Shown: positions 1 through 64,000 of the stretch, in pieces | Numbering within the stretch: the stretch's first letter is position 1 | Layout of the letters: each line of letters begins with the position of its first letter | Source of the DNA: Pocillopora damicornis | Taxonomy: Eukaryota | Direction of reading: 5' to 3' | Assembly (NCBI RefSeq): GCF_003704095.1 | Contig: NW_020847264.1 | Location: 1 to 64,000 of the forward strand | DNA: 64,000 bases | Position numbers and translations under genes: made by a program | Notes under the pieces: generated by a model | What the model was told of the DNA's origin: nothing | What the model saw: the letters and a program-made list of their open reading frames with translations, nothing else | The model's database searches: none

Positions 1-382
1 CAACCAGGCCTGTAGGGCTGAGTTGACATCATCTCATATACAACAAGCACAAGTGGAATAATTGTTTTATTAAAATAAAACCAAAGTAAAGATAAATAAA
101 TACATTTTTTAGCTCTGTTCTAATTTTGCGCTGATGCATACACTTACCATATTTGTGGAGTGTGGTATAATGGCTCATAACCCATGATGGCTAGGCCCAT
201 GAAACTCTTGAATTGCATTATCCATTGATCTAGTTTTTAATAGTGATGGTTATCAAGTACATCTGACCCACTAGGTCATAGGGTCTTATCCCTCATTGTA
301 AGCAGTTCCTAAGTGTCAACATTTTTGCAGGAGAGTGAATACAGAAACAGTAGTATCTATTTAAAATCATATCATAACTCAC

Positions 383-2032
383 CTTACACGGTCGCCTTCT
401 AGAGCTATAACTCTCTTTATTAAGGCAGCATCAGGATCTGTGGGATCACTAGGTTTATATAAAATAATAAGGGAAATCATAGCAATTACAATCATGTTGT
501 AGCTGTGTTTTGTAAACAGCCAATTGGAATGCCTCCTGTTAGGTTGATTTTAAACCAACCCACCATCTTTTCTTGAATAAGCACCCCCACTCTAATAAGC
601 ACCCTCCCCTCCCCTGAAATAGCACCTACCCTATCAGCTATCAAATTAAACAAGCACCCCCCTCAAATAGTGCCTGCCCCCCCTTCTGGCTCCCCCTCAC
701 TTCCTTAAATAGTTATTAGGATACAAAGAAAACCTGTACGGGATTTGAACCCATGACCTCTGCAATACCAGTGCAGCGCTCTACCAACTGCACTAACAAG
801 CCAACTGGGAGCTGGTCAATGTGTTGGGTCCAAATAAACCATCCAAGAGATGAATGATGATTTTAGATATATGAAATTCATATATTTGGACTGCAGTGAA
901 GAGATGAAATTAGGAGATCCTTGCAGCTAAGAACACCACTGAAATGAGTAAGTAGTTGAAAATAGGATCTGAATAAAAAATTCAGGCCTGTACGGGATTT
1001 GAACCCATGACCACTGCAATACCGGTGCAACAACAGTCTATTGATAACAAGTTAGGGTTAATGTTGGGTTAGGGGAGGGGTAGGTGGGCAGTTGCCCAGA
1101 TACTGATATTGATCCTTAATTAATACTTAAATACATACCCCCCTCCATCAAGCACCCTTCTGCCATGTTAGCCCCCCCCCCCATTTTAGCCAAAATTTTT
1201 AATAAGAGCCCAGATGCTTATTCAAGGAAATATGGTACTGACCTATTTCAAATACTGTGAGCATAATCATTATTCTTTATCCAAGAGTAAATTAGTCTTC
1301 CTGATCTTGTCAGCAAAAATAATGGTAATTAAAATTTCACCCAAATGTGAGGCTTGCAAGGTTTATCTACCTGCACAATGAAGAATGATATTCTAGCCCA
1401 CCTTTCACATAAGAAGCCTGAAATGTTCATACCATTGTCTTTGTTTACACTGAACTGTAGAACTTTTCACTTACGTCAAAGTAACAATGTCTCCTCTGTT
1501 AATTCCTTCAAATCGCCGGACAGCCCAGCTGTTGACAAGCACTACATCACTACTTTTACGTGGATTGGGATTTAAGGTTGGCTGGGCAGAAAAAAAGTTA
1601 ATAACAGCCAATTAATAAAATTAATGAACTATTGATAATATAGAATATTTATATTCTGTTTATATGGCATATTATAAGAAACTCTGCACGCCAAATCTTA
1701 ACCCTATAACTCCTTCATGCGTGACCAATGAGTAATTTTTCTCCACAATATCAACACATTTTCAAACAAAAAGTGATAACACAAAAAATTTCAATCTCAG
1801 AATACAACAACAAATTCTCAGAGCTTAAATTTTGAGATATGTGCGTAAGAGAGTAAGGAAATTTAATATCAAGGAAAGAACTCCTGAAACTCACTTGCAT
1901 AGAGATGCCAGTTACACCTTTGACGCTTCCTACATAGTCCACGAATGTGATAACCACAGGTACACCAATGACAAAACCACGGGTAAACATTCCAAGAACG
2001 TTTATGTATGGTCTCACTCTCTGGTAAACCAT
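383..2032 (-). CDS. IMMP2L: Mitochondrial inner membrane protease subunit 2 (partial; 3' exons outside window)
   Basis: GT-AG exons 2032-1895, 1581-1475 and 448-383 join in frame: ...VGSVKGVTGISMQ|PTLNPNPRKSSDVVLVNSWAVRRFEGINRGDIVTL|TDPTDPDAALIKRVIALEGDRV. This gives the S26 peptidase GxSMQPTL Ser motif and the IKRV Lys motif. Confidence 0.92.
733..1030 (-). mobile_element. Same tRNA-derived family as a partial tandem (unit about 254 bp)
   Basis: CCTGTACGGGATTTGAACCCATGACC at 733 and 987; shares sequence with the 6932-7320 arms and tail. Confidence 0.75.
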
Positions 2033-2330
2033 AGCGATTTATTCAAATGTGCAGTTACTGAAATCTACCAGTCAGTTTATCATATTTTGAGAATGTGAGT
2101 GATAGATCCTCCATGTTGTTTTCCGACTTGCATTCAGGAACGAGAATAGCCTGGGAACAAAACTAGTATCATTCGTACCAGTCCTTTGAAGCTGCGCGTT
2201 CAACATGGCGCATGAGGTTTGTGCGGAAAGCGCGTTTATTTGAAGGTCGTTGAATTGAGTTAAGATTGGTCGAGTTTTAAAATGGTTTCATCAGAAGATA
2301 GTATCATTTTGTTTTAAATTTAACTCAACC
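2033..2330. promoter_or_regulatory. Putative bidirectional promoter, IMMP2L/NUBP1
   Basis: Divergent start codons about 300 bp apart; locally CpG-richer; CAACATGG (YY1-like) on both strands and an ATTGG (reverse CCAAT) box near 2266. Confidence 0.55.
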
Positions 2331-5300
2331 ATGGAGGCGGATGGTGATAGAGCAACTGCGATTGGATGTCCTTCACAGACGGTGAGTTATTCTAGCAACT
2401 TGGGTATCTAAATTTGTAGCAACCTACCATAATTTGGAGGTGATGGTCTGGGTCTGCGTGATGATTGGTCTTCTTTCGTCCTTCTAATCGCTCGGCAGAA
2501 ACATAATACTGACCTTACCATTATCATAAGTGGACCCTCAATAATGGTATGGACCTTGCTTATGCTTCTCAGGGGCGTGGAAGCTACTGGGGTGTAAATG
2601 GGCCTTTTCAAAGAAGGGGGATGGAGGTCACACTGTGCCACACCCAGGGTACCCATGCGAAAGATATTTTTCAGATGAGTATTGAGTGATTGATACTGTG
2701 TAGATCTTCAGGAAGAACCTTCATAATAATTTCTGGAAAGTGTGATGAAGAAAATACAATGATGGTGCCAGGTAACTTTTCATTACACAAGCTGTACCTA
2801 AAGAGTGGCTTCAGGTATAGTCCAGTCAATGTAATTACCATAATATTCTTTTATCAGTCCCTGGCAGGTAAAGCTGCTGTATGTCAAGGATGCCCAGGAC
2901 AGTATCTCTGTAGTCAACAAGGTACATTGTTTTCAAACATTAGATTTTTAAAATAACACATGCACACCATTAACTTGGTTCAAGCTTAAATTTTACAAAT
3001 TATACAAAATATAAGAACACTGTACAGCTAGCTTGGCCTGTTTTTTTTTATATAATTATTATTCTCTGACATACATCATAATTTCTTTGAAAAGATTGAA
3101 TTCCCCCACATGAACATATTTCAAATTGAGGAAAGCTCTTTACTTGCTGGTGTCTCCACAGTGAAATATGATAGAGAAATTATAGAGTAAAATCACTGGG
3201 GGCAAATTGAAATTAGTCCTATTTTGATTGTTGTAAATCTAATCAAACATCAGTTTTTGGCCATGAAAAAAAAATTGAAGTACAGTATATGCAAAGAAAG
3301 GAAAAATTTGGTCACTTGGTTTAAAAGTCCTAAAGCTCATTTTTTACGTTAATGATCAACAGGTGTTTTGGACCCAGATCAAGAGATGATTGATTTGCGA
3401 ATGAATGCAGTCAAACATAAGATTCTTATTTTATCAGGAAAAGGGGGTAATAATGTGTTGTAGTCTTGAATTAATTTCAGATCATAATGATTTAAATCTA
3501 GTATGATTTGATTTTCCTTTGTTCTGGATATGTTACCTTAATTCTTAACAAAGGAAACACAAATCAAGCTGGTTGAATTCACTTATCACTTTCAACTGCA
3601 ATAAATTGTACACGGTACCGCAATATACTATTTTAAGTCAATCAAATTGAAGTTAGTTTCCTAGTTCATTATATTTGAATCTAGGTTTGACTCCTTCTTC
3701 CTTGCACCTGTCTTATCATAAAGGACCTCTTGTTGCAGCATTTAGATCACCTCTGATGTAGGCACCAGACGGGAGTGTCAAAACATTAGGTCTATGAATT
3801 GTAACTTCTCAGTTTCACTCATTAAATCTTTAAACCAGATTAGCATCAAACCATATCTGAGTTTCACTCCTGTTTCAAATTTTTACTTCTTTTTTATGAC
3901 TCATTACACCAATTTTAAAATGAAAAAGTACATGTCATAATTATTGTCGTAAACCATCTTAATTCATTACTAAAGCTGCCTATTTTCTTGCATGGTTAAC
4001 CCTTTAATTCCCAGAAGTGATCAACATGAAACTTCTTCCGATAATATCCTTACATTATCCTGCAAACAGCTAATGAGAATATTCAAACTTATCAGGTAGA
4101 AGTTGTTGTCTTGATCCAACACCAAATTCTCATAACTAATCTACGGGGATATGTGCAATAGCTAGAAGGGAGAATTACTAATTAGAACTTGGCAGTGAAA
4201 GGGTTAAGTAATGGGAAAAGGTTAACATTATGGCCAAGACTGAAGGAGTTGGAAGGGCTGAAAATTCCTTACAACTTACCAGCGTGGATATCTTTCTCAA
4301 AATGTCCAAGATCCAAGCATGGTGATTATTAAATCGGGAGATATTGCAGGTGGATACTTAGCATAATATTTTGTAATTAGCTTCCAACCAACAGGATTAC
4401 ATATTCTAAGCCCATTGGAATTCTACAGCACCATTAGGAATCAAAATAAAATTACAAACCACATAATTAATCAGTGAAGATTTTTTTTTTAAATCTGGAT
4501 TTTTGTAGGAGTTGGTAAATCAAGTGTGGCTTCTAATCTTAGCATGGCTCTTGCTAACATGGGCCAAAAGGTAACATTATAAGACATGAGGTACTACATC
4601 TAGTAAGGGTAGAGCCGGTGTACACTGAAAATATTTTTTACATGTGTTACTGTGTACAAGGACAGAAGTATTATAAATGTCAAAACCACTTAACCTTTAA
4701 CCCTTAAGAGCGATTAGCATCTAATTTCCCCTTATAATATCAGCCCTGAATCAAACATTAAGGTCATGAGAATAAAGGAAATGATCAACAAGTACAGGAG
4801 CTCTTGATTGTTGAGCAAAATCTCCTTGTCAGCACCCTAAGAAATGTATGGAGAACAGTATGGAGATTATGTATAATGATGTTAGGTTGTAAAGGGTTGA
4901 TGAAAAACCAGGTATTTTGCAGTCGTGTAAATTTTTATATCCTGACTGAGGGATATACAGTCTGTTTCGCTTGAACTCATTGTAGTATTGAGAGGCTTTA
5001 TTTAATTCTAGTAATTCTTTCTCTGATCAGTAAAAGAAGGATATTTATTTGAATGAAAAAAAAATTGACAGGGTTAGTGGCACTTTAATGTCAATGTTGG
5101 GGGAAACATTATACAACTCAACCTCTCAGTTTTGTACTTGAAATAAGCCACTTTTCTTAAGAGTTCAAACTATCTACACTCCACCATACATCACAAATAC
5201 AGTGGCCAAATAAACTCTTAGGGGATGCATTAACTATACAATGAACATGTTGCTGGTCAAAGTGGAATTCAGGTTAAACCCTTTACACCCTAACATCAAT

Positions 5301-8300
5301 ATGCATATTCTCCACACTGTTCTCTATACATTCCCTAAGGTGCTGACAAGGAGAATTTGGTAAACAATCAATTGCTTCTTTGGCTGGTGATCATTTCTTT
5401 TTTTTCTTTTGATCTTGATGTGTGATTCAGGAGTGATATTGTAAGGAGATAAATATTAGATTCTAGTCATTCTTATCGGTTAGAGGGTTAAAATGATTTC
5501 AGACTAGGTTGATTTGTATTTCTTTGATTTTAAAACAATCAAAATCATAATTTTTTATTAATGAAATGAAATACAAATTGTAAGGTAGTTACAAATATGT
5601 TTGACCCAAATTCACTTTATTTAAATGACATTTGGTAAATTGGGACAAATTTTAACTTTGGTTTAGGTGGGGTTAGTGGACTTGGACATTTGTGGTCCAA
5701 GTGTACCAAAGCTAATGGCAGTTGAAGGACAACAAGTCATTAACTCACCATATGGATGGACTCCTTTGAAGTAAGAATGAATACATACTTCTAACNNNNN
5801 NNNNNNNNNNNNNNNNNNNNNNNNNNNNNNNNNNNNNNNNNNNNNNNNNNNNNNNNNNNNNNNNNNNNNNNNNNNNNNNNNNNNNNNNNNNNNNNCTTTT
5901 TTTGTTGGAAATTAACTAGTGTGAATATTGAAGGGCTGCGGAAAAAGATAGTGCCAAAGATTTAATTGTAAATAGAATATGAAAGATGGTATTTTTAAGC
6001 TCGGTATCGTTAATAAATGGAGAAGGATGTTTTTCGTCTTGTCTCGAGCGAGACACAAAGAAAAAGTTCCATGAGAAATCGAACCTCAGACCTTCACATT
6101 CCTCGCTCTGATGCTCTACCTCTGGGCCATAGAGATTCTATGGTGAGCAAGGCCCTTTACAAAGTTCATATAATTGGAAGACAAAATTTGACCTTATCAG
6201 GTATTTGATTGTTTCTCAATACGAACTTTCAAAACTAGACAAAAACTCTCAATTGCTGTTAAGGATATGACGTCTTTGAAGACCCTGCGGCTGACAACCG
6301 GGCGAGAGGAAACTATTATTCAATTGAGTACCGGAAGTAATCCGCAATTGCTTTGGTTATATCTAACTTTGCTCTGTGATTGGCCATCCTCTCAACCAAT
6401 CAGATGCAAAACTAAAAACAATCGCGTCTTGATCAATCGCATTTTCCCACGCTTCAAGCAGTTTGTTTGTTTTCACTTCGAGTTTTCATCAGCTCACCCG
6501 TGAGATATCGAGTTCAACACTCGAAGAGAAATTCTCTATCTACGCGCGCCATGTATTATTCTCTATTTAACAGACACACCACCCGGCACATCAGATGAAC
6601 ACCTAACTGTTGTCAAAGCACTGAAAAACGTCAATCCTGATGGAGCTGTCGTGGTTACGACGCCTCAAGAGGTTGCGTTGGCAACGATTCGCAAGGAGCT
6701 GAATTTTTGCCGAAAGATGGATTTGACAGTGTTAGGTATCGTGGAAAATATGAGTGGCTTTGTTTGCCCGTACTGTCAGGTATGTTAAGTATTTAAGCTA
6801 TATAACAAACTGCTTGCGCTTGCTCCTTGTGTTGTTAACACAACCCTTGAGATAGTTGCCAGCAATCAACCTTTACAAGGTGCTAATTATATTTATATCT
6901 TTTGTTTAGTTTGAGTTACGAAGCAGTTATGTGAATGAATGTGATCCTCGCAGTAATGTGCACTACTTAGGCAGTAGTGAAAATAAGGCCTGAAAAAAAT
7001 TCAGGCCTGTGCGGGATTTGAACCCATGACCTCTGCGATACCGGTGCAGTGCTCTACCAACTGAGCTAACAAGCCAACTGGGAGCTGGTCATGATGTTGG
7101 TCATGATCATGACCAGCTCCCAGTTGGCTTGTTAGCTCAGTTGGTAGAGCACTGCACCGGTATCGCAGAGGTCATGGGTTCAAATCCCGCACAGGCCTGA
7201 ATTTTTTTCAGGCCTTATTTTCACTACTGCCTAAGTAGTGCACATTACTGCGAGGATCACATTCATTCACGTCTTTATCCGCAGTTCAAATATATGACTT
7301 TCATATATTCTTAACCGTTTGAAGCAGTTATGGTTTATGTTTTTTCACTGGCTTAAGAATAAACGCACTCTGTTAAAATTGCTTTATTGTGTTGATAAAC
7401 GTTCAGGAATGTTCAAACCTGTTTTCTTCTGGTGGCGCTGAAAGACTCGCTAGTGAAAATGGTCTTCGTCTCCTTGCAAAAATCCCGTTAGATCAGGTAT
7501 TATATAAAAAAAAAACTTATTATAGTCATTTTTTATGATAGTGACGTTTTGTTGTTGCTGTTAATGATGATGGTGATCATAATAATAGTACTGTAGTTAT
7601 TGGTGTTGTTGATGTTGTTTGTCTTTTTGACTTGATGATGCCAACGATGGCGATGACTGTGATGCTGAAGCTTCTACTGATACTGACCTCTATTAGGCAG
7701 CCAGCTACGTGGAATGCAAAAACCCAAAAGTCATTTTCTCTCAAGCTCTGTAAAAATAGAATTTCTTTTAGAACAAGTTTCAATAGGGTGTCAAAAGTAG
7801 TCGGAATGGCTTTAGTTTTGCTTTATCTCGCCGCGTGACTGGTCCAGATTACTCACGCCACTTTTTTCAACCAATCAGATTCAAAACTAAAACCAATCGA
7901 GACATAGTCACTCGCGTTTTCCCGCGCTTTAGATAGTTTACTTGTTTTGAATTTTAGATCTCATTGGCTCCTTGTGACGTTTTCCTTTCTCTGATTGGTT
8001 GTCAATTAGTTTTGGTTTTACGACGCTAAGTCGTAATGCGCTCTTAGTGGCACAAAGTTCACTTATGTGTGAGCCGAATATGTCTGCCTCTTTGGGAGAG
8101 AGAGGTCTGGGTTTGGAAAGCTATTTCGCATACACTTAAACGAGGAAACTATGAGGATTTATTTGTTTTCAGACCTATACTTTCTCGTAAACGGGAGCTT
8201 TTAACGTTTCACTGTGTTTTTGCTTTTTGCTGTAGCTTGTCAGAAACCACCATTTCGATAAATTATTTGCATGACACGCAAGTTTTTCTTACATTCGAAA

Positions 8301-8456
8301 TACTTTTTAAAAATGTTTTTACCCTCCTCTTCATAGAACCTGTGCGTTTGTTGTGAACAAGGTTCGAACATTTTCGAATCATTTCCAGAATCACCCGCGG
8401 GAACTGCGCTACAGTCTCTGGCAGCAAAGTTAGTCGGAAAGATGAAACCGGAATGA
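2331..8456 (+). CDS. NUBP1: Cytosolic Fe-S cluster assembly factor NUBP1/Nbp35-like (middle exon(s) lost in gap 5796-5895)
   Basis: Exons approx 2331-2381, 2858-2921, 3363-3446, 4509-4570, 5667-5770, 6574-6779, 7408-7496, 8337-8456. N-terminal [11 protein letters not shown] cluster, P-loop [46 protein letters not shown]. Confidence 0.88.
3996..4207. mobile_element. piggyBac-type MITE of about 205 bp (TTAA|CCC...GGG|TTAA)
   Basis: TTAA at 3996-3999 and 4204-4207 flanking CCCTTT../..AAAGGG ends. Confidence 0.7.
6932..7320. mobile_element. Palindromic tRNA-derived element in NUBP1 intron, 12-bp TSD
   Basis: Perfect 165-bp arms 6931-7095 and 7106-7270, 50-bp unpaired tail, GAAGCAGTTATG at 6920-6931 and 7321-7332. 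Confidence 0.85.
7126..7198 (+). pseudogene. tRNA-like cloverleaf (GGT anticodon, Thr-like) within the palindromic element; mirrored on the - strand
   Basis: Acceptor stem GGCTTGT/ACAGGCC, A box TAGCTCAGTTGG, B box GGTTCAAATCC; the anticodon loop lacks U33 and stems carry mismatches. Confidence 0.65.
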
Positions 8457-9477
8457 CGTCATCTTGACTTATATTTCGTCCTCTCTGGTGATTGCTGGTC
8501 GTGCATCGTCGCACAAGTTTATCTTAACAAAATTGTTTTAAATCCAGTAATCTGAAATGCTCTGGGACTAAGTGTTGATATTATAGAGTAACAGAAGAAG
8601 TAACAAAAAAATCAAAATGGGGAACGCGAGTTTAGTCTCGTCACGCAATCAATAGAACGTGGCGTGACAAAGCAACGAATTCCGGGTACCAAAAATTTGT
8701 GAACAGCTAGTGTAAAGCGAATGTTAATATTTAATTAAAGTTTCATTTTTATGGGGATCTAAAAGATTATAGCAATATTTCAGACATGAATAATACTAAA
8801 ATTATGGTTGAATAAGCAGTTTGTTTATATCTTTAACTTATTTGAAAAGCCCTGTATAATGATGCGTTTGAAGATATTGTTTTATAAATTATGTATAGTC
8901 AATTGTAAGCCAGTTATCACTCAAATATTTTACAGGATTTGATGACTAGTACTTTCCGGACTATTTGTTAAGTAGTGCATAATTTAGGAAAATGATTGAA
9001 AACTTATTTCAAGTCTAGTGATTTTTTTTTTAATACTAAATGTGCCACCGTAGTCGGACCGTACGGTGTAGAAGCGTAGTGAGGCCATTTTTGACAAGAA
9101 ATTTCTAGAAATTTGAAAATAAAGTAATAAAAGTAGTAAAGTGAGATCTTTATATGTGATTATGTCTTTCATATCGCAGCGTAAGACTCAAGCTAACAAT
9201 CGTGAGTTGCTCTGGTTAAGGATGTTTGAATTTTTTATCTCTTACGTTACTAAAGGTTGTTTTGCACGTAATTATGTTTATAGGAGGTCCACGTTCCTAC
9301 AAGGCAGATGTTATGCTGGCTATTACCTGTATCTATTGTTAGAATCAGAGGTGATTTTTTATTTATTTCTCAGTTTCAAACGCGTAGTTTGAATTGATTT
9401 CAAGGAGAGTTTACCAAATCCCAGGCGCCTTTAAAATTTGAATATTGCGTGACCGAAGCACTATCCAAACATCCAAT

Positions 9478-10158
9478 ATGGCGACTGCATCAAAAACAAC
9501 GGTTCGTGATCTCGGTAACTTACAGTGACTTCCAAAGGAAGAGAAAACCTTCTTAACAAAGGACCTAAAAAACAGGAGTTTGTTTCCAGCTCTGCCAGAG
9601 CCAGATGAAGATGACTGGCTGTCGTCGCACTCTGAAATGAAAGAGACGCATGATTCTTGGTGGCAAAGATTTCAATCTGTCATTTCGCCCGTCAGAGAGA
9701 GGAAGAAAAAAATATATCTTGTGCCTCTGGGAGAAAAATGGGCGACCTCTGAAGTAGAACTGGATAAAATTGGCACTAAAGAAAGCTTTTTATCGCTTCT
9801 ACAACGATTTGCGAGTGTATTTTTCACCGGTTTTCAAGTTGTTGTCCTTTCGTCTGTTTCCATAGCGGAACTGAAGTGTAAGACACGACGGCATGGCGGA
9901 CATAGGCAGCTATTAATTCCAGATATCTATAAATACCTCCAAAGTAAATGGCCTTCTGACGCTTTCTGCGTTGTGGGGATCACAATGATGGATTTGTACC
10001 CGAGGGAGAGCTGGAATTATGTGTTCGGACAGGCCTTACCTTCAGCCGGTGTCGGAGTGTTCAGTTTTGCAAGATACGATCCACTCTTTCACGAAAAAGA
10101 TAGCACGAAAGCCTTGTCATCCAACACGAGTACCCTTGTGTTGTGGAGAAGTTGTAAG
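9478..10158 (+). CDS. AMZ2: Archaemetzincin (AMZ2-like) zinc metalloprotease, first exon; in-frame TGA at 9526-9528, downstream exons not visible (possible pseudogene or null allele)
   Basis: Motifs DDWLSSHSE, KIYLVPLG, DAFCVVGITMMDLYPRESWNYVFGQA, GVGVFSFARYD and LWRSCK followed by a GT donor. An ATG at 9478 is in frame with ORF 9580..10167 but codon 17 is TGA. Confidence 0.8.
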
Positions 10159-10390
10159 GTATATTAGATCTTTAGCCCCTAAAATTTACTAACATCTAAT
10201 TTCTCCTTCCAAAATCAGCCCTAAATCAAATATTAAGGTCACGAGAATAAAGGAAATGATCACCACCTAAAGAAAAAATTGATTGTTAAATAAATTCTCC
10301 TGGTCAGCGCCTTAGGAAATGTTTAGAGAACAGCATTGAGAATATGCATACTGATGTTAAAGTGTAAAGTGATCAGAGATGATTTCTTCC

Positions 10391-10601
10391 TTAACCTTTT
10401 AACTCCCATGAGTGACCAAAACACAATTTCTCCTTAAAATATCAATACAATATCAACCAGGTAAGTAATGAGAATAAAGAAAAGTATCAATGTGGGGATA
10501 ATTAGTTGATCCAACACTAAATTCTCTGAACTAACATTCTAAGACTTGTATGGTTGACAGTAAGGAGAATTACAAATTTGATGAGGGAGTTAAAGGGTTA
10601 A
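10391..10601. mobile_element. piggyBac-type MITE, same family
   Basis: TTAA-CCTTTTAACTCCC ... GGGAGTTAAAGGG-TTAA. Related copies near 4690-4900, 5275-5491, 10170-10370, 19785-19985, 33280-33474, 36474-36660, 40326-40510 and 50638-50845. Confidence 0.7.
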
Positions 10602-11063
10602 TCTATTTTTTTTAATCTTAAGAATAGGAGAATTAAGACATTAAGTGATGTAATNNNNNNNNNNGTGCGGTGGGACGTTGGCAAGGCGAGTTGTATGAAG
10701 GGTTTTTATGATACTGGGTCTCCAAAGCAAAGCAAAGCAAAACATTTCACCCTAGTTTTTAATTTACACAAACATGTTTAGTTGACAGCACATGAACTGT
10801 CAGCCATAGGTAGTTGCTTTTGGAGATGGGAGGTGCATTGTCTAACTTCACTATACTAGACAGAAGTCAAATTTGCTTTCAACTGGAAGTTGTTAGCTGA
10901 AATTTGGTAGGATGGGATGTGAAATTAAACAATACTAATTTAGTTTTTCACTCCCAAGATACCTCAGTATTATTAGTAATTCTCCTTACTGTCTACCATA
11001 CAATTCTTATTATGTTAGTTTGGAGAATTTGGAATTGGATTAACTAATAATTCCCTAATTGAT

Positions 11064-11431
11064 ATTGAAGAAATGTAAAATGGTTTCNNNNNNNNNNNNN
11101 NNNNNNNNNNNNNNNNNNNNNNNNNNNNNNNNNNNNNNNNNNNNNNNNNNNNNNNNNNNNNNNNNNNNNNNNNNNNNNNNNNNNNNNGTCACGAAAGTAA
11201 AACGAACTATTGACCTCCTCAACTGTTGCAGCCATTGTCTCCGCGTCCACGGAAACAACGTGCGTGACAGCCGATCACGTGAGACCTAACAATTTTCCCA
11301 TTTATCGCGCAATATTTTCATTTCATTGCGTGATAAAATTTGAAAAGTGGATAGCGTGTCCTCTGTGGGCCACCTCCCGCGTGTTTACACCAGGCTATGT
11401 AAACACGGAAACCATTTTACATTTCTTCAAT
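11064..11431. mobile_element. MITE spanning the gap at 11088-11186
   Basis: ATTGAAGAAATGTAAAATGGTTTC before the gap and its reverse complement GAAACCATTTTACATTTCTTCAAT near 11408-11431. Confidence 0.55.
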
Positions 11432-11680
11432 CACTCACTTATTAGCGTACGTGTAGCCGTCCCCCGCCCCTCCCGCACGCCCCGTTTCACCTTGTTGGGA
11501 AGGGTACGGCTACACGTAGGCTGCTCACTCGTCCACCTGTGAGTACAGGAGTGGCTTCGCCTTTGCCATGTTGAACCTGGGAACTATTATCAGTTTTTTC
11601 ACTGGAACTTAGTCCATCCTCATTCAATGTCGACTGCAAATCGATTTCGTCGAACGGTTATCATCTTTCCTGTCTAAGTC

Positions 11681-14600
11681 ATGGATAGTGAGGTCATTTC
11701 AGAGGAAGGCTCGGTTCAAAGCTCAAAGGGTTTTAAATTGTTTACCAAATCTTGGAAACTGAAAGACTCGAATCCACGGTGAGTTGTCACAATGGACATA
11801 ATTCTTATCGATCTCATCCTCTTTTGTAGAAAAGCAACAAGTATTCGCTATTTAAATTTTTATTTTTTTGGGGTGGTGACGGATTTATGACGGCTAAGAT
11901 CGGTCTTGTGAGGCTTTTATGTCAGGGTGCCATGGAAGGTAAAGCGAATTTTCTGTTTTGACTGAACTTACTCTAATACTAGACGCATATTTGCGTTCGT
12001 GCCTGTCTGGCAAATCGTGACAAACTTGAATAAAATTTGTTTCCAATATTCATCATTTGTATTAGATCATTTGCAGTGCCGATCCCCTGTGAGTTATTGT
12101 AAATTAAAGAGCAAAAACTCATAGCAACACATTGTTGTCCTGCATTCTGTCCGAAAACTACTCGTTACCTTGACTATATGGAGCTACTATGGTTTTGTTA
12201 GGGTCAACACATATTGGAGAACCAGGATTTTTTTTAGTTGCTACAATTTGCTACATGAGCCTCACTCTTACTAGAACACATTAGTTTGTTACAAGAAAAC
12301 AATGTTAAATATCGACTGGCACGATATTTCATCTTTCACAACAGTTAAACTTAAACGTTCTTTTTATTTAATAGTTTTTTAGCATTTACCTAACAGTACA
12401 ATGTAGATGACATAAGTATACATGAAAGAATAATTGCATAGACAAATTCTCTAATCTTCCTGCTCTTAAGCTTGTTCCTTAAACTATTCAAACTTTGTAT
12501 TGGTATTCTGCTTGGTTATGATCACGTCTACATACACGATGAGATTTGCATTTATGCTTCGCTCTCGATTAACATTGAATAGCTCAGTTGATATAGCATG
12601 TTTCTCGATGAAAGGTTTACTCCACAGGCTGCCCAAGCTCCAGCTGTGAGATGATCATCATGCGAACTAAGAGTTGTGGCAAAATTATGAGAGTTTGCAT
12701 GGGAAAAGTTACGATTGCTTTTTGGAATACAAAAATACAGTCAAATTCTCAATGAAAATACCTCATCTTGCTTCCACAGTGCATTGCTTTTTATCTGACC
12801 GCTTACTATGTTGGAAGAACCCATTTTAGCAAGTTATCCATTTCCAGGTGTACTTTGTAGTAAACCTAGAAATGTTTAACTCACTAAAATGGGTTCTTTT
12901 CAACTATATTTTTGTATTCCTAAAAGCAGTCATAAATTTTCCCATACAAACTCTTATAATTTTGCCATGACTCTTATTTTGTTAGATGATCATCTCACAG
13001 CTGGAGCTTGGGCCACCTGTGTTCACTCATAAATGTTGACTCATAGAGAGGTCTCTAATAAGGTTCACGGACTGACCCATTCTGAAAACAGTCGACATCT
13101 TTTAGTGTGGTCTACCACAAATGCTCGGTGCGTTTTGAGCATATTATACACAGTATCTGTGCTGATTTTGCATTGCAAAGATCTTTTTTTTTGCTGTCAT
13201 TGCATCATGCCATGTGCTCATCAGTCAAAACATCACACATGCGTCAGGGTCAAAATGTCACACATGTGTAAAGAACTTGACTGCAATTTGCAACTGAGGT
13301 TTCCTTTGGAAAGCCCAAAGTCTTCAAGGGTCAATGAAGGTACACCCATTGTAAAGGGATTGGATAATACAGGCTATCTATCCATCCATGAACAAGGCCT
13401 AGCATTGAAATTTTTTTTTTTTTGCATCAGGGTGCCTTTGGTAACTGAATCGCTGGAAAGTTTTAGTAAGGATATGAGTTGGATGGTATTGCATTCAGCT
13501 CTTCATTGGCATAGCTCCAGAAAATATCTAAACCAGCCACAAGATTGATTGTAGCAATGTTTTTTTTTGCATTTGTTAGTGCATTGATATTTGTGAGCCA
13601 TGGAGTTGGTGAGCATTGTTCCAGATATGAAGAATTTGGAAGTGTTTTAGCCAGACAAGGCTTCCTTGTTATTTCCCATGATCATGGTAAATTTTTCAAA
13701 TATTTGCAAAGAATGAATTGCCTTTCTTGTTTATATGTTCCTGGGAGGGGGGGAGGGAAAGTTTGCTTTGGTCATTTTTTCCTGGCTATGTCCCTCTCTC
13801 TATGGACTCTCAGAACCCCCACCCCACTATAGTCTATTCTTTGGCCAATTAAGGACCCTATCTAAGACCCTTTTGCTAATACAGTAATAACTTTTTAACT
13901 GCAAATCTTCCCATTTTTACATCCCTGCCTACCAAAATTATCTTACCTACAAAATCCAGAAAAATGTGCAACCCCATTCTAGAAACTCTATGCAGGCGCA
14001 TTATAATCAATCCAGTCTTGAAAATGCCACCTTTTCCAGCAAAACATACCTATTAGCCAATTACTAGGAAGTATCCTCTCCCCCGGGGTCAGTCGTAAGA
14101 AATTCAACTATTACTTTAGTGTCAGCATGAATGGCAAAATATGAGATTTAATTAATTTTAATTATAATAGAGATGAGATTGTTTTGTATGCCCATCACTT
14201 GGCTACATTGCTATGGACAAGAGAGAGATTTACTTGACTCATTCCTACTGTGCAGAGTAGTTCAGCATGAAAGTTTTGTTTTATTTATAGTGGGTCATGG
14301 AAGGAGTGAAGGTGAACCAGTGCAGATCTCGTCCTTTGATATTTATGCTGCTGATGTGTTGAAGCACATGGATGAGAAGCTTGTAAACCATGGTGGTCTG
14401 CCAATATTTCTGTTTGGTCATTCAATGGCAAGTTTTCATCCACCACTGTTTAATTGAAGGTCTAGTTTAGAGGTGATTAGGTGGAGGAGGAAGGAGATGG
14501 GGAATTTATCTGTGTGGTATATACTAAAACAATTATTCACCTCAGTGTTGGTAAAAGTGGTGGATATTTACCTTGCTGCTTTAGGGCTCGGTAAATGTCC

Positions 14601-17021
14601 ACTGCTATCCACCTCCACTTTGATGAATAATTGTTTACTATGAAGTTGTGAAGCTGACCTTGTTTTGAGACTCCAAGCATTATTGATTCTGGTCAAAATT
14701 TGTCCTTCAGTATCAAATATATTTTGCAATGTGAGACTGTTTATTCAAATTATATTTTGCATGGTTTATTCTCACACGGGTTCATCACAGTGTCATGGCT
14801 TTGATTCTTAATTTTAAACTGTCCTGATTAGAGATACCATTCATTTTGTTATTAGTGGAGATTGTTACTAAATTAATTTAGAATTGATTTTTTTTTCTTA
14901 ACCTCTTTGTGCAGGGAGGAACAGTTGCAATCCTTTGTGCCATGGAAAGGCCACACTTCTTCACTGGAGTTGTACTCAGTGCTCCAGCCATTATGGCCAA
15001 TCCTGAAACTGCCTCACGTGGAATGGTAAATCAAGGAGGGCATCATATATAAGAGCTTATAGATATGACGTTATTTCATTTCCAGTTCCAGTCAACTACT
15101 TATTCATTTGTCATACCACATGAATGGTGGCTTAACCGTCAGTCATAGCCTTTCTTTCCCCCCCCCTCCCTTCCTTAGGAGTTTTAATGAGTACTTCTGA
15201 ACTGTCAGGGAAGCATGACAAAATGTTGGGGAGAGGGGAGGGTAGCCAGTACTGGATCAACATCTCATCCAGGGAGGGACTGAAATACTCCTAGTGGCTT
15301 CATGCTATAGAAATTGGGATAAGTTCAAACTGAAAAGACTGCTAATGGGATTGAGTACAGATTGTGTAATTAAGGTAACATTTTACAACATTCCCATGTA
15401 ATGGACGCCTTTAGGTAAACCTTAACTCTAACAACATGATTTCTTGATTTTACAGATATTTTTAGGTAGAATAGTGTCACGCATTGTACCTTCATTTCAA
15501 GTGATTGGATCTGAAAACTCCTCCCTTCTCAGTCGAGACCCTGAACAGGTATTGATCTTTGTAAACTATTTTAAGAAAGTACCTTTAGCCAAAAAAAGAC
15601 AAAAAAGCCCTCTTTGAGTGATGCTAAAACACCTTTTTTGGCAGCAATATGATGTTTTTGTTCCTGAAGAGAGAATTGCAAAAATTTGGTCCAAGCTGAA
15701 ATTTTTTGTGGTCTCAAACCACAGAAATTTTTTTCTGCTTTTAAAATTGCAAAATATCGCCTTTTGTTGAATGGAACTTCCGCAGAGTTATCGTGCAACT
15801 CCGTAAGAGTTTGATTTGCTTGTGAATGGATGAAATATAATTTTATTTTATAACCTACTCAAAATATGACTGCATGGTTTAAGATTAACACTGCTTGTTT
15901 TTCTCTAACATTTTTGTGTTTGGTTTTTTTTCTGTTTTAAGGTTGCCATCTTGACTAATGATCCTTTAGCATGGAAGGGAGGCTTGAAGGCCAGGTGGGC
16001 GATGGCCATACATGATGCCATGGAACACATCAAAGAAAACCTGACCAAGATTGAATGGCCGTTTTTAGTGCTTCACGGCGATGCTGACCAGCTAACGATG
16101 GTTGACGGTTCCGTGATGCTAGAAGAGAAGGCAGCAAGTCAAGATAAAACCATTAAGGTGACTTTTCTTGGCTGCTTAACTTACATTGTAATATTGTGAA
16201 AATCGGCGCAGTTTGCGTCGATTAACTCGAAGCTTCAACATTCCCCCCCCCCCCCCCGGATATTTGAACTTTTTGAAGATTGGTTTGGTTAAATTTTCCC
16301 CAGCCCCCCCCCCGCAAAAACTGCGTCCAAATGCCCCACCCAAAATAATAATTGACCGATTCTTTGTGTGCTCAACGAATGTTGGAGAAGTTAGCAAAGT
16401 CAGTAAGTTTTTGGTGTTGCTAAGGAGTTTTTTCGCTGGTAAACATCATTTTAGGATGTGAAATTTGTCTTTCTGAGATATTCACTCATAAAAGCAGACT
16501 CTTAAACGAACCCATGTTAGCTATTGCTGTGAATAAAGAAAAATAAAGCTTTTAATTAACGTTTACATCAAAATATCAAGAAATTCGGGTAGTAACCTTT
16601 GACATTTAGTTAGCAACTTTTTGGATATTTGGCAATTTTATAACGACAGTTTAGCATTCCAGTGGGCAACTTTCCAGTATTTTTCGAGCACAATCAGAAA
16701 AGACCCACCCCTCTCCAACTCACACCCCACTCCCCGCTCCCTGCTCCCACGCTCGCCTTATGAAAGGGACGGTTTCTCTTGTTATAAGCAAAACCAACTC
16801 CAAGACGGGGAAATTTTTCTTCTGCTTTTCTTTCTATTTTTACGTGCAGTTACGAGTCACCTAATGCTATTATTTGGAGGTTTTTTATCAGTATTGTTCA
16901 ATTTTTTTTCCGGCAGATTTATCCAGGCTTTTACCACAAACTTCTAAACGAGCCCAAAGAAGATGCGACTTTGGTGATGAATGATATAATTTCGTGGATA
17001 AACCAGAGACTTCCATCTTGA
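11681..17021 (+). CDS. MGLL: Monoglyceride lipase (alpha/beta hydrolase), 7 exons
   Basis: Exons approx 11681-11778, 13580-13686, 14291-14427, 14915-15025, 15456-15548, 15942-16157, 16917-17021. Motifs [46 protein letters not shown]. Confidence 0.92.
12623..13021. mobile_element. Foldback/MITE with CACAG...CTGTG ends and long imperfect TIRs, in MGLL intron 1
   Basis: CCCAAGCTCCAGCTGTGAGATGATCATC versus GATGATCATCTCACAGCTGGAGCTTGGG; complementarity continues over about 120 bp; an isolated end copy lies near 36171-36207. Confidence 0.7.
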
Positions 17022-17833
17022 AATACTGACTAAATTCTTTCACTCCTCTTGGATATCATTGAAAGAGATTATTTTAGGTACCTCTGGATCATTTATCAAT
17101 CAACCGTAGTGGCATACAGACCTCTGTGTTCAAAACAGCTTGAGCTGCAGCAGGTCCAAAGCGAGTCAACAGCAGGCGGATTTCTTATAAGCTCTGACAA
17201 GTTTCTACCTCACAATGGATGAATTTGCTGAGATTTATATCTCGTTTCTCCAATCGAAACTGTCTTCATTTGTGGCAGTAACTGAATCTCGAAATGATTC
17301 GCTCCGCTATTGCGTATTACTACCACGCCGCAATTTGCATTTGAGCGGAAACCAAGGAGCGGAGCCAACCCATTTATAGCGTTCCTTTGTGTTTAAGAGG
17401 TTTCCCAGTTTCCATGCCTGCTGTGTCGTGTGGGTGTTTCAAGAGAAGTGATTAGTATGCAACCTCTCTCCATAAAATAAATTTATTATTCGAAAGGTAA
17501 CGAGAATGCTCTAACCTAACAGGTTGAAGTTTTTATCTTGATCTAACACCAAATTGTCGTTTGGGAGGTCTTGGCTGATGGAGGGGTAGAATTCTTCGAT
17601 GTCAAAGCAAATAAAACTGTGGTGTTGTTTGTTCTTAATGGGCTTTAAACCACTTGATCACAGATCAAATCTCTTTTTTTTTTCCTATCTCACTATATNN
17701 NNNNNNNNNNNNNNNNNNNNNNNNNNNNNNNNNNNNNNNNNNNNNNNNNNNNNNNNNNNNNNNNNNNNNNNNNNNNNNNNNNNNNNNNNNNNNNNNNNTG
17801 AAAAGGTTAGTTTATCATTACTCCTGAAATTAC

Positions 17834-19375
17834 CTTATTGTGGCTTCAAAAACTTGGACTGTATTATTCTTCTCAAATGTTACAGAATCAATCACAAGCT
17901 GTACAGCTCTCTTGAATTCACTGCTGTTGCCCATTATCTGTGAAAAAAAGTTACAAATAAAAAATGACTCCAAATTGTCATATATCCACCTGTTCAACTA
18001 CAAAGACTTGTAATTACACAGGCTAAATCTAACAGTTAAGCAGCCAATTAAAATTAACCCCTTTCAGCCATCAGCCAATAAAACTCAACCATGAATTCAG
18101 TGCTAGCCTATCAAAACAAAGCAAACTTAAGTGAGCAGGTGAAGAGTCCCACATTGAAAACAAACATATATCAATATGATGCACATGTGCTTCAACATAA
18201 AATTTTTCATTCCTGAGTTCTCGCATTTTATTATTGACACAATTAAATGGTAATCAGACTTTATGCCTATCAATTCAGAGTTATCATACTCGCAACCTTA
18301 AATCAGCTTCCTGCTACTGACTTTGTCCATTTGAAATCATTTGCCTGACTACTCCCAAAATTATACTCTACTCAGTCCTATTACCATTCCTAGTTGCTAA
18401 TTTTATAACTTACAAGTGTAGAACTTAGTAAGTATATATTTGTGTCACAACATTCTGGCACAAATCCAGTTTCATTGTCATTACTTACTGCCAATGTGCC
18501 AAGAGATTCCAACAGTCCTAGTGAATAATCTCCTAAAACATCATTGATGTTAATATTTGACCTGAACAAGGAGAGAAAATAACATTATTATGATGAAATT
18601 CAACATTTTGCTGGTAAGAAGGAATTGCTCACGTAAAATATTACACAATAGGCACAATAACTTTTGTTTCCCGATTAATAACAAAGCATCAAAGCAACAT
18701 AACACAAAGCGCTTCAGTAATAAAGCTAATGCGTAGTATATGATGAAATTTCATTGTATTCAGTGCAAATGTCTCAGGGTTTTAGTATTCCGTTTATGAA
18801 TATGGCCACAGCTGTAACGAAAACCACTGAATGATCGATCAACCACCTCTGAGGTACCAAAGACAAAATTGCGAGTACAACTTATCTGTGACCTTCGATC
18901 CTTCAATAAAATGAGTTTCTTCGTTGAATACATTGTAAGGAACTCCTCTTACAAAGAAACTATGTTCATATACATGGGTCCATTTAAAGACAGATTTCGT
19001 ACAACTTGATTAATGGGGATAATTTGAATTTCAGGTAAGATCGGTGGTAAACGTCATACATCCTTAGTAAACACAACTGGCGTGGTAGTAACAATTAACG
19101 AGACACACTCACGGATTGTCATGATCCGGTCCTCTTCCTGTGCAATGAATCGGATCGAGTTCGTCTTTAGGAAAAGCAAAATTCATGTAATTGTCATACC
19201 CAAAATAAAACATCTCTTTAGCTTTTTCTCTTAATTTAATTCGTTCATTCTCCGAGAAGTGCCGATATTTGCCACTAGAAACTCTACTACAGCGATTCTG
19301 TGTGCCTAAGCTTATCCTTAGTTCTGTACAGAAAACGGTAAAAGCTAAAAAACTTCCTAAAACTTCGTTCATCAT
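17834..19375 (-). CDS. EDEM1: EDEM1 exons 1-3 on an inverted contig
   Basis: Exons 19375-19113, 18561-18489 and 17937-17834: signal peptide, then [31 protein letters not shown]|[14 protein letters not shown]..|[35 protein letters not shown] (GH47 N-terminus). Confidence 0.9.
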
Positions 19376-20085
19376 AACACTTCGACAAGATCAGATAAAA
19401 TGAACGTTCTACCGAAGTGTTTATACCTTAGTCCATTGTCTCTCGACCAATGGGAACACAGTACGCCCAAGGTAGCGATTGGTGATCTCGTTCGCGCGGA
19501 AATACGAACCNNNNNNNNNNNNNNNNNNNNNNNNNNNNNNNNNNNNNNNNNNNNNNNNNNNNNNNNNNNNNNNNNNNNNNNNNNNNNNNNNNNNNNNNNN
19601 NNNNNNNNNNGTCACTCTTGGAGTCAAAGACTTGTTAACTTGAATTTAGGGAACATTTGATACAGTTCATTCTGTTTGCTCCAATTAGCTGTTGTCAGTA
19701 ATAAACTCACTTTTGGTTTAATTAATATATAATACATAATCAAAAACTACTCAGATAAAAGCTCATTAGAGTACATTGAAGGCTTTAACCCTTTAACTCC
19801 AGAAGTGATTAAAATGTTACTTCTCCGTATTAAATCCATACATTATTCAGCAAACAGGTAATGAGAATACTCAAATTTATCAGATTGAAGTTGTTATCTT
19901 GATCGAACACCAAATTCTTGTAACTAACTTACAAGGAAATAAATAGTAGCCAGATAGAAGAATTGACAAGTAGATCTTTGGACTTAAATTTCTAAAAAGA
20001 AGTCAGATCCATTACATTTGTTATAAACCCAAAGGTGAGAATGCCCTGATATAACATTGGTTATGTTTCCTTTTTTTTTGTACAG

Positions 20086-23000
20086 GTAAATTTAGTTGAT
20101 GGTCTGCCGTCAATTTTATATAATGAAACTTGTACAGCAGGAGCTGGTACTATTATATTAGAGTTTGGAATCCTCAGCAGGCTACTGGGTGATCCAGTTT
20201 TTGAAAATTTTGCACGCAAAGCAGTGGAGGCTCTCTGGAAGCGCAGGTCATTAGAGACTGGGCTGCTTGGTGAGTTTACTCTTTACACCCTAACATCAGT
20301 ATGCATTTTCTCCATACTGTTCCCCATATGTTTCCTTAGGTGCTGACAAGGAGAATTTGTTGAAAAATCAATTCTGGGAGTTAATAGAGGGCTTATTAAC
20401 CTCTTCACTCCTAGGAGTGATCAAAAATGAATTGAACAGTTTGTAAACAATTTTAATCCACTCAACTTCGGCTCATGGTTTATAAACTTTTCGTGTGTTC
20501 TCTGAACATCCCGTGTGGATTATAATGCCAGTAAACTGATGAAAAGAGCATCTTATTGCTAAAATATGTTAGGTGAGGTTTCAAACTTCTTTTTCATGTG
20601 TGATTGCTTTATAGGAAATGCTATTAATGTGGTAACTGGAGAATGGACAGGAAAAATGAGTGGATTAGGTGCTGGCTTAGATTCTTTTTATGAATATCTT
20701 TTAAAGGTAAGAACCCAACTCAAAATGATGATATTCTCAGCAAATTAGAACTTAGATTGGAACTGGCTATCAGCTAGTGGGGGTTTAGGTATGCATGCTC
20801 TAAGGATATTATTTTGTCCTGTGAATATGTCAAAAGGTAAGAAGCTTCAAGTCATGTGAAAAATTGATTGCACAAAAATTAATTTGTTTCCTTGTTTATA
20901 GACACCTAATACTTATTTTGAGCATCTTGAAACTTGACCTGAACATTTCACAACTCAACTCAAACCCCCATCTTCTATCTTTTGAGAATTGGGGATCACA
21001 AATCGAGTTTTAAGGATTGAAGTTGTAAGGGACTCTCAACTTACTTTTTGGCAGTATTGTCTACAGGGAAAACAACTTTGGTTTATCTGCAAGGAAAAAG
21101 GGGAAAGACATGTGAATTTATGAATGCATAGTAGGGAACTGTGTACTGAAAAGATGGGGTCTTTGAAACAGAAATATGACCCTTGAATAACATTAATCAA
21201 TTAACATCCTGATATTGAACTGAATAAGCAGCATGTATTTATGTTAAAATATTAGCCCTTAACTTGGAATCCCATTTATTTTGCCTCTAATTAGTGTGGA
21301 TAAACTTCACTTGTATTACTAGGTTNNNNNNNNNNATGGTCACCACACAGTAGAGGGTCAGGAAAGTTTTAAGCATGGGCTTCCTCCATTAGCACTACCC
21401 CTCCCCCTCTGAATAATGAATGATCGTTGCTCAGTTAAATGTCCATACCTCTAACAGAAGAACTCTTCTGAGTTTGAGTTTGAGTTTGAGTTTGAGCTTG
21501 AGCTTCACCCTCCCACCAGACAATTCCAGTTTACCTTCATTTTCGAAATATTTTAGCTTTGGATGGAAGAGTATAATTTTTTTTCTTAATTAACAAAGTG
21601 TATTTTCTGTTTACTGCACGAGCAAGCCAGATTCCAAGGAATTTTGAAACTTTTTATGTCTCCTGATGGACACCCATCTTAATTTTTTTTTTATTTTAGA
21701 GTGTTTTCAGAACCCTTGCTGTCTTGATTTTCATCCATGTATAGAACTTATATCTAAATTTTATTCCTGAATCATTTTTTTACAGGGTTATATTATGTTT
21801 GGGGAGACAGAGGATCTAAAAAGATTCAATGATATCTACAAAGCCATAAACAGATATCTTCGAAAAGGGTAAGGTAGTGTCTATGAAACAGAGAAAATCT
21901 CCTACAGCAGAAGGGAAAAGCTAACTTATACATAAAGCTGCATGCTGAAATTGACGGTCTATAGTAAGGTTTTTTTTTTCAAGATCCGGAACTCGGTTCT
22001 TTCAAAATCTGGGATGCGTGTTGTTAACATTTATAGGGTTAAGGTGAGCGAGATTCAAGATTTTGAGTAAAAACTGGCGAGACGATGGATTTAGGAACTC
22101 GACATGGCGGAAATTGGAAGATATCGTTTAAAGGAACCGCGAGATCCAGGAAAGGCCGGTTGCTGACAGAATTTTTAACGCGGAAAGTCAAGGTGTCATC
22201 TTCAGACATCGGAAATGCCTTGCTTTTGCAAGTCTTACGGATGCTCATTTCTCACCTAGCGGTTGTGAAGCATCAGCCCTCAAAATTTTAACGAGTATGT
22301 CCTTGAGCATTGTAGCCAGCTTGTTTGGAATGACAGGAGGGGTTAAATTCACATTCATTTGGAGTAAACTGTTACATCTATTTTTCCCCATGTTGGTTAT
22401 TCCACAGTTAGCCCAAGCTCCCACAGTGAGCCTCCGTAAATGTGTAAATTTTTTTACGTTGCGTAATGGGTGAATGGCAAGGATATGTATGGGAATGAAC
22501 GGTCGCACTCTTAACCTGAAAAATTCTAAACTAAGTTTGAATAATGTCCCATTGCGCAACGTAAACATACTTGCATACTTACGAAGGTTCATTGGGCGAG
22601 CTTGGGTTACCTGTAAGTAAGTAAGTAAGTAAGTAATTTATACACATAAGCACCGAAGAGTCAACAAAACTCGTTCGAACGTGTAGGTGTGGAAAAAAAC
22701 ATTACGAAAACCTCAGTGAAAAACTGTAACTACTTAAGATGCAATACCTGTTACATAAACGATACATCATTATATAAAAATCTACGATTTAAAAAGAGCT
22801 AAAAGTTTGACATGAACATTTAGAAAAGTCACACACTCTGAAAGCAAAAAATTAAATAGATCTGTGAAAAAATGATAATGATGATAATGATGTGATTATT
22901 CTATTGAGTATTGAGCAATAATTTTCACTCTGTTTTATTTTTCCTACAGTCGACTTAAATGTAACGAAGGTAATGGTTCGACACCCTTGTATGTGAATGT

Positions 23001-25688
23001 GCATATGAACTCCGGCCAAACAGCTAACCTGTGGGTAGATGCTCTGTCAGCCTCGTTTGCAGGAGTACAGGTAACCATCGTAGATTTTTTAANNNNNNNN
23101 NNNNNNNNNNNNNNNNNNNNNNNNNNNNNNNNNNNNNNNNNNNNNNNNNNNNNNNNNNNNNNNNNNNNNNNNNNNNNNNNNNNNNNNNNNNNTGTTTTAC
23201 TTTCGTCGACTCAGGTGCTTAAAGGGGACATCAGGGAAGCCATTTGTACGCATGCTCTGTATTATGCGATCTGGAAAAAGTACGAGGCTATGCCGGAGAG
23301 ATTCAACTGGCAAACTAAACAGTCAGAGGTTCACTTCTCTCCATTACGACCAGAGCTGATTGAATCAACTTACCTTTTACATCAGGTGAGATGCTTGATA
23401 AATAGGAGATCTAGGAGACGTGGTGGCCTCATGGTTAGCGCGCTGGACTTCAGCTGGAGAGGTCTGGGTCCGAGCCCTGGCCGATTTGGGCAAATTACTT
23501 TACTCTCGCCGTGTTTCTTTCCACCCAGGAATGTATTGCATACCTGATCAATTTGTCTGTTTGTCACAGGCCACCCATCACCCGTTCTACCTCCACGTTG
23601 GCAGAGAAATCATGAGGGACATAGAAAAACACAGCAAAGCAAGGTTCGTGTGTGTGATGTTGTTGGTTTTTGTTTGTTCCTTTGTTTGGTTTCGTCTTGA
23701 TCACCTGAGTGTGGATCAGTTTTCGGCTGAAATTGGCAAGTTTTGAGGGACGAAAGTGTGGTGCTGAAAAGATATTTTAAACTCCTGTTGAGAGAGAATT
23801 TGAAGGAGCAGTATTTCTTAAATATTGCAGCAATAATTAAAAAATAGTCATCGAAGTGGAGGTGAATAGAGGTGGATATTTCACCGAATTGTTTTAGTAT
23901 ATACCACATAGTGTATTTTTTTCAATATCCCGAAAAATGGTCGAAAATTTAACTCTTCACGCGCTATTTTGTGCCATCGACTACTTAGAATTCCGAACCA
24001 GCCAGTCAGCGCGCGCGAAAAGCTCTATTCTTGTGGTACATACTGACAAACGTTTACTCTTTTTATGCCGCTAAGCTATGATTGATTTTGACTGCCTTTT
24101 GATGCACTTTGCCATTTTCAATTGAAGTTTTGTTTGGTTTCAGATGTGGTTACGCTACCTTACATGATGTGAATGACAAAACTCAAGAAGATAGGATGGA
24201 GAGCTTCTTCTTGAGTGAAACGTGCAAATATCTTTATCTCGTAAGTACTGAAGTATTTGTAACTGATTACCACTTGCGAGTGTACAAGAAATGAAAATGT
24301 AGAAATGAAATGATAATCTTGAAAGCTCACCAAGAACTCGTTCTTTCACTGGATCAATCTAAAATAGCGTAGCAGCGTAACGCTTCGAGCCGCTTTGCCT
24401 TAGTGTCAAATGTAATTCAGGAGTAGATTGGCTTTGCTTTGCCTCGTGCTGTGATTGGTCTACAATCCTGGTACCACCCTCACAACCAATCGGATGCAAG
24501 CAAAGCCATGCGCGTTTTCCTGCGCTTTATCTGGTTTACTTGTACTCACTTCGTGTTCTTACCTTTGCTCTGATTGGCCGCAGTGATAACTTTGGTCTCG
24601 GTTTCATAGCACGTGACCCAAACCCCCCAAGCGACTGATTGTTTCTTTTTTTTCACAGCTATTCGATGACAACAACCATCTCAACCAGGACGCTTCAAAC
24701 TACATTTTTAGCACAGAAGGACATGTCTTTAGAATCGACTCTCGGTTTAGGAAAAGGCCATGGGATGAAGAGACAAAAATGTTTGCACAGAGGACAACGA
24801 AAAGAACTTTCAACACCCAGTCCTCAGGGGGTTATAATGACAGTATTGGGGTAGGTGCCCTTGAGTAGGCCTTGAGATTTTGTTGTTTAGTTTGTTGTTT
24901 GGTATTCTTTGTGTCAAGTATACAAAGTTCCAACACGTTGATTTGTTTGTTTGTTTTTTTTTTATTTACTTATTTTGCTCGCTTTCGTTCATTTGTTCGT
25001 TTTTCTCTGTGTCCTTTTGTCCGTGCATTGGATCTGTAACTCGTTTTTTATCTCGCTTCTTGGTTCGGTCAGTGGGAATTTTGTTTGTGTGTTCCTTCAA
25101 TACACAATTCCCTCGGTTGTTCGTTTGTTCAGTCGGTCGGTCGGTCAGTCGGTTGCTCGGTAGGTCGGTCGGGCGGTCGGTCGCTGATTCGGTCTGTCGT
25201 TTTGTTAGTCGGTCGGGCGGTCGGTTCGTCGGTCTCTCGGTGGGTCAGTTTGCCGTTCGCTCGGGTGGTCGTTAAGTTGGTCGTGCTTTTAGGAGTTCGT
25301 TTCTTTGTTCGGTGATCTTCCAAGTGTTTGTTCGTTTCTTTGTTCCTCTTCATTTCCCCTTTGAGTTCATTCCTTTGTTTTTTGTTGTTTTGTTCTGTCT
25401 TTGTTTGTTTGTCTGACTTTCTTTTTTTTAATCGCTGAATGTTTGGTTACCTCTTGGAACCAATCAATCAGCGAAACGCAGCGAGCGAACCATGGAGCGT
25501 ACACGCGAAGCCTTCTTGTACGTGTTTTGTTGTTCGTTCGTTCTGTCTGTTCTGTTCTTATCAATGATACTTTCATCGGTCACTATCTATTTATTTCTCA
25601 GTGCGTCAGCTTTTGTAGTGACCTGAATAGTCCTCTACCAATGGACATTCGATACTGGAAAGAAGTAGAAGCAGCAGTTGGTGTATGA
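20086..25688 (+). CDS. EDEM1: EDEM1 (GH47 ER degradation-enhancing alpha-mannosidase-like), downstream exons
   Basis: Exons approx 20086-20269, 20615-20706, 21786-21868, 22950-23070, 23215-23385, 23570-23643, 24144-24240, 24659-24850, 25602-25688. Motifs [57 protein letters not shown]; short EDEM1-type C-terminus. Confidence 0.92.
23420..23530 (+). mobile_element. tRNA-derived SINE remnant
   Basis: GTGGCCTCATGGTTAGCGCGCTGGAC (A box) ... GGTCCGAGCCC (B-box-like); related remnants near 45684-45830, 60890-60940 (-), 6060-6140 (-) and 34330-34410 (-). Confidence 0.55.
25125..25315. repeat. (GGTC/GTTC)n degenerate tetranucleotide microsatellite in EDEM1 intron
   Basis: Visible GTCGGTCGGTCGGTC arrays; explains the spurious SVGR-repeat ORFs. 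Confidence 0.85.
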
Positions 25689-38249: not shown

Positions 38250-39386
38250 ATGAATCTTCCGTTTAGTTTGGTTGCTGTGTCCTTGTTTACATCTGGCTAT
38301 GTGGCCATCTTTTCAGTAGCACTGACCGCAAACATTTTCATTATTTTCCTTGTTCTTAAAAAACCTGTGATGAGAACAACCATCACCTACTTCTTCGCTA
38401 ACATGGCTGCCGCTAATCTTCTTGTAGCTGTCTTCGTTATACTGCAGGCTCTGCGGTATCTATTCGCCGCAGACGCTTGGTTTCCAGGAATGCTCGGTCA
38501 AGTTTCTTGCAGACTTTTACATTATACGGAAGCCATCTCCACTACAGCTTCCATTCTGAGCCTGATAGCCATCTCGCTGGACCAGGTGAATGTTATCTTG
38601 TTCCCCATAAGGAGAGCTGTGATGATAAGATATACCAAATTTATTTCGCTCGTTATTTGGCTCCTGTCTATGGTTTTCACCTCTCCTTATCTTGCCATGT
38701 TCGGTGTCAAGACGGTATCTGGTCAGCAGCATCGATGCGTTTACTTGGTCCTCAACCATGTCGTTATGGAACTTCATGTTTCATTAATCTTTGTTTTCTT
38801 ATACGGGTTTCCTCTCGTTTTTATGGCAACTTTGTACGCTCTTATGGGACGAAAACTGTGGTTTCGAACCATTCCAAGAAATGTTCATAGTATCCATCGA
38901 CAAGCTGCTGAGAAAACCAAACGCCGCACCATCCGCTTGCTAATCGCACTCATAGCAACATATGCATTATGCTGGCTTCCTGCTCACGTGCTTGGTATGT
39001 GCACGGTTTTCAAACCAAATGTGATAAGAAACCTGGCTCCCCATTGGTCCTTACTTATTGCATTTATTGCGCATGCGAACTGCGCTTTCAATCCTTGCAT
39101 TCAAATTGTTTTAGACAGGAGATTCAGAGCAGAGTTCTTCAAATTACGGAATTGTGGGAGAAATATAAAGCAGTGGTGCATTTGTAAGAAAGGAAAAGTT
39201 GAGAATAACAGGGAAGCTAAAACGGACGTGCCAAGATTCAAAACTTTGGAGAGTGTTATAGAGAGAATAGCAAAAGGTCGAGGAAGACTGTACGATTTGA
39301 GCCCTACAAAAAACGATACACAGCTCCGTCCATTCTCTCCCGTACAGTTATCTTACTACAGCGAGGTAGTGGAAACAGAAAACTAA
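38250..39386 (+). CDS. Class A (rhodopsin-like) 7TM GPCR, neuropeptide-receptor-like, atypical motifs
   Basis: 378-aa intronless ORF with seven hydrophobic segments, TM3 and ECL2 cysteines, CWLP in TM6, NP in TM7 and FRAEF helix 8. Confidence 0.9.
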   Translation: MNLPFSLVAVSLFTSGYVAIFSVALTANIFIIFLVLKKPVMRTTITYFFANMAAANLLVAVFVILQALRYLFAADAWFPGMLGQVSCRLLHYTEAISTTASILSLIAISLDQVNVILFPIRRAVMIRYTKFISLVIWLLSMVFTSPYLAMFGVKTVSGQQHRCVYLVLNHVVMELHVSLIFVFLYGFPLVFMATLYALMGRKLWFRTIPRNVHSIHRQAAEKTKRRTIRLLIALIATYALCWLPAHVLGMCTVFKPNVIRNLAPHWSLLIAFIAHANCAFNPCIQIVLDRRFRAEFFKLRNCGRNIKQWCICKKGKVENNREAKTDVPRFKTLESVIERIAKGRGRLYDLSPTKNDTQLRPFSPVQLSYYSEVVETEN

Positions 39387-40573
39387 GCTCGATGACTTAA
39401 AACTGAAGCAGCGATGCTAAACAGAGGCATTTTGGATGATAAACGCGATCCATACTGATTAACGTAGGAGCCCATTACCCAGATAGTGGGTTAGTAGTAC
39501 TGCCAAAGTATATTCAATCGCTTTTGATCAAACTGATAAGATGATTTCTTGTTTTGTTGGATTAAATGTATTTGGTTATCGTATTACAATGGAAAGAAAC
39601 AGCAAAAATCTAACATTGCTTAAAGGCAGTCTAGTGTTAGAACTAAGGGAACTTCTGTCAGAGAGGGTGAAATTCGTTAAAACACGAACGTAACTTTCTT
39701 GCCTTTTTTGTGCACAAAGAATGCAACTAAATAATAAAAAGGAGTCGGGTTCTGGCAGCCGGATAACCAGGAAGAGGTGAACAAGTCAAGCTGGCTAAGT
39801 CTCCGTTGCTAGTGTGTGCTGAAGCGACGAGCAGCTAAGCCGCGAGAGGATTGGGACAGAGGATAAACATATCTACACCCGCGTCTCTGCCGGTCATGAC
39901 TTGCACGCACAACTGCGTCAGATGTACAGGGCATATCAGGTTTCGCTCGGGACAGACCTCATTAGTTTGTAGTGCATTTTCGTCCTTCTTGTACATAACT
40001 TCACACATGATCAGCACGCGCTCTATAAAAAAATAGGGAAAGAAAGTGTGTTTTTTTTTAATATTATGTATGGCCTGAGCTTATTGTGAGCTAGATCATC
40101 ATTTTGCCTTGATCAGTTAGGGTGATTCACTCTTTTCTTTTGGTTCTGAGTTAGACAAGAACTTTTTATATATGTAAAGCAGATATTGACCAATTCTTAG
40201 AGCAGAATATATGAACAATAACCAGAAACACCAGCGGTAGCAAATATTATTGTGATGACATTGTAAAGAATTAAATGCATGTATACAAGATAATACTACT
40301 CCAAAAATTAGCGAGGGGCTTACGTTAAACCCCTCAACTCACCGAGGTGATTAACATATAACTTCTCCCCATAATATCCATACATTATCTAGCAAACGGG
40401 TAATGAGAATACTCAAACTCATCAGGTAGTAGTTAAATTGATCTAACACAAAAATTTCTTAAATTATACTTATACAAGATAATGTGTAGCAGCCAGGAGG
40501 GAGAATTAAAGAGCTTACCTGGCTCCGCGCTCCGGGAACTGCGATGCAACTTAGTCCGGCTATGGGCTAAGGA

Positions 40574-40577
40574 TGAA

Positions 40578-40622
<45 letters not shown>

Positions 40623-40819
40623 TATAGCAGGTAATTTAGTGTTAACAACTGGGTTGAAAACGTAAATTAGCCACCGTAAAGAGTAAAAAAGCTGACGTTT
40701 CGAGCGTTAGCCCTTCGTCTATCGCTCTGACGAAGGGCTAACGCTCGAAACGTCAGCTTTTTTACTCTTTACGGTGGCTAATTTACGTTTTCAACCCAGT
40801 TGTTAACACTAAATTACCT
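40574..40819. mobile_element. Penelope-like non-autonomous insertion: 50-bp tail plus 96-bp perfect inverted arms, 15-bp TSD
   Basis: Arms 40624-40719 and 40729-40824; GCTATGGGCTAAGGA at 40559-40573 and 40820-40834; carries a hammerhead motif. Confidence 0.8.
40724..40757 (+). ncRNA. Minimal type-I hammerhead ribozyme motif
   Basis: GCT-CTGACGA-A-GGGC-TAAC-GCTC-GAAAC-GTC-AGC: core CUGAnGA and GAAA, stem II GGGC/GCUC, palindromic ACGU stem III, GUC cleavage triplet, stem I GCU/AGC. Confidence 0.78.
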
Positions 40820-41143
40820 GCTATGGGCTAAGGACTTTCATAAAATATCAAAGTTTCACATTTCTGGCTCTCCTGTTATAATTAAGCTTCTCTTTCTTTG
40901 TTCTATTCTTCTATATTTACTTTCTCTTCTTACTTCTTTGTTACTTTTCGCTTGTTTCTGTTAGTATTAATCAATCTTTCGTTGTTGTTGTTGTTGTTTT
41001 GTCGTGGGAGGGGTAGAGGGTAAAGTTTTTAAAATCACATGACAGTAAACCCTTGTAGACCCGACCGTTTGAACTGCTCATGCGCTGTAGTTGTCAACTC
41101 ACGTACACTCCAGTCGGCGAATGAACAACATGAAATCAGGGAA

Positions 41144-44100
41144 ATGGCGATGGCAGTATTCACCTCGCGGCCTAATTCTCATCCTTTTGAGGAAAGGAGA
41201 GTTCCTTTAACGGAGCCGGTAAAGATAGGACGTTCAGTAGCGAAGAGTAGACCAGCCACAAACAATTGTATCTTCGACTGCAAGGTCTTGTCGCGGAACC
41301 ATGCTATCCTATGGTATGAAGACGGGAAGGTCAGTGAAATAAATGGATTATCATAACTGTGATGTTTACATCGAGACATTATAAATGTTGTCTGCAAAGC
41401 TCTTTCAGCTAACTAGAGAGTAATTTAAATCTTTTAAATTGCACAATACGATTTAATCTTGAAATCCTGAGTAGTGATGTAAGTGGTTGTTCAATTTAAA
41501 GAGTAACGTTTTCAACCAATTCAATGACATTGGTGTTTCGCCACTGAGAGATGATACTAAAACTTCTCTGTCGAGAGAAAGATTCTTCCTTTAAAAGTAA
41601 CATATAAAAGTTAATCTCAAGGGTCCTTGTTACATTTATTATTGCGTGAATTTTTCCGGAAACACAACTTGTGATTATTTTCGACTTGTCACATGCTACT
41701 TACACGTTAGCTGTATTGATCTTTGATCGAGCACCTTTTTTGTGTGGTTTTCTTTTTCTTGTTGGCAAACCACCTTCGATTTAAAAGCACAAGTGGAGAT
41801 AATCGTCTAAACGCTTCGTCAGATAAACTATCCCTTCCAAAAGATTATGTGTTTTGGAATTTAATTAATTTAAAGGTTATATGTTGAGAATTTGTTTCTT
41901 TTGTAATGCAGTCTTATTTGAAATTCAAAAATTTATTTGATCGTAGTATGTTCTGTGGCATGCTTTAATCGTGTGATTTCAGTTTCATTGCCGAACTGTA
42001 AACGAAATTGTTCTTCTCTGCTAAAAAGTTTGCCTTATTTGGTTCACATCCTCCTACTCTTTCCTGTCTAAGTTGGAGGTGTCAACAAACTTGTCTGAAC
42101 CGCAGCGGAAATGCTTTCATTCAATTTGAGTAAATACCATTTTGTTTGTTCAAAAAATTGCTAATTTTCAAATGTATATGCAGGCTGAAACACATCATTT
42201 TGTTTGGCAAACATTTTAATGAAAGTTACCCGGGGTATGTTCTTGCAAAGCAACTAAAACTTTCAAATGAAAAAAGTTATTCTGATATAAGAATTTCATT
42301 GTTTACATTTCTTTAAAGTTTCAACCAGTTGGAGGTACACTCTACATGTAAATTTACACAACTGCTCATCAAATAAACTGCATAGTAGAGGGGAATAACA
42401 GTCTTAGTTAATCGTGTTTCCTGTTTCCTTTGATTTATTGCCCATGAATAGAATGAACTTGACCTGTAATGAAATGTAGCAATGCAAAAGTGCTGTGCCT
42501 CATTTACAGCTGATCAGGCATATCATGATATCAGTCAAAATTATCAAAACATTTGTTTAAAAAGCATGAAGTGGCCATTGATACCTTTATGTTGCAAACC
42601 AGCTTATCCTTGTATTTAATTCAGTATTCATAGTATTAATTGGTTGTCTAAAAGCCAAGAGAATGTTGTATTTATTTAATATAGTCAGTAAATACAGTAA
42701 AGAGATGATGTTACGTGGTTACTTAAATGACAACAGCAAGGTACAGTCATACCAGCAAGTTCTAATTTTTCAAGGAAAAATTGTCCAATGTATGGTGGAG
42801 TCCAAAATAATATCCCAGTGAAGAAAGTCTGGGAAAAATAATAGAGTAGAATTTCCATCAGAATTTTTTGTCACAAAAAAAAGTACCCTTGGCAAGTTTC
42901 CTTGTGTAGTCACTTATACTAACAAATTGTTCTCAGCAAGTTTTGCTTGAGCAGGTTTCTATATTGATAATTTGACATGTGTGATTTTAAGCAAGAGGTC
43001 TTTTGGAAAAAAACTGTGGTAAAGATATTTTCGCATAAGGACTGCTTAAGAATACTTAACAAGAGAAAAACAAAGAAAATAATTTGGAAGAGTGAATTCT
43101 GCTCTCATTAACTATATTTACAATGTTACATGTTGATACATTCATTATAGGTATCTTTAATATGTGTTCATTATAATTCTGCATCCTTTTCACAGCTTCT
43201 GTCAGTGGTTTTTTTTCTAAAAAGGACTGACACAACCAGATGATATGTTTTGAATCTCCAAGCAACTCTGCCCATTGTTACATTATTCTGTAGATACATT
43301 TGTCTTTCTGAATACATGAACTAATTGAAAGTCACTCAGCACAATGATTACCCATCTGAGACAGAAATTTAAACCTTGTTGTGAATAACTTATGTGTTTA
43401 TTAATTGCAGATTTTAGCATCATTGAGTAAATTTTATGAATCTCAGACTATGTTATTCATTGATATTAGCTGATATTTGAAATATAATATAAATGATTTT
43501 GTTGTTTCAGTTCTTCTTGCAAGACACAAAAAGTAGCAATGGAACTTTTGTGAACAATGTGCGGCTTAGCAAAGGGTCAGAGGAGAGTGAGCCAAAGGAG
43601 TTAAAGTCTGGGGATATTGTTCAGTTTGGAGTGGATGTAGTGGAAAACTCTAAAAAAGGTTAGAGATTTTGCTTAACTTTGTAAGATTCCATGTTTTACT
43701 TTTACAGAAGGAGACTTAAGGCCAGTTATCAAGATGAAGCCTAACCAAAACCATGGTCTTACACAATCAGTGGGCCTCAGGCTTCCTATCTAAAAGGATT
43801 GATTTAATTAAATAAATGTCCTTTCACTGTAAGATTTCTGCCGTCTTTACACTGTTCACAAACATAAATGTTCAGATAAAAGGTCTAGCTGAATTGAGGA
43901 TTGATTGAATGCAGTTTTGGTAACAATAGCTAAGCTTTTTTCTAAATAATCAGACCTTAGTGTTCCAAAACCTGGATTTAAGGGTTTAAGGTTTAGGCTC
44001 ATAGTTGTGTGTTATTAGACAAGATATTTAACTATGATAGCCCTTCTCTCCATTCAGGAGTATAAGGAGGTGATAAAACTGACAAAATGTTCATATTTGG

Positions 44101-47100
44101 ACTTAATGTCTTTTTCATTTACTGGTTCTCAGTAACTCATGGCTGTATTGTGGCTACTGTGACCCTGTTTCTACCTGATGGAAAAGAAGCAACCAAGTAA
44201 GTCGTGGTTGTCAGGCTTTGGTTATTATAAGCTCAGTAAGGGTTACACATTGATCAATTCAGACTTTGACATCCATCCCCCCCACTCCCCCACCCTCCAC
44301 GCAAGTCCAGGTATTTGGACTTTCGCTGACAAAAAATTCATCAGATACTACTGCTTTCTTTGGCATTTTCTGCCATTTTAGTGTTGAAGATAGTTTAAAA
44401 CACAACAAAATATATCTTTTTCAAATCGAATATAGTAGTAGACAGTTGAAAGCAAAACAGAAGTACTAGTTAGAGAAAAAACACTTAACTACATTTATTA
44501 ATGAAAATGAACACACATCAGAATGGTGGGGGTTTGAGAGACATTGCACTCATTGATAACTTGATTATGATTTAACTTGTTGCAGGAGTGGTGTTCCCAG
44601 AAGTTTGTTTGCATTGGTATGTTGTTAAAGGGCAGTTTTCCTTTAATCCTTTACTCTTAAGATAAACTATTAAATAATTTTCTTTTGCCACTAGTCAAGA
44701 TGTAGGGTGATAGCAGTGATAGTATTGATAGCATTATCCAACCTTTGAATAACTAGGCGCCAGTAGTTTAAAGAGCAGGTAGCACTATCCAATGGATGAA
44801 TGGTCATCCAGTGGATAAGTAGTAATAAAACTTACCGATTATTAAATATTGATTAGAATTAATAATATTAAATATTAATATAATTCTTAAGTTCCTATAA
44901 TGTTGTTTCCGCTCTCACAACAGAATGAAAATGGCATCCAAGCACAAGAAATGTGGCAGTTATCCCAGTATTTACAGGTAAATGTAAAGCAGTATATCAT
45001 GTTCGATCAGTGTGTCCTTATTATTTGCCATTCTTGGGTTGATAAGTGAAATTTTCATGCAAAAAAAAAAGTCACTTGTCTTGTAGTTATTTTAATGATA
45101 AAATTCAATTTCTCATTACCCCTTTTTTTTGTTTGACAGGATGCGCTGTACAGAGAACAAATGCTGGAAAACAAACTGGCAAATCTTCAGAGACTTATAT
45201 CAGACTCGAAAGGAGCAGTGGAGGACAACACCCAGGTAGTTGCTTATGGCATTGGTGTGTGTTTCTTTAGGATGTCTTGATGGCTATGCCTTACATGTAT
45301 AGTGTAATCTGAATTTTGAAGTTGCATGGACCTGTATCTTTGCTTTTTCCTTTTCAGTCATTTGCTCAAGAGGACAAATTGCTGTCAAGATTAGAGATTT
45401 TGGAAAACCAGCTGGAAACTTTAACAAAGGTAAAGTATGGAGCACCATGTGTTCACAACAAACATTTGAAGTATGAACATTAATGGTCAAAGTGATGATT
45501 TTTCAAGTAAGCTTGTTGAGTATGTGGACACAGGAAAATTAAGATGGCATTTATCTTTTCCAGAATTTAAATGAAGATGACATAAAAAAAGAACTGCTTG
45601 TTCTCCAAGAGGAAAGACATAATTATGAAATGAGAGCAAAGGTGGGTGTTTTGTGTCAGATTTTGATTTTTATCCGAAGACGTTGTGGCCTTAGGGTTAG
45701 AGCACTGGACTCCAATTTGAGGGTTCAGGTGCCAGACCTGGCCAGGACATCTCTTCCAGGAGGGGGAAGAGAAGTGATACTCCCAGTCACTTCATGCTAT
45801 GGAAACTGGGATTGGTTCCAGCTGGTTGACTGTGCAACTGGACATACTGATTAGTATAGGCTTAACGGTTTTTTTTTTTTTTTTTTTTTTTTTTCCTGAA
45901 CTCCTATGATTTTAGTATACATGTAAACCTTATCGTAGGCAAGTATATGTATCTACAGTTTATGGCATTCCTTACATGAATATGAAAGTTAAGGTGATTT
46001 CTTAGTTTTTTTCTTTGCTTATAGATATGGTGCTTCTGAATAACTTACTTTAGATATTACGCTTTGTCTCTCCTAGGAGTCACTCAAAAAAGTGTTGCAG
46101 GAAAAATTAGAAGCTATTCAAAAATTAACTGAAATAGAGGTAACTGATATTTGAAGTGCATTTTATTGTGTAGAGCCAATGGAAAAATGGTTGTAAGTAC
46201 ACATGTGAAAAAGCTTTTTATGTAAGTTGTACCTTTTGTTCTATAATTTCTAGAAATCATGTAACAACGCTGAGGATGAATGTCTTCATTTCAAGTCCTT
46301 ATATGAAAGATCACAGCAAGAACTTAAAGATTTGGCTGAAAAACACAAGCAGGTAAGGGAATGGTGTCACCCCTGTTATGTTTTTCATTGGTGTCAGTCA
46401 ACTTTGTGTAATTCATATTATGTTATAAAGCTCAGTTCCTTACTGTGGTGGTAAATCTCACTGATGTTATTCTTACCCTTGTGTAAACTTCTCTGTGACT
46501 TACATTGTAATATCTTCTTAACTTGCCAGAGATTACAAGAAATGCAGAGTCTTCAGGATCAAGTTGAAGAAGCTGAAAAGAGACATTCCGCAGTTGAAGA
46601 GCAGGTGAGTTAATAGTGAAAATGTTTTGTTAATTTGAATGCAGTTAACCATGCCTTGTGTTCAAACTCAAAACAATGAAATCAAGGCATCTGAAATGCT
46701 CAAAAGTTACCAATAAAGTCTAAGCCTACAAAATGATGCCTGGTTTGATCATGATGACATTGGTTCATTGGTGTATGCACATACATAAAGAGACCAAATT
46801 TTTACCAACCAAGAATTTTGGACTTATGTTTTTTTATAAAACAATTCAAATAGTACACGCGCTCTGATTGGCCATAAAACCATTTTACATGAGTGTATGT
46901 AAACACGGTTTTCGTTCCTCTTTCATTAGTTATCATTCATTAGTTCTCTATACATTTTCTATTATTGTATTGGGAGAATTTGTCTAACAATCAAGAGCCT
47001 CTAGGGTTTATGATCATTTCTTTTATTCTCATGACCCTAATGTTTGATTCAAGGATGGTACTGTTGGGAGAAATTATATGCTTTATCTCTCTCAGGGGTA

Positions 47101-50100
47101 TAATAGGGTGAATGTCTTTTTTTTCCCTTTTGTTTTAAACTTTGAATTATGTTTTATTTGTAGGCTCTTCAAGAGAAAACTGAATTTGAAATGAGACTAA
47201 AAGAAGCAGAGCTTCGTGAAGCTTCATTAGCTGCACAGGTTCGTTGATATGAAGAAAAGAAGACAGGCTTTGGAAATGTTAAGCATGACTTCTTCAGCAA
47301 ACAGGAAACAAAAAAATCCAGTCTCTCACCATCTGCTCACAACCATTTTCATACTTAGTTAAGATATCTCATAATTTGTCAACGAGACACTTTTTGCAAT
47401 TTTGTTCAGGGTTGATGAAAGACAAGTGGAATGTTTAGTCAAGTCAGAGTTCTCCCCTGTCATTTATCATCAGCATAAGCATCATGCTTAAACTCACATT
47501 TGTGAGCATTTTTATGACGTTGGTCTGTTGCTGTTTTCTGTAACAGTTCATAGGCAAATCCTCAGACTATGTAGGTAGAGATCTTCTAACTTTTGCAAAA
47601 TAGCAAACGCCAATCTTAAATACTCTCTCAGTGATCGATTTGCTGACCCATTGGAGTGAAAACTTTGTGTGCTTCTTGATTAAAAGTAAAATTTTATTCA
47701 CTACTTTCTATTTACAGAAAGAATCTTTACAAGCAGAATGTGATTTTAAGAAAGAACAAGTTGAAGCAATGAAAGGTAAAATAGTTTGTGGCCTCTATCT
47801 GAACCAAGATCTATAATTTCTCTACCAATAAAAATATTGCATGCTCTGTATGACAGATGTCAAACTCCTTGACTCATCAATTAGTGTACCAACAGTCACT
47901 ATGATTGATGGCTTCAACCAAGTTGATTTTAAGACTTCGAAATTAAATATTCCTCTTCAGAGAATTTGGATCAATGCTAGTATCTTAGCAAATGTGCACC
48001 TACCCACCCCTCCCATCACCCAATAACAAGTCAGGATTAATGTTAGGTTAGGGGAGAGGTGGATGTACAATTGTTCAGATACTGACACTAATCCATTTTG
48101 GAGTGTTTCTTAACTTCTCAGCCCCAGTTCAACTCCTCCAACTTCAACTTTGTAGACTAGGCAGTCTTGACTATGCACAATAACAAGTTTAACAAGTCAG
48201 TGGTTCTAAGAGGAATTTGACTTCAGTTTCTTCACCGATAAACAGAATTTCAAACAGAATTTGTTCAAACTTAGCTAGGTGTTTGCCCTTTGCCAGCAAA
48301 AGTTGGTCAGCCTAACCAATAAATCTGCCTGCCAATTCATTTGCACACACTTATACTTTGACTCTGAAAACAAGAGAAAAAAGTACAATAAGAGCCCTTA
48401 GAAGATGTTTTTACTCTGCCTTAAATTTGGTTTTGTTGATTGTCATTCTAACCATGTTTTTGGCATGATTTTTAGTTCACATTGATAAAACTAAAGATGA
48501 ACATCGCCAGCCAGGTGCTGAGTACAAATCACCAGTGATCCAGCTACAAGGTATAATTTTATTTCAATTGCATGACATTGTGACAACAAAATTTATTCTA
48601 CAGGTGTAGGTAAACTGGCAGCAGGTATTACAACTTTGGGGAACTCCTTTGCAGTAACATTGATCTGACTTGGTACCAAAATTAATTACATGCACATGTA
48701 AGAGATTAGATTGTGGTGTAATTTCCATATCTGCATTATCTGTTCCATCACTCTGACCACGTGTTTAGGCAGACATCAGTCTGTGGTTCATGAACTGTTG
48801 GCTGAATGCCAGTTTGTCAACTTGTGTAAACATTTGAGAGGACTGGGAGAATTTTAACATTCCTAGATGGGTTTTAAGTTGAGCTATCAGCACGAAAGCT
48901 CTTGTTCTCAACAAGAGCTTGAAATGGAAAATATGCATTTTTTCTGGTTTGTTTATTTTACAGGTAGGTTGAAAATTTATTAGCTCCATGATATATTTAC
49001 TTTTCCTGTGAATTGGTTTTAATAGTGTTAATTCTTTAAAAGATGGTGAAGAACTTTCAGATACATGCACTGTTTCTTCCTTTGGGAACTTTCTATTTCT
49101 ACCTTTTGATGAATTATAATCTATGAATTTGAGTTAGAGATGGTTAAAAATTTTCTTGATGACTTGTCTGAGTTTTTTGTGAGGAAGCTCGTTGTTAAGG
49201 TTGTTCATATATTCTGTTTCTGTCTTCTTCATTATGTACTATGGCTTATTAGCTGTTTAATAAGGAAATGAATATCTTAAGTTTGCATTTTTCATCTGAG
49301 AAATTAACAATTTGATCTGCAAATTTTATTTATTTCTTTACTTGGATGCTAAAGTATGATGATTTAAAACTTTTTTTCCCAATATTTGAAACTAAATCTT
49401 GTTAAGAACAGTTTGACATTGATTATGCAGAATTCTAGATGAATTTTTGTGAAATTGCAGCCAAACTTTTTGCTGGTATCTCAGTATTCCAATACACATA
49501 TTTTAATATGTGCAAACAAAACAGGTACCAGCAGGTACTTATTAGTTGTCATTGTGATACTGTCAACTTTTTTTTCCAAATAAACCCTTTGAAATTTGGG
49601 GATAACTAATCCCTTAATCACCCAAGGATAAAGTGCAATAATTTTTTTATTTTGATTCATTACTTATGATAATCAACATTGATAATCAATGTTTTATCTA
49701 CTCTAGTACAATTTATATTCATGAATAAGAAGGACTTATGCTAGAAAACATAGAATTTTGTTATATAACTGATATACTAAATTTTATGAGAAAAATCTGA
49801 TTTGCTCAAAAACCTAGTTTTATCTTGCTGGTTAAATCACAAGGAGATGTGCAAAACATTTTAAAAGCAATGGATTATAGTTAATGTTGGTTTTAGGTAA
49901 AGACATAAAAATTCATTTTGTAGGGATGTAGGGTCAAAACAAGAAAAATCTTCTCTAAACCATTGGCCTGCATCTCACAATTTGCAAAATTTTCCTCAAG
50001 ACTAATTTATTTGTTCGCTGGTTTATTGGGTTGGAGTGAAGTAAAAAAAATTTAAAGTAGACTGTTTGTGTGTTCTCGGTCAAGTTTGCTCTGAACTAAA

Positions 50101-53100
50101 ACAAAAAAAACTGTGAACACTTTGACATGATTCTAACAGGTCGAGTGTGTGCTGATTAATAAAAGTTAAGTTCAAGATGTGTGCAAACCTCAAAACCAGG
50201 GACTAATCACCACTTGTTTTCTGTTCAGTTTTTAGCAGCTGATCTGCCTTTTCATTGAATTACAACACTCCATCAGTGTTTCTGGTGTCTGTTGTTTTTA
50301 TTAGTTTTGTAGCATAAAAACTCTCCATGAAGAGAATGAGTTTGATGATTGAAAAGATTTGACTTGCTTTCTGAACCTTGCTTTGACAGTATTTCTTGCG
50401 TGTTCCTTATTTGTTGGTATTTGTAGATGAAACTGTCATTGAGACTGTTGATGTAAATGGAACAAGAGAACTGGAATCAGTACCAGAAAGTTTGGATGGT
50501 GGTGAGTTGTACAGTTCATACATGTCTTCACATTTATAGCAATTGTTGGCCCAGGAACTTGTTCTCAATAGTCTGATTGAAATTTTAAACTGCAAGCTAA
50601 ATGGAATAGACAAATATGTTGTGGAAAGAGTGTTCTTTAACCCTGAAACTCTATTAGTGACCGAGAGAAAGTTTCTCCTTACATTATCAATACAATACCA
50701 AGCAGACAGGTGAGGAGAACAACAAAAAAAAATCAATTAGGCGATTATTAGCTGATTGATTACCAAATTCTTGGAACTAACATCATAAGAACTGTTTGAG
50801 ACACTGTAAGGAACTTATCAATAAGATCTTGGAAGTGAAATGGTCAAGGTTCTAGCTCTTTTAATCATAAACCTCTGCAGCGTACTTAACTCTCCATTTT
50901 CTGCCCTTGCGACAATTCTTGATGGAGGCAGCAGTTGTTTTTCAGATCCCTTTCCTTCTCAGGTTGTTACATAAACCCTCTGCAGAACATACTCAATTAC
51001 TTTACACGATTAGACTTTAACCTATTTTCTCTTTGTATCACATTTGGCCCAGCAAAATAATGTATTTTAAAACTGTTAAGATTTTTTTTTGGTTCTATTT
51101 CTTTACAGAAGATGCAATAGAACTGGGAGACATGGAGGACGGTGATCATTCAAACACAGATGACGTTAAAATCCTACAAGGTTAGTTATGATGTAGAGTC
51201 CTCGAGATACTAAATGTAGAGTATAGTTTCACCATTCTTTTGTCTGTGAAACCTTGAAACATATACACGTCATTTTTTTCCCTCACAGTTCAAGTTGAAA
51301 ATCTCCAAAGTGAAGTTAGTGAAAAAGACAGGGTTTATAACTGGGTACTGGCGAATTTTCGGGGACTCAGATGAAATGCTATGGGGGGCGGGGGGGGGGG
51401 GGGGGGGGGGGGGGGGGTTGGTAACCAAGGGGTGAAATGGCATTCCATCCAGTGGGGATTAGTAACACTCCTCGTTGTTTCATGCTGGGAAAAGCCCCGG
51501 CTGGATGGGCCACTTGGCTTTTTGCGAGTATAGACATTTTTATAGTGGTAGGTCTGGATTTCTTTGTGGTAAACAAGTGGAAATATTGTGCCCATTCCTT
51601 GTCAACAGAGCAAATAGAAGAAACAAAGTCGTTACACAAAGAAAGCCATAGTGAGGTGGCGTTCTTGAGAGGTATGCAACCAAATTAAAACTGATTGTTT
51701 TAACCGTAAAAAAAACTGAATAAAGATGATAACATTGTTGAAATATTTCAGTTTAACGGAGAGAAAAACAAGTCACTCGTGTTATCGTAGGCTCATTCTT
51801 GTGATTGGCGTTGATCTTAAATGGCTTGCTGTGGCTTAGCCCTTGACTCTCGAGATCTGATAATTAATTTTCCCTTATGGTTGTCACACATTTCTCTATA
51901 TGTTGGAAGAGAGAATTTTAAGTTGTATCACTCAAGAAAAAATCATGAGCCGTCTGCTTGGAAATGTAAGAAAATCGTAAGAAATTTTTGAAAGAAGTTA
52001 AGTACTCTTGGCTAGTTATTGGTAAATGGTTCATGTGTTGCCTCGTAGTTATTTTTTATTAAATCCTTTTTATTCCCTTTTTTCGTAGGCGAGTTAGAAA
52101 AGTCACAACTAACTGCGAAGGAAGACAGTGAAAAAATTCGCTCACTTGAAGGTACGGTGTGGCTAAAATCGTTTTTACCGTCTGTGATTTCTACGTGTAC
52201 GTGTACAGTCATGGCCTCTTATCTAACTGAAGTGTCTCTCTAGTCACTGGCTATATCAAATGTGTAAACCAACTGGAAACAACGACCGGCCCTGTTCGAT
52301 TTGGAGTTAGAGTGGACGGTGGGGGTAGGGGGTGGGGGAAGGGCGAAGAGAAGTAACCTTCACTTCCCCATCCCTACCCCTCTCCTTATTTTGACCGACA
52401 ACCGCCCTCTTGGTACAAATTTCTTTCTCTCCCCAGCCTAGACAATCAATATATCGTGTTTCTTTCTTCTATTACAGAGCAAGTGGTGGAGCACCATCTT
52501 CAGGACATTGATAATCTGTCCATTCCAAGTGACATCGGGGGTGATGAAGGAGACCATTTTGATGCCTCTCAGCCTGTCGCTAGTAAGTGGTATTTATTTT
52601 TCCATTTTCCTATCCCCTTTTACAATGTTGTCACAGAGGATTTCGTGAATTTCATCCAAACGGAAATTTCTGCCATCTCGAAGCACAAAAATTGTGTCAG
52701 CTAAACAGCGCTCCCTTAAAGTATTCGGTGTACGCAGTAATTCAATTCTTTTTTCTGTGAACAGATCATGATGACCATGACATAGATAAGATAGATAACA
52801 GAAACTTGTCCGATGAGATGGATCTTGTCAAAAGACTTTATGGTAAGAAAAGAAGCTTATGCTATTCTCTGTATTGGTTTCAAATAGCTTGACTTGCATG
52901 TATTGTACCTTCATGTTGATACGGTTAAGGCACTTTGTCCACCAGTTTTTTCACTTGGTCCTTGCTGAGGTCTCGTATCAGCTAAAAACTACATGGAAAA
53001 ACGATGAATCAAATCAAGAACACACACAATGTATAACCTACAGCTCATAGCTTTGAGAAACAAGTCGCAACTCGTAGGTTTTTGTTGCAGATTATTTGAG

Positions 53101-56100
53101 AGTTCCTTGCGCGTGTTCTAAAAGGAAGTACAGAGCATGTTCAAGGAAAACCTGATTAGCTGCGCCTTGCACCAAGAGACTGCGAGCTGGCCTTTAATAT
53201 GAGTGCTACAGGACGCGCTTTTCTCCGCCCGTGAGAAGATTTGAGAAGAGTCGGGGAGAGGCTCGCTGGGGCTCTGGCACTAATTACCAGTGCTAGACCT
53301 CTTGCGCTGGCAGGCAACACTTATTATTTCTGCATTGTTATTTGCAAATTCGTAATTAGTTTCCTTATTTTGTCAGATCGCATCTGTGAGGTGAAAACCA
53401 TGGCTGAAGAGAGGCACTTGATGATGATTAGGTGGTCTGGTGAGTAGTGGACATTCATTGAGACGGTGCAAAAAATATTCTCAGTCTCACGTCGCATGTT
53501 CGTCCAAGGATTGTTTGCAACTTTTATTGTTTAGCATTGCCCGTGACTGTTAAAGGCTAAAAAAAACCAGTCAAGCACTACACAGTCCTGACCTTTGCGT
53601 CAGTTTCAGTTGAGTGTTGAAAGTAATCTCGGATTGCATCGGTTTTGCTTTACTTCGCTCTGTGATTGGTTTAGAAAACTCGCGCCGCTCTCTCGATCAA
53701 TCAGATACAAAACTAAAGCCAATTACGACTTGTCGCCCGCGTTTTCCCGCGCTTCAGGCAGTTTGCTTGTTTTTTAGTCCTGATTGGCTCTTTAGGATAT
53801 TTTTCTTTCTTCTGATTGGCCATTGTGATTACTATGATTTTGGGCACTCAGTGGAGGAAAGCGCTCTAATGTACACAAAACTACAATGTCAATAGTATTG
53901 CTGTATGTGGCTACGTTTTTCCGTGTAAATGCGCTCTAAAAATTACAAATTCTTATAAAAAGTCTCATTTTCTTGTTTTAATTTGTTTCTCAGCTGATAA
54001 TGATGACGATGATGAAGATGAAATAGTTGCTAATGATGTCACTGCTGAAAAGTCGCATCGAGAGGAAACCTCTGGTCGTAAGTGATGGATTTATTGTTAT
54101 CGACCTTATAAACGATTTAGAGCGCGTTTCTTTCGTCGTAATGTGAGATGCAAGACAGGCTTTATGTGATTTGGTATGTGACGTACGATAGCGTAATGTG
54201 AAACATCTTAGTTGGTTCGGTTACGAGATGCTGATGGCATAACTGACCCAGTTTTCAGAACTCTTTTTAATCATGAAATCTGAGCGGTCTGTAAGGTCGA
54301 CTGTGGAAGCCTCTTAAGAAAATTTAATACACTTTCTATGCCTTTTATCTGTGCCTTATCTTTTGTTGTAAGTTGTTACTTACATTAACATGATTCTTTC
54401 TGCAGATCAACCACGGAACGCAAGGCAATTGTTGCAAGACAGTTTACACAATGTACAAGACATAAAAGGTAAACAATATTGCATTGTTAGCATGTTTCTT
54501 CACAGATATTATGTCGCTGGTAATATATAGTTTCGTGCACTCCTATTGGTCTGGGATTACAACATACATTGCTATTAATACAAATGATTTACGTTTTAAT
54601 ATTATTTTTATTACAAATATTTGACCATTTCCTGTCGTGCGTTAGTAAGCATTAATGTGAGCAACACTATTTGGGTTTAAAATCGTTGTATTTTCGTCGT
54701 TTTTTGTAAGAAGCAGTACAAAATTTGGTCCCGTTGAGGGGAAACTTTTCACAATTCGAATACGTAGTGTTTTAGTTGAAAAAAGTAAGTTATAAAATTA
54801 ATAGAATTGGCTTTTATACTTCCGGTACCAAAGAGTTAAAGCCACAACGGAGTTTGACAAATTTTCGCGTGCCCATTAGTCCATCTTAAAATTTCTCGAT
54901 TGACTTGAAGTTTGTTGTAATTTTCAGGAGAATTCATTGAAATTGGAAGAATCATCGATAATGAACATGAAGAGTCGCAGCATGTGCAAGGTTTGTAAAC
55001 TCTTACAGTTTATTACATCAGAAGGAAATAATCGTCAACCGTGACAATCAGGTCCAATATTTCGTATCTATGACGTTTTTAACTCTTTTAGTTTCATGTG
55101 TTGCTTTTTAAAAGCGGCAATTCCTTTTCGGATTTGCTGTTGCAAACATGTGGACCGAATTATTACTGAGTAAGAGATGCAAAATTCAGCTGCATTTTGT
55201 CTAGAAAGTTTTCTGTTACAATTGGCGTACATTACCACTTCTCATGGAAACATTTTTCGCTATATTCAGAGGTGGTAGATAAAGGATGCCTTCGTATTGC
55301 CGTCGGCAGCAGTAGGAATGACATGCTAATCGAAATGCGGTTTAAGTTATGAGCTTTTTATTTCGTGCGTCAAATAGTCACTGTATCTCTTCCATTTGGC
55401 AATTTGCCTCCCGTTGTGTGTAAAAAGGCACCTGACAATTTTTATTCTACACATGAGCTAATTAATAATGGTTGTTAAAAAACTCTCGAAGGAGAATTCG
55501 CTCTTGAGATAGTCGCTCAGATATATTTGTTTTGTTTGCAGGGCAACTGAATGATACCCAACAAGAACTGAAGGAAAATAACGAACTTGTGGTCGAGTTG
55601 CAAGGTGGTTTTCTATTCTTACCAGACTCTTTCTTGTTCTTAGTGTTTCTAACAATACCTCGGCAGAGATTTTGTTAAAAGGAGGTGTGGATGGTCACGT
55701 ATATTCGTGAATTTGTAAAAGTTGCTTTCTATTTGAACAGAGATTACTAGTATTTGCGTCATGTTCGGTCACTGACCTAACTTCCGAGGTCGAGACTTAC
55801 AGAATAAAGATAGTTAGCACAAGGAGGAGAGGAGACCTTTAGGTAGGAACAAACAACTGCAGGAAGCGCGGGAAAACGCGGGTGACCGGGGAGTTTTAGA
55901 TTTACTTGTGATTGGTTGCGAAAGTGGTGCGTGTTTTCTGAACCAATCACATCGATTTTCCTAATGTATCAACGTGTTCTTAACACTGCTTACACTCACA
56001 ACAGTAACTAATTCATATTTACCACCTCATATTTATTTTGCTGAATGTTTCATAGTTGATTTTATTTATTTAATGAATCTTTTGTTTTAACTTTTTTTTC

Positions 56101-58885
56101 CTATTTTATTTTGTCCGTTTTTATTTTTATTCGGCGTTTTCATCTTATTTCAGAGGAGCTGAAAAATGCGCAGGCTTATACAAAAGACTTCAAACAGCAA
56201 ATTTTAGACCTGAGAGGTACTTTGCCGTCTCACCGTTACGTTGCTTTGCTTTCTTTCACTCGTTTGACTTCTAGTATTCACATCATTGAAGTTCTCTCAT
56301 TTATCGTGCTCTCTTTACCTTTCCCTTCCCGTCATTTTGTTTAATGTGCGCTTTGATTGTTATTGGTCTCGAAGTTATTGTGTATTAAAAACAAGATATA
56401 TTTATTTTAGAGTAGAATATGGCGCCCTCTCAGTATAGCGGTTTTTCGGGTGCTCGATCAAAATCAAAACTCCCCCAAACCACATGCAGCTGCAAAGGCC
56501 AAGTGAAATACCATCCTTGTCTTAAACGAAACAAGGAAAGTAAAATCTACGATGTATTTTGATTTTTTTCCCCTAAAAAATTAAAGTTTGTTTGCTTTTG
56601 ATTTTACAGACAAATTACTTGAAGAACAAGAATGTACTCGGAAAAAAGAAGAATTTGTTGCGCAACTAAAACGTAAGTTAATTGACCTGTAACTACCAAG
56701 ATTCAATTTGTAATTCTCCCTTCTGGCTGCGTTGTGTCCTCTTGTTAATGAGTTAAGAGAAGGTACTTGTTAATCAAAACTAGGGATTTAACAGAATTCT
56801 GTATATTAATTTTATCCCTCGTTGAATCGATCTTAATGTACAGGAGAACTAAATGAACTGTTACGAGAAAAAGATCTCCTTGCGTTGGAGAAAAAATGCG
56901 AACATCACGCTACTGAAACCGCCATCAACAATGCGCGGGAGATGCAGAAACAGGCAGCAAAGAGTGCGAAGGATGCTAGCAAGAACAAAGGTCAGTAATT
57001 TCTATTGTCTTGAAGAAATGGGACGTCATTAATGGTCTAGGAAGACTAAAATGGTTTCTTTAAATCTGGATTTATTTCAGTGGGGTGTTTAGATATCAGG
57101 TTTTTCTTTGCTCCACACAAGGAGTTGTTGTGCCAAGTGATTGAAAATTTTTATGTGGTCGAAAATGTAACAAAATGAAAGAATATTACAGTTTGATTTC
57201 AATCAACCTTTTTTATTGTGGTTGCTGTTACAGTGGAGCTGAGTGCAGTCACAGACGATAATCGCATCCTGAAACAAAGAATACAGATCTTGGAGAGTGA
57301 GCTGAAAAAGTGAGTCGCAACTTTTGAGTTTCTCCATCAGGATACCCAAACTCAATGACGAAGTCGCTCCCTTTTCCTCGATTTCAATCTTTTTTTTAGT
57401 CGACCTCATCCCATAGGATTGTTAGGTCTCTTTCACTGTCGTTTTTTACGACTGCGGAAAAGATCCTTTAATCTAGCGGATTAATTCTTCGGAATAGAAA
57501 CTATCAATAGCTAATTCACTCATCTGATCGTTTTTTTCTTTCCATGAACTTAGATACCGCAGGGAAAACAACCGCTTGACCTCTGATCAATCTCGTCTTC
57601 AAGCAACGTACCGTGAGATCGAAAACCAGAGCAAATTTTTGAGCGAAAAAATTATGCGTCAACAGGTTTGTGAAGCCCTTGACAATTTTATCGAAGGGTG
57701 CTTGTGCTTCCTAATGCGTTTAGGTGGCCTTGTTTTTGGTTAGCGGTATAAGCAGTGTGCTGTTTGTCATTTCAGACTACGCTGCAAGGCAAGATTGAAA
57801 GGGAAATAACGGAGAAAAAACTCACTGAAGATCAGGTATTTAAATTTGTTATTGACTAAATGGTGCTTTTCAAGATCGGGAATTACGCTTTTATCGCGTT
57901 ATAATCAATCTCGTTGGATTAATTTCTCTTCGATGACTTTCTAACAATCTTATGAACCAAATCTAATCCAAACTTTGAAATTTTGCGCGAAGAAATTGGC
58001 GTGTAACCGGCCAAATTTATCCCTTTGCGCATGACCGAAGTTAGACTGCTGTTATGGAAGACTTCGAGTCAAACAGGTATTCAGCGAAGGAAAGCGTAAA
58101 ACTGGCGTGTAGCGCGTAAAAAATATGTCACGTGTGTGTTCAATCATATTCATATTCCTCTGATGTGGTTTAGGCCAGTGCCCTCGAGGAGCGACTTCTT
58201 GAAACGGAAGTGAAGCTTCAGAAAACGCAAGAGGACGCTCAGAGGGATATCCAAAAGTTAAATGACGCGAATTCACATCTGGTGAGTTTTGCTCTACCTG
58301 TAGCCCCTTCACAAAAGTACAACTAGAGCTAATCTAATTGTTTAGTTTCATTTGCGTTTTACTTCTTGGGAGTCTGCCAGTGCGGCGTAACTTTAATTTC
58401 AGCCCCTTTGTCAGTACAAGGTCAATTTAAGCCAAATTTCCCCTCGGAAGCTTACCTTTATGACGAAGTTTCCAAACTTTATATGCACATCGGGTATGCT
58501 AGGTTTGAAACTCAGAAATTAGGCTGCCGACCAAATGAGGCGGCTCAAAGATGGCGTGCGATATTGAAGGATTATAAGTGCTTTAGCTCAGGAGTGTTAT
58601 TGTACTTTGCCGAGCGATCGCCGGCTCAAACCAGCCAGTGGTCGCCCCTTTTTCATCTGGCGCCTAGCGACAACCCTGGGTAGGTAAACTCATGGGAGTA
58701 GCGTAAGGTTTGATCGCATTCAGTTCCGGAATCACATTCTTATAAAGTGTCTTCTGGATTTTTTTTGTTTTCAGTGGACGTACATCAAGGCTGGTTTGGT
58801 GGCATTTATCGCGTTCATTTTGGCATACGCTCTTGGTCTCATTGAACTACATCCAGGTGGAACAACTCGTGTTCTCTGGAGTTAA
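41144..58885 (+). CDS. SLMAP: Sarcolemmal membrane-associated protein (FHA domain, coiled coil, C-terminal tail anchor); more than 25 exons
   Basis: Exon 1 [19 protein letters not shown]...[21 protein letters not shown]; exon at 43511 [25 protein letters not shown]; HGCIVA; [17 protein letters not shown]; [15 protein letters not shown]. Last exon 58775-58885 [23 protein letters not shown] (TM). Some internal exon boundaries are uncertain. Confidence 0.92.
53605..53870 (+). repeat. Dispersed ~250-bp CCAAT-rich repeat family
   Basis: CTCTGTGATTGG..CAATCAGAT.CAAAACTAAA.CCAAT..CGCGTTTTCCCGCGCT; copies near 6320-6500, 7780-8045, 24400-24615, 31590-31840 and 55860-55950 (-). Confidence 0.7.
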
Positions 58886-60200
58886 CGAATGTTTCCTCTA
58901 GTTAGCTTATACTTTGTATTATTACAACCAAGACGTTTCATTCTTTTGAAAAAGGAAATTTTGGCGTTCTTTCGGACGTATCTAGTGCGTTACTTTATAT
59001 ACAGGTTTTGCGTGACAGGGAATCGTGCTGTGACAAGGAAGGGGCGTAGCGTGACGCGCCTGATTTTGTTGGGGGGGATTGCATAATCTTTCTTAAAAGA
59101 AAGAAAATTGGATTATTTGGATTATTTGTTTGAAAAAAAAAATGCCTCCCATAATTATTACTTATTAATGTCCAAATTGGGCAATCCGTTCGTCGCTCCA
59201 TTTTATTTGATATTGTTCTTGTACGAGTTGGAAACGTTTTATACTGCATGAAACAAAGTTTTGTTTTCCAATCAGGGTGTGCTGCCCTTTCTCTGTCTTT
59301 GTCCATCAATGATTATTTTTCTGTTTTCTCGCGGCAATGTTTACTTTCAGAAAATTCTATGTACCCTTAGTCAAGAAAATCATTGAAACTATTTCCATCG
59401 AGATAAAAGTCGGTCTAGAGGAGTTTAAATCGAAATGTGTACTTTTGAGTGGGGACCGAAGAGGGGGGGGGGACCTTTTGCAAAAGAACTAATCAGCTCA
59501 CTTCGTCAAACCCAGATGCCTTTAAAATCGTTCTTCTTGTTAACACCCGTCGAATGGTATTTTGTCTCGCCTAGGTAACCTTGTGTTTTACAGGTCAATA
59601 AACAAATTTTATATTAATTTGGCTTTCCTTGGCAAGTTTTATCAAATTCGCTACTTGGCAGATGACGGGAAAGTAACCTAATGGTATTAGTATTGCTCTA
59701 TATCAATTCCTCACCAACCAGGTTTGGAAACATTCATTTTAAACGTTTATATTTTATTTCATCATTTCTTTGTTTTTTCTCACTTAAATACCCTCATTTA
59801 GTCAAAATAGATGATGGGTTTTCCGTTTCAAACGTATTCTAGATAGTTTGTCATTTGAACTCTTTCGACATCTTCATTAGTGTCGCCGTTTTGCAGCCAT
59901 CTTTCTAGCAGTCTCGTTATCCCAAACGTTGCATATACGGTTATCGATTTCTACGTATCACTAGGATGATCGATTTCGAAATAAAACTGCAGGTTCGGAC
60001 AAATATTAGACGGACTTTGTCTTTTTCCTTGTGCTCTTTTGGTTGGTTTGTTTTGGATCTTAAGGTCCACGCACCGCCAGGATAGTTGCTAATCAATCGC
60101 GCAAGGGATCAAGCGGGGAAGGGGGGAATACTCATAGTCTACCTAACAACGAGAACAACCAGAAGCTAACGAGCACTCTTCCGGAGATGAGAGTGTTAGA

Positions 60201-63200
60201 TCATACAAAGGACTCTGGTAAACTCCAACTTGGCCGACCAGAGTAACGCGAAGGGTAGCTTCGGTTTGGTGTACCAAATGCTGGTGTGAAACTTGTGTAT
60301 AAATCTCTTTGTGGCAATCGATCAAACCCTGCCTCTTGAAATCCGTTGTGATTGCATGTACACACAGGCGAAGTGTCTACAGTCACAAAGCTGTAACTAT
60401 AGGGGTGGTCGGTTGAATACGACAGGGGCTTATCTTCTAGTAAAATCCCTTCATCAAGGTAGTCGAATTGATAATGCTGCCTCGCGCATGGCATTTTCTT
60501 CTTTCTCCTCCGGCGCGTGCGTGGTGTTGCGTTGGCGCTGACCGCAGTCGACTCCACGCTTCCAATTGTTGAAGTATCCAAGTCTAAACCACCATTTTGC
60601 TTGCTCAGCGGCAGAGTCCCTCCATTTCTTACCCCACCCCTGTTAGGATACTTGTTAGCTTTTACGTTCTCTTGGATGATCTGCTCATCAACGACACTGT
60701 ATACAGTGGAGAGAGGAAACAACATTACTACTTAATAATTGGGACGACTTGACTCCTGGTCATAGTACCCTTCTTCCCTTAAGTCAAGTGCCCCCCCCCC
60801 CCTTTTGAGGGGCCCCAGTACATTCGTATCTCGAGTGGAGAAGTATTCTCCCAAACCGTTATACTCGTGGGTGGAAATAGGCTCTGGGAAGCGACCAGGG
60901 CTAGAACCCAGACCTCTCGGTTCGGATTCCAGCGCGCGAACTGTACTTGTACCATGTCTGCAAACTCCTTGATACTCTCAACAAAATCGGCATTTCATGA
61001 ACACTTCGACGACATGAGAAAAAATTTAACGATTTAAGCACGAACGTAAATAAACTAGAGAGTAAAAGGAGCGTTACCTTCGGAGATGATTGTCATAGAC
61101 GAGGAAGACAATAGCCAAAAGCCATAGCAGCAAAAACAGAAGTGGAAATAGAATCAGGCATACTGCTTCTGCGCTTGAGATCTGAATGAGATCACACAGT
61201 TGGTTACGTGATTAGAACAATAAAATCAATATCTTCAAGTAAATAACGATTTCCAGCAATGGCCCCTCTTCGAGACTCCCACAAAGGTCTGGCGCTCGAA
61301 ACGAAATTATTTTTAAGTAATTCCCACAGCAATTGATTAAACTTTTTCAGAAAGTGAAGAGGTTTTACAGATTATTGCTGTGTTTACTAACTCTGAATCG
61401 GATGGTGCCCCTGTAAGGCACAATTACTCCTACAAGGGAGGGGATTGGGGAGAGGGTGGCTGTGAAACCCTACCTTGAGTATGCGCGCTACGTCCTCCGT
61501 ATTTTCAGGATCATAGTAGCACGAAAATGTATTGTTAACCTGAAAAAAAGAAACAATTTTAGTGTTACCTTTCAAGGACTGGTCAAGATTTCAATAAAGA
61601 GCAAAAAAATTGGAAAAAGAGGCAAAGGTTAAGGGTGAACAGTTAGCTTCTCTGCTCGAGGCTAAAATTGTTCCGGTACCTATAAGTTGCCTGTACTAAG
61701 TTATCTTCACTAGACATTAATTTATATTCGAAATATCTTTTGGAAAGCTTTCTTCGACTATTGTCAACTTTTTTTCACATGAAAATTGGAGGGTTGTCCA
61801 ATACACCCAAACTGAAATTTGATGCCATCATCATTGGTGATGGTCGTTTTATGATCAGGTAGAGATTAGCGCGAGCATTTCTTCTTTACTGAATCGATCG
61901 AATCAAGTTAATGCCAGTTCAAACAATATCAAACCCCTTAATTATATCTCACCGTTCCGTACAGCTCCATGTATGTTGGCACACAGTCCTCCATGGTTAA
62001 ATCAGAGTTCCAAGCACATGAGCTGTACCTTCCGAACAGGTCACTGTTACCAAACGTAAAAGAACACTGTAAAGGAAAAGAACGGAGCATCAAGTTCAAT
62101 TATTATCCAAGGAAGGGGACAAAAGTGTCAAAATATCCAAGATTGCTGCTCTGGTTTTCAGGCGATCGTTATTGGTGCCTCGGCACGAGTGATTCTTCGA
62201 AATTATGAGACCATGAGCAACGGACTGATATTTAGTACTGGACCCCTGCAGGCCCTGCAGCGCTAATAATGAGGGCTCTAGTTTTGCCTCACTACGCTAT
62301 ATCATTGGTTAAACAAAAATTGTAACACTTTCTCGACCAATCAGATGACATCTTCTGCTTCTGGTCCTTTACTAGCTGTACTACGGTAAGATGGAACTAT
62401 TTACTGAGAGCGCCTCAATGGCTCCATGTAAAATCTACCCCCTCCCTCCCCCCTTAGCTTGACATGGAATAAGCAGTCAACAGGCTTGACTTTGTGAAAT
62501 AGGAAGGAAAAAACCACGAAGGGATCTGGGAGAGGTCTGGAGAGGAATAACGTCCAGAGAACTCCTTACCAGGCGACACTCTCTTCGCTTACTGCGTTGT
62601 TTCGTGGGCGCATTTTTGTCCCCTATGCCCAGAATGGAAGCTTTCAACAGGTAGATTTCAGACCATTTCTCTTATCAATTATGGAAATCTGAAAACTCTA
62701 CACCTTCAATTAGGGTATCAAGGGAATTTTTGCACTCAAATTTCTTTACGAAAACGCAAGTTCTACAACCTTTTCGCAGTAAACTAAAGCTTGCTCGTTT
62801 TCCATGAGAACCGCTTCAAACTTTGCTGTTTGGCCAACATCGTACATCACCTGAAAAGATTCGCAGCACATCATAAGTAATCTGAATTATTTTAAGAAGC
62901 ATTTCTCTCAGGAGCCTAACAAAGAAGCTCAAGAAAAGCCCAACAAATTCCGTGAAAATTAATTTTTTTCGATGGAATTTTTATCACCTTGCCTCGATTT
63001 CAAGTGATGGATCTAGTTCGCCTTCGCCGTTGATCAAAGACAACGGGCAGCGCCTACACCTTTAACTAGAGTATCAGGGGAATTTTTAAAGAGTAATAAA
63101 AAATAGCACTCGTTCACGAGCTTGTCACGCAAATTGCGTAACGCTAAATTTTTACATCAATTTTCTCAAATTCCCCTCTTCTGTGTTCCGCTGGTAAGAG

Positions 63201-63384
63201 TAATGCAGCCCCTTGAATGGTTTTCAATAAAAACATTCATAAACACTATCCTATCTTGCGACATACCAAATACTTACGAAAATTTTGACGCAGGGGCCGA
63301 ATTTCTCTGTTCGGTGACTGCAGGAACCCTCTTGAAAAAACTCTACATGAGTTACCACGCAATCGGTAGAAACTAATCCTCTGC
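60201..63384 (-). CDS. BK channel beta-subunit (KCNMB)/TipE-like auxiliary subunit with long cytoplasmic tail (5' end outside window)
   Basis: Exons 63384-63278, 62850-62770, 62066-61953, 61539-61474, 61181-61078 and 60696-60201 join in frame: STDCVVTHVE..SCSH..GPCVKIFVMY..AVLMENEQALVYCEKCSF..NNTFSCYYDPEN..VCLILFPLLFLLLWLLAIVFLV. Cys spacing and FSCYYDP plus TM2 resemble the CaKB family. Confidence 0.7.
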
Positions 63385-64000
63385 CTGTTTGAGAGTCGAA
63401 ACAGAGATGTGTTAAAACCTTAGGAATAAAATTAAAGTAACATTTCTGACTCGATCACCAAGAATGGGTCGCCAAGGAGTAAAGGGTCTCTAGGGAGCGA
63501 AAAAAACGACAAGGGGGTGGAGAGGGACACAGTGGACCCCCAGAACGGGTTCTCTACGATTATCATATTGTTTTGGGACAAGAGGGAGGCACAGTGTAGA
63601 TTGAAATTCACTAAGTAGGCGTCAATTTGACGGCTTTTGCAATACACCGACACAAATGCTGAATACCTACGCAAAGGAGCAAGTGCTTGAAAATGTTCCT
63701 AAGTTGTTAGACTAGACTATCATGATATTAAACTAGTAGAGATAGTATTGTTCAGCTGAATAATTTTGTTGTTTATTCTGTCAGATAGCAGAATAATGCG
63801 GTTTCAAAGCTTTAATATCGGCCAAGTGCCGGAAAAGCTTACACAATCGAGGTCTTTTTATTCCCAAGGCTGTAGAAGACTCGGACGACAGAGGAATTGT
63901 CGTCCACATCGTAGAGGTGACAAGCACATGACAAACGCATGAGGAAACTTCAAGGGATCACGGCATAAAACTACCGTAACAAACGACATTGTACAAGTAC

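Follow-up and report, generated by a model that had tools for sequence, protein, structure and literature searches.

A tRNA-derived coral repeat with the insertion geometry of Penelope-like elements and a candidate tRNA-splicing substrate

Main finding

The window, i.e. the whole stretch of 64,000 nucleotides of the Pocillopora damicornis genome that was analyzed, carries a recent insertion of a repeat with a 248-nt unit, in the middle of which lies a tRNA-like sequence. The original prediction of a non-autonomous, tRNA-derived element with the insertion geometry of Penelope-like elements (PLEs) is supported, both family-wide and by comparison with a PLE pseudo-LTR of the same genome, and a Penelope-like RT/GIY-YIG protein very probably mobilizes the element in trans. 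We propose that this protein copies an RNA circle predicted to be excised by the host tRNA-splicing machinery, and the account as a whole (recent insertion, Penelope geometry and copying of that circle) is given slightly less than even odds, with a probability of about 0.45. If so, and we word it tentatively, these repeats would be coral retrozymes devoid of a ribozyme that mimic an intron-containing pre-tRNA, the unit being excised by TSEN, closed by RtcB and recopied by a Penelope RT, with at least two tRNAs having been recruited to this end.

Structure of the insertion and its empty site

The insertion is 401 bp long and sits in an intron of the host (Table 1). Its two arms (6931-7095 and 7106-7270) comprise 165 nt each, are separated by 10 nt and exhibit 100% complementarity, exactly as had been predicted; the ensuing 50-nt tail is unpaired, ends with three T and is devoid of poly(A), again in line with the prediction. 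ARAGORN and Rfam both report two tRNAs (53.1 bits, anticodon GGT), which point outward, away from each other, and correspond to the back-to-back cloverleaves of the original prediction. The 12-mer that precedes the insertion is found again directly behind it, a recurrence with a chance of ~7e-8 per position given the base composition. In three of four DNA-type runs, a single contig joins position 6919 directly to position 7321 and thereby represents the empty site with one 12-mer, while the fourth run returned separate pieces only, one per side of the insertion. The empty-site contigs diverge from the window sequence by a few per cent. Since the empty site holds one copy, the duplication of the 12-mer is real; the left arm shares one base with it, and the predicted 12-bp TSD thus stands as a repeat with an exact length of 11 or 12 bp. 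Relative to the 248-nt unit, the left piece of the insertion is inverted and 5'-truncated, whereas the right piece runs in direct orientation. The arms thus do not represent terminal inverted repeats, and the palindrome is not the element's own form. Rfam also returned microRNA matches within the insertion, but these are below the cut-offs and are caused by the palindrome alone.

Table 1. Features of the insertion, its surroundings and the comparator in the window
Feature	Position	Strand	Basis
Host intron, NUBP/ParA-type Fe-S assembly gene	6780..7406	+	Upstream exon vs PF10609 (E 3e-25); GT and AG from sequence
TSD, left copy (11-12 bp)	6920..6931	+	12-mer repeat; single copy at empty site in 3/4 runs
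248-nt unit in inverted orientation, 5'-truncated (unit 28-198); short end without tail	6931..7101	-	Alignment to unit (L001)
tRNA-like cloverleaf within the inverted copy	7003..7075	-	ARAGORN, Rfam
10-nt spacer, inversion joint; joint position differs among insertions	7096..7105	.	Arms and copy comparison
Unit in direct orientation (unit 35-248); long end with tail	7107..7320	+	Alignment to unit (L001)
tRNA-like cloverleaf, A and B boxes, acceptor stem fully paired	7126..7198	+	ARAGORN, Rfam, host tRNA comparison
Anticodon loop 32-38: self-complementary CCGG, C33 replacing U33	7157..7163	+	Sequence, folds
Predicted splice-type cut, 7162/7163	within 7157..7163	+	Inferred
T7 run directly 3' of the tRNA, Pol III terminator-like (putative role), within hairpin 7193-7215	7202..7208	+	Sequence
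Hairpin with compensatory changes across lineages and families	7222..7240	+	Alignments, sequence
50-nt tail, spanning the two preferred 3' ends; hairpin 7290-7308 inside	7271..7320	+	Copy comparison, sequence
TSD, right copy	7321..7332	+	12-mer repeat, empty site
Older same-family copy, ~1.2 head-to-tail units	733..1029	-	tRNA prediction, sequence comparison
Penelope-like family, fragment of its hammerhead pseudo-LTR (comparator); 15-bp TSD, 50-nt tail	40559..40834	-	Family copies, L134, sequence

The unit and its geometry across the family

A repeat search of the genome (234 Mb) returned 1,878 candidates, 40 of which were scored. The geometry counts rest on 45 distinct insertions, i.e. 60 loci minus 15 duplicates, in which young copies are over-represented because the loci were ranked by likeness. 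The copies of this family, hereafter family 1, are made of a head-to-tail unit of 248 nt that bears its tRNA at 54-126, and the head-to-tail junction is present in 27 of the 45 insertions. Two outward 3' ends are observed in 28 of them, whereas the other 17 have no inverted arm. In 22 of the 28 two-ended insertions, a short end (unit 196-206) is paired with a long end (unit 244-248), the tail being on either side, and 16 of the 17 one-ended copies end at one of the same two 3' sites. In contrast with these fixed 3' ends, the 56 inversion ends are scattered over unit positions 2-226. The TSDs of the two-ended copies measure 12.8 bp on average (range 9-16, n=26); the TSD finder reports at least 11 bp in 2 of 300 random control trials, and the TSD tallies contain a few doubtful cases, namely internal repeats (several of them in family 3) and one microsatellite.

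These observations bear on two simpler explanations. With its perfect 165-bp inverted arms, the window copy could be taken for a DNA element (MITE or foldback) or for an assembly artefact. Such a reading is very improbable: the ends are asymmetric, inner joints and arm lengths vary from copy to copy, 17 of the 45 insertions are devoid of an inverted arm, contigs from other corals display the same layout, and empty sites confirm the TSD. The MITE reading in particular fails because inner breakpoints and TSD lengths are variable, where the original prediction had expected fixed terminal inverted repeats and a constant TSD from a MITE. The second explanation is that of an ordinary tRNA SINE driven by a LINE, the tandem and inverted forms of which would be by-products, for example of twin priming. 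A tRNA origin, TSDs of variable length and thousands of copies would all suit it, but the tRNA is located mid-unit and 77 of 139 tRNA-bearing copies extend at least 50 nt upstream of the tRNA +1 position; moreover, the copies end without poly(A) or simple repeat, at two fixed 3' ends that are 50 nt apart and used in pairs. The contrast with LINE-driven SINEs drawn in the original prediction therefore holds, and we regard this explanation as improbable.

The copy number was estimated from a sample of 786 kb, composed of 80 stretches chosen at round coordinates of large contigs regardless of the repeat. They contain nine family 1 insertions, which corresponds to ~2,700 insertions genome-wide (95% range 1,200-5,100). 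The estimates for the three families recognized here amount to 2,700, 2,100 and 4,500 copies per genome, and are rough given the nature of this sample. Family 1 is also found in other corals, at ~80% identity and as tandem and inverted copies (122 loci). Coral metagenomes are among the runs in which the repeat occurs. In RNA-type runs, the repeat occurs in many contigs, which carry no strand, end or circle information.

Comparison with Penelope-like elements

Accounts of PLEs mention partial tandems, an inverted copy of the 5' part and a tail that can sit at either end (PMC8557442; PMC8969392), the tail and the inversion being regarded as hallmarks (PMC8557442). Family 1 resembles PLEs, as well as their non-autonomous derivatives such as MRC1 and non-autonomous Chlamys, by its 5'-truncated partial tandems, its inverted 5' piece, its tail at one end and its lack of poly(A) (PMC8557442; PMC11167929). 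In vitro, the Anolis PLE protein is reported to nick and extend both strands and to use two internal RT start sites, the interval between them corresponding to the tail (PMC11167929). Two such start sites, to which the two 3' ends of family 1 are akin, explain why an insertion has one long and one short end. The tail comprises 50 nt here and 30-40 nt in the PLE descriptions (PMC8557442; PMC11167929), and it equals that of the local PLE family.

This local family provides a comparator in the window itself. The hammerhead element at 40.6 kb is the pseudo-LTR of a Penelope family encoding RT and GIY-YIG domains: in locus L134, the pseudo-LTR lies after the RT and GIY-YIG frame. Its arms (40624-40719 and 40729-40824) pair with zero mismatch, its 50-nt tail covers 40574-40623 and its 15-bp TSD is at 40559 and 40820, so that the geometry which the original prediction considered common to both elements is indeed shared. 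A tail-less inverted arm is present in 21 of 30 copies of the comparator family. The mean TSD of this family is 14.2 bp (n=22); those of family 1 are ~1.4 bp shorter, which counts against the proposed account.

In contrast with PLEs, family 1 has neither an ORF nor a ribozyme, and clear homology of its 3' end to an autonomous family was not found in 93 PLE loci. The latter (11 clusters and 8 singletons, out of at least 151 RT matches) were compared by blastn with the tail, and the homology to an autonomous element that the original prediction had suggested looking for was not found among them. Searches with the GIY-YIG family, the RT and the endonuclease, together with 60 extra 3' regions, did not return a tail homologue either; the endonuclease search yielded 150 matches, apparently all from the comparator family, of which 30 were retrieved, their 3' ends lying outside the comparison. 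At the very end of the element, 15 of 16 terminal letters are common to family 1 and one PLE family devoid of endonuclease (0 of 400 shuffles), as one among 77 comparisons, in which the rows of L416 and L502 are uninformative; this terminal motif differs in the lineage of the other corals.

The tRNA module

Among seven kinds of host tRNA sampled, the closest to the tRNA-like sequence is tRNA-Thr, with 51-52 identical positions out of 73, as compared with 47-49 for tRNA-Lys. In family 1, this sequence retains intact A and B boxes, but displays a C33 and an A31-C39 mismatch and hence is devoid of the U33 and of the standard anticodon loop of a functional tRNA gene. Its helices have nevertheless been kept. 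The acceptor pair 7:66 is exchanged between the P. damicornis genome and the other corals with pairing retained, and three acceptor and three anticodon-stem pairs changed between families 1 and 2, all of them still being paired. A paired cloverleaf is conserved through compensatory changes in all three families. The T-run 3' of the tRNA is likewise kept in all three families. In family 1, the tRNA is directly followed by the T7 run, as in a tRNA gene, and Pol III transcription would presumably end there, ahead of the tail. A low-stringency ARAGORN scan returned only noise.

The original prediction assigned to the tRNA the role of a Pol III start or of an RNase P/Z cutting site. The breakpoints do not support either role, since 77 of the 139 tRNA-bearing copies run far upstream and, of 62 pooled truncated 5' ends, 7 map to +1 or at most 4 nt away from it, where 6.2 are expected (P 0.43). 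The own-genome copies give a hint of a pile-up at this position (5 of 15, P 0.013), which is lost after pooling with the other corals (2 of 47). Given the upstream extension of the copies and the lack of enrichment at +1 in the pooled set, the template covers the tRNA 5' end in most cases and is multimeric or circular. An explanation close to ours, with Penelope mobilization as well, would nonetheless make the tRNA an internal Pol III promoter in the style of Cassandra and Helenus, with transcription from one tRNA, read-through past the T-run into the following unit and linear multimers as template. It can draw on the intact A and B boxes, on the five truncated own-genome copies that start within 4 nt of +1 and on the precedent described for LTR elements (PMC10886601). 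It sits less well with the T7 run behind the tRNA and the T-runs kept in all three families, with the pooled 5' ends, and with locus L013, which spans two tRNA starts; furthermore, a promoter needs neither a paired acceptor stem nor a palindromic loop. We consider it unlikely. As to the idea that a tRNA takes the place of the ribozyme, it can be retained for a predicted tRNA-splicing substrate, whereas the breakpoints do not support a promoter or RNase P/Z module.

A self-pairing anticodon loop in three families

Loop positions 32-35 of family 1 read CCGG in 47 of 55 own copies, which were picked by similarity, and in four of seven unselected copies; the three remaining unselected loops depart from CCGG by a single CpG-type change. 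The 122 loci of other corals were picked with a pattern that includes CCGG and hence say nothing on the conservation of the loop. Family 2, with a period of about 257-259 nt and two tandem and three inverted cases, has CTAG at these positions (21, 24, 20 and 17, position by position, of the 26 copies parsed among 30). Family 3 is built on another tRNA body, with a period of 259-261 nt, and 10 of its 14 two-ended copies have a Penelope-type layout; by majority line, its loop reads GCGC, the loops having been read in 27 of 30 copies. By contrast, two tRNA-derived families that were not seen in this layout (4 and 6 copies) have CTCC at positions 32-35. The loop test was not blind, as one family 2 copy was visible before the prediction and the seed of family 3 was chosen after its loop was known. 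Furthermore, the host tRNA-Thr(AGT) natively has CTAG, which family 2 may thus simply have inherited, and tRNA-Cys self-pairs as well. Since families 1 and 2 are related, the self-pairing loop would have about two independent origins. Taken together, the comparison of the loops suggests that the self-pairing anticodon loop is probably under selection.

A candidate substrate for TSEN

Because the anticodon loop is self-complementary, two tandem units fold in silico as an intron-containing pre-tRNA, of which the intron is one unit. Under constraints, the forms with swapped arms are preferred over two cloverleaves in both natural dimers, L013 and L335, with energies of -84.6 and -80.0 as compared with -74.0 kcal/mol in L013. 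Without constraints, the fold of L013 comprises only the outer chimeric tRNA body, with 3-nt bulges, and that of L335 does not yield the chimeric form. According to work on fly and human reporters, metazoan TSEN needs a bulge of 3 nt, a distance of 6 nt to the end of the exon and a strong proximal pair (C-G or G-C); tighter helices reduce splicing, and RtcB circularizes the intron (PMC6614914). In the 4-bp register of the element, the proximal pair, the bulge and the distance to the exon end all agree with these rules. In families 1 and 2, however, this register is possible but less stable than a 6-bp helix, which forms the most stable duplex and counts against the TSEN step. In family 3, cofolding of the 7-nt arm gives the exact 4+3 motif; the 3-nt bulge and short helix at 37/38 are exact in the 4 of 27 loops with this 7-nt form, and shifted in the 8-nt loops, which represent 23 of the 27 and require one additional bulged base to fit. 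The 5' ends also count against the TSEN step, as 2 of 73 fall within unit 91-99, around the predicted cut, without pile-up. On the side of the enzymes, the genome encodes two TSEN catalytic-domain matches and one RtcB gene, and a bulge-helix-bulge placed in an mRNA is reported in a review to be cleaved by Xenopus TSEN (PMC10485636).

If we assume that the swapped form occurs in vivo, a read-through transcript of two units would exchange strands between its anticodon arms. The product would resemble a pre-tRNA: its junction at 37/38 would be symmetric and bulge-helix-bulge-like, and exactly one permuted unit would form its intron. TSEN would cut at or adjoining 37/38, leaving the same end chemistry as the hammerheads of retrozymes, and RtcB would close the unit into a circle. 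The PLE protein would then nick both target strands ~12-13 nt apart and prime one cDNA from each of the two internal start sites, hence a tail at one end only, and copying round the circle would produce the head-to-tail runs. That TSEN cleavage and RtcB ligation yield such a unit-length RNA circle is a possibility to which we give rather less than even odds.

The palindromic loop might instead serve only as a kissing or dimerization signal, through which a dimeric PLE protein would receive two uncut RNA templates, within the same Penelope mobilization. The 6-nt palindrome and the opened 31-39 pair of families 1 and 2, whose most stable duplex is the 6-bp one, would suit such a role, as would the two cDNA ends per insertion; dimer formation is predicted for the Anolis PLE protein, which extends both strands, and ribozyme cleavage is reported to be dispensable for this protein in vitro (PMC11167929). 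On the other hand, the palindrome of family 3 provides merely 4 bp, the remainder of the loop being 3 or 4 nt, the 31-39 pair is restored in 7 of 26 family 2 copies, and dimerization leaves both the regeneration of head-to-tail runs and the kept acceptor stem unexplained. We hold this alternative to be rather unlikely, and keep the excision of a circle by TSEN as the working model.

Relation to known systems

Animal non-LTR retrozymes, described in corals as non-coding tandem units of ~220-260 nt with large TSDs and a link with PLEs (PMC7229834; bioRxiv 10.64898/2026.07.22.740005), are close relatives in organization. Their monomers are reported to be circularized by RtcB in vitro (PMC7229834). 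The periods of the three families (248, about 257-259 and 259-261 nt) fall within the range of about 170-400 nt used for retrozymes. Unlike in retrozymes, a complete tRNA mimic replaces the hammerhead, and circles are here a prediction alone. No hammerhead core is readable in the 248-nt unit, and Rfam reports none either, although the minimal hammerhead at 40.7 kb escaped it too, which makes this search a weak one. The TRIMp3 elements (Helenus, Ajax and Cassandra) likewise carry a module derived from a small RNA in a repeated terminal unit, are non-autonomous and do not represent classical SINEs (PMC10886601); they are described there with LTRs, PBS, PPT and a TSD of 4-5 bp, whereas family 1 is devoid of an internal region and has TSDs of 9-16 bp. 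The resemblance to tricRNA would concern the predicted tRNA body with its bulge-helix-bulge-like junction, the TSEN cut and the closure by RtcB (PMC6614914; PMC10485636), except that here a permuted copy of the element, formed by two tandem units, would act as the intron. Within the literature searched, no tRNA-based non-autonomous PLE and no use of TSEN by a retroelement was found; Repbase and Dfam, which may list these repeats as SINEs, lay outside this search.

These families extend to Penelope-like elements a parasitism of the SINE type, with, according to our estimates, thousands of insertions in a coral genome, and their short, sharp-ended copies offer many natural cases for the origin of the tails, inversions and TSDs of PLEs. 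If the TSEN step is true, what such elements need would be a cut that leaves a 5'-OH and a cyclic phosphate, be it made by a ribozyme or by a host enzyme, and metazoan TSEN would gain a natural non-tRNA substrate. A mobile element replicating via the tRNA-splicing pathway would represent a mechanism new in kind.

The tRNA-derived SINE2 elements are characterized by A and B boxes, a tRNA origin and a variable TSD, all of which are also found in family 1. Unlike them, family 1 has its tRNA mid-unit, with a conserved acceptor stem and a T-run behind it, is devoid of an A-rich tail and adopts a tandem and inverted layout.

Finally, copies of the element, which tRNA finders label as tRNA-Thr(GGT), account for 9 of the 30 top-scoring tRNA loci retrieved with Rfam.

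Penelope-like elements

In the Penelope-like element (PLE) families that lack a visible GIY-YIG endonuclease (EN-less families), a 3' end ~80 nt in length lies behind the reverse transcriptase (RT) frame, and its final 16 letters are similar to the long end, i.e. the tailed 3' end, of the family-1 tRNA-derived unit. At the nine loci listed in the table, the frame ends behind the RT, no GIY-YIG domain was seen on either side of the RT, and no hammerhead was seen. At locus L248 (~1420-1670), an EN-less PLE copy harbors, nested in its 3' end, a family-1 copy that is older and whose tail differs. The comparator PLE family, which carries the hammerhead pseudo-LTR, is young and very abundant (1,871 candidates for the pseudo-LTR and 1,180 for the endonuclease), and the pseudo-LTR palindrome alone makes up many of its insertions.

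Features and loci of the repeat families
Feature	Position in window	Other loci	Seed
Comparator PLE family	40559-40834	L131, L134, L150	
EN-less Penelope-like RT families		L130, L133, L139, L148, L149, L155, L156, L248, L278	
tRNA-derived family 2		L460-L489	L181:1655-1800
tRNA-derived family 3		L490-L519	L081:2165-2330
Repeat with mid-element tRNA-like part		L069 (~9200-9430), L085, L116, L279	
Conventional-looking SINE, old copies	23416-23560, 45678, 60941		

tRNA-related and other repeats

Family 2, with a period of ~257-259 nt and a CTAG loop (positions 32-35 of the tRNA-like anticodon loop), is an older sister of family 1, estimated at ~2,100 insertions. Family 3 (period 259-261 nt; an estimated ~4,500 insertions) possesses a tRNA body differing from that of family 1 and a GCGC loop, with variants of 7 and 8 nt. 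The repeat with a mid-element tRNA-like part exhibits conserved sequence upstream of this part, a non-palindromic loop and an AT-rich end. The tRNA head of the conventional-looking SINE is its start. Six tRNA-Lys(TTT) genes (L430-L433, L443 and L455) are clustered in ~7 kb of one contig (G000:C1122, ~406-414 kb).

Elsewhere in the window, 119-bp inverted arms of 87% identity surround a 160-bp middle at 12623-13021, an element that is possibly a MITE, and an imperfect palindrome of ~130 bp covers positions 35974-36103. The family-1 insertion at 6920-7332 is itself flanked by 104-bp copies of another dispersed repeat (6392-6495 and 7867-7970), which are 77% alike.

What the first reader, a model, noticed from the sequence alone, without database searches (positions are those of the whole stretch)
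40559..40834. Young Penelope-type palindromic insertion with an intact minimal hammerhead ribozyme just upstream of SLMAP
Seen: perfect 96-bp inverted arms, a 50-bp unpaired tail, a perfect 15-bp TSD, and a full core GCU-CUGACGA..GAAAC-GUC-AGC (40724-40757; predicted cut after 40754) on the + arm. The - arm is truncated inside the CUGA core. Known: minimal hammerheads with a tiny palindromic stem III are characteristic of Penelope-like element pLTRs and are thought to act as dimers. Inference: a recent, possibly polymorphic insertion about 310 bp before the SLMAP ATG that could cleave, or fold into dsRNA in, upstream transcripts.
Basis: partly seen in the sequence, partly recalled or inferred. 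Interest (0 to 1): 0.72.

Follow-up and report, generated by a model that had tools for sequence, protein, structure and literature searches.

The report
Ordinary Penelope hairpin; siblings record cuts
This 276-base hairpin is one of hundreds of near-identical stumps left by a Penelope-type jumping gene, a known pattern, and its ribozyme is predicted to be locked in the hairpin and harmless to the neighbouring gene, but about 2% of sibling copies begin exactly at the ribozyme's predicted cut site, which likely records cutting in the living animal.

Summary
Both arms are 100% identical to the terminus that follows a GIY-YIG endonuclease ORF elsewhere in this genome; RT lies upstream in other copies. 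So it is a 5'-truncated insertion of an EN+ Penelope-like element (Neptune/Nematis type). It is not special: 437 exact 30-mer matches; 47 of 79 sampled loci are such hairpins. Inverted pLTR plus one-sided tail is published PLE anatomy. The SLMAP idea is weak: ribozyme stems have probability ~0 inside the hairpin, transcription through it was not shown, and no empty site was seen. The family is more informative. All 47 hairpins pair one long and one short arm, arms share variants, and 5' ends pile up 31 nt below a TATA box. Twelve of 578 arms start exactly at the predicted cut, against 1, 2, 1 at neighbouring bases. This points to twin priming on one, mostly uncut RNA and to occasional in-vivo cleavage. 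The scan noted the same pattern earlier in other genomes (unreviewed notes); my paper searches did not find it.

The parts
40559..40573 (+). Left copy of 15-bp target-site duplication
   Evidence: family TSDs are 13-16 bp in 38 of 47 inverted loci, none >=9 bp in 141 shifted controls
40574..40719 (-). Long arm: PLE terminus, positions +10..+155 of the parent (+1 = inferred transcript start)
   Evidence: 147 of 147 identical to the terminus behind the GIY-YIG ORF of L010
40574..40623 (-). 50-bp one-sided tail = stretch between the two inferred RT start sites (about +100 and +155)
   Evidence: 3' ends fall in two modes, +98..108 and +151..159; tail = interval between RT starts in PMC11167929
40691..40719 (-). 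Truncated hammerhead on the long arm (no CU of CUGA, no 5' strand of stem I)
40720..40728 (+). 9-nt loop: 5' end of the short arm, at the inferred RNA start, joined head-to-head to the long arm
   Evidence: the same junction recurs in L002, L004, L009, L026
40721..40824 (+). Short arm: PLE terminus +2..+105; last 5 nt shared with the TSD
   Evidence: 104 of 104 identical to parent
40724..40757 (+). Minimal type I hammerhead: 3-bp stem I, CUGACGA, extra A, 4-bp stem II, GAAAC-GUC with palindromic ACGU and no loop III; predicted cut 40754/40755
   Evidence: features as in PMC4209133; folding
40820..40834 (+). Right copy of 15-bp TSD
41144..41329 (+). Neighbour, not part of the element: first coding exon of the FHA-domain (SLMAP-like) gene, spliced at 41329
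   Evidence: RNA contigs of 2 of 2 RNA runs laid end their match at 41329 with the same loose letters

Best explanation
The 276-bp hairpin is a short, 5'-truncated insertion of an endonuclease-bearing Penelope-like retrotransposon, likely made when both strands of a staggered 15-bp cut primed reverse transcription of one uncut element RNA at two start sites and the two cDNAs were joined head to head near the RNA's 5' end. Shown: identity of both arms to the terminus behind RT/GIY-YIG ORF pieces; the long+short pairing in 47 of 47 hairpins; 13-16-bp TSDs; shared variants between arms; 5' ends clustered at +1..+14. Inferred: the transcript start at about +1 (TATA at -31), twin priming, and use of a single RNA. 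At this locus the ribozyme is a passenger: any read-through RNA is predicted to fold the 96-bp hairpin and bury it. In the active element the ribozyme likely cuts a small minority of RNAs, which leaves copies beginning exactly at +36.
For: Parent: all 12 EN loci fetched carry the terminus, 90-100% identical; RVT_1 E 3e-7, above cut-off; GIY-YIG E 3e-4, just below. Copy number: 437 exact 30-mer matches, control 0. Sample of 79 loci from the first 100 matches: 47 inverted, 32 solo; 47 of 47 long+short; solos end at either mode (15 short, 16 long, 1 other), so +100 is an independent start. Either arm can be the more complete one (long arm starts <=+3 in 26 of 47, short arm in 21 of 47). Arms agree at the +47 variant in 38 of 39 pairs (25 C/C, 13 T/T) and share rarer changes in 10 loci. 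91 of 126 arms start at -2..+14 and 115 of 126 upstream of +35, so templates were mostly uncut, as found in vitro for PAc (PMC11167929). An extra C precedes +1 in 22 of 36 copies ending there, while 11 of 11 read-through copies have T: an end-of-template mark. Cut-site class: 12 arms in 11 loci start at +36 vs 1 (+35), 2 (+37), 1 (+38; two more flagged by the script keep GAAACGTC and were reclassified by eye); binomial P 4e-5 by arm, 1e-4 by locus, 5e-3 for solos; a second subfamily without the AGCT palindrome gives 2 of 9 vs 0 of 6 and 0 of 7.
Against: No intact autonomous copy was shown; RT and EN were seen in broken frames or across assembly gaps. Arm concordance could also come from gene conversion between arms or from one source copy dominating each period. 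The TSS is inferred from copy ends only. The +36 peak is small (12 of 578), only three neighbouring positions were tested genome-wide, the site is a 4-bp palindrome that favours head-to-head joins in 7 of the 12 arms, and only 6 of 11 such loci show a TSD. PMC11167929 found no RNA-seq reads ending at the PAc cut site. PMC3846280 explains head-to-head junctions by self-priming on an antisense template instead.
Confidence: 0.8

Rival explanations
1. Same element, but the inverted arm is made by fold-back: the first cDNA (or an antisense RNA) snaps back at its end and is copied, rather than two primings.
For: Perfect arm identity and shared variants; short loops and 0-3-nt overlaps at many junctions; self-priming proposed in PMC3846280 (passages).
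Against: A cDNA primed at +100 cannot template the tail, yet here and in many loci the short arm has the fuller 5' end; a fold-back copy has no reason to stop at +98..108, the same place where 15 of 32 solo copies end; clean 13-16-bp TSDs on both sides.
Confidence: 0.13
2. A self-propagating palindromic mini-element or retrozyme: the hairpin is copied as a unit.
For: The exact junction of this locus recurs in L002, L004, L009, L026.
Against: Junctions and both 3' ends differ from locus to locus; the recurring junction occurs in both orientations relative to the tail; no head-to-tail tandem repeats of HHR units as in retrozymes (PMC7229834 passages); copies include sequence 5' of the cut site.
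Confidence: 0.04
3. The insertion regulates SLMAP: it cleaves or makes dsRNA in upstream transcripts, or the + arm acts as an internal promoter firing into the gene.
For: Position 310 bp before the ATG; + arm points at the gene and starts at the inferred TSS; D. virilis Penelope has an internal promoter (PMC2377424 passages); one low-depth (3.7) polyA contig covers 40822-40903 and runs 69 unseen letters further left; no empty site seen.
Against: Hammerhead stems have probability 0.0 in the hairpin and stem I only 0.1-0.3 even without the left arm; the TATA box is absent from the insert; main RNA contigs begin at 41124 and 41144 (contigs cannot show a start); hundreds of equivalent copies make one landing near a gene unremarkable; minimal HHRs are inactive as monomers (PMC4209133).
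Confidence: 0.08
4. The +36 class is not ribozyme cutting but RT pausing or microhomology at the AGCT palindrome.
For: 7 of 12 arms are in inverted junctions; small numbers; positions beyond +35..+38 not tested genome-wide.
Against: Five solo copies start there (two with clean 12-13-bp TSDs, L135, L136); the AGCC subfamily adds two solos; the predicted local hairpins would stop RT at +38/+39, not +36; most such ends are preceded by extra T or by stutter repeats.
Confidence: 0.3

Closest known systems
EN+ Penelope-like elements with inverted 5' pLTR and one-sided tail (Adineta Pen2a, PMC3846280; D. virilis Penelope, PMC2377424; overview PMC8557442 Fig. 2)
   Same: Head-to-head pLTR pair, tail on one end only, TSD, TATA/Inr-like motif in the pLTR, RT followed by GIY-YIG.
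   Different: Insert has no ORF at all (260 bp); tail 50 bp rather than 30-40; TSD 13-16 bp rather than 8-10 in A. vaga.
PAc (Poseidon of Anolis), PMC11167929
   Same: Two internal RT start sites bounding the tail; both target strands cut and extended; uncut RNA is the main template.
   Different: Different clade (linker Zn-finger here). The paper reports no strand difference in start-site use and no reads ending at the HHR cut; here each hairpin uses one site per strand (47 of 47) and about 2% of arms begin at the cut.
Minimal hammerheads of metazoan PLEs (PMC4209133)
   Same: Type I, no loop III, palindromic 15.2-16.2, extra base between 9 and 10.1, G10.1-C11.1 pair.
   Different: Stem I only 3 bp and stem II 4 bp (S. 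mansoni examples: 4-5 and 7-8 bp); the paper notes opposite-strand pairs 100-700 bp apart, here they are 32 bp apart.
Non-LTR retrozymes of corals (PMC7229834; bioRxiv 10.64898/2026.07.22.740005)
   Same: Non-coding, HHR-bearing, PLE-related, abundant in corals.
   Different: Retrozymes are head-to-tail tandem units with canonical HHRs and circular RNAs; this is a head-to-head stump with a minimal HHR.
L1 twin priming (recalled, no call)
   Same: Both target strands prime on one RNA and give an inversion.
   Different: L1 pieces cover adjacent, non-overlapping parts of the RNA; here both arms copy the same 96 nt from two fixed start sites.

Membership tests
EN+ Penelope-like element | RT followed by C-terminal GIY-YIG endonuclease upstream of this terminus | tested here: met
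   L037: RVT_1 E 3e-7 then EN frame then terminus 97.9% identical; L010/L033 EN then terminus 100% identical. GIY-YIG Pfam score 21.4 is below the 22.6 cut-off; VIY..YIG and R,H,E,N seen by eye.
EN+ Penelope-like element | Single intact ORF between two pLTRs | tested here: inconclusive
   L034 has a pLTR on both sides of ORF pieces, but all 12 EN loci fetched were truncated, broken or gapped; no search for an intact copy was made.
EN+ Penelope-like element | Inverted 5'-truncated pLTR and one-sided tail | tested here: met
   described in PMC8557442, PMC3846280
EN+ Penelope-like element | Target-site duplication | tested here: met
   15 bp here; 13-16 bp in 38 of 47
EN+ Penelope-like element | CCHH motif with two Cys inside GIY-YIG | tested here: met
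   VIYCITCTYCNKLYIG ... REH ... ARH translation; motif as defined in PMC8557442
Neptune or Nematis clade | CX2-5CxxC linker between RT and EN | tested here: met
   CARSRCKTC; definition in PMC8557442
Neptune or Nematis clade | RT phylogeny placing it in one of the two clades | not tested
   No reference sequences of the clades were fetched.
Minimal PLE hammerhead | Conserved core, extra base 9/10.1, G10.1-C11.1, palindromic 15.2-16.2 without loop III | tested here: met
   against PMC4209133; no Rfam hammerhead hit
Minimal PLE hammerhead | Self-cleavage as a dimer | not testable with these tools
   Indirect only: excess of copies starting at the cut site
Non-LTR retrozyme | Head-to-tail tandem units each with an HHR | tested here: not met
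   Head-to-head pair here; 47 inverted and 32 solo among 79 loci
Non-LTR retrozyme | Circular RNA intermediate | not testable with these tools
   Only contigs were available

The most novel reading that the evidence does not exclude
The copies of this family are a fossil record of the Penelope reaction: every hairpin is made by one RNP priming both target strands from two different start sites on one RNA, and the roughly 2% of arms that begin exactly at the hammerhead cut (both arms in two loci) are genomic evidence that the minimal PLE hammerhead cleaves in vivo, which the papers read here list as lacking.
Probability: 0.55. Interest if true: 0.65.

Novelty: new member of a known kind. Interest (0 to 1): 0.4.

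Why it matters
The single locus matters little. The family matters because how PLEs make inverted ends and whether their minimal hammerheads ever cut in cells are stated as open (PMC8557442, PMC4209133, PMC11167929). Hundreds of young, short copies give precise predictions: RNA start near +1, RT starts near +100 and +155, one per strand, 13-16-bp stagger, 5'-OH ends at +36. These can be tested by RACE, cyclic-phosphate sequencing or the PAc-type in-vitro assay.

Tried and rejected
Rfam scan: no hammerhead family, only generic hairpin hits below gathering. Idea that the insertion lies in a 5'-UTR intron of SLMAP: RNA contigs in 2 of 2 runs showed no upstream spliced loose end (one ended in adapter at 41124), so not supported, but contigs cannot show starts. 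Empty site: not among the 15 joints listed, 172 not shown; X13 gave no contig and X5, X6 none over most of the right flank, which proves nothing. The contigs entering the element carry only 17-26 element letters, under the tool's 31-letter bridging rule; X10 is near-identical and may be the source sample. A-to-I editing or small RNAs could not be tested (contigs only). Self-propagating palindrome and retrozyme readings rejected. 12 of 24 matches were point mutants or local rearrangements and were dropped before the +36 count, likewise 8 of 9, 6 of 8 and 16 of 17 in the controls. Lunse et al. (PMC5785218) is not held; I saw only its citation in PMC6765202. Supplements were not read; those of PMC4209133 and PMC7229834 list cnidarian min-HHR families and may contain this one.

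Full report
Observation. The fold is far beyond chance (z -24.8, 0 of 200 shuffles). The last five bases of the right arm are also the first five of the TSD. The insert lies between a single-exon 7-TM-like ORF ending at 39386 (GPCR label by my reading of the translation) and an FHA-domain exon starting at 41144 (the name SLMAP is recalled). Run labels point to a coral host.

Family. The long arm finds 1974 candidates in the 234-Mb genome; the 40 scored are 97-100% identical and 31 have a partner piece on the opposite strand. An exact 30-mer occurs 437 times, control 0. Two of the first 30 loci extend upstream into the end of an ORF with CX4CxxC, VIY..CxxC..YIG and the R, H, E, N residues. That protein has 154 matches among 150 scored candidates; all 12 loci fetched carry the terminus, 90-100% identical to ours, and several show RT motifs upstream (RVT_1 E 3e-7). 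Both of our arms are 100% identical to the terminus in L010. By the definitions in PMC8557442 (passages) this is an EN+ PLE of Neptune or Nematis type. No intact copy was shown.

Anatomy across copies. I took the first 100 of the 437 matches in contig order, 79 loci. Numbering from +1 = the A lying 31 nt below TATAAA in the parent, the predicted cut is before +36. 47 loci are head-to-head pairs and 32 are solo. All 47 pairs join one arm ending at +151..159 with one ending at +70..108 (43 at +98..108); solos end at either mode (16 and 15, 1 other). TSDs of 13-16 bp flank 38 of 47 pairs; none of 141 shifted controls reaches 9 bp. 91 of 126 arms start at -2..+14 and 115 of 126 upstream of +35. 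Copies ending at +1 carry an extra C in 22 of 36 cases where read-through copies have T in 11 of 11, and several junctions show stutter repeats of the terminal bases. The two arms agree at a subfamily variant in 38 of 39 pairs (the exception is misaligned by a deletion) and share rarer changes in 10 loci.

Mechanism. PMC11167929 (parts 1-2 of 4 read) shows that a PLE protein cuts and extends both target strands, starts RT at two internal sites that bound the tail, and uses mainly uncut RNA. The genomic pattern fits and adds one point: each hairpin uses one site per strand. Plain fold-back cannot give our locus, where the tail-less arm has the fuller 5' end; across the sample either arm can be fuller (26 and 21 of 47). 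I therefore favour twin priming on one RNA that starts near +1. The TSS, the twin priming and the single RNA are inferred. PMC3846280 (passages) describes the same anatomy in a rotifer and prefers self-priming on an antisense template; gene conversion could also explain arm identity.

Cut-site class. Of 24 genome-wide matches in which the base before the cut is not C, 12 keep the upstream core and are mutants or local rearrangements; 12 arms in 11 loci really begin at +36, out of 578 arms. The same test gives 1 at +35, 2 at +37 and 1 at +38 (two +38 rows flagged by the script retain GAAACGTC and were reclassified by eye). Binomial P is 4e-5 by arm, 1e-4 by locus and 5e-3 for solos only. In two loci both arms start at the cut; two solos have clean TSDs; 5 of 11 loci show no TSD. 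The site is an AGCT palindrome, which could favour inverted joins; a second subfamily with AGCC gives 2 of 9 at +36 against 0 of 6 and 0 of 7, both solos, consistent but too few alone. PMC4209133 (parts 1-2 of 4) says in-vivo evidence was absent and monomers did not cleave; PMC11167929 found no reads ending at the cut. Paper searches listed no report of genomic copies ending at the cut or of twin priming in PLEs; most subscription papers, Lunse et al. and supplements were not seen.

This locus and SLMAP. In the 276-nt RNA all hammerhead stem pairs have probability 0.0; without the left arm stem II forms but stem I reaches only 0.1-0.3, and a non-catalytic hairpin is the minimum. RNA contigs of the gene begin at 41124 and 41144; one polyA contig of depth 3.7 covers 40822-40903 and runs 69 unseen letters left. 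Transcription through the insert is thus neither shown nor excluded. DNA contigs of X1, X6 and X9 (three studies) run from a flank 17-26 letters into the element, X5 was uninformative, and no empty-site joint was listed (172 joints hidden). X10 runs 26 unseen letters past the stretch, to the same end point as X1, and may be the source. The filled allele looks common; polymorphism is not excluded.

Other papers seen: PMC6765202, PMC2377424 and PMC7229834 as passages; bioRxiv 10.64898/2026.07.22.740005 part 1 of 5. Earlier scan notes report the same twin-primed hairpins and cut-site starts in other genomes. I had noted the long+short rule and the +36 class before that look-up and searched 'twin priming'; the lead to PMC3846280 came from those notes and the shared-variant count was run after them. 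They are unreviewed and are not counted as support.

Verdict. A real, correctly described, but ordinary product of PLE integration: new member of a known kind. Interest 0.4, carried by the family-level evidence on mechanism rather than by the locus.

Noticed in passing
window 28285-28450: A second, older head-to-head insertion of a related PLE family (85-96% identity in three pieces) with tail on the - strand and a decayed hammerhead on the + arm.
   Followed up: partly
window 38250-39386 (+): Single-exon ORF of about 380 aa that reads like a rhodopsin-class GPCR, 1.2 kb upstream of the insertion; label by eye, not searched.
   Followed up: no
window about 40378-40430: Short piece of another very high-copy repeat (contig depth >1e5); PLE copies L021 and L120 are inserted in similar sequence.
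   Followed up: no
L147 (G000:C2956, near 5483): Read-through copy in which 11 AT-rich bases replace C17 exactly at the predicted cut; could be RT jumping across a cleaved RNA.
   Followed up: no
copies ending at +1 in the 79-locus sample: Extra C before +1 in 22 of 36 copies (a G added to the cDNA), the opposite of the extra G expected from a cap (expectation recalled); copies ending at +36 mostly have extra T instead.
   Followed up: partly
L191/L192 (G000:C3599:87982-88085): Both arms of one hairpin share the same C-to-T change at the cleavage base.
   Followed up: no
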